From the NCBI GenBank assembly GCA_012225525.1, contig GCA_012225525.1_3923.1: 64,000 nt of DNA. One strand, given 5' to 3'. This document shows positions 1-64,000 of this stretch, one piece after another (positions within the stretch are counted from its first letter, which is position 1; each line of letters begins with the position of its first letter). Below the pieces are notes generated by a model. It was not told the DNA's origin. It saw nothing but the letters and a program-made list of their open reading frames with translations, and ran no database searches. The position numbers and the translations under genes were made by a program. The stretch is from a phage.

Positions 1-2
1 AA

Positions 3-2454
<2,452 letters not shown>

Positions 2455-2455
<1 letters not shown>

Positions 2456-3924
2456 TGGCAGGATTAACTACAACAGGATTACAAACTCTAAGATATCAGG
2501 AAATTTTTGATAATATCAAATCAAGACTTCTTAGAGATATTTCACCAAACCTTGACGTTTCTGAAGATAGCCAATTAGGTCTCTTCCTAGCTTCAATTGC
2601 AAGGTCTTTAGCAGATACACATGAGATTCTATCAGAAATCTATGACGGCGGGACAATTGACAAGGCTGAAGGATTTAACCTTGATGATATTACAGCTTTG
2701 AATGCTGTATACAGATATGTTGCTCAGGCAACAAGGGGTCAGGTTGAGTTTACTGGAACAACTGGTGCTACCATCTCTTCAACAACAAGATTGAGAAGTA
2801 CTGCTGGAAATATCTTTTATCCAGTTAACAATATTACCCTTACCCCATCATATTGTGTTGAAGCTGTTCTTGAAGTTAACTCTTTACGAACTGATGCAGA
2901 TTATGTTATTATTATTGATAACGTTATTTTCTCGTATAAACCAACCTCATCAGACACAATTACCACACTACTAACTAAATTAGCAGAGGCTATTAATGGT
3001 GGTATTGTAGCAAAAGCAGAAGTCATTAATGATGGAGCCGCATTAAGAGTCTATAAAGACGAAGGTGATATCATTGCAAGAACAAACCCTATGGTTGTCA
3101 CTGCAACAACGTTTCTGACCTTTACAAAGATTACAACTATTTCAGATGTAGTAGCTGAAGAGGTTGGTGCTACCCCTGCTTTGGCTGGTACGCTTATTGA
3201 GATTGAGACAACTGTTGATGGTCTTGACAGTATTTATAACAGGTATGACTTAACAACTGGTAGAAACGAAGAAACTGACACAGAACTTAGACAGAGATAT
3301 TTAGAATCCTTAGCAGTTACTGGTGTAGGGACTTTGGATGCAATTGTAGCTGCTGTTAAAAGAGTTCAAGGGGTCTCAGATGCTTCAGGTGTTGAAAATG
3401 ATACTGAAGAGACGAACTCAGAAGGTCTTCCACCAAAATCTTTTAAGATTGTCGTAGTTGGTGGTCAAAATGATAATGTTGCTCAAGCAATCTGGGATAC
3501 AAAACCTGCTGGTATTAGGGCTTATGGCTCGATTTTTGGCACAGCCTATGATTTAGGTGGTTTAGCACATAATATTTATTTTAGCAGACCAACACCAAAA
3601 TACGCATTTGTTAAAGTCTCTTACTCTTTATATGACGAAGAGAGCTTGACAATCCCTGAAGAGGATATCAGAGACAGTATTGTACAAGGTATTAATGCCT
3701 ACGGAAGAACTCTTAAGGTTGGTAATGACGTTATCCCTAACAGAATTTATGGGTACATCTATGACGTAATCAAAGGTATTGAGATTAATGAGGTGAAGGT
3801 AGCATTATCAAACAGCCAATCAGTTCCACCTAGTGACGAACAATATACTACAGCAAGAATTACTGTTGACGGTGACCAATATACTGTTTGGGAAAGTAGC
3901 CAGTATACCATCACTAAGGAGTAA
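2455..3924 (+). CDS. putative baseplate J-like protein
   Basis: 489 aa ORF, Thr/Ser/Val-rich, in the baseplate position before the tail-fibre genes; context only. Confidence 0.4.
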
Positions 3925-3926
3925 TA

Positions 3927-4781
3927 ATGTTTGAAAAGATTGATAGTGTTTATTATAAAACACTTGATGAAAGGACTGTAACACAGTTTAAAGATAAATT
4001 TATCTATACAAGTATCTTGAAAGCAATCACTGATGAGCTACAAACACTAGAGGATGTTTGCTGGCAGATGCACACAGAGAGAAATATCAGGACGTCAGTA
4101 GGCCAACAACTTGATAATATTGGCTCACTGATTAAAGTTCCTAGACCTTTAGGTGCTGATGATGAAACATACAGAGCTATGCTTTATATCCAAATCTTCC
4201 TAAGACGTTCTGATACTACTCCAACATTCTTGCAAAAAGCAATTATGACATTGTATGGTGCAACTTTCTCTCAGATTTTTGAACATATTACTCCTAAGAC
4301 TGGTGGTATCGTTATCCGTATTAATACTAGAAAAAGCGTTCTTGATGCTGCATATACACTGTCAAAGATTTCTGCAACAACCACTGGTTCCGCTGTTATC
4401 TTAAGAGATGTTACTTTAAATGGGACCGCTTGGACACCTGTAGAGGTTGCTGATTCATCACTTGCTATTGTTGATGATAAAGAGAACTGGTTTGTAACTG
4501 ATGCTAACAGAGGTCTGGTAACAAATAACACTGGTGGCTCTCTGGAGTCCAACTTAGTAGGGAGTCTTGCAGATGCTGGTGTTATTGATGGTTACTTTAA
4601 GGTTGACAGAACAGCAAACTCACAGAGCGATGATTATATGACTGTAGATAGGTCTAATAATAGTGGCTATTTCATTGCTGGTAAAGAAGCTATTGCAGGT
4701 GGTGCATATGGAATCATGGCTGAGGTTGCACAAATTGTCAAAGGCAGAAAAGATAAATCACAACAAGAAGGAAATTCTTAA
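3927..4781 (+). CDS. putative baseplate or tail-fibre-associated protein
   Basis: 284 aa ORF in structural block. Confidence 0.4.
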
Positions 4782-5083
4782 TGGCAGTTCTAAATTGGTC
4801 TACAAACGAAGTAGATACTGATGGTAATCAGTTAAAAGTTTTACCACCACCGGAAGTTCAAGAGACAGGTCTTTTAAAGGGTGAGCCTATGGGTAGACAG
4901 TGGTTCAACTATATTATCAACTACCTGCTGAATAAAGTAAATGGCACTGTTGGTGAAGTTCGTTCATATGCAACTGAGCAACCAGATTTAGTGGCTAATG
5001 GCTGGAATCTCATTAAGTCTGAGACAGGGACTGCATCAACAAGTACAAGAAACCTTTACACATATGAATATGTAGGAGCTTAA
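4781..5083 (+). CDS. hypothetical structural protein
   Basis: 100 aa ORF coupled between structural genes. Confidence 0.4.
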
Positions 5084-5085
5084 TA

Positions 5086-6261
5086 ATGGCAGTAGGTGAA
5101 ATTCAAATTAGTGCCTTGCCACAAGCGGCCTTACCAATTGATTTGAGTGATATCTTCCACCTTAAGCAAGGTGTTGAGGATAAAAGATGTACGCTTGAGC
5201 AGTTGTTAGCACCTCACGCATCTCTGAGGAATAATCCTCATGGTGTAACTAAATCACAAGTGGGTCTTGATAATGTTATTAACTCTCTTCAATTAGTTGC
5301 AGCTAATAACTTGTCAGACATTGTGAATGTTGCTGAGGCAAGAGCAAATCTACAAATTATGTCGTCAGAGGAAGTGAATAATTTAATTAAGAAACATATT
5401 GACGATAAAAGTAACCCACACAATACAACGAAAGCACAGGTTGGTTTAAGTAACGTTCAAAACTGGACAACATCTAATTTATATAATGAAGATGCTGATA
5501 AATATGCTACAGCAAAAGCAGTCAATAACTTGTACAAAGCTATCCAAGCATCATATCCAGTAGGGACAATCCATCTATCTGTGAATCCAGCTAACCCATC
5601 CACTTACTTACTTTGTGGAGGTACTTGGGAATTAGTTTCTAAAGGTAGAGCACTAGTTGGCTATGATACAGATTCTAGACCTGTTGGTTCAATGTTTGGT
5701 TCTCAGACTGTAGCATTAACAAATAATAATTTACCAGCGCATACTCACTCTATCTATCTAACAGGTGGTGGTCATACACACTCTGCAAGCGTATCTATCT
5801 CTAGCTTTGATTATGGTTCAAAAAGTACATCGACTTTTGATTATGGTACGAAGACAACTAACAGTGCTGGTGCTCACACGCACACGTTTAGTGGCACAAC
5901 AAGCAATGCTGGTAACCACAACCATAGAGTACCTATGAGGGGTAATGATAGAGGTGGTACAAATGCTATTACTGCATCTGCTGATGCTGGTGTTGGTAAT
6001 GCTATGTATACTGATTTAGCTGGTGCTCACACCCATAGCTTCTCAGGCACAGCTGCATCATCTGGTGCTCATAGTCATACTGTTGCAATTGGTGCTCATA
6101 GTCACACTGTTAATATTGGTTCACACAGCCATACAGGTACTGTTACTGTTTCTAGCTCTGAGCATACACACTCAGGGACATCTGGTTCTGTTGGTGGTGG
6201 TCAAGCTTTCAGTGTTGAGCAGCCATCTTTTGTAGTGTATGTGTGGCAGAGAACAGCTTAA
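5086..6261 (+). CDS. tail fibre protein with C-terminal His-x-His repeat domain
   Basis: Repeated HTHS / HSHT / HNH motifs in a Gly/Ser/Thr-rich C-terminus (AHTHSIYLTGGGHTHSAS, GAHSHTVAIGAHSHTVNIGSHSHTG), as in metal-coordinating tips of T4 gp37-type fibres. Confidence 0.7.
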   Translation: MAVGEIQISALPQAALPIDLSDIFHLKQGVEDKRCTLEQLLAPHASLRNNPHGVTKSQVGLDNVINSLQLVAANNLSDIVNVAEARANLQIMSSEEVNNLIKKHIDDKSNPHNTTKAQVGLSNVQNWTTSNLYNEDADKYATAKAVNNLYKAIQASYPVGTIHLSVNPANPSTYLLCGGTWELVSKGRALVGYDTDSRPVGSMFGSQTVALTNNNLPAHTHSIYLTGGGHTHSASVSISSFDYGSKSTSTFDYGTKTTNSAGAHTHTFSGTTSNAGNHNHRVPMRGNDRGGTNAITASADAGVGNAMYTDLAGAHTHSFSGTAASSGAHSHTVAIGAHSHTVNIGSHSHTGTVTVSSSEHTHSGTSGSVGGGQAFSVEQPSFVVYVWQRTA

Positions 6262-6307
6262 TTTCTTTACAGGGGCTTTATAGCCCCTTTTAAGAGGAAA
6301 ATTCATA

Positions 6308-8857
6308 ATGGCAGATTACAAATTGAGTCAATTAAACTCAATCGACACAATTCGTTCAGAAGACCTATTGCACATCAGAGTTAAGAAAAGACCTGAAATG
6401 TTGGGTGATGAAGACCGTAGAATGACCTATCAAGACTTCTTAGCTTCCTTCAAACTAGAAAGGTTTGTTCAGATTGCTGGAAGCACTATGATTGGGGATT
6501 TAGGTATTGTCAAGTTACTTTACGGTGGAAAGTCTGTATTTGACCCTACAGGCTCTTCTGAGATTACTATTGGGGATATTTTAAAGACTTTTAAAATTAA
6601 CGCAAATGGTCTTAAACTAACTATTGCAGATGCTTCAAGGTCAGCAACTGTTTATCATACTCTGAATAAGCCAAGTCCTAATGAGCTTGGTATGAGGACT
6701 AATGAAGAGAATGATGCAAGATACGCAAGACTTGCTATCACAAACACATTCTCTGGAACTCAAAATATTCAAGGTGATGCTAACTTACTTCGCCTTAGAA
6801 ACCAAAATGCAAATAATGCACAATATATCGAAGGTGTAAACCTAGATGGTTCGGCTAGATGGTGGGTTGGTATTGGTAGTAATGGCTCTGACGAAGTAAA
6901 GCTGTACAATAACAAATACAACTCAGCCTTGACTGTTGCAAGTAATGTCTCTGTTAATAAGTCTTTAGCAATCACTGGTCAAGTTCAACCTTCAGATTTC
7001 TCTAACTTAGATGCCAGATACTTCACTCAGACAGTTGCTAATCAGAGATTTGCACAGTTAGCTGGTAATAACACCTTTACAGGTGCTAACACATTTAGGA
7101 CTATGAGTGTTATCTCAAATGCTGCTGCTATCACACTGCAATGTGCATCAGCAAACGAATCCCTGTATCTACTTGCAAAAGATTATGAAGGTGGAAACTT
7201 ATGGTATCTTGGTAAAGGTAGTTCAGGTGCTGGTGTAACTATCTACAACTATACCACTAACACCTCTTTAGTCTTAGATGCTGCTGGAGTATCAGCAAAT
7301 AAAAATGTCAGAATCACTGGTCAAGTTCAACCTTCAGATTGGGCTAACATTGACTCTAGATATATTCCGGCAGCAACATTAAGTACGATTGCAAGAACTA
7401 ATGCAAGGAATACTTTTAATGGTGTACAGACAGTTGTTACGGATAATGAAGGTCTGATTGTTAAAAACTCTACTCAGAATAGACCATTATATATTCGTGG
7501 TGTGGACACTACTAATGTATCAAGATGGTGGATTGGTGTTGGTGGTGCTGATACGAATGATGTTACCCTAAATAACAGTTATTCTGGAACCCAATTGGTT
7601 CTCGGGAATACAACATCATACATTAACAAAACATTGACTATTGCTGGACAAGTTCAACCTTCAGATTTCTCTAACTTAGATGCTAGATACTTTACGCAAA
7701 GTGCTAGTGATAGTAGATACCTAAGAATCAGAAGCACTAGCTTCAATGTGGGAAACACTGATAAGTGGGCTAAAATTGCCACTGTTGTGATGCCACAATC
7801 AGCATCCACTGCTGTTATTGAGGTATTTGGTGGGTCAGGTTTTAATATTAATACACCAAACCAAGCAGGTAAATGTGAAATTGTTCTGCGAACTTCAAAT
7901 AACAATCCAAAGGGCTTAAATGTTGTTGCTTGGAGAACATCAGAGAACACCATTGTCAGGGATATTGGTTATGTGAATACTTCTGGAGACACCTATGATA
8001 TTTACTATCTTGCTGGTACGTATCAAAACAGCACAACGACAAGGGTTCAGTCTTCTAGTAATGCAAGTGTACAGTTGTTTGAAGTCCCACAGACATTTGA
8101 TGATGCTCCACAAGGTATTGTGAAGGGTACAATTGCAAAATACTACACAAGTTTGCAAAAACCAACCCCTTCAGATATTGGTGCATACACTAAAGCAGAA
8201 ACTGACCAGAAGATTGCAGAAGCAATTAGTGACTCTACAGACCTGAATAAAATCTATCCAGTAGGTATTGTAACGTGGTTTAACAGCAATGTTAACCCTA
8301 ATACAGCACTTCCTGGGTTAACTTGGACGTACCTGAATAATGGTGTTGGTAGAACTATTAGAATTGCAGCAGCAAACGGTTCAGATGTTGCTACAACTGG
8401 TGGCTCAGACTCTGTAACGCTGTCTGTTGGTAACTTACCTTCACACACGCACAGCTTCTCTGCTACTACTTCATCATTTGACTATGGTACTAAGACTTCT
8501 AGCACAACTGGTAACCACAACCACAACAGAGGTACTATGGAGATTACTGGTTCATTTGGTTACTTCAGAAGTGACGCTAGTAGCTTCTACACAGCAAGTG
8601 GTGCATTCTACCTCGGTAGTCAGGCAGGTTCTAAAGGGTATACTGGTAACAACTTTACTAATGGTATCCCTGTCAACTTCAACGCATCAAGAAACTGGTC
8701 TGGTGTAACGAATACAACAGGTAACCACAGCCACACTGTTGGTATTGGTGCTCACAGCCACACAGTTAGCGGTAACACAGGTGGTACTGGTTCTGGTTCA
8801 GCATTTAGTGTTACTAACCAGTTCTATAAGTTAATGGCTTGGGTAAGAACTGCTTAA
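6308..8857 (+). CDS. long tail fibre protein
   Basis: 849 aa; three internal copies of ITGQVQPSD(F/W)(S/A)N(L/I)D(A/S)RY; C-terminus has the same HxH motifs (SHTHSFSATTSSFDYGTK, GNHSHTVGIGAHSHTV) as the preceding fibre gene. Confidence 0.75.
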   Translation: MADYKLSQLNSIDTIRSEDLLHIRVKKRPEMLGDEDRRMTYQDFLASFKLERFVQIAGSTMIGDLGIVKLLYGGKSVFDPTGSSEITIGDILKTFKINANGLKLTIADASRSATVYHTLNKPSPNELGMRTNEENDARYARLAITNTFSGTQNIQGDANLLRLRNQNANNAQYIEGVNLDGSARWWVGIGSNGSDEVKLYNNKYNSALTVASNVSVNKSLAITGQVQPSDFSNLDARYFTQTVANQRFAQLAGNNTFTGANTFRTMSVISNAAAITLQCASANESLYLLAKDYEGGNLWYLGKGSSGAGVTIYNYTTNTSLVLDAAGVSANKNVRITGQVQPSDWANIDSRYIPAATLSTIARTNARNTFNGVQTVVTDNEGLIVKNSTQNRPLYIRGVDTTNVSRWWIGVGGADTNDVTLNNSYSGTQLVLGNTTSYINKTLTIAGQVQPSDFSNLDARYFTQSASDSRYLRIRSTSFNVGNTDKWAKIATVVMPQSASTAVIEVFGGSGFNINTPNQAGKCEIVLRTSNNNPKGLNVVAWRTSENTIVRDIGYVNTSGDTYDIYYLAGTYQNSTTTRVQSSSNASVQLFEVPQTFDDAPQGIVKGTIAKYYTSLQKPTPSDIGAYTKAETDQKIAEAISDSTDLNKIYPVGIVTWFNSNVNPNTALPGLTWTYLNNGVGRTIRIAAANGSDVATTGGSDSVTLSVGNLPSHTHSFSATTSSFDYGTKTSSTTGNHNHNRGTMEITGSFGYFRSDASSFYTASGAFYLGSQAGSKGYTGNNFTNGIPVNFNASRNWSGVTNTTGNHSHTVGIGAHSHTVSGNTGGTGSGSAFSVTNQFYKLMAWVRTA

Positions 8858-8936
8858 TCCCTTGTTGACTGATTGTTAAGATGGTGTTAATATTCTTTAT
8901 GGGTATTCTCACCATCTTGGCTGATGAGGTGATTAA

Positions 8937-9131
8937 ATGCCTACAATCCTAGCAATTCTTCTAAAAAATCTAGGTAGCTTCTTCTGGAAACTCATTTTAT
9001 CCCTTCTAAGTGAATACATGATTGAGAAAGTGTTCTTTAAGCTTGCAAGATACCTTGCGAGTAAAACAGATACACCTATTGATGATGAGTTCGTAGATAA
9101 CTTAGAAAAAGCTTTTAAGGGGGAGAAATAA
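8937..9131 (+). CDS. small membrane protein
   Basis: 64 aa, hydrophobic N-terminal segment (ILAILLKNLGSFFWKLILSLL). Confidence 0.35.
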   Translation: MPTILAILLKNLGSFFWKLILSLLSEYMIEKVFFKLARYLASKTDTPIDDEFVDNLEKAFKGEK

Positions 9132-9503
9132 ATGAAGTGGCTAGAGGAAGCTTTTAAAAATAATATTGGTGCAATTGTAGTTGGTATTTTTAGTGTTATT
9201 GGGATGTATACCACTATGCAAGTCTCAAGTGGTAAGCAGGAAGTGTCTGTCACAACAAAGTTACAGCAGCTAGATAATTATTCCAAAAGTAACTATTCAG
9301 CTATTCGTGATTTACAGTCTGACATGAGATTGATTCAGCTAGGGATGGAGAACCAGAAAGTTCAGTTAGAGAATGTTAAGGGTGAAAACGCAAAACTTAC
9401 CAAAACCCTTGATAAATTCTCTGACAGTGTGAACAATCTGGCTCAATCAGTATCAGCCTTGCAAGCTATTACTGAAAAGAACACAAAGAATACTGAAAAA
9501 TAA
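9132..9503 (+). CDS. membrane-anchored coiled-coil protein
   Basis: 123 aa, one N-terminal TM helix (IGAIVVGIFSVIGMY) then Q/L/N-rich heptad-like region; followed by a terminator. Confidence 0.4.
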   Translation: MKWLEEAFKNNIGAIVVGIFSVIGMYTTMQVSSGKQEVSVTTKLQQLDNYSKSNYSAIRDLQSDMRLIQLGMENQKVQLENVKGENAKLTKTLDKFSDSVNNLAQSVSALQAITEKNTKNTEK

Positions 9504-9510
9504 AATTTAA

Positions 9511-9536
9511 GGCTCCCGTAAAAAGGAGCCTTTTTT
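9511..9536 (+). terminator. intrinsic terminator between convergent operons
   Basis: GGCTCC-cgtaaaaa-GGAGCC hairpin followed by TTTTTTGTTTTTT. Confidence 0.7.
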
Positions 9537-9541
9537 GTTTT

Positions 9542-10441
9542 TTACTTACCTACTGACAGAGGTGCTTCAATCTTCCCTGCATGTTGGTAGTTGTTAATAC
9601 CACCAATAAAATCACTTGCAGTAAGATGTTTCAGGTCACTCAGGGTGTTAAGCTGTACACCAATCTCAAAAGTAGGTGCATGGAACTCTTCATTGTTCAT
9701 CAGTTCATAAACCTGTTTCATATGGTTCTGATAAATCTGAGTATCTCCAAAGACACCTATCAAGTACCGTGGAGTGTATCCAGTCATCTTACAAAGAACT
9801 TCTAAGATGAAACCATAAGACGCAATATTAAACGGAAGTCCTAAAAAGGTGTCTACTGAACGTTGATACCACTGTAAGTCAACTTCACCCTCATTAGTGA
9901 TATAAATCTGAAACAGAACATGACAAGGTGCTAAAGCCATTGAGTTTGCTGCAATATCTGCTGCATTCCAAGCATTAACAAGCATGTAACGGTCTGTGAT
10001 ATCACCCTTCATCTTCGTTACTAAGGTCTCTAGCTGGTCTACAACACAACCATTATGACCTTCAAAGTTTCTCCACTGAACCCCATAGATTCTCCCACCT
10101 GCATCTTCTAACCAATCTTGTTCAGAAGAATAATTAGAACTTAACCAGCGTTTAAAATCATCTGACCAGATAGTCCAGCGTTCCCCATCATTTTCACCCC
10201 AAGTGCGATAACGGAGTTCACCAAGCTTATTCTCGCCGTTCAGGAACCATAAAGCTTCCCCAATAACTTGCCGTGTAAACACCTGTTTAGATGTTAAGAG
10301 CGGGAAACCAGTCCTCATATCAAAACGAAACTGAGGTGGAGCAAAAGCAGAGATAACATCTCCAGTTCGTGTAGTACGCAGTTCACCAACGGATAAAACA
10401 TGGTTCAGGATATTTTTGTAACTTGTATCTGCTTGTGACAT
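9542..10441 (-). CDS. thyA: thymidylate synthase
   Basis: 299 aa; contains LAPCH active-site cysteine context typical of ThyA; adjacent to DHFR. Confidence 0.8.
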   Translation of the reverse strand: MSQADTSYKNILNHVLSVGELRTTRTGDVISAFAPPQFRFDMRTGFPLLTSKQVFTRQVIGEALWFLNGENKLGELRYRTWGENDGERWTIWSDDFKRWLSSNYSSEQDWLEDAGGRIYGVQWRNFEGHNGCVVDQLETLVTKMKGDITDRYMLVNAWNAADIAANSMALAPCHVLFQIYITNEGEVDLQWYQRSVDTFLGLPFNIASYGFILEVLCKMTGYTPRYLIGVFGDTQIYQNHMKQVYELMNNEEFHAPTFEIGVQLNTLSDLKHLTASDFIGGINNYQHAGKIEAPLSVGK

Positions 10442-10442
10442 A

Positions 10443-10988
10443 TCAAAAGTGTCCTTTTACTTGTGGAACATAAATTTCAAAAGTTGCTTTACCATCCTCT
10501 GATGGTTTTGACTGTACCTTTGTAAACACACGGTTATCATACAGCTTCTCAAAGAAGTTTTCAAAAGGTAAATGCACAGTGGCCTCTTCAGTAACTTTAT
10601 GGAAAACAGTATGGAACACCACACTAGCATACGGTAAAGCATTGACAAGGATACCTGCACCACCAATTACAAAGACATCTTCATCAATAGAGCTATCAAG
10701 ATACTTCAAAAATGCTCCAAATGACTCTTTACTGGCTTTAGCATACATTACATCATCTTTGCCAAAGTCTATACCTAAGTATGGTACAGAATTTGTTAAG
10801 ATGAGGTTTGCACGTTCTGGTAAAGGTTTACTACCCAGAGTCTTAAAAGTCTCATTACCCATGACTACTAAGTTATTTTTAGTGAGTCTCTTAAACTCTT
10901 GCATGTCCTGTTTATGTCGAGGCCACGGCATACCAGTCGGTGTACCAAACTCCCCATTTTCACCACTTGCAAAGATTAATTTAATCAT
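10443..10988 (-). CDS. frd: dihydrofolate reductase
   Basis: 181 aa; N-terminal IFA..NG.FG and VIGGAGI glycine-rich NADPH-binding motif; coupled to thyA. Confidence 0.7.
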   Translation of the reverse strand: MIKLIFASGENGEFGTPTGMPWPRHKQDMQEFKRLTKNNLVVMGNETFKTLGSKPLPERANLILTNSVPYLGIDFGKDDVMYAKASKESFGAFLKYLDSSIDEDVFVIGGAGILVNALPYASVVFHTVFHKVTEEATVHLPFENFFEKLYDNRVFTKVQSKPSEDGKATFEIYVPQVKGHF

Positions 10989-11245
10989 TTTGTAAACCCT
11001 TTCTTAATGAACCAGTTGATAACATTCTTCACAGCTTTATTGCTATGGTAGATTAAGTGTGGTGTAGGTTGGTATGAACCATAAGCCCAGAAAGCAATGA
11101 TTTCATTACACTCTGTACACCTTGTACTCTCTTCAGCGATATGACCGTTGACTATTTCACTTACCTCGCCTTGCAAGTCTGTACAACCACAATGTGGACA
11201 TCGGATAGGTGTTCCATCAGACTCATAGCAGTGTTCAATTTTCAT
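10985..11245 (-). CDS. small zinc-ribbon protein
   Basis: 86 aa with CPHCGC ... CTEC cysteine pairs. Confidence 0.45.
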   Translation of the reverse strand: MKIEHCYESDGTPIRCPHCGCTDLQGEVSEIVNGHIAEESTRCTECNEIIAFWAYGSYQPTPHLIYHSNKAVKNVINWFIKKGFTK

Positions 11246-11761
11246 CTATTTAACCTCAAAAACTGGTTCAAGAACCAATATAAAGTCTACACAGTCATCT
11301 TCTTCATCCAGAATACCATCAAAGTTCTTAGGAACGAAGTCGAAGAGGCTCATCACAAAACAGTCAGAAGTAACCTTTATAGTTCCTCCCATGTTCTCTA
11401 CAGTTAACACTGTACGACTTTCTTTTACCTCCCTCAGAAGATTACCCACAAAGTCATCTAAGAAGTACTTCATCAATGACTTGAAACCTTTAGGGTAATC
11501 TGTACCAGAGTATGTTTCAATCTGAGGTACAAGCTTAACATTTATACTAGTCTTTGTTAAGAATGCACTAGAGAACATACTATCAGGTAGCTTACAAACA
11601 GTCTTTCCAGTACCTTCATGTTCAATCTCAACAAAACCAGCTTCATCGCCACATGTAACTATTTTAAAAGATGCTTCATTCTCATACTGTGAAGCCATAA
11701 ACTTTTTAAGCATCTCTTTAAGGAAGTCTGCATGAGCATCTTGTAAGAAGATATCAATCAT
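11246..11761 (-). CDS. hypothetical protein
   Basis: 171 aa ORF in co-directional operon. Confidence 0.45.
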   Translation of the reverse strand: MIDIFLQDAHADFLKEMLKKFMASQYENEASFKIVTCGDEAGFVEIEHEGTGKTVCKLPDSMFSSAFLTKTSINVKLVPQIETYSGTDYPKGFKSLMKYFLDDFVGNLLREVKESRTVLTVENMGGTIKVTSDCFVMSLFDFVPKNFDGILDEEDDCVDFILVLEPVFEVK

Positions 11762-11774
11762 AGTTAATCACCTA

Positions 11775-12134
11775 TTATGGGAACAAGCACTTAATGTCGT
11801 CGTTTTTGAAAACAAAACTCGTGTAGTTGTGACCATCAACATCCAACCAAACAGCCTGAACATCTACACCGTCAAGATTATGGTAAAGCTCTTTGATGAA
11901 GTGGTCTTTTACAATCTGACTGCTAGTGGTTTCCAGCTTAATGTTCGAGATTGCTGAACCTACAGCCATGTAGCCCATGACACGTTTCTTCTCAGTGTGC
12001 TTAATCTTACCATCTTTGTAAGCCATAATGAGATTGGAAAGAATTTTTACACCGTAGTACTTTTCAAGGTGAGTAGGTGCACCATAAAAGCCTAATGCGA
12101 AGTTTTCAGAGTGGATAATGTTTTCACGTTTCAT
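11775..12134 (-). CDS. hypothetical protein
   Basis: 119 aa ORF. Confidence 0.45.
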   Translation of the reverse strand: MKRENIIHSENFALGFYGAPTHLEKYYGVKILSNLIMAYKDGKIKHTEKKRVMGYMAVGSAISNIKLETTSSQIVKDHFIKELYHNLDGVDVQAVWLDVDGHNYTSFVFKNDDIKCLFP

Positions 12135-12135
12135 A

Positions 12136-12465
12136 TTAATCTGCCAACCTTAAATTGAAATTAACACCAAATTTTTCACACACTTCCAACATATACTCAA
12201 GAGAGACATTCCCAGTGAGGTGGATTATGTTGGATACACGAGCTTGAGAGATACCACAAATTTTAGCGACTTGTTCTTGAGAAAGACCTCTGGATTTAAT
12301 CTCTCTCTTAAAACGATGTGCAACGAAGTCTCTCATTTCGTCTACATCCATTGGACAAATATAACTCTCCATTTCAGCCTCTCTATCAGCCTCCCAATCA
12401 TCTTGTGGAGCATAAGGGTCAAAAACCTCATTCATCTTTCTTCTTCCGTTTACGTGAAGTATCAA
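12136..12465 (-). CDS. putative helix-turn-helix DNA-binding protein
   Basis: C-terminal LSQEQVAKICGISQARVSNI resembles XRE/sigma-type HTH. Confidence 0.45.
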   Translation of the reverse strand: MILHVNGRRKMNEVFDPYAPQDDWEADREAEMESYICPMDVDEMRDFVAHRFKREIKSRGLSQEQVAKICGISQARVSNIIHLTGNVSLEYMLEVCEKFGVNFNLRLAD

Positions 12466-12640
12466 TTAATGAGTCTATGTTTGTAGCTCTGACCTTTTCA
12501 CGTTCATCATTAAGATAATCATCAAGAGCCTTTTCAATCTGTGAATCATCTTGACAGATGACTGTAAAGACTGTAAAGCCGTCTGTATCGTCAATTATCT
12601 TACCATAACCGCTTCTGGGATGTAACTTTTTAAGAGCCAT
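12428..12640 (-). CDS. hypothetical small protein
   Basis: 70 aa ORF overlapping neighbour; lysine-rich C-terminus. Confidence 0.3.
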   Translation of the reverse strand: MALKKLHPRSGYGKIIDDTDGFTVFTVICQDDSQIEKALDDYLNDEREKVRATNIDSLIDTSRKRKKKDE

Positions 12641-12641
12641 A

Positions 12642-13025
12642 TCAAATACCTGTGCAGCTTCTGTTTTCTAAGAAATACTCAACACCATACATAGCTTTTT
12701 GCATCAAATCTTCTTTAAACTGGATACGGTGGTTGAGCATCGCCTGTACATCAATATCATCATGGTGCTTCTCTTTAATATTTGCAGATTGCAGGAAATA
12801 CTCTGCAAGAACGCGATATTGATAGTCAGTTACCTTATCAGTCATCTCTGTTAAAGACTCTTCAGAGATTGGTTTAAGTAGCTCACCATTGGCCAGAGCA
12901 ACACCTTTTACAATCTGGCAAGTATCCTCTGGAACACCTGATAAGTCCACATTTGGAAGTTCTGTTGCATTGACTGATAAATTCATTGCCATAACCATTG
13001 CAGCAGCTAATAAAATCTTTTTCAT
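12642..13025 (-). CDS. secreted/periplasmic protein
   Basis: N-terminal signal peptide MKKILLAAAMVMAMNLSVNA. Confidence 0.5.
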   Translation of the reverse strand: MKKILLAAAMVMAMNLSVNATELPNVDLSGVPEDTCQIVKGVALANGELLKPISEESLTEMTDKVTDYQYRVLAEYFLQSANIKEKHHDDIDVQAMLNHRIQFKEDLMQKAMYGVEYFLENRSCTGI

Positions 13026-13118
13026 AATGACCTCAAAGTTATATTAAATTTTGTATTACGTTGAGTATAAAAATAAGCTATAACACCTGACTTGTCAACA
13101 GATTTTATAGCTTATTTG

Positions 13119-13417
13119 GCAGATTTTTTATAAGGCTACTGCCATCCTTCCATACATCACCTTACCTTACCTCACCTGACCTGACCTGACCCTACCTAAC
13201 ATTACCGTGCCACACCTCACTTAAAAACCCTCTTAAAAGACTCTTAAGTGATGTAATCGAATTTTAATGTAGCTCCGATTAACTACCCATACCTTACTCC
13301 GCCTCACCTTACCTAACCGTACCGTACCATACCTGACATAACCGTGCCTTACCTTATTAAAAGACCCTCTTTAAAGACCTTTTAAAAAGGAGCCTCCGAA
13401 GAGGCTACCTAGTCAAC
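13119..13417. repeat. composite intergenic repeat element, copy 1 (hairpin, CA-rich ACCTNACC tract, motif B, hairpin, CA-rich tract, motif A, terminator hairpin)
   Basis: GGCAG...CTGCC hairpin at 13119-13146; CCTTACC/CCTGACC tracts; TTAAAAACCCTCTTAAAAGACTCTTAAGTGATGT; hairpin with loop ATTTTAATGTAGCT; TTATTAAAAGACCCTCTTTAAAGACCTTTTAAAAAGG; near-identical modules at 14525-14821. Confidence 0.75.
13381..13406 (-). terminator. putative intrinsic terminator (minus strand)
   Basis: AGCCTC-cgaa-GAGGCT hairpin with T-run on the minus strand. Confidence 0.45.
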
Positions 13418-13858
13418 TTAGAAAGGTTTTCTGCGTTGCTTGTTAATATTAGCTTTCATAGCAGCTAAGTGATTTTGCTGTTCAATCAGTCGTGAACGTT
13501 CTTGATGACTAAGTGCCATAGTGTTCACATTCTCAATCGCTTGAGTGGCTTGCTTTAAAGCACGACCAATCTTACCAGACATTTTGCGTTTTGCAATAGT
13601 TGCTTGATGCTTAGGTTCAACCACACGATAACCAACACCCATTGAAGCAACCAGATAAATCTTCTCTTCTTTAAGAAGTTTTTCAATAAACTTTTCAAGT
13701 CGGTTTAGACGTGTAAGCGCATAAGCCTTCATTTCATCTTCGTACTTAACAATGTCACCTTGATAAGTTGGCTTCACAATACCTAAGAAGGTGTCCATCT
13801 CAGAATGTGATACAGTGTCACCGTAACTAAACTTTGCTGCTAATGCTTTTGTATTCAT
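13418..13858 (-). CDS. hypothetical protein (repeat-flanked cassette)
   Basis: 146 aa ORF. Confidence 0.45.
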   Translation of the reverse strand: MNTKALAAKFSYGDTVSHSEMDTFLGIVKPTYQGDIVKYEDEMKAYALTRLNRLEKFIEKLLKEEKIYLVASMGVGYRVVEPKHQATIAKRKMSGKIGRALKQATQAIENVNTMALSHQERSRLIEQQNHLAAMKANINKQRRKPF

Positions 13859-13860
13859 AA

Positions 13861-14466
<606 letters not shown>

Positions 14467-14524
14467 TTAGTTGATTGTTAAGTTGTTTGTAAAGAACCCT
14501 CAACAGAAGACTCTTTAGAAACTT

Positions 14525-14821
14525 GGTAGATTTTTAACGTGGCTACTACCATCCACCCATACCTCACCTCACTTAACCTCACCCTACCACACCAGACATC
14601 ACCTTACCATACAGCACCTTATTAAAAGACCCTCTTAAAGACCTTTTAAAAAGGTAAGTCTCATTTTAATGTAGCTGAGACTAACTACCCGCACTTTACC
14701 GCACCGGACCTTACCGGACCGCACATCACCGCACTAAACCAGACATCACATTACCTGACCACACCAAACCAAACATCACATTACTTAAAAACCCTCTTAG
14801 AAGACTCTTAAGTGATGTTGG
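14525..14821. repeat. composite intergenic repeat element, copy 2 (same modules as copy 1, motif A and B in swapped order)
   Basis: GGTAG...CTACC hairpin; CA-rich tracts; motif A at 14610-14653; AGTCTCA-ttttaatgtagc-TGAGACT hairpin; motif B at 14786-14819. Confidence 0.75.
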
Positions 14822-15031
14822 TGAGTACCCGTTGGTTTATGCTGCTCAGTATACTCACCAAATTTTCTATGTCAACAACTTTTATAAAAAAGTTCTGATA
14901 GCTATATGCGTCACGAAACAAAAGATTGTAAACAAGACACCCATTGCAAAAGATGTGTCCAAAAGCTTACTTGCAACGTATGACAATACAAAGACAACCA
15001 GTATAAACAAAATGACTGTACTGAACATAGT

Positions 15032-16168
15032 TTACTCATAATCCCTAATAACTAGCCCAACAGGAAACTGTAAAGAACCCTTACGAGTCATCTTCTGGAA
15101 CTGAACCGTTAAAGGTTTCCCGATAAACTCTTCAGGATGTTCAGCAAGATACTGTTTCTTCTCGTGTGTAGTTTTCCATGAAACATCTACAAAGACGTTA
15201 GGAAGAGTCTCTACAACGAACTTACCATGACCACGCTTATCAGTCTTTACACCAGTCACTTTAAACTCTTCAGTGTGCATCTTCTTGTGCTTAATCAAGA
15301 AGTATGAACGGTGACAACACTCATAGAAGGAGTCTTCAGAGATTGAACGGTACATTGCACCTTCAAACTTAGCTTCAACCCACTTATCATGAGCTTCATC
15401 AAACTCTTCCCAAGAATTTACACGACGAGACTTAACAGGAACAACTTTACAGCCGTCTCTAAAGTCATTCAATGGTGAAGTCTCAATAATATCTCTACGC
15501 TCAGGCCACGTCTTAGTGCTGTCACAGATATCGTACCAGTAGAACTGGAGTAGATGTCGGTCTGGATTGTCAGCATTCTTAATCATAGACACAATATCTT
15601 CTAAGTCCCAACCATGAGCATAAATCTCACCATCAAAGTCTTCGACTTGTGGATGCAATTTAAGCAACAAAAGCAAATCTGGGATTAGTTCTTCTGGGAC
15701 GTTGTAAACAGTATTCTCACGAGAATAAGCCGTGAAGCTAACTAAATCAGCATCTCTTGAAATTCTACAACGAACACCATCAAGTTTTGGTTGAGCATCA
15801 GCAGGGAATATCAAATACTTTGCATGGCTAACCTTTGCAGCATCATGAGCAAGCTGTACACCCACCTTTTCAGTATTCTGTGCAGACTCTTTTGTGTAAG
15901 CATAACCTTTGCGGTCAACTTGCTTCTTGTACTTAGCAGTAACTTCAAAGAGAGCTTGCTGTTCAGCGTTACGCTCATTCTTTTTACCGATGTTTTTAGG
16001 TTCTGCTGTATACTCTTCAAACATCATCTTGCCATTTTCTTTACCGTAGGTTGTAATAACTTTGTCACCTACAGCAACGCATGACCAGACGTTGAATGAG
16101 CCGTCTTTATTTTGTTTGTACAGTATTGTCATTTTATTCCTCTGAATGATACCAAGTGTTGCAAGCAT
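15032..16168 (-). CDS. ATP-dependent DNA ligase
   Basis: 378 aa; adenylation motif I KLDGVR (PKLDGVRCRI) and phage-ligase size. Confidence 0.8.
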   Translation of the reverse strand: MLATLGIIQRNKMTILYKQNKDGSFNVWSCVAVGDKVITTYGKENGKMMFEEYTAEPKNIGKKNERNAEQQALFEVTAKYKKQVDRKGYAYTKESAQNTEKVGVQLAHDAAKVSHAKYLIFPADAQPKLDGVRCRISRDADLVSFTAYSRENTVYNVPEELIPDLLLLLKLHPQVEDFDGEIYAHGWDLEDIVSMIKNADNPDRHLLQFYWYDICDSTKTWPERRDIIETSPLNDFRDGCKVVPVKSRRVNSWEEFDEAHDKWVEAKFEGAMYRSISEDSFYECCHRSYFLIKHKKMHTEEFKVTGVKTDKRGHGKFVVETLPNVFVDVSWKTTHEKKQYLAEHPEEFIGKPLTVQFQKMTRKGSLQFPVGLVIRDYE

Positions 16169-16325
16169 TACATGCGTAAAGCTCTAAGTCATTTTTATCT
16201 GGTTTATGAAAACAGTTCGCTCCGCAGTGGCAACGAAACGGCTTTCCACCAACTGTCAGGATGAAGGATTGAACCTTTCCATCAGGAGTTCGTACAGCAT
16301 TTTTATGCTTATCTTCTTTGTTCAT
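16134..16325 (-). CDS. small zinc-finger protein
   Basis: 63 aa with CHC...C and CNAC cysteine/histidine clusters. Confidence 0.35.
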   Translation of the reverse strand: MNKEDKHKNAVRTPDGKVQSFILTVGGKPFRCHCGANCFHKPDKNDLELYACNACNTWYHSEE

Positions 16326-16480
16326 TTATCTCTTGCCTTTGTCAGATTTCATATATGACATGTTACTACGCCTTTTAATGAAATGCACAACGCATTTTGG
16401 TGTATCTTTTGCATCTTTGATGTGCAACCTTTCGAAACTGCGCACTGTGAAGGTTGCATCTGTCATTGTTTGCTTAGGTT

Positions 16481-16786
16481 TCATTTTCTCTTACCACCAA
16501 TCTCTACGTCGATAACTTGAACATCACCAGCAACATCAAACTTATGAATGATACTTTCCACAGTGTAAGTCCAACCCTCAATGCGAACCAATTCACCTTC
16601 TCGTGGGACGATTGGGTTACGTTGAGCTACGGTTGTAGTGGAGTGAACAACATCATAACAATAGATATAGTTTACTAGGACTTCCATCGTGAAAACCTCA
16701 CTCAATAACCGTAGTGTGTGATTGACCATTTTTTCCATAACTATAAGATGTTGTCGTTTGAGAGTTTGGACATCTGACAACAACAA
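16481..16786 (-). CDS. hypothetical protein
   Basis: 101 aa ORF; true start probably an internal Met, since the 5' end overlaps the lipoprotein gene. Confidence 0.3.
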   Translation of the reverse strand: MLLSDVQTLKRQHLIVMEKMVNHTLRLLSEVFTMEVLVNYIYCYDVVHSTTTVAQRNPIVPREGELVRIEGWTYTVESIIHKFDVAGDVQVIDVEIGGKRK

Positions 16787-16955
16787 TGTCTCTACTTATG
16801 GCATCACCATTGAGTTTGTAGATTTTGCAGTCTTGCATCTCTGGAGGGAGGCTGTAAGAAGCATCTTTGTTTTCATAAGATGGGTTGCAGCCAGCCAGAA
16901 AAATTACTCCAAGTGCAACCATTGCTTTCACACAACTCTTAACCTTATTGTTCAC
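16698..16955 (-). CDS. putative lipoprotein
   Basis: Lipobox: basic N-terminus, hydrophobic stretch, then FLAGC (MNNKVKSCVKAMVALGVIFLAGCNPS). Confidence 0.5.
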   Translation of the reverse strand: MNNKVKSCVKAMVALGVIFLAGCNPSYENKDASYSLPPEMQDCKIYKLNGDAISRDIVVVRCPNSQTTTSYSYGKNGQSHTTVIE

Positions 16956-17087
16956 GATAGTCTACCTCTCTGTATGTTTTTAAATAGTGAGTGATGAGTT
17001 CTGGTAATTCACTACGTTTAACGTTTGAACGAAGAAGTGTCCAGTCAAAACCTTTACCAACCCTTCCCCAGAGACTGTACATTTTCT

Positions 17088-17321
17088 TCATAGCAACTCC
17101 AGAATATCAATACGTTCACCTTTGAGTACTCCAGTACGGTCTTTTGCAATCTTACCGTCAACGATAAGGATGTGTGTAGACCTTAAAGCGTCGTTGTTAA
17201 AGGTTTTTACGAACTTGCTAGGCATGACTACAATGGACATCTCCTGAATTAACTCTGGAGTGTAGCAGTTATCATGAAGTTGCTGAATAACGTCTGCAAG
17301 TGTCATTTTTGATGTCTCCAA
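17088..17321 (-). CDS. hypothetical protein
   Basis: 77 aa ORF. Confidence 0.35.
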   Translation of the reverse strand: METSKMTLADVIQQLHDNCYTPELIQEMSIVVMPSKFVKTFNNDALRSTHILIVDGKIAKDRTGVLKGERIDILELL

Positions 17322-17512
17322 TATTCAATATCTACAAGTTCTTGTGTAATACTTTTAAGGTTACTTTTAAGGAAAACTTTCTCACCACCAGACAGGGAAG
17401 TGTTATCAATGAGTCTATTCATTTTCTCAAACAACTTCTGTTTACGGTTCTTGATAGTCTCCTTTGAAGCACCTTTCATCATCGCTGCATGGGTTCTTCC
17501 ACGGTGGCTCAT
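17303..17512 (-). CDS. hypothetical basic protein
   Basis: 69 aa ORF. Confidence 0.35.
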   Translation of the reverse strand: MSHRGRTHAAMMKGASKETIKNRKQKLFEKMNRLIDNTSLSGGEKVFLKSNLKSITQELVDIEYWRHQK

Positions 17513-17573
17513 AAGCCCTCCTATATAAGATATAGTATAAGGTACTCTTCCATGAGCACCTTGTCAATACTAA

Positions 17574-18130
17574 TTAGTGTACTTCAAGCCAATTCTTACC
17601 AACTTTACCAGTACCAGTTACAAGCGTTTCCTCCTTAAGCCCTAAGTTTCTTGATGCCTGACCATACATCCAGTCAATCACTGCTTTAACATCCTGTGTC
17701 ATCTCTTCTGGGCACTCCCAACTATTCTCATCGTGGTATGCCAAAAGCAATCTAGCACCAATAGCTGGTTTTCGACCATTCAGTTTTGTAAGACCTTCTT
17801 CACAAGTCCTTCTACAAGCAAGGTTGATGGCTTCATTCTGAACCTGACTTTCCGAACCCATGAGCAGATAATTCAATAGTTTGTGTGGAGATTTACACCA
17901 CAACCATGCACCAGCAACCTTTACAAAACCACCTTTAGATATTGCAGCAGTCTTACCAAATACCTCTTCAAGAGCCTTCTTAGTGGCTTTGAAGTCTGCT
18001 TCTAAATTATCTATCAACTTCTTAATTTTAGGGAGGCGTACAAAGTATGTTTGCTTAGTTAAAGCACCCTCCTCAGTTGTAGATGCTTTAATCGTCTTAG
18101 CAAATTTCTCATCGCCAGCCCCGAACAATA
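17574..18130 (-). CDS. DNA polymerase I family (T7 gp5-like), C-terminal exon
   Basis: Begins (L)FGAGDEKFAKT, matching T7 motif B tail YGAGDEKIG; contains motif C LLAYHDEN (T7 WVHDEI) and C-terminal GKNWLEVH (T7 GPNWAICH); first codon is TTG, not ATG. Confidence 0.75.
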
Positions 18131-18932
18131 CATCTGGTCAATACACTCGCAAGGTGTACCAGTTCTCTTATGAACTTCTCCGCATTTCCACGGAGTGTCG
18201 GACTATATCACGTAGCAGTGGTGCTACCGTTGCACTTGGGGATGGTCATTAGCTTACCACCCTACTCTACTCAGTTCATACGTTAAGTATGCTTTTCGAT
18301 AGTCTCTGAACGTTTCTCTGTTAGGAATCTCTATAGTTATGTTATTTACTTAGGTAGTCAATTGCTCTTTGCATATTATCAACACTATCTGCAAGCAACC
18401 CCAAAGCTCTGTTGCAATTGTGGCATAACATACCTCTTACCTTTCCGGTTTTGTGGTCATGGTCAACAACAAGTTTAGCCTTGTGTCGTGAACCATCCAT
18501 GATAAAACCTTCACCACCACAAATTTGACATTTGTAATCACAGTTGCGGAGTAGAGTTTCGACCTCTTCTCTTTCCAAGCCATATGTTCTTAGGTAGTAA
18601 TTCTTAACTCTACCTTTCTCACCGCAATGTGATGAACAATAAACTTGCCTTGCTGTTCTTGGCATGAACACCTTTTCACAGCTAGGGCATTTCTTAGTAA
18701 GAACCCTGTGTTCTGCCCTTCTGTCAAATTTTAATACACAACTTCTGCACCGTTTTTGATTGTATTGGTACGGTTTAAACTCCGTGCCACACTCAGTGCA
18801 TAATCTCTCTTCGTAACCTGCCATTGTCTCTCTCCTTTGTTTTAGGAGTCCTAACAGAGACTTCGCTGCTGATTACCATATCTTTACAGACTTAGGCTTC
18901 CAGCAATTCACAACGTTTTACATGCGCCACTG
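18131..18932 (-). mobile_element. putative group I intron (or intervening homing element) inside the DNA polymerase gene
   Basis: 802 nt separating two halves of polymerase motif B; contains a free-standing HNH ORF with its own RBS; upstream exon frame hits a stop 13 codons after the junction; predicted 5' exon ends in U and insert ends in G. Confidence 0.55.
18342..18824 (-). CDS. HNH homing endonuclease
   Basis: 160 aa; multiple CxxC zinc-ribbon pairs and HNH core VVDHDHKTGKVRGMLCHNCN; RBS AAGGAG upstream. Confidence 0.8.
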   Translation of the reverse strand: MAGYEERLCTECGTEFKPYQYNQKRCRSCVLKFDRRAEHRVLTKKCPSCEKVFMPRTARQVYCSSHCGEKGRVKNYYLRTYGLEREEVETLLRNCDYKCQICGGEGFIMDGSRHKAKLVVDHDHKTGKVRGMLCHNCNRALGLLADSVDNMQRAIDYLSK

Positions 18933-21075
18933 ACGCATAAATACCATTCTTGGCTTTCTTACGACCCTTACTAATTTCTTGAAGAAGGCTTGTATCCTGA
19001 GTAGCTCTACAAGTCAAGATATCTTCCTCTTTATTAAGGCTGAAGTAGATACTATTTAAAGTATGTGCATCAGTTCCTGAGTACACCACGTACAAGTCAT
19101 TTTCCGAATCATAATGCAAATACTTGTCAATCTCTGGGTTTAGATACTGGTCAAAATGTTTGCAATAGTATCTACCATCCTCTTGTTTGACAAACTCAAC
19201 CTCTTCTTTGCCCTCTGTAACTGCTTTGGTGAACTCTTTATCACCCATAAAGTTACACAGTAGTACAAGTTGCGCGCTATTCATATCTGCTGAAACAATA
19301 TTAGTTCCTTCTTCACAAGTCCACACTTCCCTCATAGGTGCTCCATAGACAGCAGCACCAGACGGTACGTTTACAATACCATACTGTGTCATACGTCCAG
19401 TTGAAGTACCAAATACCATTGCACCAGCACTAAGGCGACCATCTGGACGAATCTGGTTTAGCCAACCTTTCTCATCATCCTTTGAGTTCTCAATAGTTCT
19501 GCGTCTGTGCATCAAAGTATAGTACTTAGCAATCTTCTGTCCAAGCTCACCTTCAATCGTATCATAAGATGATTCCGTAAGTTTTGGTGAAGTACGGATT
19601 AAGCAAGGTTCAAGCAAATCTGTGTACTTCTTCACAGACCAGTTATGTTCAATGTACTGGACACCTTCATGTTCAACATAACTCAAACCACACCGTTCAA
19701 CCATCTCCTGCCACTTAGGATGTTTTGTAATCATCTTTTTGTTGTCTTTGAAACGACAAACTTTGACAGGGCGACCATCTGAGTCTTTCTTGTAGTTCCA
19801 GTCATCTGGAATCCAACCAACTGATTTCAAGTAGTCTTTAACAACTGCTACCTGAGTCATACGAGAAACTTCAAACTCAATTGGTGTATATGGTGCATCA
19901 ATCAATCCTGTGTAGCGACTTGACTCCAGTTCAAAGTGGTTAACAACATGGCTGTTATAGTACTTCACAGTCTTAACAGTTTTTACTGGCTTCCAGTCTT
20001 TGCACTTCTTACCAATCTTTGCGTTCAACTCATTGCAAATTGCACGAGCATCCTTCATTGCTACAAAACCTTCCTTGTACTCTTCACCAGTTACAGAGTT
20101 GGTTGGTGTATAGCAATTTCTCTTTTCAATGTTAAAAATCTTTGTAGTTGGCTTACCAAATGGTTTGATTTCGTATGTCTGCATCTCACCGTTACGTACC
20201 TGCTGACGGTACTTCGTCTTAGGGTACTTGGTAATTCTCTTCAGTCCATCTGCATGACCGAATGTTTCAACATACTCATTCCAAGCTTTTGCAAACTCTT
20301 CTCCAGTGACTTTACCTTTGGTCTTAATAGTTGGAGGTAGATGTGGTTCAACCTCTGAAGCAAGCTCATTAGTCAACTTGTCAAGTTCCTTTACATGGAA
20401 CTCCATAAGCTCTTTATCAGCTTTCCAACCATTGATAGCTTGTTGACTCATCCAGAAAGATGTTTCTTTAGCTCGCATATAGGTTTCATAAGTGTCTATG
20501 CCACACTTCTTAAGCTTGAGATACTCATTATCAAGTGCTCGTTTAGTTTTGGCGTTAATACGAATATCTTCTACAACACGGGTGAAGATTTCTGCATTCC
20601 ACACACCCCAATGCTCAATCTCTGGCTTACGAACACCGACACGAGCACCCCATGCAGCCAAACCATGAGCACCTTTATAACCCTTTGGAGTTGGTCTATC
20701 CATCCACTGAACACGAGACTGGATAAGAGAATCCTGAAAGAAATTACTCCACGGCTTACATTTTGGATTATCAAAGTTCCATAAATCCGGTGCAATGTGA
20801 TTGAAGACCCACCAGTCATAACCGAGGCCGTTATGGATACAAAGTCGTTTTGCCTTTAACGCAAACTCAACACCTTCACGTAAACCACCCTTAATGTACT
20901 TAGTGTACTTGTGACCGAGGATAGGCTCATCTGTAAAGACCCATACAGGTGGCTCTTCATCGTCAGATTTATAATCTGCGAAAGCCATTACGTGAACTTT
21001 AGTGAACTCAAGGAGTAAACCATCAGTTTCTGTATCACCAACTAAATGTAAGTTTTTAAAATCTACGTTTTCCAT
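18892..21075 (-). CDS. DNA polymerase I family (T7 gp5-like), N-terminal exon: 3'-5' exonuclease plus start of polymerase domain
   Basis: Exo I motif LVGDTETDGL; ends with RKKAKNGIYA (T7 RDNAKTFIYG, motif B); likely start is the Met of MENVDF, preceded by AGGGAG RBS; coordinates run to the in-frame stop, predicted splice donor near 18933. Confidence 0.8.
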   Translation of the reverse strand: MENVDFKNLHLVGDTETDGLLLEFTKVHVMAFADYKSDDEEPPVWVFTDEPILGHKYTKYIKGGLREGVEFALKAKRLCIHNGLGYDWWVFNHIAPDLWNFDNPKCKPWSNFFQDSLIQSRVQWMDRPTPKGYKGAHGLAAWGARVGVRKPEIEHWGVWNAEIFTRVVEDIRINAKTKRALDNEYLKLKKCGIDTYETYMRAKETSFWMSQQAINGWKADKELMEFHVKELDKLTNELASEVEPHLPPTIKTKGKVTGEEFAKAWNEYVETFGHADGLKRITKYPKTKYRQQVRNGEMQTYEIKPFGKPTTKIFNIEKRNCYTPTNSVTGEEYKEGFVAMKDARAICNELNAKIGKKCKDWKPVKTVKTVKYYNSHVVNHFELESSRYTGLIDAPYTPIEFEVSRMTQVAVVKDYLKSVGWIPDDWNYKKDSDGRPVKVCRFKDNKKMITKHPKWQEMVERCGLSYVEHEGVQYIEHNWSVKKYTDLLEPCLIRTSPKLTESSYDTIEGELGQKIAKYYTLMHRRRTIENSKDDEKGWLNQIRPDGRLSAGAMVFGTSTGRMTQYGIVNVPSGAAVYGAPMREVWTCEEGTNIVSADMNSAQLVLLCNFMGDKEFTKAVTEGKEEVEFVKQEDGRYYCKHFDQYLNPEIDKYLHYDSENDLYVVYSGTDAHTLNSIYFSLNKEEDILTCRATQDTSLLQEISKGRKKAKNGIYASVAHVKRCELLEA

Positions 21076-21331
21076 TTTTACTCCCTCTAAAATCATTAAC
21101 CTCATACATTACTGCAAAAAATTATAAAAAGCAAGTTGACAATGTACTTGACAAGGTGTTAATCTTTGCGAAGTGGGTTTTACTTAAAAGGTTACTTAAC
21201 AGTTTAACTATACAGATACTTTAAAACTCTTAAAAGATTATTTAATAGCTTTTAAAAAGCTTTAAAGTATAACGTATAGAATACGTTAAGATAAAAGATT
21301 AAAACTTAATAGTTACTTAAAAGAGGCTTAC

Positions 21332-21754
21332 ATGCAGAAAATGTTTGTTCACCCAGACATAGCTGACTTTGTTAGAGCTTTGCAGAAGTTGGAAGAACTT
21401 GACATTGCTGCTCAACGGGAATATGCTCACCATCACAGGAGAATGGTTGATATACAACATGAAATAGAGTTATCAGAAGACTATGAAGATGACTTAAAAT
21501 GCTCTGTGTTCGAGCATATGAAAGACGTTGCTATAGCTAGACGTAAAGCTAAAGACACAGTTGCTTTACTAGATTCTCTTAAAAAGAGGTTGCAAAGTGG
21601 TACAGACCTGTGTAATCTAGCGTCACTGATTAACGATGTTGAAACTTCTTGGGATAGGCACTATTATCCACGTTCTGAAAAGACACTTGACTTTTCTTCA
21701 TCCGAAAACTTAAAATGTTCTAGAAAGAAACTTAACCAACTGAGAGAGAAATAA
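21332..21754 (+). CDS. hypothetical protein
   Basis: 140 aa ORF, first plus-strand gene after the divergent intergenic region. Confidence 0.45.
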   Translation: MQKMFVHPDIADFVRALQKLEELDIAAQREYAHHHRRMVDIQHEIELSEDYEDDLKCSVFEHMKDVAIARRKAKDTVALLDSLKKRLQSGTDLCNLASLINDVETSWDRHYYPRSEKTLDFSSSENLKCSRKKLNQLREK

Positions 21755-21755
21755 T

Positions 21756-22556
21756 ATGAATATCGATGTAGAAAAGATGCTTGAAGAAAAAGGTATTGAC
21801 GAAGCATTTTTAATCAATGCCGTAGAAAGCATGGCTATGATTCTTCGTGGTAATAACTACACAGAACAGTTTATGCCTGCAAGCTATAACCTACCTAAAG
21901 ACAAGTCTGATAACGGTGCTTTTGCAGAACAGGTTAATATGATGTTGACAGACACTACACTTGCTCTGGCATCTATTGCAGTTGGTGTTGATGCACTTGC
22001 TGAGTTCATTTTTTATGAAATGCAAAAGAATGACTATATCAGAATGTCAGATGAAGATAAGGAACTGTTGCTGACTAAGGACACTGATTTCATTATTGAT
22101 ACGCTTATCTCATCAACGAGTGCTGTTATGGCTGTTCTTGAGAAGCGCATGGAAGAGAAACTTTCACGATATGAAAAACTTGATTGGGGCGTAGAAGAGT
22201 TAAGCCCACGAATCAAAGAAATTATCCAGCAAACTAAAGAGTCTTTGGAAGAAGCTGTTGAAAATGACTCTGTAGCTGATATAGAACCTCTTCAGGTGAA
22301 AGTTGCACTGATGATTCCAGCTATCTCTACGATGATGAATATCGTTGCACTAATCCAACTTTCACAGATGATGGGTGTAAGTATTGAGTTCATTGAAGAG
22401 ATGACTGGTGGCGTTAGTATGCAAGCAATCAATGATGTTTTGGTGAACATCGGTGCTTCAATCATTGAAGAGAAACTACGCATTAACTTCGGTGATGATT
22501 TTGTGAAGCAAATCTCAGCTATGGCTGAAAAAGAGTCTGCTGAGCAACTGCACTAA
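21756..22556 (+). CDS. hypothetical acidic protein
   Basis: 266 aa ORF. Confidence 0.45.
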   Translation: MNIDVEKMLEEKGIDEAFLINAVESMAMILRGNNYTEQFMPASYNLPKDKSDNGAFAEQVNMMLTDTTLALASIAVGVDALAEFIFYEMQKNDYIRMSDEDKELLLTKDTDFIIDTLISSTSAVMAVLEKRMEEKLSRYEKLDWGVEELSPRIKEIIQQTKESLEEAVENDSVADIEPLQVKVALMIPAISTMMNIVALIQLSQMMGVSIEFIEEMTGGVSMQAINDVLVNIGASIIEEKLRINFGDDFVKQISAMAEKESAEQLH

Positions 22557-22573
22557 GTCTTTATAAATCTTAC

Positions 22574-22600
22574 AAGCCTCCTTAGTTGGGGGCTTTTTAG
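22574..22600 (+). terminator. putative intrinsic terminator
   Basis: AAGCCTCC...GGGGGCTT imperfect hairpin followed by TTTTT. Confidence 0.45.
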
Positions 22601-22617
22601 TAATTAATGGAGATAAA

Positions 22618-23361
22618 ATGAGTAATATTATCGCCTTTACTGGAAAGGCACGTTCTGGAAAAGACACCTCATGTTCTATTGTGAAGAACATTTTAGAGGA
22701 TGAGTATGGCTACAATGTTGAAGTAATGGCCTTTGCAGACAACCTTAAACTATCTGCATCAAAGATATTTGACTTGACTTGGAATGACCTGTACGGTGAA
22801 ACTAAAGAGACTCCACAGGTTTTTGACTTATCATATCCTGAACTGATGTTTAAAGTTACGGAAGCTATGGAGTTCACCTTCAGAGATGAACGTTACCATA
22901 TGGACTTCAAGCTTATGTCAGAGTTAACCGGACGATTAATCATGGAGCTTAAGAAGGTTGCTAAACCTACCCTATTAACACGTCTGGGATTTAGTAAAAA
23001 GTATAAATTCTCATCAAGACAAATTCAACAGATTTGGGGTACTGAAGTTGTCCGTAAAGTAATGGGCGACAAGTTCTGGTCTAAAGACCTTGAAAAAAGA
23101 ATGGTTAGATTCCATGAAATGTGCTCACTTAGAAATCAATATGGTTTTGTCTTAATCAGTGATTTAAGATTTGACTCTGAAGCTGAATGGCTGAGTAGAT
23201 TTGCACACCAAACTATTGAAGTAAAAAGAGACAATGTGGACAAAGTTTCATCACATGTTTCAGAAAATGGGATTTCTACAAAATATGAGCGTGACATTAT
23301 TCATAATAATGGTACTCTTGCAGACCTTGAGAACAAGCTAAGAGCCATCATTAAAGTTTAA
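22618..23361 (+). CDS. deoxynucleoside monophosphate kinase (T4 gp1-like)
   Basis: N-terminal P-loop IIAFTGKARSGKDT matches T4 gp1 LIFLSGVKRSGKDT as recalled from memory; size 247 aa. Confidence 0.65.
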   Translation: MSNIIAFTGKARSGKDTSCSIVKNILEDEYGYNVEVMAFADNLKLSASKIFDLTWNDLYGETKETPQVFDLSYPELMFKVTEAMEFTFRDERYHMDFKLMSELTGRLIMELKKVAKPTLLTRLGFSKKYKFSSRQIQQIWGTEVVRKVMGDKFWSKDLEKRMVRFHEMCSLRNQYGFVLISDLRFDSEAEWLSRFAHQTIEVKRDNVDKVSSHVSENGISTKYERDIIHNNGTLADLENKLRAIIKV

Positions 23362-23369
23362 AAGAGAGA

Positions 23370-23570
23370 ATGAAGATGAGAGTAAAAGACAATTTTAAAG
23401 TTATTGACCACCGTTTAGTGGAACTCTCATCTCTTTCCAATGAGGTAATGATTGAACGTCTTAAGAGAGTTGAATCACGAAGGAAAGAGATTGCAGATGA
23501 AATTCATGAACTGGACAAGATTGAAAATGGATTGAAGGCAGAACTACAACGAAGAGGCGCTAATGTCTAA
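23370..23570 (+). CDS. small coiled-coil protein
   Basis: 66 aa ORF. Confidence 0.35.
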   Translation: MKMRVKDNFKVIDHRLVELSSLSNEVMIERLKRVESRRKEIADEIHELDKIENGLKAELQRRGANV

Positions 23571-25548
23571 AGGTCGTAAATTGAAAGAGGCTGGTCAGTT
23601 TATTGGTCATTGTGCATGTCCACGTTGTGGTTCATCAGATGCTGGTTCAATCTATCATCATGACGATGATTCTTATTCGATGACTTGCTTTAGTTGTAAC
23701 AAAGGTTTCCCAGAGTGGGATTTTGATAAAGGACAAATCGTGAGCACTTATTCTACTGGTTCAGACAATAAAAACCGTACTTTCCGTGGAATGGATTTAG
23801 ACGATGTAAAAGAAAACCTAGAAGCAATGGACTTGAAAGATAGGAAGATTCCTGCAAAAGTCCTTGAACGCTTAGGTATCAAGGTTGACATTGACAGTGA
23901 CGGTGAAATTGATGCGCACTTCTATCCAACTTACAAACGTAATGAAGATGGTAAGCTAGAACATGTTGGCTACCGTGTTCGTCACCGTTACCCAGAAGAC
24001 CATCCAAAAGAGCACCTACGTGGTAAGCTAAAAGACTTTTCTGGTGGTGTTGGAGACATTAAAGGTGAACTGGCAATGTTCGGCTCATGGATTGCTCCAG
24101 AAGGTGGTAACCGTCTATTCATCTGGGAAGGTGAGATGGAATGTGCGACAGCAATCTACATGACTTCTTTGGCGATTAAAGATAAGTCTCGTCGTAAGAA
24201 TTACTGTCACGTATCTGTTCCATCAGGTGCAAACATCAAGTCTATCAAAGATAACTATCAGTACATCACATCATTTGATGAGATTTACTTGTGCTTTGAT
24301 AATGATGAAGCAGGTGCTAAAGCTACCAAAGAGGCTGCTGGTATCTTACCTATTGAGAAGGTTCGTTTATTCCAGTATCCAGAGGGTGTAAAAGACCTTA
24401 ACGAATGGTGGACAAAGTTCTATAAAGAGAAAGACACAGTTCTGGAAGGATTTAAGCAGCGTATCTACAATGCGCCCCGTTACTGCCCTGCTGGTATCAA
24501 GAACTTCGCAGATGGTTTTGAGGCAATGAAGAATCGTGGTCAGATTCCATTGATTCCTTTCCCAGAATCTTTCGGAGATTTGAACAGGCTGACTTATGGT
24601 GGTTACGGTTTAGGTGAGATTACAACTATTGCAGCACCATCTTCAGTAGGTAAGTCAGCTTACACTCGTGAGATGATTTACTCAGCTTGGAAAGAAACTG
24701 ATTATAATATCGGTGTAATTCCTGTAGAAGATACCTATGAAGAGTTGATGGAGATGCTCTGTGCAATCCACCTGAGCAAGCAGATTTCTGAGATTCCTTA
24801 TGATGAACGGGATTGGGATGAATTAAAAGGAGCACACGCAGAACTGTCTAAAGGCCGTCGTATCCATATCGTTGACCATCAAGGGGCAATTGACCAAGAT
24901 AACCTGCTAGAGTTTGTTGACTATCTTGTTAACAGTTTAGACTGTAAGATTATCATTCTTGACCCTATCACGTTAGCCCTGTCACGTTCTGATACGGATG
25001 AAGAAGAAGTTTTGTCTGAGCTATTGCGTCGTTGCAAACGCTACCAGTATGCGCAGGTAAACGTATGTCACGTTCGTAAGAGTGCAGGTGGTCAGAAAGC
25101 TAACTCTGAAGGTGGAGATATCTCTGAAGAGGATATCAAAGGTTCTGGTGCGTATTTTCAGATTTCTATGAATAACATTCTGTTAATGCGTAACAAGGTT
25201 GACCCAGACCCTGTTAAGAAAAACTTGACAAAAATCAAGTTAACTAAATGCCGTCGTCACGGTAAGTCGACAGGTATTGCTGGTCATACTTGGTACAATC
25301 CAGATACAGGACGTCTCATTAAAGCCTCTGGTTGTGGAGTTGACATTGATGGCGCAGCAGAAAATATTCGCCAACAGTTTGGTATTGGTGAAGCTGAAGA
25401 CCATTACGATGACTCTTTGCCACATTATGAGGATGAAGTATTTGACCGTGAGACTGGTGAAGTCTATACTGAAGAGCAGCGTCAAAGCTCAACGATTCCA
25501 CCTGTATTAAGTGAGGATGCAGATGACTGCCCATTCGAAACTGAGTGA
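23563..25548 (+). CDS. bifunctional DNA primase-helicase (T7 gp4-like)
   Basis: N-terminal Zn ribbon CACPRCGS...CFSC; central TOPRIM-like acidic region (FDNDEAG); helicase Walker A AAPSSVGKSAYT and DnaB-like C-terminal half. Confidence 0.85.
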   Translation: MSKGRKLKEAGQFIGHCACPRCGSSDAGSIYHHDDDSYSMTCFSCNKGFPEWDFDKGQIVSTYSTGSDNKNRTFRGMDLDDVKENLEAMDLKDRKIPAKVLERLGIKVDIDSDGEIDAHFYPTYKRNEDGKLEHVGYRVRHRYPEDHPKEHLRGKLKDFSGGVGDIKGELAMFGSWIAPEGGNRLFIWEGEMECATAIYMTSLAIKDKSRRKNYCHVSVPSGANIKSIKDNYQYITSFDEIYLCFDNDEAGAKATKEAAGILPIEKVRLFQYPEGVKDLNEWWTKFYKEKDTVLEGFKQRIYNAPRYCPAGIKNFADGFEAMKNRGQIPLIPFPESFGDLNRLTYGGYGLGEITTIAAPSSVGKSAYTREMIYSAWKETDYNIGVIPVEDTYEELMEMLCAIHLSKQISEIPYDERDWDELKGAHAELSKGRRIHIVDHQGAIDQDNLLEFVDYLVNSLDCKIIILDPITLALSRSDTDEEEVLSELLRRCKRYQYAQVNVCHVRKSAGGQKANSEGGDISEEDIKGSGAYFQISMNNILLMRNKVDPDPVKKNLTKIKLTKCRRHGKSTGIAGHTWYNPDTGRLIKASGCGVDIDGAAENIRQQFGIGEAEDHYDDSLPHYEDEVFDRETGEVYTEEQRQSSTIPPVLSEDADDCPFETE

Positions 25549-25804
25549 TAGTTATAAAAGAGAGGGGTTCACACCCTTCTTTGAAGAAAAAAGTTTAAAT
25601 AAATTTCAGGAAGAGTGTTTGACAAAGATTGATAGGTTCTATAGAATGCTCTACATGAAATGTGATGGTGGCGTTGAGGTAGAAGAAAAGTTCCATCACA
25701 GTATTATCACAGTCACTATTACTATACCTGAACATAATATTGGTTGGCTGTTTATAATGAAAGAAAATGTGTTTGAATATCAAGTATATCGGAGAATATC
25801 ATGA
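25511..25804 (+). CDS. hypothetical protein
   Basis: 97 aa ORF overlapping the helicase 3' end. Confidence 0.3.
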   Translation: MRMQMTAHSKLSDSYKREGFTPFFEEKSLNKFQEECLTKIDRFYRMLYMKCDGGVEVEEKFHHSIITVTITIPEHNIGWLFIMKENVFEYQVYRRIS

Positions 25805-25950
25805 AACACTCTAAAGCATTTGAAAAAGTTTTTGGGGACTCTTTAAAAGCCACTGCTGGAAAACCAGCAAAATACTATGAAGAAAAACGTGTAAGAACTG
25901 GAAAAACTGCACGTAAAGCAGCTTCTAAAGATAAGCACAACTTCCAGTAA
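25801..25950 (+). CDS. small basic protein (below the 60-aa ORF-track cutoff)
   Basis: 49-codon ORF MKHSKAFEKVFGDSLKATAGKPAKYYEEKRVRTGKTARKAASKDKHNFQ; GGAG RBS 6 nt upstream; ATGA start/stop overlap with preceding ORF. Confidence 0.4.
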   Translation: MKHSKAFEKVFGDSLKATAGKPAKYYEEKRVRTGKTARKAASKDKHNFQ

Positions 25951-25957
25951 TTAATGT

Positions 25958-25991
25958 TTGACAATAGAGTATCAACAAATTAGAATTGGTA
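25958..25991 (+). promoter_or_regulatory. sigma70-like promoter
   Basis: TTGACA, 17-nt spacer, TAGAAT upstream of the SSB gene. Confidence 0.55.
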
Positions 25992-26022
25992 CTCTTCATA
26001 AATTGAGATAGAGGTTTAAATA

Positions 26023-26880
26023 ATGTCTAAAGTTGTTAAAATGAAAGCTCCGGTAGAGAAGTACAACGGTACTGAACGTCAAACTCTGCGTTACCTGCTG
26101 AAAGATGTCTGGTTTTATTACCTGAATACTTCACCACGTCCGGGAAAAGGTAAGTCTATTGATAAGAAATTCCCAGGAAAAGATTGTAACTACAGCGTAT
26201 CAATTCTGGCAGAAGACGGTAACAAACTGTTTAAAGAGTTTACTAAGTCTAAGAAAAATCCAGAAGGATGGGATAAAGTTACTACTGAAGCAGTTGATGC
26301 AGACGACTTCGAAGAGAAGTTTGGTTGCAAACCACCTTTTGAAGCAGACACTTACTACATCTTGAAAGTAAGTCGTGCAGCAGCTTATAAAGATGGTGCT
26401 GTATGGACAGCTAAACAGTCATTCCCTGTAATGCTGATTGAAGAAGTAAATGGTAAGCGTGTAGCTGTTAAGCAGCCGATGAAGAAAATCAAAGCTCAAG
26501 CATCTGACAAACATGAAGATGATAAGAACTATGATGTAATTCATCCAGATATTGCAGTTGGTAACGGTTCTTTTGGTAGTGTGATTCTTTCTACTCACTT
26601 CTACACTTTTGAGAACAATGTCTTGACAAAGCCTATTCAGGAACAGTTTATCATTGATACTCTTGTACCTTACACTGGTGGTAACGGTGCTAACGGTGAA
26701 CCTGAACTGGATGAAGATGAACTGGCTATGCTTGGTCTTGATGGTGTCGAAGATAACGGTGAAATCACTGAAGAAGACGCAACAGACCATAAATCTTCGA
26801 ATGATTCTGATGATGGTGACGATGAAGACTTGCCAGACCCAGATGACGAAGAAGATGAAGACTTCGATACAGAAGACTAA
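26023..26880 (+). CDS. single-stranded DNA-binding protein (T7 gp2.5-like architecture)
   Basis: 285 aa with a strongly acidic C-terminal tail (DSDDGDDEDLPDPDDEEDEDFDTED); sits between helicase and nuclease genes. Confidence 0.55.
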   Translation: MSKVVKMKAPVEKYNGTERQTLRYLLKDVWFYYLNTSPRPGKGKSIDKKFPGKDCNYSVSILAEDGNKLFKEFTKSKKNPEGWDKVTTEAVDADDFEEKFGCKPPFEADTYYILKVSRAAAYKDGAVWTAKQSFPVMLIEEVNGKRVAVKQPMKKIKAQASDKHEDDKNYDVIHPDIAVGNGSFGSVILSTHFYTFENNVLTKPIQEQFIIDTLVPYTGGNGANGEPELDEDELAMLGLDGVEDNGEITEEDATDHKSSNDSDDGDDEDLPDPDDEEDEDFDTED

Positions 26881-26898
26881 TCTCTAAAAGTTACTTTA

Positions 26899-26926
26899 AA
26901 GCCCTGTACTTAGTATGGGGCTTTTT
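26899..26926 (+). terminator. intrinsic terminator
   Basis: AAGCCC...GGGCTT hairpin followed by TTTTT. Confidence 0.5.
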
Positions 26927-26942
26927 CATATGGAGAGCCATA

Positions 26943-27983
26943 ATGGAGAAGTACACATTAACAAAGCTTCCCGATTCAGTTACACATGTCTTTATTGACT
27001 CTGACAGCATTGCCTATAAAGGTGCTTGTGTAGTTGAGAAAGCAAAGTATAAATACGTTAATAAACTCACAGCAGAAGAATCTGAACCATTTGATAATGC
27101 GAAAGATGCTGCAAGATGGTTAGCAGACCAGAGAATCCTTGTGGAAGAGCTTGGCCTGACATTTGATGAAGATGAATGGGAAAGACAGACTTGGAAAGAA
27201 GCTAAGAGTGAAAAAGAAGCTATCATGGCTACTCAACAGGTGCTTCAGGAATGGCTTAAGGTTGTTGGGAAAGAGAGAACTTGGGTAGGCTATTTAACAG
27301 AGAAAGGTGTGCATAAACATAAAGACGTTAAAGGTCTTGAGCACCAATATCAAGGCAACCGTAAAGATGCTGTCACACCAACACACTTAGTTGCTTGTCG
27401 TGAATACCTTCTGTCAAGACCAGAGTTTAAGCTCTTAAAGGGGGGCTTCGAAGCCGATTCAATCGTAATCGCTAAAGCTGAAAAGATGGGTAAGAAAGCT
27501 GCTCTTATGAGTATTGACAAAGACCTTCGACAAGCTGAAGGAACTTATTGTATTGATATGACTTATGAAAAGTCACCACTAATTTTTATTGCTGACAATA
27601 ATGTTGGTGATATCTGGGATTGCCCTATCAAATCAAAACCAAAAGCTGCAAAAACAGTTGGCGTAGGTTTTAAATTCTTGTGTTATCAGGCTGTTGCTGG
27701 AGATAATGCAGACAACTACTTCGGCCTAAAAGGTGCTGGTAAAGTAGCTGTGATGAATGCTTTAGAGGGTAAAGAGACCTACAAAGAGTGTCTTGACGCT
27801 ATCTATGAACTTTATGCTAAAAAAGATTCTTATACCTATGTGTCATGGGATGGACAGACTGTTACCAAAACACCATTAGAGTTAATGGAACAGCATTTCT
27901 GGATAGCATATCAAGAGAGAAATCCAAAAGACAATTTCTCTTTCAAGAAATATAATTGGGAGCCGTGTATGAATGAAGATTAA
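26943..27983 (+). CDS. 5'-3' exonuclease / flap endonuclease (FEN family)
   Basis: N-terminal acidic cluster VFIDSDSIAYKG; H3TH-like motif AGDNADNYFGLKGAGKVAV (FEN consensus GDxSDNIPGVxGIGxKTA). Confidence 0.65.
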   Translation: MEKYTLTKLPDSVTHVFIDSDSIAYKGACVVEKAKYKYVNKLTAEESEPFDNAKDAARWLADQRILVEELGLTFDEDEWERQTWKEAKSEKEAIMATQQVLQEWLKVVGKERTWVGYLTEKGVHKHKDVKGLEHQYQGNRKDAVTPTHLVACREYLLSRPEFKLLKGGFEADSIVIAKAEKMGKKAALMSIDKDLRQAEGTYCIDMTYEKSPLIFIADNNVGDIWDCPIKSKPKAAKTVGVGFKFLCYQAVAGDNADNYFGLKGAGKVAVMNALEGKETYKECLDAIYELYAKKDSYTYVSWDGQTVTKTPLELMEQHFWIAYQERNPKDNFSFKKYNWEPCMNED

Positions 27984-28470
27984 AGGATTTGGCAATTGCC
28001 CCACCTACGGTCATTGGGTATCTTTATGTGGGGAAGTTGACCCCACTAAACATTTTGGCTTTGTCTATTTAGTGCACTGTAAGAAGACTGGACAATATTA
28101 TATCGGAAAGAAACAGCTTAACAGTGTGACAAAAAGAAAAGTTGCTGGGAAGACTCGGAAGAAGGTAGTCACTAAGGAGAGTGATTGGATGACTTACGAG
28201 ACTTCTTCTGAGTATATTAAAAAAGATATTGAGAGCTTTGGAAAAGAATTTTTTGACTTTTACATCATTCAGACCTACTACACAAAAGGTGGCCTAGTCT
28301 ATGGTGAAGCAAACCTTCAACATAAATTCGATGTAATGACAAAAAGGATTGACTCGAAGCTCAGACTCTTCTACAATGCCAATATTGCAGCAATTAAGTT
28401 TATTACTAAAGAAACTTATGAAGATGCTGAAAAAAGAATCCATAAGGTAATGAAAGCAAATTGTGCTTGA
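27973..28470 (+). CDS. putative GIY-YIG family endonuclease
   Basis: FGFVYLVHCKKTGQYYIGKK matches GIY...YIG spacing; 165 aa. Confidence 0.45.
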   Translation: MKIKGFGNCPTYGHWVSLCGEVDPTKHFGFVYLVHCKKTGQYYIGKKQLNSVTKRKVAGKTRKKVVTKESDWMTYETSSEYIKKDIESFGKEFFDFYIIQTYYTKGGLVYGEANLQHKFDVMTKRIDSKLRLFYNANIAAIKFITKETYEDAEKRIHKVMKANCA

Positions 28471-28476
28471 TAACTA

Positions 28477-28740
28477 TTGAGAGAGAATAAAATGTTTAAC
28501 AAAAGCAAAGCTGTGAATCATGTAGCAAAAGTTGACAGTAAGATTGAAGAACTTGAGCGCATTCTTGCAAATGCTAGAGAATCAATAATTAAAGAAGTTG
28601 AAGCTGTTGAATCACAAATGCAGCACCTAATGCTTAAACGCCAAGAGCTACGTGAGCATCTAGAATATATTGAAACACGAGAGCTAAAAGTTAACAGATA
28701 TTTTAAGGAGTCCGAATGTTTAACTCAAGAGAATCAGTAA
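28477..28740 (+). CDS. hypothetical coiled-coil protein
   Basis: 87 aa ORF. Confidence 0.4.
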   Translation: MRENKMFNKSKAVNHVAKVDSKIEELERILANARESIIKEVEAVESQMQHLMLKRQELREHLEYIETRELKVNRYFKESECLTQENQ

Positions 28741-29471
28741 AAAACTGGAACCTTCGTTGTGGAAACACTCAAAAGCAACCTTACAGTAATGAGTATTGGG
28801 AATCTTTAAAATCTCAATCTCTGTGTATGCTTGAAGAAGCAAAAGAGCTTGTAAAAGCAATTGAAGAGAAAGACCCCATTGAGACATTGGATGCTCAGGC
28901 AGATTTGCAATATGTTCTTGACGGTTTGATTTACCTGTCACAACATGACCACAACGGTGCTATGGAAGCTGTTTGCCATAATAATGACCTGAAGTACACA
29001 GATGACTATGAAGAAGCTTTAAAACGTCTTGCAGACATTGAAAAGCGTACTGGTCAAGAGTGTATTATTCGAATGTCAGTGGTTGATGGTAAAGAGTGGT
29101 ATGCGATTGTCCGTGCAGCCGATGGGAAGATTATGAAGCAATCAAATCTCCCTAAAGTACAGCTTGGTGAATACATTGTAGAGCTTGAAAGCCAAGAACT
29201 TTTTGTGGTAGTATCTGAGACATGCGTTATCTGCAAAGGTATTGTAGGTAGCTTAAAGGATTTGGGTGTAGATGGTTTTGTAGAAGTTAATCCAATTACC
29301 TCTAAAGCAGATAAAGACTTCTGTAAAGAGAATGGACTATGGATTGCAGATATTGTCTACTATGATGGTGAGCAGTTCCATGTAACCTCATACCCGAAAC
29401 TGAATTATGATGCTAATAACCTGAAGTGCTGGTTAAAAGGGGTTGGTTATAATGGATTCACAGAACATTAA
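28716..29471 (+). CDS. hypothetical protein, possible MazG-like NTP pyrophosphohydrolase N-terminal domain
   Basis: EEAKELVKAIEEKDPIETLDAQADLQYVLDGL resembles the all-alpha MazG EExxE...E..D pattern; weak. Confidence 0.3.
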   Translation: MFNSRESVKNWNLRCGNTQKQPYSNEYWESLKSQSLCMLEEAKELVKAIEEKDPIETLDAQADLQYVLDGLIYLSQHDHNGAMEAVCHNNDLKYTDDYEEALKRLADIEKRTGQECIIRMSVVDGKEWYAIVRAADGKIMKQSNLPKVQLGEYIVELESQELFVVVSETCVICKGIVGSLKDLGVDGFVEVNPITSKADKDFCKENGLWIADIVYYDGEQFHVTSYPKLNYDANNLKCWLKGVGYNGFTEH

Positions 29472-29775
29472 TAAAGAGGGTGTGGCTCAGAAGAGCCACT
29501 TCTCAAACTACAATATTTCTATGACGGTGTTTATGAATGACCCGTTACTTGAGAAGTATGGTGAGACTCCAGATACACTTCTGGATAATGAACAAGTTTT
29601 AAAAGCAGTCCTGTACAAATACGGGATTGACATTGAGAAAGAGTATTCTTTTGAAATCTGCCAACACAGGAATACTTTCGGTAAAGTTGTGATGGCTCCG
29701 CTCTTTATGGGTGTAGAAAGGACTGACTATGGTTGGCTGTATCTGAAAAGAAACTTGGAGAAATACCGTGTTTAA
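29443..29775 (+). CDS. hypothetical protein
   Basis: 110 aa ORF. Confidence 0.4.
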   Translation: MVIMDSQNINKEGVAQKSHFSNYNISMTVFMNDPLLEKYGETPDTLLDNEQVLKAVLYKYGIDIEKEYSFEICQHRNTFGKVVMAPLFMGVERTDYGWLYLKRNLEKYRV

Positions 29776-30103
29776 AGCAAAAAAGCTATCTTATGATGAT
29801 ATCATTTCTGGCGCTAAATTAGGTGTTGACAGTCTCGGACAAGACGTTAAACACGGAGACACAGTGATGTACTGTGATGACCGAAGAGGAAGAAGTGCAA
29901 TCTTGTTTGGAAAAGTTGTATGTAAAATACGCGGTAATTATGTTGTTTCAGATATGGATGTCAACGTCGCACAAAAGCTCAAAACAATCATGGATAGCAA
30001 GATTTCATCATGGCTCTTAAATTGTATGCACGCATCGTCAATCACAAAGGTAAGTGATAAGTTTTACGATATGTGGCAGAATGAGCAAATTTTCAAGATT
30101 TAA
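29768..30103 (+). CDS. hypothetical protein
   Basis: 111 aa ORF. Confidence 0.4.
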   Translation: MFKAKKLSYDDIISGAKLGVDSLGQDVKHGDTVMYCDDRRGRSAILFGKVVCKIRGNYVVSDMDVNVAQKLKTIMDSKISSWLLNCMHASSITKVSDKFYDMWQNEQIFKI

Positions 30104-30107
30104 ACTA

Positions 30108-30131
30108 GGGAGCCTCTTCGGAGGCTCTTTT
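30108..30131 (+). terminator. intrinsic terminator
   Basis: GAGCCTC-ttcg-GAGGCTC hairpin with TTCG tetraloop followed by TTTTC. Confidence 0.7.
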
Positions 30132-30149
30132 CATCTGTAGGATTTAAAA

Positions 30150-32384
30150 ATGATTAAGACAATTAAAAAATCAAACGGTACAGTAGTAAGCTTTGACCCA
30201 GAAAGACTGAATAAATGGGCATCATGGGCAGATAAGCGTGGAATTATCTGGTCAGAAGTCACTATGGAAGCTATGAAACGTGTCTATGAAGGTTGCACCA
30301 CAAAAGAGATGCACCAAGCCATGATTGATGTTTGTGTTGATAAACAAACTCAAGAGTACTCAGATATGGCTGGACGACTGCTTTTGGGTATTATCTACAA
30401 AGAAGCCTTTGGAGGCTTTACTAAGGTTCCTACGCTGGTTACCTTCGTTAAAAATATGGAGAGAGCAGGACTTTGGGAGAAGATGGACTATTCTCAGGAA
30501 GAGCTTGAATACCTGCAAGGGTACATTGTGCACTCAAAAGATATCTCTTATGGTTATGCAGTCCTGAAACAGTTCAGAGACAAGTATGGTATCCGTGATA
30601 TTAAAACGGGAAGACTTTTTGAGTCACCACAATTTATGTTTATGGGTATGGCTATGAAAGCCTTTGAGAAGCAACCAAAGCACCGTAGACTACAAGATGT
30701 TATCAAGCTGTACACTTACCTATCTGACCTGAAGATTAACGCTCCTACTCCTTACCTGAATGGTTTAAGAGCCACTAAATCAGGTTATGCGTCATGCTGT
30801 TTGATTAAGGCGAATGATACCGCTGAATCTCTCGGTATTGCTGCAAAGGTTGCTTATGATATGACTACAAAGCAAGCTGGTATCGGGATGCTGATGGAGA
30901 CTCGCACTATTGGTGATGGTATCCGTCAAAATACTATTGAACACATGGGTAAGCTACCTTATTACAAGCTTGTACGTTCATCTGTAGAGGCAAACAAACA
31001 GAAGAGTCGTGGTGGTTCAGCTAACAACTTCTATACTGCTCTAGACCCGCAGATTGAAGATTTACTGCGTTTGAAGCACCCTACAACGGTTCCTTCGAAA
31101 CGTATTAACGAGATGGACTACTCATTTGGTACAAATGATTATTTCTGGCAGTGTGTTCAATATGATACAGACTGGTTGCTATTCTCTTACAAGGATGCAC
31201 CAAAACTCTATGACATGTTCTACACAGCATCTGCTGATGAGTTTGCTATGGCAGTTGGTCACGCAGTCCATTCAGGTGTTAAGCACAGACGAGTAAAGGC
31301 TCGTGAAATTGCTAAACTGTTTATCCAGCAGCGTTATGCAACAGGCCGTGTGTACCCATTCTTCACGAATAATGCAAACACACATACGCCATTTAAAGAA
31401 CCTTTGAAGATGTCAAATCTTTGTATGGAAATTGTGTTGCCAGTGTACGGCTTTGAGAAAGAGACAGACCTTTACAGAGATGATGCTGTGAAAGAGGATG
31501 GTGAGGTAGCTCTTTGCTTCCTAGCTAGTTTGGTTGCAGGGAGAATTTCAGAAGATGAATACGCTGACGTTGCTTATTATGCTCTTGCAATGGTTGACTC
31601 CGTTATTGACCTTATGGATTATCCGTATCCGTCGATGCGTAACCATGTTCAGAAGCGTCGTTCTGTTGGTATTGGCCTTACAAATGTGGCTCATTACCTT
31701 GCAAAAAACTACGTGAACTACTCTTCAAGAGCAGGTAAGACGAAGCTTCATGAGCTTGCTGAAATGCACTCTTACTACTTACACGAAGCTTCTTTAAGAC
31801 TTGCTAAAGAACGTGGTGTACCTGAGTATATGCAGTTCACTAAGTATCCTGAAGGCTGGGTTCCTCCAAAGACAGCTAACAAGAAGATTGATGAGAAGCA
31901 TGATGCAAAACTTCGTTATGATTGGGATGACTTAGCACAACGTATTAAAGAAAATGGTGGAATCCGTAACTCTGTATTAGAGGCTTACATGCCTAATGAG
32001 AGTTCTTCACTGGCAACTAATACGACAAACGGCTTGTACCCAATTCGTGACTTTATTTTAACTAAAAAGTCTGCAACTGGTAACGTACTGTTTATTGTTC
32101 CAGATTACGAAGAGTTGAAGTATGTCTATGAAATTGCTTGGGATATTGACACCTTTGACCTGATTGATTGTTATGCAATTGTTCAAAAGTTCACTGGTCA
32201 AGCTATCTCTTCAGATTTCTATGTTGACTACGCAAAAGCTAAGAAGGTATCATTGGCTCAAGCTTTGAAGTACATGATTTATGCTAACTCAGTAGGTATG
32301 AAAACTATGTACTACCTTAACAGTCGCATTGGTGTAGGTAAATCTGCACTGCAAGATGCTTATTGCGAGGGTTGTGGTGTTTAG
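30150..32384 (+). CDS. nrdA: ribonucleoside-diphosphate reductase alpha subunit (class Ia)
   Basis: 744 aa; N-terminal ATP-cone-like region (IKKSNGTVVSFDPERL), catalytic core length and C-terminal CEGCG redox cysteine pair. Confidence 0.85.
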   Translation: MIKTIKKSNGTVVSFDPERLNKWASWADKRGIIWSEVTMEAMKRVYEGCTTKEMHQAMIDVCVDKQTQEYSDMAGRLLLGIIYKEAFGGFTKVPTLVTFVKNMERAGLWEKMDYSQEELEYLQGYIVHSKDISYGYAVLKQFRDKYGIRDIKTGRLFESPQFMFMGMAMKAFEKQPKHRRLQDVIKLYTYLSDLKINAPTPYLNGLRATKSGYASCCLIKANDTAESLGIAAKVAYDMTTKQAGIGMLMETRTIGDGIRQNTIEHMGKLPYYKLVRSSVEANKQKSRGGSANNFYTALDPQIEDLLRLKHPTTVPSKRINEMDYSFGTNDYFWQCVQYDTDWLLFSYKDAPKLYDMFYTASADEFAMAVGHAVHSGVKHRRVKAREIAKLFIQQRYATGRVYPFFTNNANTHTPFKEPLKMSNLCMEIVLPVYGFEKETDLYRDDAVKEDGEVALCFLASLVAGRISEDEYADVAYYALAMVDSVIDLMDYPYPSMRNHVQKRRSVGIGLTNVAHYLAKNYVNYSSRAGKTKLHELAEMHSYYLHEASLRLAKERGVPEYMQFTKYPEGWVPPKTANKKIDEKHDAKLRYDWDDLAQRIKENGGIRNSVLEAYMPNESSSLATNTTNGLYPIRDFILTKKSATGNVLFIVPDYEELKYVYEIAWDIDTFDLIDCYAIVQKFTGQAISSDFYVDYAKAKKVSLAQALKYMIYANSVGMKTMYYLNSRIGVGKSALQDAYCEGCGV

Positions 32385-32439
32385 TTTTAATAACTATGAG
32401 GGTCGTAAAAGACCCTCTAAAATTAACTTTGGAGAGACT

Positions 32440-32697
32440 ATGAAAGACTTAATAGCAAATCACGAATGGCCCATATACTTGTTCCACAAACCTCGGAAAA
32501 CGATGTACTATGTGAGTAGCACAGACATGATGATAAAACAAAATGATGACTCATGGGTCGATGGTGTCTCTTACATCTCTACAGCAGATGGTAAAATCTA
32601 TGCAAGACCTTATGACATGTTTAACAAAGAAAATTGGGAAGTTTTAGACAGAAAACAAGCCTTAGAGATGATAAAGAAAGGAGAAATCACGCTATGA
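32440..32697 (+). CDS. hypothetical protein between nrdA and nrdB
   Basis: 85 aa from ATG at 32440 with GGAGAG RBS; follows a hairpin at 32398-32417. Confidence 0.4.
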   Translation: MKDLIANHEWPIYLFHKPRKTMYYVSSTDMMIKQNDDSWVDGVSYISTADGKIYARPYDMFNKENWEVLDRKQALEMIKKGEITL

Positions 32698-33767
32698 TTA
32701 ACCAACACCCAATCTTTTTAGGTGGTGAGAGAAAGACATTTGACTCACTTAACAAGCACTACCCAAAAATCTTTGAACTCTATAAACAACAAAAAGCACA
32801 AGACTGGTCAGAAGATGAGTTCCCTTTTGAACAATCACGTCTTGATTTTGAGAGTGTACCAGCATCAATGTCAGGTGTAATGCTTGAGATTCTTAAGTGG
32901 CAGTGGGAAGCAGATACCCAAGTTGCTAAGAGTTTAGCGTTTGCTTTTGCACCATTCATCTCTGATGACATTTATGCAACTGCAATTATGAAGCAGTCTG
33001 AGATTGAAAACCTACATGCTCTTACTTACTCGGAGATTGTAAGACAGTGTATTAAAAATCCTGAAACAATCTTAGATGAGATTAACCAGAACATTGCTGT
33101 ACAAGACCGATTAAAAACTGTGAATCGTGTTCTTGAAGAATTACTGGATGAAGGTATAAACTATCGACTGAGTTATGTCCGTGACTCACTTCTGGATAAA
33201 GACCCTTTGCACTTCCATAAAGTGATTCTGAAAGGGCTGTTTGCAGTGACTGCACTTGAAGGCATATCTTTTATGGCATCCTTTGCATGTACTTTTGCAC
33301 TTGATGCTCAAGATAAATTTCAGGGTATTGCTCAAGCTGTGCAGAAGATTATGCTTGATGAAATCCTTCACACTAAAATTGATATTGAAGTTTTAAAAGA
33401 AACTTTAAGAGATGATGAGTGGCAGAAAGCTTTTCAACAAATTCTTCCAGAGATTAAAGTAATCTTAGATGAAGTAGTTGAAAGTGAAGAGAAATGGTCG
33501 TATTATATCTTCTCCGAAGGACGTGCTGTAGTTGGCTTAAATACAAAGCTTCTTCATGAGTGGGTTTACTATAATGCTGCCCCACTGTATGATATGTTTG
33601 GAATTCCCAGAGATTTTGTAGCTCCTAAAGAACCACCTTTGAAGTACATGATTAAGAAGATGGAAATTGATAAAGAGCAGAATGCTAATCAGGAGCAACA
33701 GAACGGTGCGTACCTGTTGAATACTGTTGTAGATGATTTGAATAGTGGATTTTTAGAGGTTCCTTAA
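32694..33767 (+). CDS. nrdB: ribonucleoside-diphosphate reductase beta subunit (class Ia)
   Basis: Start chosen at ATG 32694 after AAGGAG; di-iron/tyrosyl-radical protein size (about 357 aa) adjacent to nrdA. Confidence 0.75.
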   Translation: MINQHPIFLGGERKTFDSLNKHYPKIFELYKQQKAQDWSEDEFPFEQSRLDFESVPASMSGVMLEILKWQWEADTQVAKSLAFAFAPFISDDIYATAIMKQSEIENLHALTYSEIVRQCIKNPETILDEINQNIAVQDRLKTVNRVLEELLDEGINYRLSYVRDSLLDKDPLHFHKVILKGLFAVTALEGISFMASFACTFALDAQDKFQGIAQAVQKIMLDEILHTKIDIEVLKETLRDDEWQKAFQQILPEIKVILDEVVESEEKWSYYIFSEGRAVVGLNTKLLHEWVYYNAAPLYDMFGIPRDFVAPKEPPLKYMIKKMEIDKEQNANQEQQNGAYLLNTVVDDLNSGFLEVP

Positions 33768-34009
33768 TGACTTATGTAATTTACTCCAAAACTGGATGCC
33801 CTCAGTGTGAGACTGCAAAGAATTTTGCAAAAGCTCGTGGTATTGACCATGTTGTGAGAATGTTAGGGCAGGACTATGAACTATCAGACCTGATGGATAT
33901 TGCACAGATGCCAGTTCGTCAGATGCCATTCATCATGAAAACTGATGGACAAAACCTAAAACCTGTTGGAACGCTACAGAATTTTATGGCAGAGGTGAAT
34001 AATGCTTAA
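33767..34009 (+). CDS. glutaredoxin-like protein (NrdH/Grx-type)
   Basis: 80 aa with N-terminal CPQC redox motif (YSKTGCPQCETAKNF). Confidence 0.7.
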   Translation: MTYVIYSKTGCPQCETAKNFAKARGIDHVVRMLGQDYELSDLMDIAQMPVRQMPFIMKTDGQNLKPVGTLQNFMAEVNNA

Positions 34010-34208
34010 ACGCCTTTGGGAAGGTCTGGTTGTTGATGCACCAGCCATTGTGATTGGTATGCTTGTTGTTAACCTATTTACTGATTTTGAACAAGGTTCA
34101 TTGTTTGGAGCCATGTTACTATGGGTTATCTTTGAAATATTAGAGATACAGTTAGGCATCACTGAAAAACTGAGAAAACTCGTTTCTAAGTTTTCTAAAA
34201 AGATTTAA
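34002..34208 (+). CDS. small membrane protein
   Basis: 68 aa, hydrophobic. Confidence 0.35.
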   Translation: MLKRLWEGLVVDAPAIVIGMLVVNLFTDFEQGSLFGAMLLWVIFEILEIQLGITEKLRKLVSKFSKKI

Positions 34209-34215
34209 AATGAAA

Positions 34216-34237
34216 GGGTCTCTTCGGAGACCTTTTT
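34216..34237 (+). terminator. intrinsic terminator
   Basis: GGGTCTC-ttcg-GAGACC hairpin followed by TTTTT. Confidence 0.7.
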
Positions 34238-34256
34238 AGCATGTAAAGGGGCAATA

Positions 34257-36401
34257 ATGAACAAAGTGCAGATTATTAAAAAGAATGGCTCACTCGAAGA
34301 ACCTGATATCAAAAAAGTTTTAGCAGCAGTCACAAAGTCAGCTAATAGGGTTGGTTATAAAGAGCTTCCACCAGATGTTACTCAAGCTCTTGAGTCAGCA
34401 TTTATGAGGATTCTGGTAAAGTCCGCTAAGCAGAATAATTTGCTTATCTCGGTAAATGATATTCACAGTATTGTTGAAGGTGCTTTGGCAGAAGTTAATC
34501 ACGAGATTTATGAGTCTTACTCAACATATAGAAATTACCGTAAAGAAGTTGCTCAAAATTGGGATGAACTCTACCAGAAGACCAAAGATACACTCTTCTT
34601 AGGTGACAGAGAGAATGCTAACTTTGACAGCAGTTTAATTTCTACAAAAGGTTCAATTATTCGTGGTTATCTGACTAAAGAAATCTTTAAACAGTACCAT
34701 TTAACACCAGAGGAACTTGAAGCCATTGAAAAAGGGTTTATCTATATCCATGATTTAAGAGACCTAATCTTTGGTGGTATCAACTGTTGCCTGTTTGACA
34801 TTGGTAAAGTCCTGAAAGGTGGCTTTGAAATGTCTGGCATCGAATATTGTGAACCAAAGTCTGTGCTGTCGGCCTTACAGGTTATTGGTGACGTAGTTCT
34901 TTCAGCAACTGCACAGCAATTTGGTGGCTTTACTTTAGCAGAGATTGATAAGGTACTTGTACCGTATGCTAAGAAGTCTCTACGCTATCATGCTGAGAAA
35001 GCAGCATCTTATGGTATTCCTAAAGAACATTACCACAATTATGTCATGGAGCAGCTACAGATTGAACTAACTCAAGGTTTCCAGTCACTTGAAATGAAAC
35101 TAAATACCGTACCTTGTAGCCGTGGGGATTTTGCATTTACAACTTTGACATTCGGGTTACTTGACTCAGATATGTCTAATGAAGATAACCGACTGCAATA
35201 TATGATTGCAAGTACTCTCCTAGATGTTCGTATGAATGGACAAGGTAAGAGCAAGAAACCTGTTGTATTCCCTAAACTGGTTTATATTTATGACCAGAAG
35301 AGACATAATGAGAATATCTGTCAAGGCCACCTGTACAGTAAAGCTATAGAGTGTTGCTCTAAAGCGATGTATCCAGATTTCTTAAGTGTATCTGGTCATG
35401 GTGCTGTAGCAGAAGCTTTTGAGCGTTCTGGCAAGGTAATCTCGCCGATGGGTTGTAGAGCCTTCTTATCTCCATATCTTAACGAGGATGGGGAAGAGTT
35501 CTACGTTGGTCGTGCTAACATTGGTGCTGTATCTTTGAACTTACCAATGATTTACCAGTATTCTAAAGAGAATGGTTTAGATTTCTGGAAAGAGCTTGAT
35601 AAGTACCTAGAGATGATTCGCAGCTTCCACAAGAAACGCTACGAAATGATTGCTAATATGCCAGCAAGTTCTAACCCTCTTGCGTTCACACAAGGTGGTC
35701 TGTACAAAGGAACTAAGAAACCTACTGACAAGGTTGGTTGGGATATTGTGAAGTCCTTCACAGCTTCTTTTGGTGTTACTGCGCTTGATGAGTTGTCTGT
35801 TCTTGCTGAAGGTAAACGACTTCATGAAGTTGGAAGCTATAGTTTTGCATATGATGTTCTGGCATACATTAACATGAAAACCGAAGAGTTTAAAAATGAA
35901 GATGACTTCTTATATGCCGTCTATGGTACTCCAGCAGAATCACTATGTGGGACTCAGCTAAAACAGTTCAGAGATATGTTTGGGGTTATCAAAGGTGTTT
36001 CCGATAAGGAATACTTTACAAATAGTTTCCATATGAATGTTGCAGCAGACATCTCACCATTTGAGAAGCAGGACTTAGAAGAGCCATTCTTCCATATCTG
36101 TAGAGGCGGTAGAATCCAGTATGTAAGAGTAGCTAACCCAGAAAACTTAACAGCACTTAAAAGTTGTATTACAAGAGGTATGTTGAAAGGTTTCTATCAG
36201 GGACTTAACTTTGACTTAGCAATCTGTGAACATTGTGGTAACAGGCCAAAGGCTGATGTTGAAGAATGTGAAGTTTGTCACTCACATGATATCTCTGTGA
36301 TTAACAGGGTGTGTGGGTATCTTGGATGGACTAAGATTAAAGGTGAATCCCGAATGAACGATGCAAAAATCGCTGAGATTCGTGACAGGGTTTCTATGTA
36401 A
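34257..36401 (+). CDS. nrdD: anaerobic ribonucleoside-triphosphate reductase (class III)
   Basis: 714 aa; C-terminal zinc ribbon CEHCGN...CEVCHSHD followed by glycyl-radical motif RVCGYLG. Confidence 0.85.
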   Translation: MNKVQIIKKNGSLEEPDIKKVLAAVTKSANRVGYKELPPDVTQALESAFMRILVKSAKQNNLLISVNDIHSIVEGALAEVNHEIYESYSTYRNYRKEVAQNWDELYQKTKDTLFLGDRENANFDSSLISTKGSIIRGYLTKEIFKQYHLTPEELEAIEKGFIYIHDLRDLIFGGINCCLFDIGKVLKGGFEMSGIEYCEPKSVLSALQVIGDVVLSATAQQFGGFTLAEIDKVLVPYAKKSLRYHAEKAASYGIPKEHYHNYVMEQLQIELTQGFQSLEMKLNTVPCSRGDFAFTTLTFGLLDSDMSNEDNRLQYMIASTLLDVRMNGQGKSKKPVVFPKLVYIYDQKRHNENICQGHLYSKAIECCSKAMYPDFLSVSGHGAVAEAFERSGKVISPMGCRAFLSPYLNEDGEEFYVGRANIGAVSLNLPMIYQYSKENGLDFWKELDKYLEMIRSFHKKRYEMIANMPASSNPLAFTQGGLYKGTKKPTDKVGWDIVKSFTASFGVTALDELSVLAEGKRLHEVGSYSFAYDVLAYINMKTEEFKNEDDFLYAVYGTPAESLCGTQLKQFRDMFGVIKGVSDKEYFTNSFHMNVAADISPFEKQDLEEPFFHICRGGRIQYVRVANPENLTALKSCITRGMLKGFYQGLNFDLAICEHCGNRPKADVEECEVCHSHDISVINRVCGYLGWTKIKGESRMNDAKIAEIRDRVSM

Positions 36402-36555
36402 AACTTGACATGGTGGTGTGAGTCTTGATAGGCTTACATCACCTTTTTTATTGGATGTTAGATATGGCAGAGAGTATTATTAGGTTGTTCATAGGTTCTG
36501 TCTTACTAGGGTTCTTTTTAGGACTCTCTTATTGTGAATTAAGAGGCAAGTTAAA

Positions 36556-36756
36556 ATGTTTAAAATATCAAAAGCGTTGATATACATTCTCCACATTCTA
36601 ATCTTCTTCTTTGGGGTTAGTGTTATGGTATGGGGTTTTTCAGACCCACAATGGAGTTTCGCATATCAGGGTCAGATGGATTTATGGTCATGCTTCAAAC
36701 CATTTTTAGGGTTAGTCATAGCATTCAGTGCATTGCCAACTAAGGTGAAATTATGA
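36556..36756 (+). CDS. small membrane protein
   Basis: 66 aa with two hydrophobic segments. Confidence 0.35.
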   Translation: MFKISKALIYILHILIFFFGVSVMVWGFSDPQWSFAYQGQMDLWSCFKPFLGLVIAFSALPTKVKL

Positions 36757-37148
36757 TTAAGTTGAACAAAAAACAGTTAGAGTGGATTAAAGATTATGCC
36801 TCAGAGTGTGGCTCTTGCGAAAAGAATCACGTAAGATATTCAACATTCCATACAGCCTTTACATTATATCTCAGCGAAAACGTTCTAGCTGATTCTGTAG
36901 AAGATGGTGTGTCATTACCTAATGAGTTACTTGATAAATTAGCTGTAGTTACTGGAACTTGGTCTGAAGAAGATGGTCATGAGTTATCTGATGATGTTGT
37001 CTTCTACAGTCTTGAAAATATTATGAATCCAGAGTATATTGCACTAATGACCTGTGCACAAGACTGTGTAATCTTGCAGGATTTCATCAAGAAACACTGC
37101 GAAGAATTTATTACTAAACAGGTTCCTTGTCAGGTGGTGTTTGAATGA
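36753..37148 (+). CDS. hypothetical protein
   Basis: 131 aa ORF, coupled. Confidence 0.4.
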   Translation: MIKLNKKQLEWIKDYASECGSCEKNHVRYSTFHTAFTLYLSENVLADSVEDGVSLPNELLDKLAVVTGTWSEEDGHELSDDVVFYSLENIMNPEYIALMTCAQDCVILQDFIKKHCEEFITKQVPCQVVFE

Positions 37149-37444
37149 GTAAAACAATTCGAAGAAAAGGTTTAAAGAACGTTCATGGACTCTATGAGTG
37201 GAGAAATGAGGTACGTAACAGAGAAAATGCTTCAGATGTCTACTTCCATTCTGATATGATGTCCAGAAAAGGTGGCTCTTACGACTTCACAAGCCAGCCT
37301 TGTAGAGAGATTAAGAAGGCCACTAAACGTCTTACAAGAACACAAATAAGGCAGCTTTCTAAGACATCCTTCTTAGATGAAGATTTTGATATTGATAGCA
37401 AGTCTCCAAAGAAAGCCGCTAAGAACACTTATATGTATTGGTGA
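37145..37444 (+). CDS. hypothetical basic protein
   Basis: 99 aa ORF. Confidence 0.4.
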   Translation: MSKTIRRKGLKNVHGLYEWRNEVRNRENASDVYFHSDMMSRKGGSYDFTSQPCREIKKATKRLTRTQIRQLSKTSFLDEDFDIDSKSPKKAAKNTYMYW

Positions 37445-37453
37445 GGTAACTAG

Positions 37454-37939
37454 ATGAATTACATGGAGATTCGACCATTTGACACAGCTAATGGTGAAGG
37501 GGTTCGTGTAAGCCTCTTCGTAGCTGGTTGTAAGCATCACTGTGAAGGTTGCTTTAATAAGGAATCTTGGAAGTTTAATGCTGGTAAAGAGTTCACTTAT
37601 GCAAACCTTTATGGCATCATTAAGTTAATGGATGATAATGCCATCAGTGGGCTGTCAATACTTGGTGGAGAACCTCTGGATGATAGAAACATTCAAGAGG
37701 TTACCAACATATGCAAACGTATTAAAACCGTTTACCCAGAAAAATCTATCTGGCTCTGGACAGGTTTTCAGTTACATGAAAAAATTCACCTTGATGTGAT
37801 GAAATATGTTGACGTGGTGATTGATGGTAAGTATGATTCATCTAAACCAACAGTTAAACCGTATCGTGGTTCAGATAACCAAAACCTCTGGAGAAAAGAG
37901 TACGGATGGCAAGGTGATTGTCAGTGGAGAGCAGAGTAA
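37454..37939 (+). CDS. nrdG: anaerobic ribonucleotide reductase activating protein (radical SAM)
   Basis: 161 aa; cysteine cluster FVAGCKHHCEGCFN typical of NrdG-type activases. Confidence 0.8.
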   Translation: MNYMEIRPFDTANGEGVRVSLFVAGCKHHCEGCFNKESWKFNAGKEFTYANLYGIIKLMDDNAISGLSILGGEPLDDRNIQEVTNICKRIKTVYPEKSIWLWTGFQLHEKIHLDVMKYVDVVIDGKYDSSKPTVKPYRGSDNQNLWRKEYGWQGDCQWRAE

Positions 37940-38063
37940 ATCTCGTTATAAAGTAGGTTATCGGTAAAAGCCACTTTACAATGTTCTACAGAACAAACTT
38001 AACCGTTGGTATCACTGAAGAAGAACTTAAAACATTTTGTGAAAAGATTGAGAGAGATATGAA

Positions 38064-38321
38064 ATGGGACTCTGGAATAGTTTTAAATCAAAAGTGAAAG
38101 CAGCACTAGCTTCATTAGGTATGCTCACTGGTGTTGATGTGACTCATCTTATGCAGAACTTCAAGATGGATGAGAAACTGGCTAATGAGATTATGAAAAG
38201 CATCTATGTAGGCCGTGGCAAAGGTGGTAAGAAGCAAGCCCATCGTCCGACTGGTGCAGCAGCAATTAAACGCGCAGCTAAGAAAGCTCGTAACCGTAAA
38301 CGTAATAAGAAGGCTAAATAA
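38064..38321 (+). CDS. small protein with highly basic C-terminal tail
   Basis: 85 aa; C-terminus GRGKGGKKQAHRPTGAAAIKRAAKKARNRKRNKKAK. Confidence 0.4.
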   Translation: MGLWNSFKSKVKAALASLGMLTGVDVTHLMQNFKMDEKLANEIMKSIYVGRGKGGKKQAHRPTGAAAIKRAAKKARNRKRNKKAK

Positions 38322-38323
38322 TC

Positions 38324-38644
38324 ATGAGCAAAGTTTATAACACTCGTAAATTACAGATTTTCTTACTGTGCCAGTTTATGGCTAGAGAACATAACTCCTA
38401 CTATTGTGGTACAGGATTCATTAGTGATAATGATGGCTCATATCTCCCATTCAAAGAGGCTGTAAAACTCTTCAATGAAGAGAAAAGCTCTGAGAAAGAT
38501 ATTGAAAAGGTTAAATTAACCTATAGTAAGAAAGATAAGAAGATTATCTGCCTAGATAACTTTGTGAAAGTTACCAAAGAAACTAAAGAGTTAATGGAAG
38601 AAAGTGAAATTCCATTCACAAGAATCTTGAAAGTAGCTCAGTAA
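38324..38644 (+). CDS. hypothetical protein
   Basis: 106 aa ORF. Confidence 0.4.
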   Translation: MSKVYNTRKLQIFLLCQFMAREHNSYYCGTGFISDNDGSYLPFKEAVKLFNEEKSSEKDIEKVKLTYSKKDKKIICLDNFVKVTKETKELMEESEIPFTRILKVAQ

Positions 38645-38695
38645 ACAGATACTATAAGGGGACTGTAAAGGTTCCCTTTTTATTTTGGAGGTAAA

Positions 38696-39211
38696 ATGTA
38701 TCTGTCAAACCTGAAACGTTCGGTTGCAATGTCAGTTCTAAGACTCAGCTTTGATGAGCGTCAAGAGTTTATAGACTCCCACAAATATGACCCTTCAAAT
38801 TCTAATCACATGGTTCTTTGGAATCGTGGTAACTTACGTGAAAGAGCACTTGTCCGTTATTACCCACACTACACAATAGATAACCTGTATGAATGGTGTG
38901 TTGTGAAGAACACCATTGCAACACTGAACAATCTTTGCAGGTATACGGGTAAGCAAATATTTACATTAGGTCATCACAAACCTGTTACAAAAGGTGGTGA
39001 GCATCACTGTGCAAACTGGTTTATCCAAACTAAAGCTGATAACCAGAAGCAAGGAGATAGCCTCCTAAGTATCCCTAAGATGACCTATGAAGAGCAAGAG
39101 AAATATATCAAAAATAATATGCCAGATGTGCTTGACAACAACTATACAGATTTGGCAATATCTCTCCTGTTGAAGTTCGAGACAGTTTATAGGGCAACTT
39201 ATAATGACTAA
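38696..39211 (+). CDS. putative HNH-family endonuclease
   Basis: LGHHKPVTKGGEHHCANW resembles HNH core (HH..P...GG...N); free-standing between nrdG and the prs-like gene. Confidence 0.4.
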   Translation: MYLSNLKRSVAMSVLRLSFDERQEFIDSHKYDPSNSNHMVLWNRGNLRERALVRYYPHYTIDNLYEWCVVKNTIATLNNLCRYTGKQIFTLGHHKPVTKGGEHHCANWFIQTKADNQKQGDSLLSIPKMTYEEQEKYIKNNMPDVLDNNYTDLAISLLLKFETVYRATYND

Positions 39212-39482
39212 AGAAAAGTGGGAGATTTTACCATTAGTCAGTGAAGGAGGTAATGGTTGTGAAATGTACATGATACGTGGTCATGTTCCAGAGCCAATTG
39301 CACTTGAGATGGTAAACAACTTTACAGATGGTTCTTACAAAGACTTAGGCGAACCAACTGTCAAGCAACAATGGGTTAAACCTGTACCAGACAGCACAGG
39401 TAACTGTAGTGTACTTTATCACGTTGTAGACCCTGCAAAATGCAAATCTGCAATGGCAGTAACAAACGTAACTTTTGATTGA
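39204..39482 (+). CDS. hypothetical protein
   Basis: 92 aa ORF. Confidence 0.35.
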   Translation: MTKEKWEILPLVSEGGNGCEMYMIRGHVPEPIALEMVNNFTDGSYKDLGEPTVKQQWVKPVPDSTGNCSVLYHVVDPAKCKSAMAVTNVTFD

Positions 39483-40375
39483 GAGAGAAAACTATGAAAA
39501 CATCTATCCGTGTTACAGTTCATTCACCAACTAAAGGGACTCATGAAGAAGAGTTTAACATCGTCCAATTCCCTTCTGGTGAGATTGGTGGACACTTTTC
39601 GCCAGAGTTTGTTGATTTTACTGCTTATGCAGCATCATCCATCAACAATGTGATTATGATTGTAAAAGGTTATGACAAGGACACATTGTTTGCTGTGGCA
39701 CTTGCTAAAGAAGCAATTGATGATTTAATTCCTCATGATTATGCTTTAAAGACTGTCATCTTTTACTACTTACCAAATGCACGATATGACCGTCACATGT
39801 TTAAAGGTGACGCAGCAGCTTTAAAGGTTTTTGCTAAACAGATTAATGCAATGGGATTTGGCGCAGTCTGTGCAGTTGACCCTCACAGCTATGTACCAGA
39901 TAACCTGTTTAACTGCTTCCAGAGTATTCCTCAAAAGGAGATTGCAGTCCACTATGCAAATGACCCACTGATTGATTACTTAGTAGCCCCAGATGCAGGT
40001 GCTGCTAAGAAGATTGCAGAGACTGCTAAAGAGGTGGATAAACCATATATCACAATGTCTAAAGTACGCAACCTTAAGACTGGTGAAATTACTGGTATGC
40101 GAATCCTTGATGATGTTGATTTGACAGATAAAACCGTCATGATTCTGGATGATATCTGTGATGGTGGTCGAACCTTCATAGAAGCAGCTAAACATCTTCG
40201 TGAAGCAGGTGCAAAACGTGTGGAACTCTATGTAACACACGGTATCTTCTCTAAAGATGTTGAAAACCTTCTTGACAATGGCATTGACCACATCTACACT
40301 ACAAACTCTTTAGGGGAAGCTAAAGACCGTGGCTTAACACATTATGGTCAAGTTACTGTAGCAAACCTTGATTGA
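39479..40375 (+). CDS. ribose-phosphate pyrophosphokinase (PRPP synthetase)-like protein; candidate ADP-ribose pyrophosphate synthetase
   Basis: 298 aa; Prs-like motifs YLPNARYDR (Prs YARQDR), VDPHS (Prs DLHA) and PRPP-binding loop VMILDDICDGGRTF. Confidence 0.75.
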   Translation: MREKTMKTSIRVTVHSPTKGTHEEEFNIVQFPSGEIGGHFSPEFVDFTAYAASSINNVIMIVKGYDKDTLFAVALAKEAIDDLIPHDYALKTVIFYYLPNARYDRHMFKGDAAALKVFAKQINAMGFGAVCAVDPHSYVPDNLFNCFQSIPQKEIAVHYANDPLIDYLVAPDAGAAKKIAETAKEVDKPYITMSKVRNLKTGEITGMRILDDVDLTDKTVMILDDICDGGRTFIEAAKHLREAGAKRVELYVTHGIFSKDVENLLDNGIDHIYTTNSLGEAKDRGLTHYGQVTVANLD

Positions 40376-40384
40376 AACTTTATA

Positions 40385-40406
40385 GGGGCTTAAAAGCCCC
40401 ATTTTG
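40385..40406 (+). terminator. hairpin, possible weak terminator
   Basis: GGGGCT-taaa-AGCCCC hairpin followed by ATTTTG. Confidence 0.4.
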
Positions 40407-40420
40407 AGAGAGATTAAAAG

Positions 40421-42202
40421 ATGACTAAATCACTTTATGCAGTACCAGCAGGTTTAAACGCAGATGCTTACAAATCTGGTCATGTTTACCAGTACCCTAG
40501 TGCAACAGAGTACTTGATGTTCAACCTGACACCACGTAGTGACAAATGGTTTAACAGCCCCTTAGCAATTGATGGTGTAGTAGCTTTTGGTATTCAACGT
40601 TTCGTTAAAGATTACTTGATAGACCACTGGAACGCCACTTTCTTTGAACGTGATAAAAAAGAAGCCATTGATGAAATCTTAGAAGTCATGAATGGTGTTC
40701 TGGGTAAAGATGCTATCGGTCGAGAGCATTGGGAAGCACTTCACGACTTAGGTTATCTACCAGTTGAAGTATACGCTGTAGAAGAAGGTACAGTTGTTCC
40801 TATGCGTGTACCAATGATTGTCTTCCAGAACACTGTTTCAGGTTTCCATTGGGTAGCGGGGTATCTGGAAGATGCTTTCTCTGCTGAGATTTGGAAGGCT
40901 TGTACCATTGCAACTATTGCATTGCATTATAAACGCATCTGTAAGAAGTGGGCTGACCTTACTTGCGACAATGACTTACATTTGCCTTATCAGTGCCATG
41001 ACTTTGCTATGCGTGGTATGTCCGGCTTTACTGATGACGCATTTAACGCTGTAGGCCACTTAACCAGCTTTAAAGGAACTGATAGCTTCCCTGCTGTGTA
41101 TACGGCTAAACGAATCTATGGACAGTCTTACCCAATCTCTGATATTGGTAGCTCTGTACCAGCCACTGAGCACTCTGTAATGTGTGCAAACATTGCTTGG
41201 GAAGGTGGTAATGATTTGGTTGAAGAAGAAAGACGCTTTAAAGGTGAGTTACAAACCTTCCGTCGTTTCTTAACAGAAACTTACCCAACTGGTATTGCAA
41301 GTGTTGTTTCAGACACTTATAACTTCTGGAGAACTGTGTCAGAAATCTTACCAGCACTTCGTAAAGAAATTATGGAACGTGATGGCAAACTGGTAATTCG
41401 TCCTGACTCTGGAGACCCTGTACATATTGTCACAGGTTATAAAGCAATCCACTTAGAATGTGCTAAGAAGGCTTATTACGAGCACCTAATCAAGCTGGAA
41501 GCCAGTGACACAATGTTGAATGCTGTTCTGAACATGAAGCTTGAAAACATCAACTATGGTATTGCTGGATGGCTACTGTCAGAAGGCTACGAAATGGTTG
41601 TTGACAGAGAAGACTTTGAAGTTGCTGATACAGTGATGTTGAAAAACGCCTATATGGTTGGTTCTGCAAACGTTGTAACACGTCCTGTAGCAGAGATTGA
41701 TGGGGCCATTAAGACCTTGTATAACATCTTTGGAGGAACTATCAACTCTAAAGGGTTTAAGGTACTGGATGAGCACATTGGCCTTATCTATGGTGACTCT
41801 ATCACGTTGGAACGTGCAAACGAAATCCTGAAGCGTTTGTATGAAATGGGTTTTGCAAGCTCTAACGTAGTGTTTGGTGTAGGTTCTTACACTTACCAGT
41901 ACATGACTCGTGACACCTTTGCATTTGCTGTCAAAGCAACTCTTGCAAGCATTGGTGGTAAAGAGATTATGCTTGCAAAAGACCCTAAAACAGATAGCGG
42001 TATTAAGAAGTCTGCTTTTGGTGGTGTAGCCCCTATGTGGGATGGTGAGAATCTGAAAGCTGTAGATGGCTATGGATTCCAGAGTTTTGCAGATGCACTT
42101 GAGCATCCAGCTTGTGCTTTACGTTTAGTCTTTAGCGACTCTGAGCAGTTCGGCTACACAACTCTTGGCGATATTCGAAATAATATTGACAAGCAGCTTT
42201 AA
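40421..42202 (+). CDS. nicotinamide phosphoribosyltransferase (NAMPT/NadV)-like protein; candidate nicotinamide ADP-ribose transferase
   Basis: 593 aa ORF immediately after the Prs-like gene; assignment from overall family resemblance and the conserved gene pairing, not a specific motif I can verify by eye. Confidence 0.6.
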   Translation: MTKSLYAVPAGLNADAYKSGHVYQYPSATEYLMFNLTPRSDKWFNSPLAIDGVVAFGIQRFVKDYLIDHWNATFFERDKKEAIDEILEVMNGVLGKDAIGREHWEALHDLGYLPVEVYAVEEGTVVPMRVPMIVFQNTVSGFHWVAGYLEDAFSAEIWKACTIATIALHYKRICKKWADLTCDNDLHLPYQCHDFAMRGMSGFTDDAFNAVGHLTSFKGTDSFPAVYTAKRIYGQSYPISDIGSSVPATEHSVMCANIAWEGGNDLVEEERRFKGELQTFRRFLTETYPTGIASVVSDTYNFWRTVSEILPALRKEIMERDGKLVIRPDSGDPVHIVTGYKAIHLECAKKAYYEHLIKLEASDTMLNAVLNMKLENINYGIAGWLLSEGYEMVVDREDFEVADTVMLKNAYMVGSANVVTRPVAEIDGAIKTLYNIFGGTINSKGFKVLDEHIGLIYGDSITLERANEILKRLYEMGFASSNVVFGVGSYTYQYMTRDTFAFAVKATLASIGGKEIMLAKDPKTDSGIKKSAFGGVAPMWDGENLKAVDGYGFQSFADALEHPACALRLVFSDSEQFGYTTLGDIRNNIDKQL

Positions 42203-42217
42203 AAGTATATGATAATA

Positions 42218-42238
42218 GGCTCCTACGGGAGCCTTTTT
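42218..42238 (+). terminator. intrinsic terminator
   Basis: GGCTCC-tacg-GGAGCC hairpin followed by TTTTT. Confidence 0.7.
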
Positions 42239-42255
42239 AATTTCTGGAGAAAATT

Positions 42256-42591
42256 ATGAAAATCAAAGAGATGAACATCAACATTGTCTTAGAAGAGCGT
42301 TGGGAGAACATCAAGAAGCCTGAAAATGGTCATAAGTTCCTCAACAAAATCTTAGTAGCAGCTAAAGAAGAACTGACTGGGAAGATTGCAGCAGCAATCA
42401 CAATAAAGGTGTGTGTAAAAGGTCTTCCAGACAATCACCAATTTGCACTTGACGAGTTTAAAGAAAGCTTCTACAATCCAAACAAACAGATGCTTGAAAG
42501 TAACTTTGCAGTATCTACAAGTATCGTCCATGACAGAAGCTTTATCCTTTACAAAAACATGAGAGGTGAGTCATGCAAGCATATTGGGTAG
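42256..42591 (+). CDS. hypothetical protein
   Basis: 111 aa ORF. Confidence 0.4.
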   Translation: MKIKEMNINIVLEERWENIKKPENGHKFLNKILVAAKEELTGKIAAAITIKVCVKGLPDNHQFALDEFKESFYNPNKQMLESNFAVSTSIVHDRSFILYKNMRGESCKHIG

Positions 42592-42749
42592 AAATTTTAC
42601 TGTCACTTGGTAGTGTAGCAGTCCTTGTTTACCTTCTTTGTAAGTACTTTGCAGAACACAAGAAGTGTGACTACTGTAATGGAGAAGGGTATACAAGAGC
42701 AGGTTGTTGCCCTATGTGTGGTGGTTCTGGTAAAATGTTTAATAAGTAA
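42573..42749 (+). CDS. small membrane-anchored zinc-ribbon protein (below the 60-aa ORF-track cutoff)
   Basis: 58-codon ORF MQAYWVEILLSLGSVAVLVYLLCKYFAEHKKCDYCNGEGYTRAGCCPMCGGSGKMFNK; GAGGTG RBS upstream; hydrophobic N-terminus plus CxxC...CCPMCGG. Confidence 0.5.
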   Translation: MQAYWVEILLSLGSVAVLVYLLCKYFAEHKKCDYCNGEGYTRAGCCPMCGGSGKMFNK

Positions 42750-42777
42750 TTTAACAGTAAACTAAGAGGAAAGTATT

Positions 42778-45144
42778 ATGCGCATGGTAAATGACCACGC
42801 AGAAGTGATTAAGAGTTCAACTTCTTTAGAGACGTCTCAAGCACAGATTACAATGACACCTGAGATGTTCAGCCTTTTGAGTTCTGGTGTATATACCTTT
42901 AAAGAAAGGGCAGTGATTCGTGAACTGTCATGTAACGCAGTAGATGCTCAGAAAGAAGCTGGAAAAGAGAACATCCCGTTCCATGTGCATTTACCTACTC
43001 GTTTTGAGCCTTACTTTGAAGTTCGTGATTTTGGAACTGGATTGACTCATGATAAAGTTATGAGTTTGTACCTAAACTACGGGGCTTCTACGAAGAATGA
43101 CTCTAATGACTACATTGGTGCAATGGGTATCGGCTCAAAATCCCCATTTGCAATTGCTCAGTCATTCACAGTATCTAGCTATGTTGATGGTGTTGTTAAT
43201 AAGTACTCTGTTTATCTTGAGAATGGTATCCCTCAAGTAACTAAGCTGACCACTAACCCAACAAAAGAACCTAATGGTTTAGCTGTACGTGTGGCAGTTG
43301 CTGACCACCGTATCTCAAAGTTCTTTGAAGAAGCTGGAAATGTGTACTCATACTTCACTGTAAAACCAGAAAGTAATATTGAGTACGACGATGTATTAGC
43401 AGATATGAACGTCATTGCCCGTGAAGAAGGTGTTTATGATGCCATGATTCATAAGCAAAGCTGGCGTTCTAGTGGTAATAGGACAGAGTTTAATGTGGTG
43501 ATGGGTAATATTGCCTATCCAGTGAACATGGAAGCATTACTTGGTGATGATTTCTTCAAAGTCTTGCCAGAGTTTTTCCGTAGGAGCGTAGACCTTGTAA
43601 ACATCTACATGCCTATTGGTTCAGTTGCTATAGCCGCTTCTCGTGAAGCATTGCAGATGAATGATACGACAAAAAATGTTATCATCGAGGCTACCAAAAA
43701 GATAACTGAAGCAATTACAAAGGATGTTATCAAGAAAGTTAATAGCCAACCTACACTGATGGATGCTGCACAGGCTTATGCAGAGTTACGTTTGAACTCA
43801 CGAGAGATGTTTAATGCTGTGTGTCCAAAGCTAGAGTGGGGAGGCGTTAAGCTTGATTCTCTGGAAGAAGAATTGTTAAACATTCGTCGTGGAATTATCT
43901 ACGCAGAAGACGGCTCAGTCATTTATGAACGTGACGGTAAAGGCAATATTAAGGTTGATAGGAACGGGAATAATATCCCTAAAGTAGATTATCTTTATAA
44001 CCCAGTTGCTTATGTCAAGTTCAACTCTTTAGAGAGTAAGATTCGTGCAACAGCACTTTCCTACACTCAAGAGGCAAGTATGTTCAATATCTTTGGTGCA
44101 ATGCGTAAAAGCCAAATTGAACAGTTTTTGTTCGTGATTAATGACCGTCGCAATAAAAACGGTACTGAGAAGACTGTAGGACGCAATCAAATCTTGCGTG
44201 GTGCATGTCGAGACTACGCTAACGAGTCAAGTCTGTTCCACAGATACAATGGTATTGTGTTTGTATTCTCGACTGAGAAAGAGCTAGATGACTTAATCAA
44301 TCTGCACAAACTTGATAAAAGCTTGTTAAAGATTGTGAAGATGTCTGATAAGGAACATCACTATCAGCGTAAAGAAGCTGTAAGAGGTGTTGTAAAACTC
44401 TGGAAAGCTGTTCCAGCAGAAGGTGTAGCTTCCTATAAAGAGGTTTCAGAGGACTTTGATACAATTGAAGAACCTCAGCTTTACATTAAGGCAGTTGGTG
44501 ACACAGTTGATGGCGAATGTTTTTGCTCATCTCCAGAAGATGTGGCTAAGTCAGTTGCTAATGTTATAGGGAAGACAGTCTATGTTTTCCGAAAAGCAAA
44601 TTGGAAAAAGATACCAGAAGACTGGATTGAAGTAGATGAGAAGCTCTTGAACGACAGCTTAACTGATGTTCATTGGATTAATCATAACAGGTATATGACA
44701 CGCATCTACATGAATGGTGTTCTTGACCTTACAAGCAGTTGGATTATTGCCAGAAACTTTACATTCAATAACAGGAAGATTTCTCGTGGCTATTGCTATT
44801 CACGAGATACTAGCAAAACTATCTTCCTAGAAGGTAATGAAGAGGCTGTAGAGGCTATGTTCGGTAAAATCCAGTATGTTGCTGCACCGTTTGCATACAC
44901 TTACACTATTAGCAGATTGCAAACTTTGAAAGAATGCCTTGACAATGATACAAAGCTTTACAAGAAAATTAAGAAAGCTGGTGACCGTATGGTTATTAAG
45001 GTGACAAACTACCTTTCAAAAAGAAAACAAGAAAACTTCTTGCTTTCTCATTTAGATTGGAATAAAGTGTCACCCATCGAAGTGAGTAAGTTCTTAGGCT
45101 TTGATGTGAAGTGTGTTCCAGAAGGAACTACAGTTTACGATTAA
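42778..45144 (+). CDS. rIIA: rIIA-like protein (membrane-associated GHKL-ATPase-like)
   Basis: N-terminal region tracks T4 rIIA as recalled from memory: FSLLSSGVYTFKERAVIRELSCNAVDA, RDFGTGL, NDYIGAMGIGSKSPF. Confidence 0.8.
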   Translation: MRMVNDHAEVIKSSTSLETSQAQITMTPEMFSLLSSGVYTFKERAVIRELSCNAVDAQKEAGKENIPFHVHLPTRFEPYFEVRDFGTGLTHDKVMSLYLNYGASTKNDSNDYIGAMGIGSKSPFAIAQSFTVSSYVDGVVNKYSVYLENGIPQVTKLTTNPTKEPNGLAVRVAVADHRISKFFEEAGNVYSYFTVKPESNIEYDDVLADMNVIAREEGVYDAMIHKQSWRSSGNRTEFNVVMGNIAYPVNMEALLGDDFFKVLPEFFRRSVDLVNIYMPIGSVAIAASREALQMNDTTKNVIIEATKKITEAITKDVIKKVNSQPTLMDAAQAYAELRLNSREMFNAVCPKLEWGGVKLDSLEEELLNIRRGIIYAEDGSVIYERDGKGNIKVDRNGNNIPKVDYLYNPVAYVKFNSLESKIRATALSYTQEASMFNIFGAMRKSQIEQFLFVINDRRNKNGTEKTVGRNQILRGACRDYANESSLFHRYNGIVFVFSTEKELDDLINLHKLDKSLLKIVKMSDKEHHYQRKEAVRGVVKLWKAVPAEGVASYKEVSEDFDTIEEPQLYIKAVGDTVDGECFCSSPEDVAKSVANVIGKTVYVFRKANWKKIPEDWIEVDEKLLNDSLTDVHWINHNRYMTRIYMNGVLDLTSSWIIARNFTFNNRKISRGYCYSRDTSKTIFLEGNEEAVEAMFGKIQYVAAPFAYTYTISRLQTLKECLDNDTKLYKKIKKAGDRMVIKVTNYLSKRKQENFLLSHLDWNKVSPIEVSKFLGFDVKCVPEGTTVYD

Positions 45145-45149
45145 AGTGT

Positions 45150-45180
45150 TTGACAAGGGGCTTCAAAGCCCCTTAGAATA
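45150..45180 (+). promoter_or_regulatory. putative promoter with hairpin in the spacer, overlapping rIIA terminator-like hairpin
   Basis: TTGACA-AGGGGCTTcaaAGCCCCT-TAGAAT; the hairpin occupies the 18-nt spacer. Confidence 0.4.
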
Positions 45181-45223
45181 GCCTTACAAAATGATTTATT
45201 AACTAACAAGAGAGAGTAATAAG

Positions 45224-46333
45224 ATGACTACTAAAACTAAAGCACAGATTGACGCAGAAATTTACAAACTGGTTAAAGAAGGTAAGCTGACTAAAACAGC
45301 TATTGCACAGAAATTTAATACTTCAACCCGTTCAGTTGGTCGTGCTGTAGAGCGTCATGAAGCAACCTTAAAAGGGAATAAGAAGGCGACTTCTACACCA
45401 GCTACGAAAACTTTGAAGCAAGTTGCTAAGACCTTTAAGAAGAAAGCTGGCAAACCAGTTGAAAAGGCTGTTAAAGACACTGTACAGAAAGCTCCAGTAA
45501 ATAAACTGCACGAAGCTATGCAGAAAGATGACAAGATTGAGTACATGATTACTGGTGATTCTGTAATTATGACTTATGGTTCAGAATCTGAAATTGTTGA
45601 GTCTACTCATCCGAACTATCAAGAGATTGTAGTTCATGTTGTGAAAGGTGAGTTCAAGAAAGCATTTGAACTGATGAACATTCGTAAGTCTATCGAAAAC
45701 TTCACTCAGGGTGCTATCACAATCAAAGGTGACAAGCTATTCTACGGTGCTGTTGAGATGCGTTCTACTCTGGTTGACCGTATTCTTCACATGATGAAAA
45801 CTGGCGATAAAGGTTTTGAACGACTTGTAATGTTCTTCGAAAAACTGATGGAAAACCCATCTAAAGATTCTGTAGAACAACTTTGGGGATTTGTATCTCA
45901 CCTTGATGTTGAAATTGATGAAGAAGGCTACATCATTGGTTGGAAGAAAGTCTCTACTCGTGAAGGCAAGCTGGTTGACTCTCACACCTACAAAGTTCCT
46001 AATGATTTGGGTAACATTGTAGAAATGCCACGTTGGATGGTTGATAATAACCGTAACGTAACTTGCTCTCAAGGTCTTCATGTTGGTGCTTGGGATTATG
46101 TTCGTTGCTTCTCAGGTGATACAATCCTGAAGGTTCGCGTACATCCACGAGATGTTGTATCTGTTCCAACTGATTACAACGATATGAAGATGCGTTCCTC
46201 TCGTTATGAAGTTGCAGCAATCGTTGATAATCAACGTAAAGTGCTGGAAGCATGGGACGGTAAGACTGAAGCTTTGCATGTCATCGTTGGCACTGCTGGT
46301 GAACTCATCTCTCAACGTAAACGTGAAATCTAA
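45224..46333 (+). CDS. rIIB: rIIB-like protein
   Basis: 369 aa ORF directly after rIIA, the conserved rIIA-rIIB order; no independently verifiable motif. Confidence 0.5.
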   Translation: MTTKTKAQIDAEIYKLVKEGKLTKTAIAQKFNTSTRSVGRAVERHEATLKGNKKATSTPATKTLKQVAKTFKKKAGKPVEKAVKDTVQKAPVNKLHEAMQKDDKIEYMITGDSVIMTYGSESEIVESTHPNYQEIVVHVVKGEFKKAFELMNIRKSIENFTQGAITIKGDKLFYGAVEMRSTLVDRILHMMKTGDKGFERLVMFFEKLMENPSKDSVEQLWGFVSHLDVEIDEEGYIIGWKKVSTREGKLVDSHTYKVPNDLGNIVEMPRWMVDNNRNVTCSQGLHVGAWDYVRCFSGDTILKVRVHPRDVVSVPTDYNDMKMRSSRYEVAAIVDNQRKVLEAWDGKTEALHVIVGTAGELISQRKREI

Positions 46334-46350
46334 TAAGTAATTTCTTAAAA

Positions 46351-46372
46351 GGCTGCTTCGGCGGCCTTTTTT
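46351..46372 (+). terminator. intrinsic terminator
   Basis: GGCTGC-ttcg-GCGGCC hairpin followed by TTTTTTATTT. Confidence 0.65.
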
Positions 46373-46374
46373 AT

Positions 46375-46402
46375 TTGTATTTTGTGCAGAGTGCTGTATA
46401 AT
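46375..46402 (+). promoter_or_regulatory. putative sigma70-like promoter
   Basis: TTGTAT, 16-nt spacer, TG-TATAAT (46397-46402) upstream of the transglycosylase gene. Confidence 0.4.
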
Positions 46403-46433
46403 TGTTGTCACGATAAACTAAACAGGAGAACCA

Positions 46434-46982
46434 ATGAAGAAATTGATTCTAGGTTTGTGCTTAATGTTTACAGCACACTTATCTTATGCAGTTGACTGCC
46501 CAGAGCTATCAATTAGCCAAAAAGTGAACATGTTAAAAGCTTACCAGTATGGTGAGAATAACATGGGTAAAGGTTGGGGTATCACTCTAGCAGCTATAGC
46601 CTTACAAGAGTCAGAGTTAGGTCTGAAGGTAGAAAATAAAAAGACCCATGACTATGGTATCTTCCAGAATCACTTGAAGACTGTTGTAAAGCGTAACAAA
46701 ATTAGTCCTAATGTTGCTAAAAAGAAACTCTTAAAAGATTTTGACTATGCCGCAAAAGAAACACATAAAGAGCTTGAGTTTTGGACGAAGGTACATGGTC
46801 ACCCAAAGTCAAAGAAGACTTTACAAAAAGTTTTAGCATCATATAATGCTGGGTATTCGTACAGAATCCCTAAAGCTAAGAAATACTCTCAAGATGTCTA
46901 TAACAATATGAAAGTTATCGCTCAATGTGAATTTGCAACAAACATTTCTAAGGTAAATCATGAAAAAATTAAGAAAGTCTGA
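46434..46982 (+). CDS. secreted lytic transglycosylase (SLT domain)
   Basis: Signal peptide MKKLILGLCLMFTAHLSYA; SLT-like motifs ALQESELG (catalytic Glu-Ser), YGIFQ and SYNAGY. Confidence 0.55.
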   Translation: MKKLILGLCLMFTAHLSYAVDCPELSISQKVNMLKAYQYGENNMGKGWGITLAAIALQESELGLKVENKKTHDYGIFQNHLKTVVKRNKISPNVAKKKLLKDFDYAAKETHKELEFWTKVHGHPKSKKTLQKVLASYNAGYSYRIPKAKKYSQDVYNNMKVIAQCEFATNISKVNHEKIKKV

Positions 46983-47655
46983 TGAAGTCCTGTGCCACGC
47001 TTATGACTTGCATCCTCATGAGTTAGGTCTTGATTCCTGTGTATGGACTCCAGAACAGTGCAGAGATTTTGAAGACACTGCAAGAGAGGTTGTATGTTCA
47101 CTTGAAGAGTTCCACACATCAGAACCCATTGTGAACGTTGTGGACAAAGAGACTGGACAAACTATAGGTGTAAGGCGTGATAGTTTAGTGATAGTCAATA
47201 AAGACCTTGTAGAAAAAGGTAACCTCATCTTAGCAGATATTGATGGTGTTCTTACAAATTTTAATCACGAAGATTGCTCAACGGAATTGACTGATGGGTC
47301 ATTCTCACAGTACACTAATCTTCTTGATTCTGTAAGAGCAAAACCAACATATGTTTTCAACATTATTGATGCAATTGCAAATCATGCAGCAGTTGGACTC
47401 TTGACAGCAAGAGGTGAATCTCAGAGAATACCTACTGAGATGTTTTTAAGGCACAATATAGAGCATGATTACTTGCTTTTTATGCGTGGTTTTGGAACTA
47501 ACTCTATAAGTGCAGAAAGTTTGAAAGTGAGGATGATTCAGTCTTGCATTCTTCCTTACTTTAATATAGTATGCTTTATAGAAGATACAGAGAAGAATGT
47601 TCAGAAGGTAAACAGAATCCTTCCACACATTAAAACCATGTTAGTTAAACATTGA
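46960..47655 (+). CDS. putative HAD-superfamily phosphatase
   Basis: Motif I-like LILADIDGVL and C-terminal acidic FIEDTEKN; weak. Confidence 0.35.
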   Translation: MKKLRKSDEVLCHAYDLHPHELGLDSCVWTPEQCRDFEDTAREVVCSLEEFHTSEPIVNVVDKETGQTIGVRRDSLVIVNKDLVEKGNLILADIDGVLTNFNHEDCSTELTDGSFSQYTNLLDSVRAKPTYVFNIIDAIANHAAVGLLTARGESQRIPTEMFLRHNIEHDYLLFMRGFGTNSISAESLKVRMIQSCILPYFNIVCFIEDTEKNVQKVNRILPHIKTMLVKH

Positions 47656-48131
47656 GAGAAGAACTTATGAACAATATCATTACGGTAGCACTGGACGATA
47701 CGGCAAACAAATCTGAAGTAGTTCGTAAAATGATTCAAGGTAACTTTGAAGGTAAAATTTTCCGTGCTGTTAATGTAAAAGCTGATGGCAGCATTCGTGA
47801 ATATCGTGCATTGTTGAACGTTAAGAAGCACGTAAAAGGTGTTGGTTCAACGACTGCACACAAAGAAAACCTGATGACTATCTATGATATGGGTAAGGCT
47901 TCAGAGTTAGGTGCTGAAGGTATCGTTAAAGAAGGTGCTCCGTATCGCTCTTTCAATCTGGAAACTACCCTTATGCTTTCCTTTACAAGTGGTTCCAAAA
48001 CAATCACTTATCTCTTTACTGATGCTGCAACGGTATCTGCTATTAAGGATAGCACTGTCAAAGCTGGCGTAGTTGCTGCTGCAAAAGCTTCTTCGATGGC
48101 TGCGAATATCCTTGCTAAAGTCCTCGGTTAA
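47652..48131 (+). CDS. hypothetical protein
   Basis: 159 aa ORF followed by a strong terminator. Confidence 0.45.
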   Translation: MREELMNNIITVALDDTANKSEVVRKMIQGNFEGKIFRAVNVKADGSIREYRALLNVKKHVKGVGSTTAHKENLMTIYDMGKASELGAEGIVKEGAPYRSFNLETTLMLSFTSGSKTITYLFTDAATVSAIKDSTVKAGVVAAAKASSMAANILAKVLG

Positions 48132-48142
48132 GGTTAAGATAC

Positions 48143-48165
48143 AGGCTCCTTCGGGAGCCTTTTTC
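48143..48165 (+). terminator. intrinsic terminator
   Basis: GGCTCC-ttcg-GGAGCC hairpin followed by TTTTTC. Confidence 0.7.
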
Positions 48166-48183
48166 ATTTCAGGAGATTGTTAA

Positions 48184-48531
48184 ATGACATTTAAAGAGTT
48201 CTGTCAAGCTACTTTCATAATTGTTTTCTTAGTTGGGACAGGTGTCTGGGGAGGATACTCTTACAGAGACTACCAAGTTGCTGAAACTGAGCTAAACAAC
48301 CAGAAGCTAATAAGTGTTGCTAAAGATGCTTATCAGGAAGGATTAGCTACACTGAGCACCAATTACAAAAATGATTTGAAAGACGTGCTTGCTAAGAATA
48401 AGCACACAAAAGAGGTACTGACATATGAAAAGACTAAGCCAGAGTTTTATAATGTTTGTGTTACTGATAACTATGTCAGGGTGTTCAACGAACAAAGTGA
48501 ACAGTACATTCAAAAACTCCCAAGTAAGTGA
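48184..48531 (+). CDS. putative i-spanin (Rz-like) membrane protein
   Basis: 115 aa, N-terminal TM helix (FIIVFLVGTGVWGGY) then charged helical periplasmic region; 3' end overlapped out of frame by a lipoprotein ORF. Confidence 0.4.
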   Translation: MTFKEFCQATFIIVFLVGTGVWGGYSYRDYQVAETELNNQKLISVAKDAYQEGLATLSTNYKNDLKDVLAKNKHTKEVLTYEKTKPEFYNVCVTDNYVRVFNEQSEQYIQKLPSK

Positions 48532-48694
48532 GAGTGATAAGTACACTCAAGAAGAATCACGGTATATCATCAAAGGCAACACAGGCAGTGATGTAGCAGC
48601 AGCACTTGAGTTCTACCGTGACGGCTTTTACCAGTGTACAATTAAAGCTAATAACCTTATTGACATGATTTTATTAGGGAATAAGCAGCAATGA
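48425..48694 (+). CDS. putative o-spanin (Rz1-like) lipoprotein
   Basis: 89 aa; lipobox LLITMSGC; starts inside the previous gene in another frame. Confidence 0.4.
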   Translation: MKRLSQSFIMFVLLITMSGCSTNKVNSTFKNSQVSESDKYTQEESRYIIKGNTGSDVAAALEFYRDGFYQCTIKANNLIDMILLGNKQQ

Positions 48695-48960
48695 CAGAGA
48701 ATCAAGACACTTTCTATGTAGAAGGTTACTTACTGTTACCACGACCAAAAGAAACTTATATGCGAATCGATTTCTTACCAACCATTATGGATAATGTGAT
48801 GTGTCATATCTTTATGCAAGGTGTCACAGCACAGCTTAAGCATGTTGGTAAAGATTGCAAAATAAAGGTTGACACTCATCCAGAAATCAAAGAGAATCAC
48901 TACACATGGTTCTTACCAGATTCTAAAGAAATCTTAGCAGTTCTTAAAACGAGGAAGTAA
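48691..48960 (+). CDS. hypothetical protein
   Basis: 89 aa ORF. Confidence 0.4.
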   Translation: MTENQDTFYVEGYLLLPRPKETYMRIDFLPTIMDNVMCHIFMQGVTAQLKHVGKDCKIKVDTHPEIKENHYTWFLPDSKEILAVLKTRK

Positions 48961-48962
48961 CT

Positions 48963-49289
48963 ATGCAGATTAATGGAAGAGACTTTGTAGCCGTTTACTA
49001 CGAGAAAGATAAAGAAGTTGGCGTAGCACAAGTGTCTTATAGCAATGGTAAGTGGCTATATGGAACAATCGCAGTAGTTGGAACAAGAAGTGATACAAAA
49101 ACTTTTAAAGATTGTGTTGACCTTCTTGAAGAATCCATTCAGAATCATTGGTGTCTGATATGGATGACTGACAATGAAGTGATAGAACGCTTCAAAAAGA
49201 TTGATATCAACATTGATAGTATTGAGCATGTTGATTTATATGAGCTAACTGAGAAGGTAAACTATGAGAGTAATTCTAGCCAGAGATAA
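48963..49289 (+). CDS. hypothetical protein
   Basis: 108 aa ORF. Confidence 0.4.
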   Translation: MQINGRDFVAVYYEKDKEVGVAQVSYSNGKWLYGTIAVVGTRSDTKTFKDCVDLLEESIQNHWCLIWMTDNEVIERFKKIDINIDSIEHVDLYELTEKVNYESNSSQR

Positions 49290-49491
49290 AAAGACACGGA
49301 AACTCATCCGGTCAGCAGTATTCATTGGAAGAAATGAAGTCATCCCGTTTACAGCAAACGATGTGATAGCCTACAGGAAAAACTTAGTATTTAGTGATTG
49401 CTTGCGTGGCTTCATCTCCCAACCGTTGGAAGACTTTAAAAGCCGTTGTGGTAAAGGTATCATCATTCAAGAGGCAATTATCAATGGCTGA
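49264..49491 (+). CDS. hypothetical protein
   Basis: 75 aa ORF. Confidence 0.35.
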   Translation: MRVILARDKKTRKLIRSAVFIGRNEVIPFTANDVIAYRKNLVFSDCLRGFISQPLEDFKSRCGKGIIIQEAIING

Positions 49492-49684
49492 CTTCTGCAA
49501 AGACTGTTCTATAGAAATGTTTGGACGTGATACAGGTGACTTAAAAGGTCTTATCACTGAGGATGACTTTAAAGCTGGCTACGCAATGCCAGTAATCTGT
49601 GAAGGCTGTGGGTGCATCTGGGTAGACCACGAAGGACAGCGTGTAAAACCTTCAGAAGATAAAGAGTCTTGGGAGAGATGTTAA
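49484..49684 (+). CDS. small zinc-ribbon protein
   Basis: Start at internal ATG 49484 (MADFCKDCS...CEGCGC); 67 codons (66 aa plus stop). Confidence 0.4.
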   Translation: MADFCKDCSIEMFGRDTGDLKGLITEDDFKAGYAMPVICEGCGCIWVDHEGQRVKPSEDKESWERC

Positions 49685-50470
49685 ATGGGTATTGTAAAAA
49701 TAATCAATGGTGATATCTTTGCCGCATTTGATAAAGGTAAGTTTGACATCATCGGTCACGGTTGCAACTGTATGAATTTAATGGGTGCAGGTATCGCTGA
49801 CAAGATTTCTAAACTTTACCCAAAAGCATATGAGACCGATACAGAAGTTTATCTATATGCAGGTGGTATAGGACACAAACCCTGTGAAAATTTACTGGGT
49901 AATTTCTCTGTAGCACGTTTAAAACAAGGTCGTATAGCTAACCTTTACACTCAGCTTAAGACTGGTAAAGATGCCCGATACAGTGCTTTAGAGTCATCTT
50001 TGAAACAGCTTAACAGATACTGTGAAGTTAATCAGTTGAAGAAAGTTGGTTTACCTATGATTGGTGCAGGTATTGGTGGGCTGGACCCTCAAGCTGTCAT
50101 AGTTATCATCAATCAGGTGATGAAGAGTGTAGATGTTTATCTGTATGTCTATGAAGGAGAGATGTACCACAAGTTACGCTCAGGTTGGAAGAACTACTGT
50201 GAACCAGAATACTTTGCAGGTGTAGCAGTGTTCACAGATAACGCAGTTACCCTCTTCAGACGAAGAAAAGGTAAGATACATCAAAGTAACCCTCCGGTTG
50301 AAAAGATGTCTCTGAGTAACGCTCTAGTTACCCACCTGTCGAAGAGCAATCACAGGATTGCAGTAACATTTGGCAGTGATGCAGATACTTATATCTATGC
50401 AAGAACTGATGAGGATATCGAGACAGTTTTCTCTTCACCAGAAGTTACCTTCTTAGACGCAAAGAACTAA
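49685..50470 (+). CDS. macrodomain protein (TARG1/DarG-like ADP-ribose-processing fold) with extra C-terminal domain
   Basis: N-terminal INGDIF...IIGHGCNCMNLMGAGIA...PMIGAGIGGLD parallels TARG1-type motifs (GDLF...H..S.DC.MGAGIA...PRIGCGLD); about 110 aa C-terminal extension of unknown fold. Confidence 0.65.
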   Translation: MGIVKIINGDIFAAFDKGKFDIIGHGCNCMNLMGAGIADKISKLYPKAYETDTEVYLYAGGIGHKPCENLLGNFSVARLKQGRIANLYTQLKTGKDARYSALESSLKQLNRYCEVNQLKKVGLPMIGAGIGGLDPQAVIVIINQVMKSVDVYLYVYEGEMYHKLRSGWKNYCEPEYFAGVAVFTDNAVTLFRRRKGKIHQSNPPVEKMSLSNALVTHLSKSNHRIAVTFGSDADTYIYARTDEDIETVFSSPEVTFLDAKN

Positions 50471-50538
50471 GAAACTCTGTAGAATATTCACAATAGACTA
50501 AGCCTTTCTTATCTGGTAAATTTTTCAGGTAAGGAGGG

Positions 50539-50724
50539 CTTTTTCATTTCAGGATTGTGCAGGTAGAGTTCTGTAGAGAAATCTGTAGAGAGAATTTTGA
50601 ACTCCAAAGAGAAAATTCATTTTCAAACTGTGCAGGTAATCTCCAAAGAGCTTTTTCATTTTCAAAACGTGCAGACCCCGCTCAGGTCGGGCAAGAAAAA
50701 TCATTTTAGAATTGTGCAGGTAGG
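50539..50724. repeat. four direct repeats of a 25-28 nt motif, followed by a C-rich tract
   Basis: CTTTTTCATTTCAGGATTGTGCAGGTAG, AAAATTCATTTTCAAACTGTGCAGGTAAT, CTTTTTCATTTTCAAAACGTGCAGACC, AAAAATCATTTTAGAATTGTGCAGGTAGG; then CCCCTCTCCCCCTCTTACTCCCCCTCTCCCC at 50748-50778. Confidence 0.7.
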
Positions 50725-50898
50725 TTTTTATAGAGAGCCAGACCAACCCCTCTCCCCCTCTTACTCCCCCTCTCCCCAAAAGTCAAGAGAAAAATTTGTA
50801 GTGGATTGAAAAATAATTCTTGATTTGTGTTCTGTTTTGTGGTAGTCGCGTGCGCCCGTTTCATTACAGTTTTGCTAAAAATATTTTTAAAAATTTTC

Positions 50899-50927
50899 TT
50901 GACTCTTTGAACGGGGTTATCTAATAT
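50899..50927 (+). promoter_or_regulatory. sigma70-like promoter heading the small-gene array
   Basis: TTGACT, 17-nt spacer, TAATAT. Confidence 0.55.
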
Positions 50928-50979
50928 TTGCATCAGACGGGGCGACAAGCTCAACAACCTTAAACTAGGAGATTCAAAA

Positions 50980-51360
50980 ATGGCATATCGTGCACCTAAA
51001 TTCATCAACAAAGACAACTTTCGCAACGCACTGGAGAAGTCACTTGATGAAAATTTTAAAGGTAACATTATCGTTGTTCACGCATTCAATTTTAAGTATG
51101 ATGTAAACGGGAATAGAATCAACCATTACACGGCAACCATGTCAGATGGTACACTTTCAAGTGAAAAAGCCGTACTAAATGCACTGGCAGGACGTGGAAA
51201 GGTATTAGTAAGATGTGATAAGAGACGTTATCAGGGCGGCGCATATGGTTATGATGATGCTGTTTACCATCTTGAAAATATGGGCTATCAAGTAGAAAAA
51301 GCTGGAGCATCACAAATCATCGGCAGCGATGGTTATGTAACAATCTTCAAAATTAACTGA
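50980..51360 (+). CDS. small early-type protein 1
   Basis: 126 aa; ATG preceded by conserved CCTTAAACTAGGAGATTCAAAA leader. Confidence 0.6.
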   Translation: MAYRAPKFINKDNFRNALEKSLDENFKGNIIVVHAFNFKYDVNGNRINHYTATMSDGTLSSEKAVLNALAGRGKVLVRCDKRRYQGGAYGYDDAVYHLENMGYQVEKAGASQIIGSDGYVTIFKIN

Positions 51361-51448
51361 TAAAGTACTTTACAAGGGGCTTATAGTTCGATAAAGTAAG
51401 CCCCAGATAAAGAGCTTTACCACTAAATCCTAAATTGGAGATTCAAAA
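51357..51448 (+). promoter_or_regulatory. type-1 intergenic cassette (hairpin plus conserved AGATAAAGAGCTTTACCACT box plus conserved RBS leader)
   Basis: GTACTTTACAAGGGGCTTAtagttcgataaagTAAGCCCCAGATAAAGAGCTTTACCACTAAATCCTAAATTGGAGATTCAAAAATG; near-identical copies at 51737, 52811, 53598, 54876. Confidence 0.7.
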
Positions 51449-51739
51449 ATGGCTACTATCAAAAACGTTGTAATTCCTGTAAAAACTCGTGATGACGCTC
51501 GCATCATGGCGAAAAAGTTAGGCGGGAAAGTGGTTGACAACGGAAAACAATCTGCTGTAAGATGGGGTGTGAAGGCTGATAAACAGTTGAAGTTAAAAAA
51601 TTCACCAATAAATCTTTTTACATGTGTAAACACTATCGGAAAGACAAATGTATACACGAAAAAGGCATATATTAGACGCGTAGCCTTAACATCTCCAATT
51701 CGTACAATGAGAGGTTATGCAAAGCTGAAAATTAACTGA
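51449..51739 (+). CDS. small early-type protein 2 (basic)
   Basis: 96 aa behind a type-1 cassette. Confidence 0.6.
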   Translation: MATIKNVVIPVKTRDDARIMAKKLGGKVVDNGKQSAVRWGVKADKQLKLKNSPINLFTCVNTIGKTNVYTKKAYIRRVALTSPIRTMRGYAKLKIN

Positions 51740-51827
51740 TAAAGTACTTTACAAGGGGCTTAAAAGTTGGTATCTTAAGCCCCAGATAAAGAGCTTTACC
51801 ACTCAATCCTAAACTGGAGATTCAAAA

Positions 51828-52124
51828 ATGAAATTACCAAATAAAGTTCGTGAAAATCTAAGCAAATTACTCAACAAAATTGATTTCATTGAAACATCAA
51901 GAAATAGCCATGATGTTATGGAATGGTTACACGGCAAAATAAAAGGTCGTCGTGTAGTGATTTGCTTATGGAATAGTTGCAGGGAGTATAAAAAACCTGT
52001 ATTGCAAGTTAATATCTATGATGATACTCTTAAAAGTCCTGTCAAATCTAAAAGCGATTTACTAGATTCTTATGAGATAACTGTAAATGGCAAAGTGTCA
52101 CGTAAAGAGGAAGCACCATGTTAA
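51828..52124 (+). CDS. small early-type protein 3
   Basis: 98 aa behind a type-1 cassette. Confidence 0.6.
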   Translation: MKLPNKVRENLSKLLNKIDFIETSRNSHDVMEWLHGKIKGRRVVICLWNSCREYKKPVLQVNIYDDTLKSPVKSKSDLLDSYEITVNGKVSRKEEAPC

Positions 52125-52450
52125 TGACTGGTATCACTGCAATCATTGCCATTTTCGCGCTCTATAAGGCATATAAAGCCTATAATCTAGCAAATAAGGC
52201 AATTACACAACAGGTTAGCAATAACCTTGTAATGAGCTTTCTAGAGCGGTTGAGCGATGAACAATTAAAGCGGTTAGAAATGAGCTTCAGATTCAGGGCG
52301 AGAACTTATCAAATCAGCGACATTTTCAAAGATGATTTTCAATTAGTCGATGATTATAATTCTCTGATAAATGCTTTAAATATTAGTGACTTAAAAGACT
52401 ATCATACTGTAATTGTTCAAGAGTTGAGCAAACGAAAACAAAACTGTTGA
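52118..52450 (+). CDS. small membrane protein 4
   Basis: 110 aa, N-terminal TM helix (TGITAIIAIFALY); overlaps previous stop. Confidence 0.5.
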   Translation: MLMTGITAIIAIFALYKAYKAYNLANKAITQQVSNNLVMSFLERLSDEQLKRLEMSFRFRARTYQISDIFKDDFQLVDDYNSLINALNISDLKDYHTVIVQELSKRKQNC

Positions 52451-52540
52451 CACTGGTTTTTAGATAGATTAAATTACACATCAACGGGGAGGGAATGACC
52501 TTCCCCACTAAATAAAGTCCTTAAACTAGGAGATTCTAAA
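52447..52540 (+). promoter_or_regulatory. type-2 intergenic cassette (promoter TTGACA-17-TAAATT, GC hairpin, conserved RBS leader)
   Basis: TTGACActggtttttagatagatTAAATTacacatcaacGGGGAGGGAATGACCTTCCCCactaaataaagtccttaaactaGGAGAttctaaaATG; related copies at 53310, 54556, 55462, 56057, 56389. Confidence 0.7.
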
Positions 52541-52813
52541 ATGTATACTACTAACAATGGCCGCACTTTGAACGTCACACTACGTCACTATGTAGATGGT
52601 GTCATGCACTTTGAAGATTTACAAGCTGAACAACATATCTTAGATTGGCAAGTCGCAGGACTCCAAAAAACTGCTACGGGATACGGTAAAAAGATTCCAA
52701 CTAGTTGGAAAGTTCACTATGAAGGACGTTTGCGCAGAATTTATCAAGATGTGCAAAGCAATAGTGCATCGAGTTACATTATAGTAAAAGGTAAAAAACT
52801 GCATTTAGTGTAA
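52541..52813 (+). CDS. small early-type protein 5
   Basis: 90 aa behind a type-2 cassette. Confidence 0.6.
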   Translation: MYTTNNGRTLNVTLRHYVDGVMHFEDLQAEQHILDWQVAGLQKTATGYGKKIPTSWKVHYEGRLRRIYQDVQSNSASSYIIVKGKKLHLV

Positions 52814-52896
52814 AGTACTTTACAGGGGGTTATCAAGCTGATAAGATAGCCCCAGATAAAGAGCTTTACCACTAATCCTAAATTGGAGATTCAAAA

Positions 52897-53301
52897 ATGG
52901 CTATCAATAATCGTGAATTATCAATCTTAAAAGCACGTTTGACCGTTAATCGAATCAATGTTATCACGTCATCAGCACCGGATGAAACATTGCACAACAT
53001 TATCGGAAAGATTCAAAGCGTTATCTTAGACGTTGAAAACGTAAAAAGTTCATTGGCTGACGTTGCAGCAGGTATCACGCTAGACGGTGCGCAATATGAA
53101 ATGGCTGACATGTTAGGCAAATCAAAGGTAATGAATAAAGAACTTGATTTAAAAATGTTTCGATTTGCCGTGAAAGTATGGCTATCCGTCGAGTATGACG
53201 CTAATTTTGCAATCGCTGATTTCTTCGCCACTTGGTTGCAACGTAATTTGACAAATCATGATTTTCGTGACATCTGCGACGCAATTTATGCAGAACTCTA
53301 A
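52897..53301 (+). CDS. small early-type protein 6
   Basis: 134 aa behind a type-1 cassette. Confidence 0.6.
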   Translation: MAINNRELSILKARLTVNRINVITSSAPDETLHNIIGKIQSVILDVENVKSSLADVAAGITLDGAQYEMADMLGKSKVMNKELDLKMFRFAVKVWLSVEYDANFAIADFFATWLQRNLTNHDFRDICDAIYAEL

Positions 53302-53402
53302 AAATTTTATTGACACTGATTTTTAGATAGATTAAATTACACATCAACGGGGAGGGAATGACCTTCCCCACTAAGTAAAGTCCTTAAACTAGGAGATTCA
53401 AA

Positions 53403-53600
53403 ATGGCTATTATCAACGGTTTAACCATTGAAACCACGCACATCAAAGACATTAAAGTTGGTGATGTAGTTCTTTCCCACGGCGTAGAAAAAACAGTCAC
53501 TGCAAAGGATATCAAAGATGATTCTTTCATGGGTAGAACTCTCTTCGGTGATTCTTATTGCTTAGGTTATCTTGCAGTTTTAAAAGTTGTCAAAAATTAA
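53403..53600 (+). CDS. small early-type protein 7
   Basis: 65 aa behind a type-2 cassette with TTGACA-17-TAAATT promoter at 53310-53338. Confidence 0.55.
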   Translation: MAIINGLTIETTHIKDIKVGDVVLSHGVEKTVTAKDIKDDSFMGRTLFGDSYCLGYLAVLKVVKN

Positions 53601-53693
53601 CTGATAAAGTACTTTACAAGGGGCTTATAGTTCGATAAAGTAAGCCCCAGATAAAGAGCTTTACCACTAAATCCTTAAACTAGGAGATTCAAA

Positions 53694-54236
53694 ATGAAAT
53701 GCTTTCACGGTACTACTCAAGAAAACTTTATCAACCTGATTAATAACGGTGATAAACCATCAGGTGTATGGAATTGTTCGGATATGGACGGCAATTTTTA
53801 CGTGTACCCAGAAAATAAACTCTATGGTGATGATGAGGAAGAGATAGCATCGGAAGGTATCCAGCAAGCTCTAGGAAATGCCACTATCACGGCAGCTTTT
53901 CAGATGAAAACTCAAAATATTGTTATCTTAGAACTTGACATTCCAGAGGATGAGCTAAATGATGATTATTCTTGTGATAACATGTCAAATATAGCAAGCT
54001 TTACAGAGTACTTTGATGTAAATTGGATTAAAAAGGTCTATACAACAGAGTTCAACGCTATGTATTCACCTTTTTGTCTCCCTTCACTGGATAACCCAAA
54101 TTTAAATTATCTTGATGAAACATTGGAGCTACTTGCTAAAAGTATCCAACAATCCGACAGTATTCAGGTTTTTTGTGACATCATGGATACACTGACAGAA
54201 AACATTGTAGAGAGTGATTTAAAGGTCTTTTTCTAA
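53694..54236 (+). CDS. acidic protein 8
   Basis: 180 aa, rich in Asp/Glu (DDEEEI, IPEDELNDDYSCDNM); behind a type-1 cassette. Confidence 0.6.
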   Translation: MKCFHGTTQENFINLINNGDKPSGVWNCSDMDGNFYVYPENKLYGDDEEEIASEGIQQALGNATITAAFQMKTQNIVILELDIPEDELNDDYSCDNMSNIASFTEYFDVNWIKKVYTTEFNAMYSPFCLPSLDNPNLNYLDETLELLAKSIQQSDSIQVFCDIMDTLTENIVESDLKVFF

Positions 54237-54302
54237 AAACCTATACATTCACCTTATAAACACTGATTAACCCCTTACAGGGGCTTTTAGAGGGCTTAAA
54301 TC

Positions 54303-54536
54303 ATGCTTACAACCATTTATCTCATCCTTTCCATTTGTAACGGCCATTCATGTGACTTTAAAGGGCTTGAAGAGTTTACAGGAAGTAAAGAAAATGCTAT
54401 TCAAGTTTGCCAGATAGCAAGACAAGACTACCCCGCCAGTGATGATATACAATGTTACTTTAAGACAGAAGATGACGAAGGAATCTATTTCGACAGTGTC
54501 GATGGTCAATATGAAATTATCATTGAAAAAGACTAG
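54303..54536 (+). CDS. small acidic protein 9
   Basis: 77 aa; own short leader with a GGGGCTTTTAGAGGGCTT stretch upstream. Confidence 0.5.
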   Translation: MLTTIYLILSICNGHSCDFKGLEEFTGSKENAIQVCQIARQDYPASDDIQCYFKTEDDEGIYFDSVDGQYEIIIEKD

Positions 54537-54629
54537 ACAAGCCTGATAAAAGTCTGTAAATTATCAATCAACGGGGAGGGAATGACCTTCCCCACTAAGT
54601 AAAGTCCTTAAACTAGGAGATTCCAAAAA

Positions 54630-54878
54630 ATGTATACTAAAACTCAACTAAAAAACATGGTTAGCAATGGCTTAATGGATGAAGTCTATAAAGAGTGTAG
54701 ACGCTACGGGGAAATTAAGGATAAGACTAGTTATGAGTATACCCACACAATAGACTTTAAAACCAATGAGAAGAGGACTGACCTTGTTACTGTAGTAGTG
54801 ATTGAGTATAAACGAATTATTTGGACCTTTGAGCTAGTAAAAGGTGAGTGCACAGAGATAGAATATAAAGACGCTTAA
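54630..54878 (+). CDS. small early-type protein 10
   Basis: 82 aa behind a type-2 cassette. Confidence 0.6.
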   Translation: MYTKTQLKNMVSNGLMDEVYKECRRYGEIKDKTSYEYTHTIDFKTNEKRTDLVTVVVIEYKRIIWTFELVKGECTEIEYKDA

Positions 54879-54963
54879 AGTACTTTACATGGGGCTTATT
54901 AGTCTGTATAGTAAGCCCCAGATAAAGAGCTTTACCACTCAATCCTAAACTGGAGATTCTAAA

Positions 54964-55305
54964 ATGGCTTATGTAACCGTAATTACCGATAAAGCTGGCT
55001 CATCTTGGTCAACTCAAGTAAGTGATAAGATGTCACCTATGCAGTGCCTAAAATACTTTGAACAGTGGAACAAAGGCGAGGGTGTAAGCCCCTTTCAAGT
55101 GATGCAAATCATCCATACAGATAACGAAGGGAATAAAACGACCTTGAACAGTGAATACTACGCAAGCCGTTTTGAAACGAGAAGTAAAACAATGAAGCTT
55201 TTACGTGAATCCGGTTATGCACATATTGCCGCTTTAATCTGGGATGACCTGCTAAAAAGTCAGCGTATCAGCTATGTAAAACCTGAAAAAATATTCATCA
55301 GTTAA
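54964..55305 (+). CDS. small early-type protein 11
   Basis: 113 aa behind a type-1 cassette. Confidence 0.6.
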   Translation: MAYVTVITDKAGSSWSTQVSDKMSPMQCLKYFEQWNKGEGVSPFQVMQIIHTDNEGNKTTLNSEYYASRFETRSKTMKLLRESGYAHIAALIWDDLLKSQRISYVKPEKIFIS

Positions 55306-55433
55306 TCAATAACTTATAAAAAACTTTTAAAAAAGTGTTGACAATACCCATTGACATTGGTAACTTTGTTCGAGGGGGTTATCTAAAAGGGATTCACTTA
55401 ATAGATTCTTTATAGATAAACTTAAAAAATTGC

Positions 55434-55462
55434 TTGCAAAGGCAAATCAAAACAAGTATAGT
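55434..55462 (+). promoter_or_regulatory. sigma70-like promoter
   Basis: TTGCAA, 17-nt spacer, TATAGT, just upstream of a type-2 hairpin/RBS leader; further TTGACA motifs at 55338 and 55351. Confidence 0.55.
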
Positions 55463-55526
55463 ACTAATCAACGGGGAGGGAATGACCTTCCCCACTAAGT
55501 AAAGTCCTTAAACTAGGAGATTCAAA

Positions 55527-56057
55527 ATGAACAAGTTTCAAGCTATCAACTACATTCGCTCATCTAACGTTATGACTAAACCCGTTAAAGATACCTTCGA
55601 ATTTCGTTGCAACGGTGTACACTTTGCAACTATCACTAAATCAGAAAACGGGGCTTATTATATACATCGTCGTAATGTTTCTACTGTTGTAGTATCTCAC
55701 TTTATGCAAGCTGTAGCAGAACTGTTACCGCTATTCTTAGGTATTTACTTAGATGAGTGTAAAAACGTTCGCAACCACGTTAAAGACCTTTTAAATGGTT
55801 ATAAAATGGCTTATGAACGTTCTATCAAGAATCTTAACAAGTTCTATAAAGCCCCTGAAAACACCGTATCAATAGCTTATGATGTAAGCGGTGAAATGGT
55901 CAACCTCTCCAATGTAGAACAAATTGGCCTTTATGATTTACGTCCTAGCGGTTATTCTAAGACTCTCGGTGAAGGCTTATCCTTCAATATCAAGAACTTA
56001 GAAAAAACTTTAAAAGATATTGAAAAAGATATTGACGAGACAATCAAAAGTCTGTAA
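55527..56057 (+). CDS. early-type protein 12
   Basis: 176 aa behind a type-2 cassette. Confidence 0.6.
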   Translation: MNKFQAINYIRSSNVMTKPVKDTFEFRCNGVHFATITKSENGAYYIHRRNVSTVVVSHFMQAVAELLPLFLGIYLDECKNVRNHVKDLLNGYKMAYERSIKNLNKFYKAPENTVSIAYDVSGEMVNLSNVEQIGLYDLRPSGYSKTLGEGLSFNIKNLEKTLKDIEKDIDETIKSL

Positions 56058-56124
56058 ATTGTCAATCAACGGGGAGGGATTAACCTTCCCACTAAGTAAA
56101 GTCCTTAAACTAGGAGATTCAAAA

Positions 56125-56388
56125 ATGGAAAACGTAGAATTAACCACACTTTTACAAATTGCAACCGACAAAGAAGATGTAGCATTATTCCACCGTATCG
56201 AAAGCGATTTGTTCAATGGTGAAATCATTAAAGAATCTTACGAAGTTGTCGGATTCAAAGATGGTAAAGCATTTGGCTTTTTTGACCTCGACAAAAGCAA
56301 AGCGGTTACAATGTACGATGTTCTATCTTGTGAAATTCTGACAAAATACAACGAAAAAAGGCTTGCAACCTACGCCAATATGCAGTAA
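56125..56388 (+). CDS. small early-type protein 13
   Basis: Start at ATG 56125 (MENVELTT...) after conserved leader; the ORF-track start at 56020 reads through the cassette and is unlikely. Confidence 0.55.
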   Translation: MENVELTTLLQIATDKEDVALFHRIESDLFNGEIIKESYEVVGFKDGKAFGFFDLDKSKAVTMYDVLSCEILTKYNEKRLATYANMQ

Positions 56389-56455
56389 ATTACTAATCAA
56401 CGGGGAGGGAATGACCTTCCCACTAAACAAAGTCCTAAACTGGAGAATCTAAATT

Positions 56456-56704
56456 ATGTCAACTATCCGCGTAACTGTTAATGCTTATGGCTGCCACCAA
56501 CTTGATGCAAAATTCGATATCGGTGGAACAGATAACACCTTTGACCTTATCAAAATGCTGATTCAGCAGGTGATACCAGATTATAACCCTACTGATGACT
56601 TCTGGAAAGATGCCGTAAAAGAAGCCATAAACGAGGAATCTCACTACCATTATTGGGGTGACTTGATTATCTCTCTGTACTACAGCAAACAAGGTTACAA
56701 CTAA
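56456..56704 (+). CDS. small early-type protein 14
   Basis: 82 aa behind a variant type-2 cassette. Confidence 0.55.
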   Translation: MSTIRVTVNAYGCHQLDAKFDIGGTDNTFDLIKMLIQQVIPDYNPTDDFWKDAVKEAINEESHYHYWGDLIISLYYSKQGYN

Positions 56705-56712
56705 TCGACGCA

Positions 56713-56770
56713 ACGGGGCTAAATAGCCCCAGATACCTGAAAAGCTCCTTCTCATAGGGGCTTTTTTACG
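56713..56770 (+). terminator. putative terminator at end of small-gene array
   Basis: GGGGCTaaatAGCCCC hairpin, then CATAGGGGCTTTTTTACG. Confidence 0.45.
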
Positions 56771-58340
56771 TCTATAAAGAGACTCTATACAATCCCTTTC
56801 CTTTCCTTCCTAGAATCTATCCCGTACCTTAAAAGCAATAACTCTATAGGTTATTCTATAGCCCCTTATCAAATCAACTTAAATAAAAGCCAATAACCCC
56901 AGAAAGGGGATGGCCCATTAAAACGCTCTATAAAGCTCTATAACAGCCTTATCAACCTAACTTAAGCAATCATATTAACCCACTCTAAAAAGCCCTTTAT
57001 AGAGCTTCCCAGAGCCTTAAAAGAATCTTATAAGGGTGTAAGTTTATAGGCTGGCTAGTATCTTGTGAATAACTAAACAATCCCCTTGATAGTCACTAAA
57101 AAGCATGTTATAGGGGGTATAAAGTTACTTCAAAGTAACGTAAAAAAGGCTATAAAGTTACGTAAATGCTAGCCCCCTTAACATTTTCTTAACAATTTCT
57201 TAACAATCCCTACATAGTTATGCTTGTTAGCCCCTTGTTAAATCTCTGTTAAGACCACGTAAAAGCCTTGTAAGAGTCTTTGACATAGCCTTAAAAGCTC
57301 CTGTAAAGCCCTATAAAGAGGTGTCTGTATAGTTGGGGTGTAATTACTAGGAAGAGACTTAAAAGAGCTTACAAGGAGCTATAGAGAGCTTTTAAGAGGT
57401 ATGTTTAAGAGTTCACTAAGAAAGGAAGGGAACGATAAGAAAAGAGATAGTGACCATGTTAATAGCTTGTTAAAAAGATTAAACACTTGTTAGGAACTTG
57501 TTAATTATCTTAATTGGTATTGTTACCAATCCCTACAAAATAACTCTTTAAAATTAACTTGTTAGCTCTTGTTAGTCATCTGTTAAGCCTCTGTAAAGAC
57601 TATTCAGCACTTGTTAGAAAACTGTTAAGCCCTTGTTAGTTCTGTTAAGAAACTGTTAAGACCTTTGAAGAGATGTTAAGAGCTTGAGAGAGTTGTTAAG
57701 AGATTGTTAAGGATATTTTAAAATTTTGCAAAGTACTTGTAAGGGAGCTGTTAAGGGCTACCAAGCAGATATACATCTTCTACAGATATTTTTCAGTCCC
57801 TTCAAAGACCCTAAAAAATGACTTGATAGTCCTATTTTATAAAAATTTTAAAATTCTGAATAATTACCTAGACAGTCTTTTAAAAATACAGGTAGAAACA
57901 GGCTTATAAGATACCTTGTTAGTACCGTGTTAGACCTTGTGAGATAAGGTCTGTAAAGATATTCCTGTTAAGTTTGTTAAAACAGTCTATATAGAGGCTT
58001 AGTAGTGCCTAGTGAACACCTATAGAGGGTAACATAGCTAACCTAGAGATTAAGAGGTGTATAGGAGCTTCTAAGAGGGTGTAGAGAGATGGTTAAGGTG
58101 ATTGTATAGGTTGTTAAGAAGGCTTGTTAGAAGAGTGTTTAGAAGGGCTATACAGAGGGGCTATTAAGACCACTAGATAGATACTAAGATACTATATAGT
58201 ACTATATAACTATATAGAGAGTAAGATTAAGAAGGTTGTTAAGAAGGGTAGATATTTTATTCACATATGATGGTGACCCAGCGGTTGGGACAACCGATAA
58301 ATTTTATAAAAATTAAAAAGCCCCCGATTAAGGAGGCTCT
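56770..58340. repeat. 1.6 kb ORF-free region dense in short degenerate direct repeats (CTATAAAG/CTATAGAG family, then TGTTAAG/TGTTAG family)
   Basis: No ORF of 60 aa or more on either strand; at least 12 exact TGTTAAG plus many TGTTAG/TGTAAAG variants clustered at 57200-58260; CTATAAAG/CTATAGAG words at 56770-57420; lies between convergently transcribed blocks. Confidence 0.8.
58314..58340 (-). terminator. putative terminator (minus strand)
   Basis: On the minus strand GAGCCTCC...GGGGGCTT hairpin followed by TTTTTAATTTTT. Confidence 0.4.
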
Positions 58341-58349
58341 TAAGATATT

Positions 58350-58943
58350 TTAAATCAGTGTTTCCAGAACTGTTTTCAATGATGACTTGGTTGTCTGATA
58401 AAAATGAGTAAATCCATTGTTATTATCGAATACCTGCATCATGATATCATCTCCCTTGATTGGGTACACTCGGATATCATAGTGAAAACCATTAAAGACA
58501 CAAGAGCCATTACAGAATGCACTAAAGTCATCCACTGAGATATACTCTTCATGTCCTGTGATTTTTATACAAACACCTTTACTCGGTCTCTTAGGGTTGA
58601 TATCTTCCATCACAGACATACTCTGTCCACCAAGAGACACCATAGTGACCACTTTACGGTTCTTCTGTTTAAAGTACATCTTAACTTTCTGCAAAGTGTC
58701 TTCATAGAACGGATAAGACTTCTCTACAAATATTCCTTCAAGTGGCTCTTTACCATTTTCAACTTCTCTGGTATGTCGTACTGCAAAGATAATTTGTTGG
58801 AACCAGTCAAGATTTTCTTCGGAGAGTGCTTCTCGAACATCACTCCAGTCAAGGACTAGATAGTTACCTTCAACTTCTTTTAAGTTATCTTTTTCCATAT
58901 CTATCACACCATTATCGTAAAACTTGATATTCTGGTACTGCAA
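58350..58943 (-). CDS. hypothetical protein
   Basis: 197 aa ORF, last gene of minus-strand block. Confidence 0.5.
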   Translation of the reverse strand: MQYQNIKFYDNGVIDMEKDNLKEVEGNYLVLDWSDVREALSEENLDWFQQIIFAVRHTREVENGKEPLEGIFVEKSYPFYEDTLQKVKMYFKQKNRKVVTMVSLGGQSMSVMEDINPKRPSKGVCIKITGHEEYISVDDFSAFCNGSCVFNGFHYDIRVYPIKGDDIMMQVFDNNNGFTHFYQTTKSSLKTVLETLI

Positions 58944-59376
58944 ACTTGTTGCTATTGTTCCTAATAAGGTCTTCTTCTGTTACTAAGAATGTAATCCCAC
59001 ATAAGTGCGTATAGTGGCTGTCATACTCGAATATTTTAAGTAAGTATTTACCATCATGATAAACAGATTCTACTACACCTTTTGCAACAATCTTTCCAGT
59101 CTTGAAGTCTTTAAGAGGGTATGTATTACCAACTTTAGGGACTGTTTTCACTTCAGGTTCTTTTAGCTTCTCACTAGCTTCTACATCACCTAGTAAGTTA
59201 GAACTTTCAAAAGCTCTGAATCTCATATAAGCTTCTGAACATTCCCAGATAAAACAATGTACAAGAACCTTAGCAGCATGTCTTGAGCAATTCAACTCAT
59301 CACAGATTTCTTTGTACATTTCATCTTTAGTTGAATTGGTAAGCATTGCTTTTCGAACTGTTTCTTTAATTTTCAT
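58912..59376 (-). CDS. hypothetical protein
   Basis: 154 aa ORF. Confidence 0.45.
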   Translation of the reverse strand: MKIKETVRKAMLTNSTKDEMYKEICDELNCSRHAAKVLVHCFIWECSEAYMRFRAFESSNLLGDVEASEKLKEPEVKTVPKVGNTYPLKDFKTGKIVAKGVVESVYHDGKYLLKIFEYDSHYTHLCGITFLVTEEDLIRNNSNKFAVPEYQVLR

Positions 59377-59794
59377 AAGCTCTCCGAATAACCCTATTAA
59401 GCATCTCTAAAGTCAGCTTTCCAGACTCTAAATGTGGCATAACAAGCTTTAAAGCTTTTTCAACATCATGCACAACATCTATTATACCTTCTTCATAGGC
59501 TTCTACAAGGATATCTTTTACGTTTTGTTGGTTATCTTTTTGTGGTATTGCTAGACGCATATTAAACTCATTTGCTTGAGGGTGGTCACTACCACGCCAG
59601 TAACCATCTTTGTTAAAGCTGATGTAGTCACCGTGGTAAAAGTGTACACCATTAGCTTTAAACTTCTCCAGCACAAGGCATTGAATTGGGTATTCAGTAT
59701 TCCACTCCCTGACTCCTATAACCTTCACTGTTGCGATGTACTCCTGTGTTTTTGCATCTATGATGTCAAGTTCTTGACCAGCTATGATTTGCAT
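59366..59794 (-). CDS. hypothetical protein
   Basis: 142 aa ORF. Confidence 0.45.
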   Translation of the reverse strand: MQIIAGQELDIIDAKTQEYIATVKVIGVREWNTEYPIQCLVLEKFKANGVHFYHGDYISFNKDGYWRGSDHPQANEFNMRLAIPQKDNQQNVKDILVEAYEEGIIDVVHDVEKALKLVMPHLESGKLTLEMLNRVIRRAYEN

Positions 59795-59848
59795 ATTCGC
59801 TACCTTCTAAGTTTCTACAAAGGGGCTATCAAGTAACCCCTCAAGTTA

Positions 59849-60073
59849 TTACTCAGACTTTTCAGTCTTCTTGTCGGATTTCTTACTAGTCTTCTTCTCA
59901 GCTTTCTGCTCAGGCTCCTTCTCAGAAGTTGCCTTAATAACCATATCAAGAAGCTCTGATAAGTCACTCTTCAGTAAAGTAACAGGCTGCTCATTGTAGA
60001 AGTTTTTGTCAAGATAGACTTTGAACTCTTCAATAGATGGAAATCCAAAAATTGGTACAGGTGTCTTAATCAT
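59849..60073 (-). CDS. hypothetical small protein
   Basis: 74 aa, lysine-rich C-terminus. Confidence 0.4.
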   Translation of the reverse strand: MIKTPVPIFGFPSIEEFKVYLDKNFYNEQPVTLLKSDLSELLDMVIKATSEKEPEQKAEKKTSKKSDKKTEKSE

Positions 60074-60149
60074 TACTTAGTTTCTCCATAAGCATCTTTC
60101 AAGATTGCCTTGTTAATCATTTCAGCGATTGCAAAACGAACACATACAG

Positions 60150-60683
60150 CTATAATTGTAGGTTGCATTCTTTACTTACCTCTTCAAGTTTAACCTCAGA
60201 GTCCTTAAGTCGTTTCTTATGAACTCTGAATCTCATTAGTGAGATGATGATACCAACTAAAGGGACAGCATACAAGTACCAAACATCATATACCTTTGCA
60301 GTAATCTGTGCAATTGTCAAATCTTGAGCTATGCAGCTAATTACTGATACTGCCAGTAACGTTGCTAAGAAGAAAGCCAGTATCATAACAATATTCAGAC
60401 AACCTCTGGCATGGTATTCATGCTTAATGCACTTATTCTTTTCGTCAACAACCCTGTTGTAGTCGTTTGTAAAGTCTCTGTAGAAAGCTTTCAAGTATTC
60501 TTGAGTGTAGCCTTCAAAGCAACCTGTACCATACCAATAATCACCACCAAAATGTGCTATGATACCGGTATCTCCATTTGGTTTGGTTACTCTTAAAGAG
60601 ACATGATGACCAGTCTTCTGGTAATCTATCTTATATCTTTCTTCGTAAATCATTTTCCAACCCCTCTCAATCTCTTGTTCCAT
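60150..60683 (-). CDS. membrane protein
   Basis: 177 aa with two predicted TM helices in the C-terminal half (IVMILAFFLATLLAVSVISCIA; VWYLYAVPLVGIIISL). Confidence 0.5.
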   Translation of the reverse strand: MEQEIERGWKMIYEERYKIDYQKTGHHVSLRVTKPNGDTGIIAHFGGDYWYGTGCFEGYTQEYLKAFYRDFTNDYNRVVDEKNKCIKHEYHARGCLNIVMILAFFLATLLAVSVISCIAQDLTIAQITAKVYDVWYLYAVPLVGIIISLMRFRVHKKRLKDSEVKLEEVSKECNLQL

Positions 60684-60868
60684 TCAAGGTCAACAAATCT
60701 TTGCAGAACTTTTCCTCTAGGTGTTACACCTTTTAAATCTGCATCGTAACAATGGTAAAAATCACCTTCAGCGTGTTTACCATAGCATTTTCTGATATTC
60801 TGGCTTCTGCGATACTGTTCTAACAAGGACAGTTTGTAGTAATCTTCAACTGTAGTTAGTTTTTTCAT
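60650..60868 (-). CDS. hypothetical small protein
   Basis: 72 aa ORF. Confidence 0.4.
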   Translation of the reverse strand: MKKLTTVEDYYKLSLLEQYRRSQNIRKCYGKHAEGDFYHCYDADLKGVTPRGKVLQRFVDLEWNKRLRGVGK

Positions 60869-61410
60869 TCTTTCACCATAGCATTTCTGAACTGGCGTTG
60901 TGTTTCTCTTGTAATTTCGTTTGGGGTAAACCCTGCTTTTAGCATATCTCTGAAAAGAACTTCTAAGTGGTCCCTCTCAATGGTGTAAATGGCATTCTGA
61001 ATAGCTGTTTTACGCTCCTTCAGGTCGCTGCTAATCTCTTCGCACTTGCTTGTAAGTTCTGTGTCAACTTTCTTATAGACTGGCATAACATGTGCATAAC
61101 AACCTTTATTGGTCTCCATGAAGAATTTAAAAGATTCTTCAGAGTCCTTTAGAGCAATCCCTATAAAGTTCTTGTAAGCACCTGTGAAAGATAAGGACTC
61201 AATCTCAGCAGTTGAGTATACAGTCCCTGCACACAGCCTTGCAGAAGTACTAAATGTGTGGTTTGGTGTCATGTCAAAATCTAAGTTCTTCAGTGGCCTG
61301 AAATAAACAATACCGTTGTGTGAGATATGTGTTACAACAGCCTCAACACTCTTTGAAGGATTCTGTTTAACATACAAAATAATTTTATCGTGTTCTTTCA
61401 CTTTAGCCAT
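60865..61410 (-). CDS. hypothetical protein
   Basis: 181 aa ORF. Confidence 0.45.
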   Translation of the reverse strand: MAKVKEHDKIILYVKQNPSKSVEAVVTHISHNGIVYFRPLKNLDFDMTPNHTFSTSARLCAGTVYSTAEIESLSFTGAYKNFIGIALKDSEESFKFFMETNKGCYAHVMPVYKKVDTELTSKCEEISSDLKERKTAIQNAIYTIERDHLEVLFRDMLKAGFTPNEITRETQRQFRNAMVKE

Positions 61411-61482
61411 ATCTATTCTCCAGAAACTAAAAAGGGAACTACCTTTCGATAGCTCCCATCATAATCAATATTGTATACTCGG

Positions 61483-62064
61483 TCAAGAGTATTTTTTAGG
61501 CAGTAATGCACTGCGCTTGTTGCTCTCTTCACTCAGCAGTGCGATAAATTCATCACCTTTACCCTTCCACGGGCTAAATGTAGGGATGTGTTCTCTGATA
61601 GCGTCAATCACTGTTTTCAGGGCATTGTTTTTTAGCCACCAATCAGACACTGCTGAAGCTACAATATAATAAGCACCATCATCTGTGAAGATTGGCTCAG
61701 AGATACATGGTGAAATCATAGTGGTGATGATAGAGCCGTTATTCATGTAATATGTTCTTTTTTCAACCTTATCAAGAAGCTTATGTAGGTCTGCAAAGAG
61801 ACTCACAACCTCTTTATGGTCAATATCTTTTTCAAGATTTGCTCTATATTTCAGCAGTGCAGCATCAACCTCTTTATCATTAAATTTGAAGTACTGGACT
61901 TCTTCATTCACACATACACTGATGTTGTTAGTGTTTATCGTCAATTTGCACAGTTTGACTGGAGAGTTGATGTTGGTCTGAAAAAGTGCTACACAGCCTT
62001 CTACATTTCCGAAATGTTTTACTAATGTAACTTCTGGTTGGATATGCTCATGTTCTTCTGACAT
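61483..62064 (-). CDS. hypothetical protein
   Basis: 193 aa ORF. Confidence 0.45.
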   Translation of the reverse strand: MSEEHEHIQPEVTLVKHFGNVEGCVALFQTNINSPVKLCKLTINTNNISVCVNEEVQYFKFNDKEVDAALLKYRANLEKDIDHKEVVSLFADLHKLLDKVEKRTYYMNNGSIITTMISPCISEPIFTDDGAYYIVASAVSDWWLKNNALKTVIDAIREHIPTFSPWKGKGDEFIALLSEESNKRSALLPKKYS

Positions 62065-62408
62065 TACAGTTTCCTCATTAAATACTTTTTAAGTTGTGTG
62101 TTAGGTTTCTCAAAAACTTCTATAGAAGATATCTTGACAGACTCACCACGCATACCAGTATGTTTGAATATGTAGTACTCTAACATCCCTATGTACTTTG
62201 CTGGTAAGTCATATTTGACATACACCGTCACAGAATCTTCAAATTCTACAACCTTTGTACCATCTTTGTAGTTGAACTCTTTAGGATGGTTGTAGTTGTC
62301 TATGTCATACATTAAAAAGAGTCTTTTACGTTGTAAATCAAGCTTATTTGTTAAAGACTCTTTGATATCTGAGAAGTTTTTGTACACTGTGACATGGAGC
62401 TTACTCAT
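62064..62408 (-). CDS. hypothetical protein
   Basis: 114 aa ORF. Confidence 0.45.
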   Translation of the reverse strand: MSKLHVTVYKNFSDIKESLTNKLDLQRKRLFLMYDIDNYNHPKEFNYKDGTKVVEFEDSVTVYVKYDLPAKYIGMLEYYIFKHTGMRGESVKISSIEVFEKPNTQLKKYLMRKL

Positions 62409-62694
62409 CGTTAAACTCTCTGACGAAGAAATAGTTGACTTTGTTATTACCTACCATAAGGTCAAAGCAGGTATTTTCAAAAGGTTTGTTGTAGGCATCG
62501 TATGAAACATATGGGTCAGCTACTTGCTTAGTGCTTAACTTCTTACTTGATGGATTTAAGAGGCCACCATACAGCTTCTTGATAGCCTCTTCTACAACAG
62601 ACCAGATAATTTCGTCAGTAATTTCTTCGTACAGGTCAAGTTCACGCTCTAGTGAGAAGTCACAAATAGGGAAAACAACCTGTACTTTACTCAT
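62401..62694 (-). CDS. hypothetical protein
   Basis: 97 aa ORF. Confidence 0.45.
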   Translation of the reverse strand: MSKVQVVFPICDFSLERELDLYEEITDEIIWSVVEEAIKKLYGGLLNPSSKKLSTKQVADPYVSYDAYNKPFENTCFDLMVGNNKVNYFFVREFNDE

Positions 62695-63083
62695 TAACGA
62701 ACAACCTGTGAGACTTGAATTGCTTCAGTTACAGACAAATCACCAACTTTCTCTTCTTTGATAAAAGTGAAGGTGAGTTCAACAGGCTCTTGCTCTTCTT
62801 GCTCAACTGGAATGCCATTAAGCTCATCGCGGATTGATTGAGTTGTCCAGTCTTCTCCACCATCTGGATAATGGATGGCGTAAAGAGGAAACTCCGTGTC
62901 ATACCAGCCAAATACAGGGCAACCATCTGCATCATCTCGCATTCTGCGAAGGGTGCTACCTGAGCCTGTAAAGCGAAGACTAATATTCCCATTACACTCA
63001 AAAATCACTGCGTCAGCAAGTCCAGCATCTTCTCGACCATCATGGCCAAAGGTGTCAACTTTTACTTGAATCTCTTTATTCAT
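62694..63083 (-). CDS. hypothetical acidic protein
   Basis: 129 aa ORF. Confidence 0.45.
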   Translation of the reverse strand: MNKEIQVKVDTFGHDGREDAGLADAVIFECNGNISLRFTGSGSTLRRMRDDADGCPVFGWYDTEFPLYAIHYPDGGEDWTTQSIRDELNGIPVEQEEQEPVELTFTFIKEEKVGDLSVTEAIQVSQVVR

Positions 63084-63474
63084 AAAAACCTCTCTCTGCT
63101 TGTTCTATTTTTGCTCTTAAAGCTTCGCAATGTTGTAAATGATAGTTAGCTTCTTGCTCATGTGTTGCTAACTGCCTTTCCAGAACAGTTTTATAATAAC
63201 TTGCGAGTTGCTCTTTTGTCAATGGGTGCTCTGAAATAATATCAAGTCCACTTTCACCAAGAGGGTTGAATTGTCCATGTTCGTTGACATTGTAAGTCTC
63301 AAACTTGAACAGGCCATTGTTCACAGACTCAATAGGTGACAGTTCAACAAGCTCTACAGTAAACCGTGTATATACCTTGTCACCTCTTGAAACCACATTG
63401 TTCCCGACAATGCGTACAAGCGAGCCATTACGAGTGTACTTAAAAGTTCCAAAGTCACTAGCCCAAAGTTTCAT
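63076..63474 (-). CDS. hypothetical protein
   Basis: 132 aa ORF. Confidence 0.45.
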   Translation of the reverse strand: MKLWASDFGTFKYTRNGSLVRIVGNNVVSRGDKVYTRFTVELVELSPIESVNNGLFKFETYNVNEHGQFNPLGESGLDIISEHPLTKEQLASYYKTVLERQLATHEQEANYHLQHCEALRAKIEQAERGFYE

Positions 63475-63493
63475 AGCTTTCTCCTTAGAAAAT

Positions 63494-63516
63494 AAAAAAG
63501 GCTCCCGAAGGAGCCT
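63494..63516 (-). terminator. intrinsic terminator (minus strand) after the lysozyme gene
   Basis: GGCTCC-ttcg-GGAGCC hairpin followed on the minus strand by TTTTTTATTTT. Confidence 0.65.
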
Positions 63517-63525
63517 ATGAAGATA

Positions 63526-63990
63526 TTACTTTGGGTATACACTGTCAAGATAAATGTCAGCTTCCATTCTACGTCTGTTTTTCAGACCGTTTGAAGTGAC
63601 CTTCTTACCTTTGACTGTAACCTTGTTCCACCACTGCATAGCTTCTGCACAACCTACCTTATTACCGGCATTGTGGCGCTTGATAAATGTGGAATCCTGC
63701 ATAGCTGTGATACCGATGTTGTATGTTTCACTTACAAGTGCATCGAACTCATTCTGAGTAGTTGGAACCTTGATAGCTTTGTTCACTGCTGCAACAAACT
63801 TCTCAACATCCGCGAGAAGATACTGTTCAGCTTGTTCAGCAGTAATTTTCATACCCATCTTAACAGGTTTTCCGTCAATACGGATTGTCCCATACCCGAT
63901 TGTTGGGATTCCGGCAGAATCTTCGTAAGCCTCTAACTCCAGACCTTCGAAGAACTTAATAGCATCTAAACCTTTTCTTGAGAGTTGCAT
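63526..63990 (-). CDS. phage lysozyme (GH24, T4 e / lambda R-like endolysin)
   Basis: N-terminal FFEGLELEAYEDSAGIPTIGYGT matches the GH24 catalytic Glu...Asp...Thr region (E-x8-D-x5-T); 154 aa. Confidence 0.8.
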   Translation of the reverse strand: MQLSRKGLDAIKFFEGLELEAYEDSAGIPTIGYGTIRIDGKPVKMGMKITAEQAEQYLLADVEKFVAAVNKAIKVPTTQNEFDALVSETYNIGITAMQDSTFIKRHNAGNKVGCAEAMQWWNKVTVKGKKVTSNGLKNRRRMEADIYLDSVYPK

Positions 63991-64000
63991 TACGCCTCCC

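Follow-up and report, generated by a model that had tools for sequence, protein, structure and literature searches.

A Felixounavirus macrodomain protein of the T4 Tk.4/AdfM family with an orphan C-terminal domain and a putative role against DarT2

Within a 64,000-nucleotide stretch of phage DNA (contig GCA_012225525.1_3923.1 of assembly GCA_012225525.1, the window below) we analysed a gene whose product, here called the macro protein, belongs to the macrodomain superfamily, more exactly to its ALC1-like class (the TARG1/DarG/Poa1p/SCO6735 clade) and to the phage protein family phrog_335. With moderate confidence we take it to be an ADP-ribosyl-DNA hydrolase of the Tk.4/AdfM family that would counter DarT2 by means of a SCO6735-like Asn/Gln site, and that carries a lineage-specific accessory domain. 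The anti-DarT2 role is the best-supported reading, which we infer by homology at about 35% identity, because T4 Tk.4 lies in the same PHROG, shares the motif NLYTQ and, when knocked out, leaves T4 sensitive to DarTG2. The original prediction, made from the sequence alone, had raised an anti-DarT function, and this idea is now backed by experiment on the T4 homologue. Counter-defence macrodomains are thus a known kind, with T4 Tk.4/AdfM as the example, and what is added here is an orphan C-terminal domain. Felix O1-like phages are widely used for typing, biocontrol and therapy of Salmonella and E. coli; if the reading is true they carry an inbuilt counter to DarTG2, which would bear on the prediction of host range.

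The gene and its surroundings

The macro gene is an open reading frame at 49685-50470 on the + strand that encodes 261 aa between an ATG start and a TAA stop, as found in both the ORF listing and the sequence itself (Table 1). The stop codon (TAA, 49682-49684) of a 66-aa upstream ORF directly adjoins its ATG. The transcription unit ends at the hairpin at 50500-50541, with the macro gene as its final gene, and terminators are annotated under the corresponding stretch in the relatives KhF2 and XTG1. This unit is placed within an array of non-structural genes on the same strand, in the order NAMPT, one ORF, rIIA, rIIB, lysin, 'polynucleotide kinase', spanins, four small ORFs and the macro gene.

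Table 1. Coordinates of the features discussed, numbered from the first letter of the window
Feature	Coordinates	Strand	Basis
CDS, macrodomain + C-terminal domain (Tk.4/AdfM-family, Felixounavirus)	49685..50470	+	ORF listing, phrog_335, heid gp44 match
Shine-Dalgarno-like GGGAGAG, 7 nt 5' of ATG	49671..49677	+	read from sequence
Macrodomain, residues 1-157	49685..50155	+	Pfam Macro, AF2 pLDDT, Foldseek
Loop 1, H25-G-C-N28-C-M-N-L-M-G-A-G-I-A38, Poa1p-like HxCNC....GxGIA	49757..49798	+	conservation + alignments
N86-L-Y-T-Q90 motif	49940..49954	+	30-member conservation, HMMER, BLASTP
Loop 2, P124-M-I-G-A-G-I-G-G-L-D134, diphosphate-binding, glycine-rich	50054..50086	+	conservation, TARG1 alignment
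C-terminal domain, residues 158-261, orphan, fast-evolving	50156..50467	+	
Intrinsic-terminator-like hairpin, 17-pair stem then T-run, 30 nt past stop	50500..50541	+	terminator scan
PRPP-synthetase-like gene	39479-40375		
NAMPT gene	40421-42202		

The DNA of the window shows 94-96% identity with that of Felix O1-like myoviruses (Ounavirinae, Felixounavirus) from Escherichia, Salmonella, Shigella and Citrobacter. At the protein level, gp44 of Escherichia phage heid (heid_44, 'putative phosphatase') is 99.6% identical to the macro protein, and a tblastn search found at least 80% of the macro protein encoded in about 258 phage records, which speaks for a real and conserved gene and excludes a chance ORF. 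The frame and the motifs quoted in the original prediction proved to be exactly as claimed. In the related genomes (about 250 phages) the product is annotated as 'macro domain protein' or 'phosphatase'; the latter label, in GenBank as in PHROGs, is a transferred annotation of putative function. The Zn-ribbon-like upstream ORF was considered as a conserved partner and rejected, as it is absent beside the macro gene in Wc4 and phiEa104.

The original prediction had also set the macro gene in one block with a pair of NAD+-related genes, as part of an ADP-ribose theme. The pair exists, in the form of the NAMPT gene and a PRPP-synthetase-like gene, and a genome-level NAD+/ADP-ribose counter-defence theme is plausible, but a linked module finds no support. 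The pair ends 7.5 kb upstream of the macro gene with about 13 unrelated genes between, including rIIA/rIIB, lysin and spanins, and the two share only the strand and the long leftward gene array. On these grounds we rejected the idea that the macro gene and the NAD+ salvage genes form a functional operon. The annotation of a related Felixounavirus genome holds no ADP-ribosyltransferase, NADAR, KptA or RNA ligase, and so neither a phage pair of ADP-ribosyltransferase and eraser nor a KptA RNA-repair module was retained as a candidate.

Macrodomain fold and active site

The N-terminal portion matches Pfam Macro (PF01661) over residues 25-141 at 31.9 bits, against a gathering cut-off of 22 (E=1.4e-7), and residues 1-260 match phrog_335 ('phosphatase') at E=2.3e-113. 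An AlphaFold2 model of the full-length protein, built with a 30-sequence alignment, has a mean pLDDT of 90.5 and a pTM of 0.88; averaged over blocks of 10 residues, pLDDT is 88-97 for residues 1-160, with the exception of 77 at residues 121-130. The predicted fold is the three-layer alpha/beta fold of macrodomains, and the glycine-rich ADP-ribose-binding loops MGAGIA and IGAGIGG are both conserved. When this model was compared to the PDB using Foldseek, residues 1 to about 157 superposed on TARG1 (TM 0.86), BT1257 (0.82), Poa1p (0.76) and the DarG macrodomains of Thermus and Mycobacterium (PDB 5M31/5M3I; TM 0.80-0.82) with a probability of 1.00, and with no alignment reaching into the C-terminal part. 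The proposal of a macrodomain thus held both in the HMM searches and in fold prediction with superposition on DarG and TARG1.

A similar picture emerges when the family profile is run against PDB sequences. Human TARG1/OARD1 is the best solved match (E=9e-17), as it is in structure, and is followed by M. tuberculosis DarG (2.4e-16), Poa1p (3e-14), SCO6735 (PDB 5E3B) and Taq DarG (1e-13 for each of the latter two), the match to SCO6735 being no better than those to TARG1, DarG or Poa1p. The top matches, from E=9e-17 to 1e-12, all belong to the ALC1-like clade; alphavirus and PARP macrodomains are far weaker (E of at least 3e-3), and coronavirus macrodomains are likewise far below. The Foldseek ranking agrees with this placement, nearer to the ALC1-like clade than to macrodomains of the MacroD, PARG or viral Mac1 types.

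The residues that would form the active site are highly conserved. Residues 9-12 form the motif GDIF, residues 25-38 HGCNCMNLMGAGIA and residues 126-134 IGAGIGGLD. Among 30 family members, which are 27-95% identical to the query, the residues H25, G26, N28, C29, N86, L87, T89, Q90, P124, G127 and G129 never vary (30/30); at position 131, 20 members have Gly and 10 have Ala. N28 is equivalent to N22 of DarG (Taq), N23 of PhiKZ AdfM and N27 of SCO6735. The position of the catalytic Lys (K80 in DarG, K84 in TARG1, K78 in PhiKZ AdfM) is occupied by Q90. HMMER alignments, whether with the single sequence or with the profile, put Q90 opposite TARG1 K84 and G131 opposite TARG1 D125. BLASTP gives the same correspondence for two further proteins: in PhiKZ gp104, N28 is aligned to N23, and I-A-N-L-Y-T-Q90 lies opposite F-M-M-F-P-T-K78; in the DarG2 of a Klebsiella plasmid (WP_117121976), whose macrodomain is 29% identical (E=2e-10), N28 corresponds to the Asn of NTVNC and Q90 to the Lys of INFPTK.

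The signature of TARG1/DarG-type macrodomains given in the original prediction therefore stands in part: the neighbourhood is right and the loops are conserved, but the catalytic Lys is Q90, Asp125 is Gly or Ala, and loop 1 is more like that of Poa1p. Since the K84/D125 dyad of TARG1 is replaced by Q90/G131, we rejected a TARG1-type mechanism. With phmmer, residues 17-55 align to residues 18-56 of yeast Poa1p, and loop 1 is almost identical in pattern (IIGHGCNC....GAGIA...YPKA against ILIHSCNC....GGGIA...YPKA); it carries HxCNC....GxGIA, including the His mutated in PDB 6LFS, and H25 corresponds to Poa1p H23. Both TARG1 and Poa1p differ from the macro protein in being eukaryotic, in acting on protein-Glu-ADPr, OAADPr or ADPr-1''-P, and in having no C-terminal domain.

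The relationship to DarG is similarly partial. The DarG2 proteins resemble the macro protein in fold, in the retained catalytic Asn and in a two-domain layout of macrodomain plus C-terminal domain, but both the catalytic Lys and the C-terminal DarT2-binding domain are missing here. The DarG models of PADLOC (E=1e-12) and NCBIfam (E=2.7e-12) cover the macrodomain portion only, and the score to the latter (NF048014) is 46.6 bits, far under its equivalog cut-off of 250. Nor is there a DarT toxin gene next to the macro gene, which has small phage ORFs and spanins for neighbours. Membership of DarG was rejected for these reasons. A plasmid search with the macro protein as probe returned standalone macro proteins only.

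A parallel for the active site is SCO6735 of Streptomyces coelicolor, an ADP-ribosyl-thymidine DNA hydrolase of the same ALC1-like class, with Gln at the Lys position and a positioning Asn. There Gln85 takes the place of Lys80/Lys84, and activity is lost in the mutant Q85A and almost lost in N27S (PMC9411070). The enzyme removes ADP-ribose efficiently from DarT-modified DNA thymidine and protects cells from DarT, and its authors propose a water-initiated mechanism in which the Gln positions the distal ribose (PMC9411070). The N28/Q90 pair matches this Asn/Gln arrangement, the equivalence being transitive via the TARG1 and DarG alignments, and the active site thus points to SCO6735-type and not DarG-type chemistry. 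Loss of the Lys is no argument against activity on ADP-ribosylated DNA, because the Gln-type SCO6735 does that chemistry. The two differ in that SCO6735, from a bacterium, has one domain and a housekeeping or protective role, and in the residue two positions before the Asn (Val25 in SCO6735, Gly26 here), whose proposed role is via the backbone.

Counter-defence and alternative functions

The functional evidence comes from T4. In a preprint of November 2025, tk.4 was the single hit of a HIDEN-SEQ transposon-sequencing screen on DarTG2-expressing E. coli, a clean knockout sensitised T4 to DarTG2, and the gene was renamed adfM (10.1101/2025.11.20.689424). This evidence is a genetic phenotype, with the hydrolase activity putative, and the preprint mentions neither the missing Lys nor SCO6735 (10.1101/2025.11.20.689424). 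It agrees with the earlier finding that T4 without adfA and adfN is still resistant to DarTG2 (PMC11825919). Tk.4 matches phrog_335 at E=1.3e-65 and is 34-35% identical to the macro protein by tblastn; both have the HGCNC and IGAGIG loops and an identical NLYTQ, in which Gln takes the place of the Lys, and both are non-structural genes of lytic enterobacterial myoviruses. They differ in that Tk.4 is a single-domain protein of 155 aa, to which the macro protein adds a 104-aa C-terminal domain, in their neighbours (vs/tk.3 for the T4 gene, spanins and small ORFs for the macro gene), and in that the DarTG2 phenotype is known for T4 alone. The literature we searched contains no paper linking Felixounavirus macrodomains to DarTG.

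A second phage-encoded orphan macrodomain also called AdfM is gp104 of the chimallivirus PhiKZ, for which both biochemistry and genetics demonstrated removal of the DarT2 ADP-ribose from DNA, and which has N23 and K78 in its active site (PMC13309987). It differs from the macro protein in belonging to another macrodomain lineage (23% identity, pairwise E=3e-4, a DarG-type N23/K78 as opposed to N28/Q90), in being imported into the phage nucleus, and in having no C-terminal domain. The two proteins named AdfM, T4 Tk.4 and PhiKZ gp104, thus come from separate macrodomain lineages and probably differ in their chemistry, because the T4-type protein has Asn/Gln without the DarG Lys. That T4-type AdfM proteins, the macro protein included, share the Asn/Gln arrangement of SCO6735 goes beyond the current literature.

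In the mechanism that we propose, host DarT2 would attach ADP-ribose to thymidines in single-stranded phage DNA, and the macro protein would strip it off again, such that replication could continue on hosts carrying DarTG2. The route would be SCO6735-type as opposed to the Lys-dependent one of TARG1 and DarG: Asn28 would hold Gln90, Gln90 would position the distal ribose, and a water molecule would start cleavage of the thymine-ribose bond, with the 104-aa C-terminal domain as an accessory module packed onto the macrodomain. In favour of this is the invariance (30/30) of N28 and Q90 at the positions of the Asn/Lys catalytic pair of DarG. The related phages infect Escherichia, Salmonella, Shigella and Citrobacter, a host range that overlaps bacteria with DarTG2; for instance, searching with PhiKZ gp104 as probe located, on an IncF plasmid of Klebsiella, a DarG2 whose gene adjoins that of DarT2. 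Against it, identity to T4 Tk.4 is only about 35%, the substrate specificity of macrodomains is unreadable from sequence (PMC9503650), and the Lys of DarG and of the chimallivirus AdfM is absent, so that activity on ADP-ribosylated DNA would depend on the analogy with SCO6735.

A further point against the anti-DarT2 reading is that loop 1 resembles that of Poa1p, an ADP-ribose-1''-phosphate phosphatase. This bears on an alternative that we consider unlikely, namely that the macro protein hydrolyses a small soluble ADP-ribose derivative, not modified DNA. The substrate could be ADP-ribose-1''-phosphate (as in the Poa1p reaction, the source of the 'phosphatase' label), O-acetyl-ADP-ribose, or else an ADP-ribose-based immune signal or toxic metabolite from host NADase defences, and the macro protein would work alongside the NAD+ salvage genes of the phage. 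Apart from the Poa1p-like loop, with H25 at the place of Poa1p H23, the profile match to Poa1p (E=3e-14) and the presence in the phage of NAMPT and a PRPP-synthetase-like protein are consistent with it. Moreover, a survey of viral NAD+ and ADP-ribose systems argues that most phage macrodomains target low-molecular-weight ADP-ribose derivatives (PMC9503650). However, the sole functional data for phrog_335, those on T4 Tk.4, point to DarTG2, the NAD+ genes are not co-located with the macro gene but 7.5 kb off, and none of the makers of ADP-ribose-1''-phosphate (KptA/Tpt1, 2H phosphoesterase, RNA ligase) is annotated in the related genome. Where the macro protein has Q90, Poa1p presumably carries Ser instead of Gln.

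It is also conceivable, though in our view quite improbable, that the macro protein erases ADP-ribose from protein or RNA, placed there by the phage itself or by other ADP-ribosyltransferase defences of the host, whose marks could come from mRNA- or protein-targeting toxins. Both TARG1 and SCO6735 de-modify protein substrates as well (PMC9411070), and macrodomains are generally promiscuous (PMC9503650). Yet the related Felixounavirus genome, where many genes are hypothetical, carries no annotated ADP-ribosyltransferase, the Lys/Asp dyad that TARG1 uses on Glu/Asp-linked protein ADP-ribose is absent, and the data on phrog_335 tie it to neither RNA nor protein substrates. It is very improbable that the macro protein, having lost the catalytic Lys, is mainly non-enzymatic and either reads ADP-ribose or inhibits DarT or another ADP-ribosyltransferase by stoichiometric binding, possibly via the C-terminal domain. 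In favour of this idea, SCO6735, DarG and TARG1 go on inhibiting DarT by interaction when their catalysis is dead (PMC9411070), DarG2 has a separate toxin-binding domain (PMC11825919) and the macro protein has a second, fast-evolving one. Against it, SCO6735 shows that high activity is possible with Gln in the place of the Lys (PMC9411070), invariance of the cleft residues H25, N28, N86, T89 and Q90 and of the glycine loops in 30 members of 30-40% overall identity is the pattern of an active enzyme, and most family members, T4 Tk.4 included, lack the C-terminal domain.

The C-terminal domain

The C-terminal extension, which the original prediction had described as without recognisable motif, is a domain of about 104 aa for which Pfam, NCBIfam and PADLOC indeed yielded no significant match. 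The prediction gives it a single helix that leads into about six beta strands and a short final helix, with pLDDT mostly 86-93 in the full-length model (76-82 over residues 211-230) and 76.5 when modelled alone. A known fold is not supported, the Pfam hits being faint only (PH at E=0.15, NAC at E=0.13), and Foldseek against BFVD returned only its own family, from phage SUSP2. It is unrelated to the DarT-binding domain of DarG2 when compared by hhalign (probability 0.45%).

When a profile of the domain was searched against 1.84e9 representative proteins, it found only proteins of about 250-260 aa with the same macrodomain plus C-terminal domain layout, one 5'-truncated gene call (P0032) and one fragment; the other hits, P0033/34/36-38, were repeat or beta-propeller false positives. 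The domain is thus restricted to Ounavirinae and always fused to a phrog_335-type macrodomain, and the possibility that it is widespread or occurs on its own was rejected from the same search. Most phrog_335 members, Tk.4 among them, do without it.

The domain evolves much faster than its partner: in the Moogle-like group identity is 46-52% in the C-terminal domain and 76-82% in the macrodomain, and for distant members the values are 14-20% and 38-48%. The homologue in Pectobacterium phage Wc4 has a recognisably homologous domain (hhalign probability 96%), whereas in Erwinia phage phiEa104 the product of the syntenic gene, also 260 aa long, has an equally long C-terminal region that is unrelated (probability 0.1%). 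The domain is therefore an Ounavirinae-specific, hypervariable add-on that has been replaced by unrelated sequence in one genus, and the addition of such an orphan domain to an eraser in Ounavirinae is beyond the current literature. Rapid divergence and replacement are what is expected of an arms-race surface, and they would fit an accessory role in recognising a partner or target in conflict. As such, the domain offers a tractable handle on how phage erasers are targeted or evade host counter-measures.

A more specific version, which we regard as distinctly doubtful, is that the domain is a new, rapidly evolving module for recognising a toxin or target, with DarT2 or the ADP-ribosylated ssDNA or replisome as what it binds. 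The macro protein would then be a convergent 'phage DarG', in which a Gln-type eraser is combined with an inhibitor or targeting domain of a fold without known relatives. If this were true, swaps of the domain between Ounavirinae genera would track the DarT variants of their hosts.

The net charge of the domain ranges from -5 to +4 across homologues. It is inconsistent in sign, and so lends no support to a role in generic DNA binding or in acidic mimicry of DNA.

The C-terminal part and the name AdfM

The counterpart of the macrodomain gene in Erwinia phage phiEa104 is a syntenic 'phosphatase' of 260 aa, in which loop 1 reads AQGCNC, so that Gln replaces His25, a residue invariant in other members of the family. 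Its last ~105 aa are unrelated to the C-terminal domain of the Felixounavirus protein, as if the 3' end of the gene had undergone replacement of a module.

The name AdfM has been applied by two groups to non-orthologous phage macrodomains, namely gp104 of PhiKZ (PMC13309987) and Tk.4 of T4 (10.1101/2025.11.20.689424), and gp104 shares only ~23% identity with the family to which the present gene belongs.

Coordinates of the features discussed (in the window unless another locus is given)
Feature	Location	Strand	Character
PRPP-synthetase-like and NAMPT genes	39479-42202	+	adjoining
231-aa ORF	46960-47655	+	'polynucleotide kinase' in related phages
66-aa ORF	49484-49684	+	CxxC...CxxC spacing, Zn-ribbon-like
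36-nt pair	50544 and 50701		akin to the direct repeats
Three direct repeats	50602-50719		~34-45 nt each, core CATTTTCAAA..GTGCAG
Type 1 cassettes	51349-51451, 51728-51830, 52811-52903, 53593-53695, 54864-54966
Type 2 cassettes	52447-52540, 53310-53403, 54534-54627, 55434-55527
phiEa104 homologue	L008 (phiEa104 locus) 2998-3780		260 aa
AdfM of PhiKZ (gp104)	L006 (PhiKZ locus) 12518-13003		DarG-type, N23/K78
AdfM of T4 (Tk.4)	L002 (T4 locus) 2998-3465		Gln-type, NLYTQ

Neighbouring genes

The stop codon of the 66-aa ORF directly adjoins the ATG of the macrodomain gene. A Pfam search with this ORF gave no match, and no counterpart lies beside the macrodomain gene in Pectobacterium phage Wc4 or in phiEa104. 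The label carried by the 231-aa ORF may be partly right at most, since a HAD-like DIDGV motif is present but a Pfam search found no match at E<=0.01. Further upstream, the PRPP-synthetase-like gene, which has a TTG start, and the NAMPT gene constitute a phage NAD+ salvage pair.

Repeats and cassettes downstream

The three direct repeats lie inside a 510-bp non-coding gap that runs from the terminator of the macrodomain gene to the next gene. Two families of reiterated ~100-nt cassettes are also found, each copy immediately 5' of one of a series of consecutive small + strand genes. Type 1 consists of TAAAGTACTTTACAAGGGG, a hairpin (GGGGCTTA...TAAGCCCC), AGATAAAGAGCTTTACCACT and GGAGATTCAAAAATG, in that order, and type 2 of TTGACA-17-TAAATT, the hairpin GGGGAGGGAATGACCTTCCCC and then AGGAGATTC. 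Both families look like repeated modules of promoter, 5'-UTR hairpin and RBS.

Follow-up and report, generated by a model that had tools for sequence, protein, structure and literature searches.

Between a macro-domain gene and an array of small early genes, this phage carries four direct repeats in DNA with no evident gene, and the question raised by the locus is what these repeats are for. The window, meaning the whole 64-kb stretch of DNA that was analysed (64,000 nucleotides), was assigned with a 701-bp query around the array. Matches were found in 289 phage records, and in 205 of these at least 80% of the query was covered. The Salmonella phages FSL SP-012 and SP-010 (99%) and GE_vB_7A (98%) came first, and the remaining matches were Felix O1-like phages of E. 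coli, Salmonella, Shigella, Citrobacter and Erwinia. By these matches, the window is a Felixounavirus genome (subfamily Ounavirinae). A first-pass annotation of the sequence had suggested a regulator-binding array or an origin-like element at this position. It overlooked the terminator t13, which abuts repeat 1, and its 25-28 nt motif is only part of the true repeating unit, which includes a second conserved box (CTCCAAAGAG or GTCGGGCAAG).

The repeat array and its genomic setting

The gap is followed by an array of small genes, every one with its own promoter. The features of the region are as follows, in window coordinates:

49685-50470: macro-domain gene (Pfam Macro), the upstream border of the gap
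50471-50979: non-coding gap of 509 bp, with the macro-domain gene upstream and the first small early gene downstream
50500-50541, plus strand: Rho-independent terminator closing the upstream operon, with a 17-bp stem and a T-run (terminator scan)
50542-50565, plus strand: repeat 1, TCATTTCAGGATTGTGCAGGTA at 50544, with core 50544-50561 (TCATTTCAGGATTGTGCA) and then GGTA; matrix score 30.9 bits
50571-50590, plus strand: two CTGTAGAG boxes, at 50571 and 50583, inside the 73-bp interval of repeats 1-2
50602-50638, plus strand: unit 2, with box CTCCAAAGAG (50602-50611), an A/T pentamer and repeat 2 (50615-50638)
50617-50634, plus strand: core of repeat 2, TCATTTTCAAACTGTGCAGGTA at 50617; matrix score 35.6 bits
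50641-50677, plus strand: unit 3, with box CTCCAAAGAG (50641-50650), an A/T pentamer and repeat 3 (50654-50677)
50656-50673, plus strand: core of repeat 3, TCATTTTCAAAACGTGCAGACC at 50656, a CGTGCAGACC variant; matrix score 29.2 bits
50686-50722, plus strand: unit 4, with box GTCGGGCAAG (50686-50695), AAAAA and repeat 4 (50699-50722)
50701-50718, plus strand: core of repeat 4, TCATTTTAGAATTGTGCAGGTA at 50701; matrix score 32.5 bits
50719-50777: spacer of 59 nt, fixed in length and swappable in sequence, here the C-type allele, ending in a 31-nt C-tract
50778-50829: conserved A/T-rich block, AAAAGTCAAGAGAAAAATTTGTAG..TGAAAAATAATTCTTGATTTGTG
50899-50927, plus strand: sigma-70-type promoter P1, TTGACT-17-TAATAT, the first of the small-gene array (promoter scan)

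The core 18-mer TCATTTYNRNWNYGTGCA occurs in the gap in four plus-strand copies, at 50544, 50617, 50656 and 50701, with start-to-start spacing of 73, 39 and 45 bp, so that the four direct repeats of the first-pass annotation are confirmed in the sequence. Its paired boxes are also present, CTCCAAAGAG at 50602 and 50641 and CTGTAGAG at 50571 and 50583; the latter are semi-conserved in alignments as TCTG(T/G)A(G/C)AG. Copies 1, 2 and 4 run on into GGTA and copy 3 is without this end. The repeating unit measures approximately 37-45 bp and is composed of a box (CTCCAAAGAG, GTCGGGCAAG or GTCTGGCAAG), five A/T positions and then the 18-mer. Repeat 1 is found in relatives from all four genera sampled. 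A degenerate fifth repeat-like copy, of a family 82% identical to repeat 4, lies at 50808-50829 within the A/T-rich block, and the AAAAGTCAA.AGAAAAAT sequence of this block (also AAAAGTCAA.AGAAAAATTTGTAG) is invariant across 15 diverse sequences.

The annotation had also asked how frequent the motif is elsewhere. Exact TGTGCAGGTA occurs three times in 64 kb, each time in the array. A 24-nt weight matrix was built from 34 copies in nine other phages, leaving out the window's own copies to avoid circularity. The four sites of the window score 29.2-35.6 bits with this matrix, and the runner-up in the window reaches 12.3 bits, which is at chance level (the best score across 20 shuffles was 16). 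No matrix site was found in 23 kb of a close relative that is absent from the window, which brings the sequence covered to approximately 87 kb, and neither search found the motif above chance outside the array. The array is one locus per genome, with all copies in the same orientation.

Upstream, the T-run of the terminator (50540-50549) extends into repeat 1. The terminator sequence is that of Felix O1 t13, the strongest terminator listed for that phage (-21.8 kcal/mol; PMC3185647), and a hairpin of differing sequence is retained at this position in Moogle, EcoM2 and phiEa21-4. Downstream, P1 is preceded by an A/T tract (50859-50898) that is among the least stable 0.3% of 40-bp windows, and the P1 hexamers are conserved in all genera sampled. 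Felix O1 ORFs 13, 16 and 20-22 reach maximal expression at 5 min, and the numbering of that study, in which t13 follows gene 13 and t23 follows gene 23, places ORFs 16 and 20-22 in the homologous array (PMC3185647). The later promoters of the array (51360-56750) sit in hairpin cassettes, such as TTTACA AGGGGCTTA...TAAGCCCC, that are repeated between genes and correspond to the repeats DR_1 to DR_9 annotated in wV8. These cassettes are terminator-promoter modules at which small genes have been gained and lost between relatives.

The position of the array relative to the genome ends was also determined. The genomes of Felix O1-like phages are linear, are not permuted and carry terminal repeats of approximately 0.6 kb; for UAB_Phi87, Bal31 digestion and run-off sequencing proved repeats of 608 bp (PMC4837284). 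The annotated 581-bp terminal repeat of Pr103Blw, found by PhageTerm, maps by homology to window positions 57172-57762, which are the physical ends, and the GE_vB_7A and H12 records begin at the same place. Measured from the right end, the array is 6.8-7.1 kb into the genome (7.7-8% of its length), where the terminal small-gene block has its inner edge. It was rejected as a genome terminus or packaging site because the terminal repeat maps 6.4 kb downstream of it. The terminal repeat lies within a non-coding region of 1.6 kb (56755-58350) packed with 25 copies of YTGTTAR, often at periods of 10-11 or 20-31 bp, where the rest of the window has 1.2 per kb. Inverted blocks are found near the borders of the repeat (57178-57206 and 57693-57721), and this is likely a packaging or end-recognition region. 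The 8-mer YTRTAGAG is present three times in the 0.5 kb of the gap (50571, 50583 and 50728), six times in the 1.6 kb of the terminal-repeat region and flanks (56842-58020) and at 0.36 per kb elsewhere, an enrichment that hints at a second motif common to both non-coding regions.

Conservation in the Ounavirinae and the exchangeable spacer

The array is present in all four Ounavirinae genera sampled, always directly downstream of the macro-domain gene. Spacing of 73/39/45 bp is found in 22 distinct Felixounavirus and Suspvirus sequences, 75/41/45 in Mooglevirus and 37/37/39 in Kolesnikvirus, where an extra 18-mer copy lies inside the interval corresponding to repeats 1-2 (37+37 bp). Viable variants with three copies have spacing of 75/45 and 73/45; BPSELC-1 is without one 39-bp unit, and EcoM2-type phages likewise have three copies. 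At the nucleotide level, identity of the gap exceeds that of the macro-domain gene in mistaenkt (85% vs 73%), the Moogle group (75-78% vs 70%) and EcoM2 (82% vs 56%). This does not hold for the complete gap of phiEa21-4 (49% vs 51%); the macro-domain protein of this Erwinia phage is 37% identical, the repeats are the sole part of its gap that still aligns, and what BLAST still matches is unit 4 (query 146-248). The bases following TGTGCA switch in all copies together between genera, from GGTA to TAG (CAGGTA vs CATAG).

Extra small genes in KhF2, dune and BPSELC-1 are inserted after P1 and never within the array, and the idea that these insertions disrupt the element was rejected. Mosaic junctions do fall inside the gap, at the EcoM2-type left half and at the C-type and G-type spacers. 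An exact-motif scan of viral contigs returned many single chance matches, with clusters confined to Ounavirinae contigs, and no repeats follow the gene in more distant macro-domain phages (41% identity).

The C-rich tract of 31 nt reported by the first-pass annotation is present at 50747-50777 (CCCCTCTCCCCCTCTTACTCCCCCTCTCCCC). It is the sole (C3+N1-7)x3 C3+ pattern in the 64-kb window, where 0.03 are expected from shuffles, and with 22 C it is the most C-rich 31-mer; all 17 of the 31-nt windows with at least 18 C overlap it. The tract fits a G-quadruplex/i-motif pattern, with the G-quadruplex motif on the minus strand, and when read directly it is a near-perfect pyrimidine mirror repeat with 14-nt arms (CCCCTCTCCCCCTC, TTA, CTCCCCCTCTCCCC). 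Its place as a fixed part of the element was not upheld, as a G-rich segment of the same 59-nt length stands in its place in approximately 40% of the distinct relatives sampled. This alternative allele (GGTGGGTGTAGGTGGGG...ACATCTGAAAAT) aligns without gaps, and the C-type and G-type spacers are unrelated sequences of equal length between repeat 4 and the invariant block. Automatic sorting of 35 complete distinct sequences gave 15 C-type, 11 G-type and nine unsorted spacers. The nine were assigned by hand as three G-type, two C-type, three Kolesnikvirus spacers with a shorter C-rich run and one chimeric contig, for final counts of approximately 17 C-type and 14 G-type. The C-tract is thus not indispensable but the 59-nt distance is retained, in keeping with a complex that would reach from the repeats to the downstream block.

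In public assemblies, breaks or corrupted sequence occur at or near the C-tract. Two IMG/VR contigs stop at ...CTCTTACTC(C), and one continues directly into Nextera adapter sequence. VpaE1_ev035 carries adapter remnants CTGTCTCT/AGAGACAG between a duplicated CTCTTACTCCCCCT near the tract (records cited include MK482690). LMP34 stops where the tract begins, the Moogle-like contig L028 stops approximately 30 nt past it, and contig L023 becomes chimeric approximately 57 nt upstream of it, after repeat 3. These faults may stem from a problem in sequencing or tagmentation, from a structure in the DNA or from a nick. The tract is of practical importance because several public assemblies break or take up adapter there.

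Alternative identities and functions of the region

The idea that the region encodes a product, either a small protein such as the 50-aa ORF 50557-50709 or a non-coding RNA with protein-binding repeats, is the least probable of those considered. Of 29 distinct homologous sequences, 20 have ORF 50557-50709 (gp13 in the wV8 annotation) intact, and small ORFs are annotated at this place in wV8 and other records. In wV8 itself, however, a frameshift or stop interrupts the ORF, as is also the case in all five Mooglevirus-type sequences and the EcoM2-type allele, and by reading there is no ribosome-binding site at a usable distance from its GTG start. The two overlapping ORFs that had been called spurious, 50597-50809 (plus strand) and 50549-50779 (minus strand), are indeed so, being intact in only 5/29 and 6/29. 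A protein-coding gene was rejected because reading frames are not kept across relatives. For an RNA, RNAalifold analysis of 15 diverse sequences gave -17.8 kcal/mol on the plus strand and -6.3 on the minus strand with 0 compensatory pairs. Single-sequence folding was no better than that of shuffles on the plus strand (z-score +0.18) and worse on the minus strand (+1.79), and the Rfam scan of the region returned noise only. A structured non-coding RNA was rejected on the basis of this lack of covariation, excess folding energy on either strand and an Rfam family. A -35-like TTGACT on the minus strand (50787-50782) is conserved and would favour a transcript, but its '-10', TAAGAG, is without the key final T, and no promoter/terminator pair lies inside the region on either strand. 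It is also highly improbable that the repeats have no function of their own and are a tandem-duplicated relic of a terminator tail, or a homology patch for module recombination. GCTTTTTCATTT is also the tail of Felix O1 terminator t5 (PMC3185647), and the mosaic junctions within the gap also speak for such a view. Neutral repeats, however, would not hold their number, orientation and spacing where the macro-domain protein is just 37-70% identical, nor would they remain the only alignable part of the phiEa21-4 gap.

Several identities of known sequence type were also examined. The promoter scan detected no sigma-70 promoter inside the repeats on either strand, and -10-like hexamers after the motif are not conserved in the alignments. 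The element is unique in the genome and so is not a promoter class, there being no other above-chance site in the window or the further 23 kb. IHF sites are absent from the repeats in this phage, and by eye there are no consistent matches to CsrA-, Hfq- or boxA-like RNA motifs, Chi, KOPS, sigma-54 or sigma-E. The Chi site GCTGGTGG is absent from both strands of the 64-kb window. Inverted repeats in the region are limited to short imperfect matches of an often-chance kind.

A replication origin, the strongest of the competing readings, is unlikely, though a good deal less so than a gene or a relic. The repeats would then be iterons for an initiator, the A/T block or the A/T tract before P1 would melt, and P1 transcription, or an R-loop stabilised by the skewed C/G tract, would help to load the T7-gp4-like primase-helicase. 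The iteron arrays of lambda ori, P1 oriR, R6K and pSC101 likewise consist of 3-4 direct repeats of approximately 18-24 bp, in the same orientation at one locus, next to A/T-rich DNA and a promoter, with copy number varying slightly between relatives. The single locus of 3-4 repeats in one orientation, the low stability of the A/T tract, the strong promoter adjoining it and the strand asymmetry given by the C-tract or its G-rich replacement all agree with this. Classical iterons are spaced at approximately 22 bp, whereas the Felix O1-like array has a spacing of 37-75 bp and a second conserved box in each unit. The array is without an adjacent or identifiable initiator gene, no Rep-like or other family of known DNA-binding or replication-initiator function was found among the 20 neighbouring proteins scanned, and the H12 annotation lists no replication initiator. 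In this phage the repeats are also not DnaA boxes, each having at least three mismatches to TTATNCACA where a match with at most one was sought. To our knowledge, the array has no sequence similarity to the lambda ori, P1 oriR, R6K or pSC101 origins. In favour of an origin, the phage has genes for a DNA polymerase and a primase/helicase of its own, and the literature describes no origin for it (PMC3185647). In this phage, the minima of DNA stability and GC skew fall at approximately 21.2 kb and in the terminal-repeat region. The lowest cumulative GC skew and the least stable 100 bp of the window are both at approximately 21.2 kb, and at 2-kb resolution there is no skew change at 50.5 kb. Skew and stability point to that other site as the more conventional origin candidate. 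At 21080-21332, a divergent A/T-rich gap with CTTAAAAG repeats and a 27-nt near-palindrome adjoins the DNA polymerase gene, and it is a more conventional candidate for an origin or for early divergent promoters.

The location of the array also recalls the injection stop signal (iss) of phage T5, although a genome-entry checkpoint of this kind is very unlikely here. The right-hand 8% of the genome, with the immediate-early small genes, would enter and be expressed first, and an early phage protein or one associated with the membrane would hold the DNA at the repeats until takeover functions have been established. In T5, the stop signal is a conserved repeat region, not translated, that lies 7.9% from the end that enters (bioRxiv 10.1101/866236). 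If the right end is the one to enter first, the array, 7.7-8% from it and bordering the early small genes on their inner side, would have the corresponding position. Both elements are better conserved than the neighbouring genes. In Kolesnikvirus (phiEa21-4 1443-1908), each of the four copies, read on the opposite strand, is a DnaA box with a single mismatch (CTATGCACA or TTATGCACG), a feature that Davison proposed for T5; the copies in Felixounavirus are not such boxes. The T5 iss, however, measures approximately 1.2-1.6 kb, lies largely inside the long terminal repeat, is mostly inverted repeats and palindromes with eight paired DnaA boxes, and works with A1/A2 (bioRxiv 10.1101/866236). The array is approximately 180 bp of direct repeats only, without inverted repeats or palindromes or, in this phage, DnaA boxes, and the 0.6-kb terminal repeat does not include it. 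The array proteins gave no match to an A1- or A2-like family, and in the literature searched two-step transfer is unreported for Felix O1-like myoviruses. If this reading were true, an entry stop in a contractile-tailed phage would be an independently evolved analogue of that of T5, with a different sequence architecture.

A proposed protein-binding array at the early genes

On the comparative evidence, the array is most probably a cis-acting protein-binding element on double-stranded DNA. The part of the first-pass proposal that stands is that of a unique, non-coding element of protein-binding type between the macro-domain gene and the first promoter. A sequence-specific protein would bind the four repeats, each with its accompanying box, on double-stranded DNA, would fill three to four sites and would form a higher-order complex spanning the fixed 59-nt spacer to the conserved A/T block upstream of P1. 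The complex may then set or shut off transcription of the early array, or insulate the array from read-through of the upstream operon. Such specific control or insulation of early transcription is suggested only tentatively, with the probability somewhat below even; it is favoured because the array occupies the stretch from the strongest terminator to P1. The distance of 180-360 bp from the repeats to P1 downstream is long for a simple operator and counts against this role. In the matrix scan the other promoters of the array had no copy of the motif, so direct action through the sites would be possible on P1 only.

Known multi-site systems provide a partial likeness. P2 Cox boxes and 186 Apl sites are likewise several sites of the same orientation near an early promoter, and sopC of F likewise has a repeat unit of approximately 40 bp. 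In each of these a small protein builds a higher-order complex on the repeats. Cox and Apl boxes are approximately 9-10 bp, are spaced at about one helical turn and overlap the promoters that they control. The F centromere sopC, which serves partition, has a 43-bp repeat in 12 units that contain internal inverted repeats. Among the proteins scanned, none was Cox-, Apl- or SopB-like.

The binding protein is probably encoded by the phage. From genus to genus, the 3' half of the repeat differs in all copies at once, and this concerted change appears to fit a partner encoded by the phage better than a host factor with a specificity common to these hosts. In the neighbour scan, the ten array proteins were compared with PHROGs only; all of them, at 180 aa or less, belong to PHROG families of unknown function. 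Among the neighbours scanned against PHROGs, 4/10 have names that are not DNA-binding (polynucleotide kinase, phosphatase), and the macro-domain protein is the sole Pfam match. Elsewhere in the window, a Cro/C1-type helix-turn-helix (HTH) protein of 99 aa is encoded at 12139-12435 on the minus strand (Pfam HTH_3, E 4e-11). The annotation of the related H12 genome lists no other sequence-specific DNA-binding protein. This protein is only a candidate partner of the repeats, and the HTH_3 class usually binds inverted and not direct repeats, which counts against it.

The Felix O1, wV8 and comparative Felixounavirus papers give longer repeats, terminators and promoters, but not this array, and the literature searched yielded no transcriptome or RNA-seq data and no description of it; the Bas63 knockout screen has only genes as targets. 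The array is treated for this reason as an undescribed element of a familiar kind. In the sequences compared, it is the best-conserved non-coding sequence found next to the early genes of Felix O1-like phages. These phages are widely used in Salmonella and E. coli typing, biocontrol and therapy. For the siting of engineered payloads, the natural insertions examined follow P1 and none falls in the array. The array is also useful for recognising members of the subfamily in metagenomes, and it provides a concrete target of approximately 180 bp that could lead to an early-gene switch or an origin.

Follow-up and report, generated by a model that had tools for sequence, protein, structure and literature searches.

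A gene-free gap in a Felix O1-like phage as the probable junction of its chromosome ends, with helically phased short words in the terminal repeat

The longest gene-free stretch in the phage DNA analyzed here (64,000 nucleotides, referred to as the window) is very probably the concatemer junction of a myovirus from the Felix O1-like group (Felixounavirus). The junction would comprise the two virion DNA ends, a direct terminal repeat (DTR) of about 591 bp, and unique noncoding flanks of about 400 and 580 bp. The positions of the ends and of the repeat are supported through homology to relatives in which they have been mapped, and the terminal repeat as a feature is therefore already known. Three further features appear to go beyond the literature searched, namely the helically phased short words within the repeat, the inverted CCCTTAACA motif at its boundaries, and the higher conservation of the words than of their spacers together with a shared layout in an Erwinia phage.

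Results

Judged by sequence comparison, the 64 kb window is a Felixounavirus (Felix O1-like) genome. The gap region has 92% identity to phage wV8 and matches in 256 phage records. A six-frame scan found no ORF of at least 60 aa between 56756 and 58349 (1594 bp), where the longest ORF is 35 aa, and the runner-up among ORF-free intervals in the window measures only 392 bp. This confirms the original prediction, made from the sequence alone, that the gap is the sole long stretch without ORFs. Homologues of Felix O1 ORF23 and ORF24 flank the gap in every annotated relative, and the same gap is found in Mooglevirus and Suspvirus. Scanning the whole window for tRNA and tmRNA genes gave none, and the gap is not discussed in the genome papers of Felix O1, wV8 and VpaE1.

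The DTR is present as a single copy at 57172-57762, recognized by homology to the annotated DTRs of relatives, and only one copy lies in the window because assemblies collapse the two virion copies. The Pr103Blw DTR (positions 1-581, the same at both ends of the record) aligns over its full length to 57172-57762 with 89% identity, and the two sequences agree perfectly over the first 12 and the last 14 bases. The 618 bp 'DTR' feature of UAB_69 aligns to 57170-57764. By homology, the physical ends would thus lie at about 57170-57172 on the left and 57762-57764 on the right, the PhageTerm-derived and run-off-derived boundaries being 2 nt apart on each side. At least seven records (Ro111lw, H12, NBEco005, SPJ41, ZX4221, NBSal004 and Pr103Blw) start at the base equivalent to 57172, i.e., fixed, non-permuted ends are common to independent isolates. 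Three of these records also carry exact duplications of their prefix as suffix (Ro111lw 613 bp, NBEco005 651 bp, Pr103Blw 581 bp), which start with GCCCCCTTAACA and end with TGTTAAGGGCTACC, the same as in the window. The boundaries are constant while the length ranges from 581 to 651 bp among relatives, and the repeat measures 591 bp here because its number of 11 bp word units differs from theirs. The suggestion that the gap is a genome terminus, terminal-repeat boundary or packaging region is therefore borne out by the DTR homology, the shared record starts and the exact end duplications, and the alignment with related phages that had been proposed as a check shows 57172-57762 matching their annotated DTRs from end to end.

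Other Felix O1-like DTRs (Felixounavirus and other Ounavirinae) are homologous to the repeat in the window, with 83-93% identity over the whole repeat. They have identical boundaries, the same position between ORF23 and ORF24 and the same word layout, and nothing essential differs. In UAB_Phi87, a 608 bp DTR has been mapped by Bal31 digestion, which degraded two defined fragments, and by run-off sequencing, whereas UAB_Phi20 in the same paper is a headful phage (PMC4837284). The UAB_Phi87 terminase falls among DTR-type terminases (PMC4837284), and the 581 bp DTR of Pr103Blw was called with PhageTerm (PMC8303462). The terminase genes are located outside the window; in phage H12, the terminase is about 16.5 kb from the left end. 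The two other packaging signals considered for the gap do not agree with these data. A cos site is contradicted by the duplications of 581-651 bp that relatives carry at both ends and by a heat test in UAB_Phi87 that excluded cohesive termini (PMC4837284). Permuted ends, as a headful pac site would give, do not agree with the identical exact ends of independent records. For annotation, this means that the true chromosome ends are probably located here, that genomes of this group are best opened at about 57172, and that the window likely derives from a circularly joined or collapsed assembly.

The genes and terminators on both sides are consistent with this arrangement. The last gene of the right arm, taken from the ORF list and its translation, is the ORF23 homologue (56456-56704, + strand, 82 aa). 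Homologous CDSs are annotated in wV8, Felix O1 and Barry, and the protein belongs to PHROG 4559, a class without assigned function, with no Pfam or PDB match. Downstream of it, a hairpin at 56715-56730 precedes the right-arm intrinsic terminator at 56739-56769 (+ strand), which folds at -28.3 kcal/mol (z = -5.46) as a stem followed by UUUUUU; the annotations of Barry and Moogle also have a terminator at the homologous position. On the other side of the gap, the first left-arm gene is the ORF24 homologue (58350-58898, - strand, 182 aa from ATG), which is transcribed toward the end. It falls in PHROG 4330, likewise a class without assigned function, and has no Pfam family and no meaningful PDB match. 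The left-arm intrinsic terminator at 58316-58341 (- strand; -14.5 kcal/mol, z = -3.28, followed by a U-run) was picked up by a pattern scan and is annotated as a terminator in wV8. With a strong hairpin and U-run terminator on each side, the gap lies at the 3' ends of both gene blocks, as had been claimed. The description of these blocks as convergent holds for the circular or concatemer form and not for the virion, where they lie at opposite linear ends. Since the gap is in all likelihood the terminal-repeat junction, the convergent units would be the two genome arms running to the chromosome ends.

The original prediction also described dozens of repeated short words in the gap, and this description survives a comparison with 2000 dinucleotide-preserving shuffles of 56770-58340. 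TGTTAAG occurs 12 times on the + strand compared to 0.32 +/- 0.55 in the shuffles (maximum 3), a 37-fold excess, and from its density elsewhere in the window 0.35 copies would be expected in a stretch of this size. Similar excesses were found for TGTTA[AG] (26 vs 1.95), CT[ATG]TA[AG]AG (9 vs 0.68) and TATAGAG (5 vs 0.46), and none of the shuffles attained any observed count. The zoning of the words holds as well: CTATAAAG and CTATAGAG are mostly found left of about 57400, the TGTTAAG/TGTTAG array spans 57225-57755, and TATAGAG/TATATAG words occupy 57987-58217.

Within the DTR, about 23 forward TGT(T/A)A(A/G) words follow the helical period of 10.5 bp, accompanied by three inverted copies at the left edge. 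As many as 77% of the neighbor spacings are at most 1.25 bp off a multiple of 10.5, compared to 23% under random placement (0/5000 placements), and the Rayleigh R for the 10.5 bp period is 0.62. Conservation was examined in a MAFFT alignment of trimmed sequences from 11 phages of three genera. In this alignment, 82% of the word columns are invariant compared to 51% of the other DTR columns (0/5000 random placements). The indels among relatives are 11 bp one-word units, and helical phase is therefore kept. With respect to AA/TT periodicity at 10-11 bp, the repeat ranks among the top 1% of the window, but neighboring early-gene intergenic repeats reach equal scores, and intrinsic curvature was therefore set aside. 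A literature search for TGTTAAG together with terminal repeats gave nothing relevant, and in the literature searched, published descriptions of Felix O1-like DTRs give the repeat length alone, with no internal phased word array.

The gap as a whole is better conserved than its flanking genes. From left to right, 56770-57171 is unique conserved noncoding DNA by word map and alignment, and in the virion would directly adjoin the right-hand DTR copy on its inner side. Its words are CTATAAAG, CTCTATA and CTTAAAAG, and 34-72% of the columns per 50 bp bin are invariant in the 11 phages, compared to 32% in the adjacent coding bin. The outlier is the bin at 57100-57149 (18%), and the bin at 57150 straddles the DTR boundary. 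The boundary motif CCCTTAACA is located at 57175-57183 (+ strand), 3-5 nt inside the left end, with its inverted partner at 57749-57757. The 64 kb window contains three copies (0.65 expected), two of which are these oppositely oriented copies at the DTR edges, and the bases around the motif are near-invariant in three genera. A perfectly symmetric cut model based on the inverted TAGCCC..TTAACA was tried and rejected, as the offsets differ by 2-4 nt with the boundary set and Erwinia phage M7 has a weaker version of the motif.

The three inverted words, which read CTTAACA on the + strand, lie at 57177-57207 (- strand) with an exact period of 11 bp, at +7, +18 and +29 from the left end. Tandem Repeats Finder reports them as period 11 with 2.8 copies and 95% match, and they occupy identical positions in Ro111lw, NBEco005 and Pr103Blw. 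The first forward group at 57223-57331 (+ strand) includes CTTGTTAG, TTGTTAA, CTGTTAAG, TTGTAAG, CTTAAAAG, CTGTAAAG, CTATAAAG and CTGTATAG, with spacings of 9-22 bp that are mostly 11 and its multiples. It is within this group that relatives have gained or lost one 11 bp unit (CTTGTTAGAGA). Four TGTTA(A/G) words follow at 57457-57505 (+ strand), spaced by 11, 20 and 11 bp. The block that holds them, GTGACCATGTTAATAG.TTGTTAAA, is invariant in all columns but one across the three genera, and 78% of the columns in the 50 bp bin at 57450 are invariant. A 22 bp palindrome-bearing unit, AATTGGTATTGTTACCAATCCC, has its one exact copy in the window at 57512-57533. This unit is relocated in other phages, to about 57560 in UAB_Phi87, UAB_69 and SUSP2 and to about 57607 in heid, and it also occurs in the left unique part of SUSP2.

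The densest part of the repeat is an array of 13 forward words (TGTTAAG, TGTTAG or TGTAAAG) at 57558-57711 (+ strand), spaced by 9-11 or 20 bp. Here, the words are invariant and the spacers variable in the alignment, and this segment is the only one for which blastn reaches into Erwinia, Hafnia and Pectobacterium phages. It is followed at 57712-57733 by a core, GATATTTTAAAATTTTGCAAAG, which contains the palindrome ATTTTAAAAT, lies about 30 bp inside the right end and is near-invariant in the three genera. The repeat closes at 57738-57762 (+ strand) with two final words and its right boundary, TGTAAGGGAGCTGTTAAGGGCTACC. Here, GGGCTACCAAGCAGATATACA is invariant in 11/11 aligned phages and the TGTTAA before it differs in one; the exact duplications of Pr103Blw, Ro111lw and NBEco005 finish on ...GGGCTACC. 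Finally, by alignment and word map, 57763-58340 is unique conserved noncoding DNA, which in the virion would adjoin the DTR copy at the left end. This segment has 95-96% identity among Felixounaviruses and 75-80% to Mooglevirus and Suspvirus, and contains an AT-rich block (57830-57870), TGTTAG/TGTTAAG words at 57915-57980 and 58112-58243, and the TATAGAG/TATATAG words of the third zone.

Discussion

Felix O1-like phages are widely used in typing and biocontrol of Salmonella and E. coli. To our knowledge, little is understood of concatemer recognition and cutting in myoviruses with short exact repeats, and we know of neither the recognition sites nor the recognition protein in Felix O1-like phages. 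On our analysis, the words most likely mark a protein-binding platform for end cutting and packaging. We give an even chance to a specific form of this, in which the approximately 23 forward and three inverted TGTTA(A/G)-type words on one helix face are candidate sites for a phage protein that positions the boundary cuts, followed by T7-style completion of the repeat. The protein might most plausibly be the recognition subunit of the terminase or an accessory factor. By coating or wrapping the repeat, the putative binder could position cuts at the two boundaries, each with its inverted CCCTTAACA. Opposite-strand nicks about 591 bp apart and strand-displacement synthesis would then leave every genome that is packaged with the complete repeat, along the lines of the classical T7 scheme. 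Accessory parts of this one cis-acting signal might be the word arrays on either side, and each flanking gene block would be a genome arm that is transcribed outward to the chromosome end and halted by its intrinsic terminator.

A more elaborate version of this proposal is put forward tentatively, at somewhat less than an even chance. The DTR would be a platform of about 590 bp with approximately 26 phased candidate sites, including the three inverted ones at the left edge and with CCCTTAACA inverted at the boundaries, bound by one dedicated protein in a single wrapped complex that defines both cuts. Such an undescribed architecture would be kept in at least four Ounavirinae genera and evolve by 11 bp one-site modules. 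The proteins encoded next to the gap were considered as binders of the words and rejected, as they have no Pfam family, belong to PHROGs without assigned function and show no meaningful PDB match; searches of Pfam, PHROG and PDB recognized no DNA-binding domain in the genes adjoining the gap. The phase-locked words shared across genera and the inverted boundary motif are nevertheless concrete, mutable candidates for a packaging signal, and might be used in transducing or packaging vectors, for which the T7 junction is a precedent.

The T7/T3 concatemer junction has flanking short-repeat arrays usually named SRL and SRR, and we know of no T7-type RNA polymerase encoded by Felix O1-like phages. 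The likeness to the window consists of a short exact repeat in a noncoding junction with heptamer arrays inside and flanking it. However, there is no homology, and DTR blastn returned Ounavirinae-type records and three others, one of them Staphylococcus-named, and no T7 or T3 record. The T7 repeat (NC_001604) is 160 bp rather than 591 bp, with CCTAAAG found 13 times inside and beside it. The spacing is 13 bp, while TGTTAAG in the window is spaced by 10.5-11 bp, and T7 has neither inverted copies at the left edge nor an inverted boundary motif. T7 is also a podovirus, while the Felix O1-like phages are myoviruses. The window is thus an analogue and not a member of the T7-type junctions, as word, spacing and orientation pattern all differ. 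The T7 junction is a cis-acting packaging signal according to Chung and Hinkle (1990), as cited in PMC13236587, and T7's own RNA polymerase pauses there during junction processing (PMC3276506). At most sites near the T7 genome ends, which hold comparable short-repeat arrays, insertions were scored as nonessential (bioRxiv 10.1101/2024.10.10.617714), and conservation of the words therefore need not mean that they are required for packaging.

Short helically phased sites that flank a terminase cut are also found as the R sites of lambda cosB, the hexamers of P1 pac and the pacL/pacR boxes of SPP1. In these systems, a single cut region gives rise to cohesive ends or to headful, permuted genomes, whereas the window would have two fixed cuts about 591 bp apart, exact repeats and far more sites (approximately 26).

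A different role for the words is unlikely but the best of the alternatives to a terminase platform. The words might bind a protein carried in the virion or supplied by the host, which protects the ends against RecBCD, makes DNA entry pause, or silences or organizes the ends. Read inward, both virion ends would open with an identical pattern of CCCTTAACA and words, and the high AA/TT periodicity of the repeat and the detection of Felix O1 gp23, the homologue of the right-end gene product, in the virion proteome (PMC3185647) fit such a role. So does the T5 terminal repeat, whose large untranslated region is dense in repeats and palindromes, is conserved in relatives and may, as has been proposed, stop injection by means of DnaA boxes (bioRxiv 10.1101/866236). 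However, the T5 repeat is about 10 kb, contains genes and eight DnaA boxes and is linked to two-step injection, whereas the window has only two weak DnaA-like boxes, both outside the repeat, and two-step injection is without evidence in the Felix O1-like group. A role of this kind is also compatible with one in packaging. We know of no host nucleoid-protein consensus that the words fit.

The DnaA-like boxes are also relevant to replication, as the gap had been suggested as a candidate origin, a suggestion for which we found no evidence there. The phased words would then act like iterons, binding an initiator beside an AT-rich unwinding element, and the gap would start replication, possibly in addition to its other role. 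We regard this as improbable. The features that resemble an iteron origin are the strong phasing of repeated sites, the AT-rich block just right of the repeat, and two partly conserved TTATTCACA boxes, which fit the relaxed DnaA box TTATNCACA and lie at 57064 (- strand) and 58257 (+ strand). The literature searched also reports no mapped origin for this phage group. However, a 6-8 bp word at a pitch of 10-11 bp differs from iterons of 17-22 bp. The box at 57064 is invariant in its TGTGAA core only, and the box at 58257 is one base short in four of the eight phages shown in the alignment. No initiator gene is recognizable near the gap, and GC skew there merely tracks the coding strand. The words fall exactly within the mapped terminal repeat, and their position is therefore explained without an origin. 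In addition, the window has an equally good or better candidate at 21106-21331, the divergent low-GC promoter region that separates the DNA polymerase block from the primase-helicase block.

It is very unlikely that the gap encodes noncoding RNAs or micro-peptides with the words as by-products. Tiny ORFs (25-53 aa) are annotated in the gap of UAB_Phi87, UAB_69 and H12, and a weak promoter-like TTGATA/TTGACA at about 57815 and a + strand hairpin at 58282-58296 could belong to a transcript. However, the ORFs of the window's gap do not exceed 35 aa, and indels of 11 and 22 bp break the frames between relatives. The hairpin is not kept in Mooglevirus or Suspvirus, and conservation tracks words and not helices. 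An Rfam scan of 56400-58700 at a permissive threshold gave a sub-threshold Phe_leader alone (24.8 bits against a gathering score of 55), i.e., no credible match. A scan for sigma-70 promoters gave 12 weak matches compared to 6.1 expected, with none above 9/12 inside the gap, and there is therefore no convincing promoter. The earlier option of a noncoding RNA is thus not supported, given the Rfam result and indels that come in 11 bp word units.

The least probable explanation, and one already disfavored, is functionless debris left by replication slippage that amplified an 11 bp unit in DNA without genes: the copy number of the unit does vary among phages, as does the repeat length (581-651 bp), but the words are invariant against diverged spacers in three genera, the gap is better conserved than the adjoining genes, and the layout persists in Erwinia phage M7, where the remaining sequence is no longer alignable. 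M7 has an exact DTR of 444 bp with the same arrangement of inverted words on the left and forward words on the right. Its inverted words are found at +10, +21 and +32, compared to +7, +18 and +29 in the window, and its inverted boundary motif is less clear, while ATTTTGCAAAG is kept 31 bp from the right end. The core block corresponding to 57712-57733 is also present in Pectobacterium phage Arno18.

Genome ends and the terminal repeat

Sequence searches with the region 56770-58340 and its flanks matched 256 phage records, nearly all of them from Felix O1-like myoviruses (Felixounavirus and, at lower identity, Mooglevirus and Suspvirus). Phage wV8 was the top match with 92.4% across the whole 1.7 kb. 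Many of the deposited genomes start at query position 473, which corresponds to window position 57172, or end near 57762. When 57172-57762 was searched alone, the records of Ro111lw, H12, NBEco005 and SPJ41 were also found to start at exactly this base. Exact duplications of the record prefix as suffix are present in Ro111lw (613 bp), NBEco005 (651 bp) and Pr103Blw (581 bp), and all three start with GCCCCCTTAACA and end with TGTTAAGGGCTACC, matching window 57172 and 57762. In Pr103Blw the duplication is annotated as a "short direct terminal repeat region" (positions 1-581 and the last 581 bases, two identical copies), with 89% identity to window 57172-57762 and identical first and last bases, while a feature named "DTR" (direct terminal repeat) in UAB_69 aligns to window 57170-57764. 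The NBEco005 record (MN994499.1) is flagged as circular despite its exact end duplication; the genome is linear and includes the two repeat copies, and its topology is mislabelled.

Experimental mapping is available for close relatives. In UAB_Phi87, two defined restriction fragments were lost on Bal31 digestion, the direct terminal repeat measured 608 bp by run-off sequencing, and no cohesive ends were seen in a heat test (PMC4837284). The 581 bp repeat of Pr103Blw was determined by PhageTerm (PMC8303462), and short terminal repeats had earlier been inferred from DNA size in the Felix O1 genome paper (PMC3185647). Boundaries from PhageTerm and from run-off sequencing lie 2 nt apart at each side. 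Every feature of a Felix O1-type terminal repeat that is testable on the window sequence was found here. Given the mapped and annotated repeats of the relatives and their end duplications, the core of the region is very probably the terminal repeat, collapsed to a single copy, with the ends placed at 57172-57762 (591 bp) by homology. Of the options in the original prediction, the genome terminus or terminal-repeat boundary thus proved right, while a headful pac or a cos site is ruled out by the exact shared ends and duplications. The feature itself, i.e., the terminal repeat and ends of Felix O1-like phages, is already known and annotated in public records.

Setting of the gene-free gap

The interval 56756-58349 (1594 bp), here called the gap, is the longest in the window without an ORF of at least 60 aa in a six-frame scan, and the runner-up measures 392 bp, which bears out its description as the only long ORF-free stretch. 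Its predicted position at the 3' ends of both flanking gene blocks also holds, as there are strong hairpin-plus-U-run terminators at both edges (56739-56769 on the plus strand and 58316-58341 on the minus strand). Homologues of Felix O1 ORF23 and ORF24 bracket a gene-free gap of about 1.65 kb in every annotated relative. In a fully annotated relative opened at the physical end, the repeat is followed by about 600 bp of noncoding DNA and then by genes that are read in the direction of that end; at the opposite end, small genes reach to the final ~470 bp. As judged by these comparisons, the whole gap is the junction at which the two ends of the linear chromosome are joined in a concatemer or circularised assembly. 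The gene closest to the right end (56456-56704, plus strand) encodes an 82 aa product without a recognisable domain, and its homologue gp23 was reported among Felix O1 virion proteins by mass spectrometry (PMC3185647). A small virion protein encoded beside the chromosome end is a possible candidate for DNA-end binding.

A phased and conserved word array

The short words of the gap were counted against 2000 dinucleotide-preserving shuffles of the gap. TGTTAAG occurs 12 times (0.32 +/- 0.55 in shuffles), TGTTA[AG] 26 times (1.95), the CT.TA.AG family nine times (0.68) and TATAGAG five times (0.46), and none of the 2000 shuffles reached the observed count for any of the four. From its density elsewhere in the window, 0.35 copies of TGTTAAG are predicted per gap-sized stretch. 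The claimed word enrichment therefore survives a composition-matched test, and the word map agrees with the three word zones described along the gap; the observation is real and the feature functional.

Within the repeat, the plus strand carries TGT(T/A)A(A/G) as a forward word 23 times, usually after C/T-T (e.g., CTTGTTAG, CTGTTAAG), and three inverted words, CTTAACA, are found at offsets of +7, +18 and +29 relative to the left end. Neighbouring words are spaced by 9-11, 20-22 or 33 bp, plus two long gaps, and 77% of the spacings deviate by no more than 1.25 bp from a multiple of 10.5, compared to 23% for random placement (0/5000). A Rayleigh test across the whole 530 bp gave a peak period of 10.5 bp (R = 0.62), which would put the sites on the same face of the helix. 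The outermost boundary words form an inverted pair of CCCTTAACA at 57175-57183 (plus) and 57749-57757 (minus), a sequence with three copies in 64 kb against 0.65 expected, and a block GATATTTTAAAATTTTGCAAAG lies about 30 bp inward from the right end. The third CCCTTAACA is at 9374 (minus), in the same stretch as a loose cluster of six plus-strand TGTTAAG copies (8874-11555).

The comparative alignment suggested in the original prediction was run on 11 phages from three genera, and both gap and words are conserved across them. The gap is conserved above the adjoining genes (73-78% identity to Moogle versus 61-64% for the flanking ORFs), and its unique part to the right of the repeat (57763-58340) is 95-96% identical within Felixounaviruses. 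Of the repeat columns, 82% are invariant in words and 51% elsewhere, a difference that none of 5000 random placements reached. Both boundaries are near-invariant in the alignment, the left as ...GTTACGTAAA.G.TAGCCCCCTTAACA and the right as TGTTAAGGGCTACCAAGCAGATATACA. Indels in the repeat are mostly 11 bp units of one word each (CTTGTTAGAGA, TTTCTTAACAA), and gain and loss of such modules explains why repeat lengths in the window and its close relatives vary (581, 591, 613, 618 and 651 bp) while both boundaries are fixed. Erwinia phage M7 (Kolesnikvirus) has an exact terminal duplication of 444 bp, of which only ~80 bp is detectable by blastn; inverted TTAACA words lie on its left and forward TGTTAAG at 9-22 bp spacing on its right, and ATTTTGCAAAG is retained 31 bp from the right end. 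In Pectobacterium phage Arno18 the gap keeps the same words and the same core. Fixed words, drifting spacers and phase-keeping indels are the usual signature of protein-binding sites, and this pattern of conservation argues against slippage debris. The phase-locked array, the inverted boundary motif and the cross-genus conservation appear undescribed in the literature searched, which covered few subscription-journal papers.

Possible roles of the array

Phages with exact terminal repeats carry one repeat copy per concatemer junction. The phased words may serve as a platform recognised by a phage protein, for which the terminase recognition subunit or an accessory factor is the most plausible candidate, and we give this terminase reading about an even chance. 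Such a protein would bind cooperatively along one DNA face and set the cuts at both boundaries. Opposite-strand nicks, one at each boundary, and subsequent strand-displacement synthesis would then provide each genome with a full repeat, a step taken from the classical T7 scheme and the geometry of the site; the inverted boundary motif would suit an enzyme nicking the equivalent strand at each boundary.

In architecture only, the T7 junction is the closest mechanistic analogue. T7 (NC_001604) has a 160 bp repeat containing three copies of CCTAAAG, and about a dozen further copies lie next to it, mostly spaced by 13 bp. The word, spacing, orientation pattern and phage RNA polymerase dependence all differ from the window. 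The T7 junction serves T7 phagemids as the cis-acting packaging signal (PMC13236587). A genome-wide insertion screen in T7 found most sites near the ends dispensable, except for two positions at the left repeat's inner edge (bioRxiv 10.1101/2024.10.10.617714), which cautions against presuming that every word is required. The untranslated repeat region of T5 is a looser analogue, built on DnaA boxes and two-step injection (bioRxiv 10.1101/866236).

The words could possibly serve end protection or entry control, which is compatible with a packaging role. A replication origin, as also predicted, has little support. The gap does contain an AT-rich block and two inverted copies of TTATTCACA, which fit the relaxed DnaA-box consensus TTATNCACA, at 57064-57072 (minus) and 58257-58265 (plus), but these flank the repeat from outside, are only partly conserved in relatives (in the first box only TGTGAA is invariant), and no initiator gene is recognisable nearby. 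A better-placed candidate is 21106-21331, which by comparison with phage H12 lies between the divergent DNA polymerase (minus) and primase-helicase (plus) blocks and contains three CTTAAAAG words and TTGACA elements in tandem; it may act as a divergent promoter region or as an origin. Among the ORF-free intervals it ranks fourth in size, and it lies in the lowest-GC kilobase of the window and at a GC-skew switch. That the gap encodes a noncoding RNA, another predicted option, or micro-peptides is unlikely. The longest ORF of the gap in the six-frame scan is 35 aa.

Movable units and related words elsewhere

A 22 bp palindrome-bearing unit, AATTGGTATTGTTACCAATCCC, is present once in the window (57512-57533) and at three other repeat or gap positions in relatives: one shared by UAB_Phi87, UAB_69 and SUSP2, one in heid, and one in the unique part of SUSP2 on the left, as though it were mobile or recurrently duplicated and lost. 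It includes TACCAA, which is also found where the right end is cut (GGGCTACC/AAGC, cut at the slash). A hairpin-bearing unit of ~25 bp, similar in sequence to ATGAGATAGATTCTATCGAATCC, occupies varying gap positions in either orientation, depending on the phage, and looks like a miniature mobile insertion; it was seen in SUSP2 (in the ORF23 terminator loop), heid, UAB_69, Moogle (two sites) and SUSP1, with no match in the window at up to 3 mismatches.

Across the window CTTAAAAG is strand-biased, with 20 copies on the plus and seven on the minus strand. Several plus-strand copies lie in the small-gene block at ~52000-56400 (plus), upstream of the gap, and clusters are also present at ~21.2 kb and 45-52 kb. 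The wV8 annotation lists direct-repeat families of 40-80 bp between the small genes of the matching block, and a 57 bp repeat in Felix O1 contains GGGGCTTAAAAGTCTGTAAAGTAAGCCCC. Within the 64 kb, AA/TT periodicity at 10-11 bp is strongest in windows at 55251-55801. A regulator of these small genes may use the same word family.
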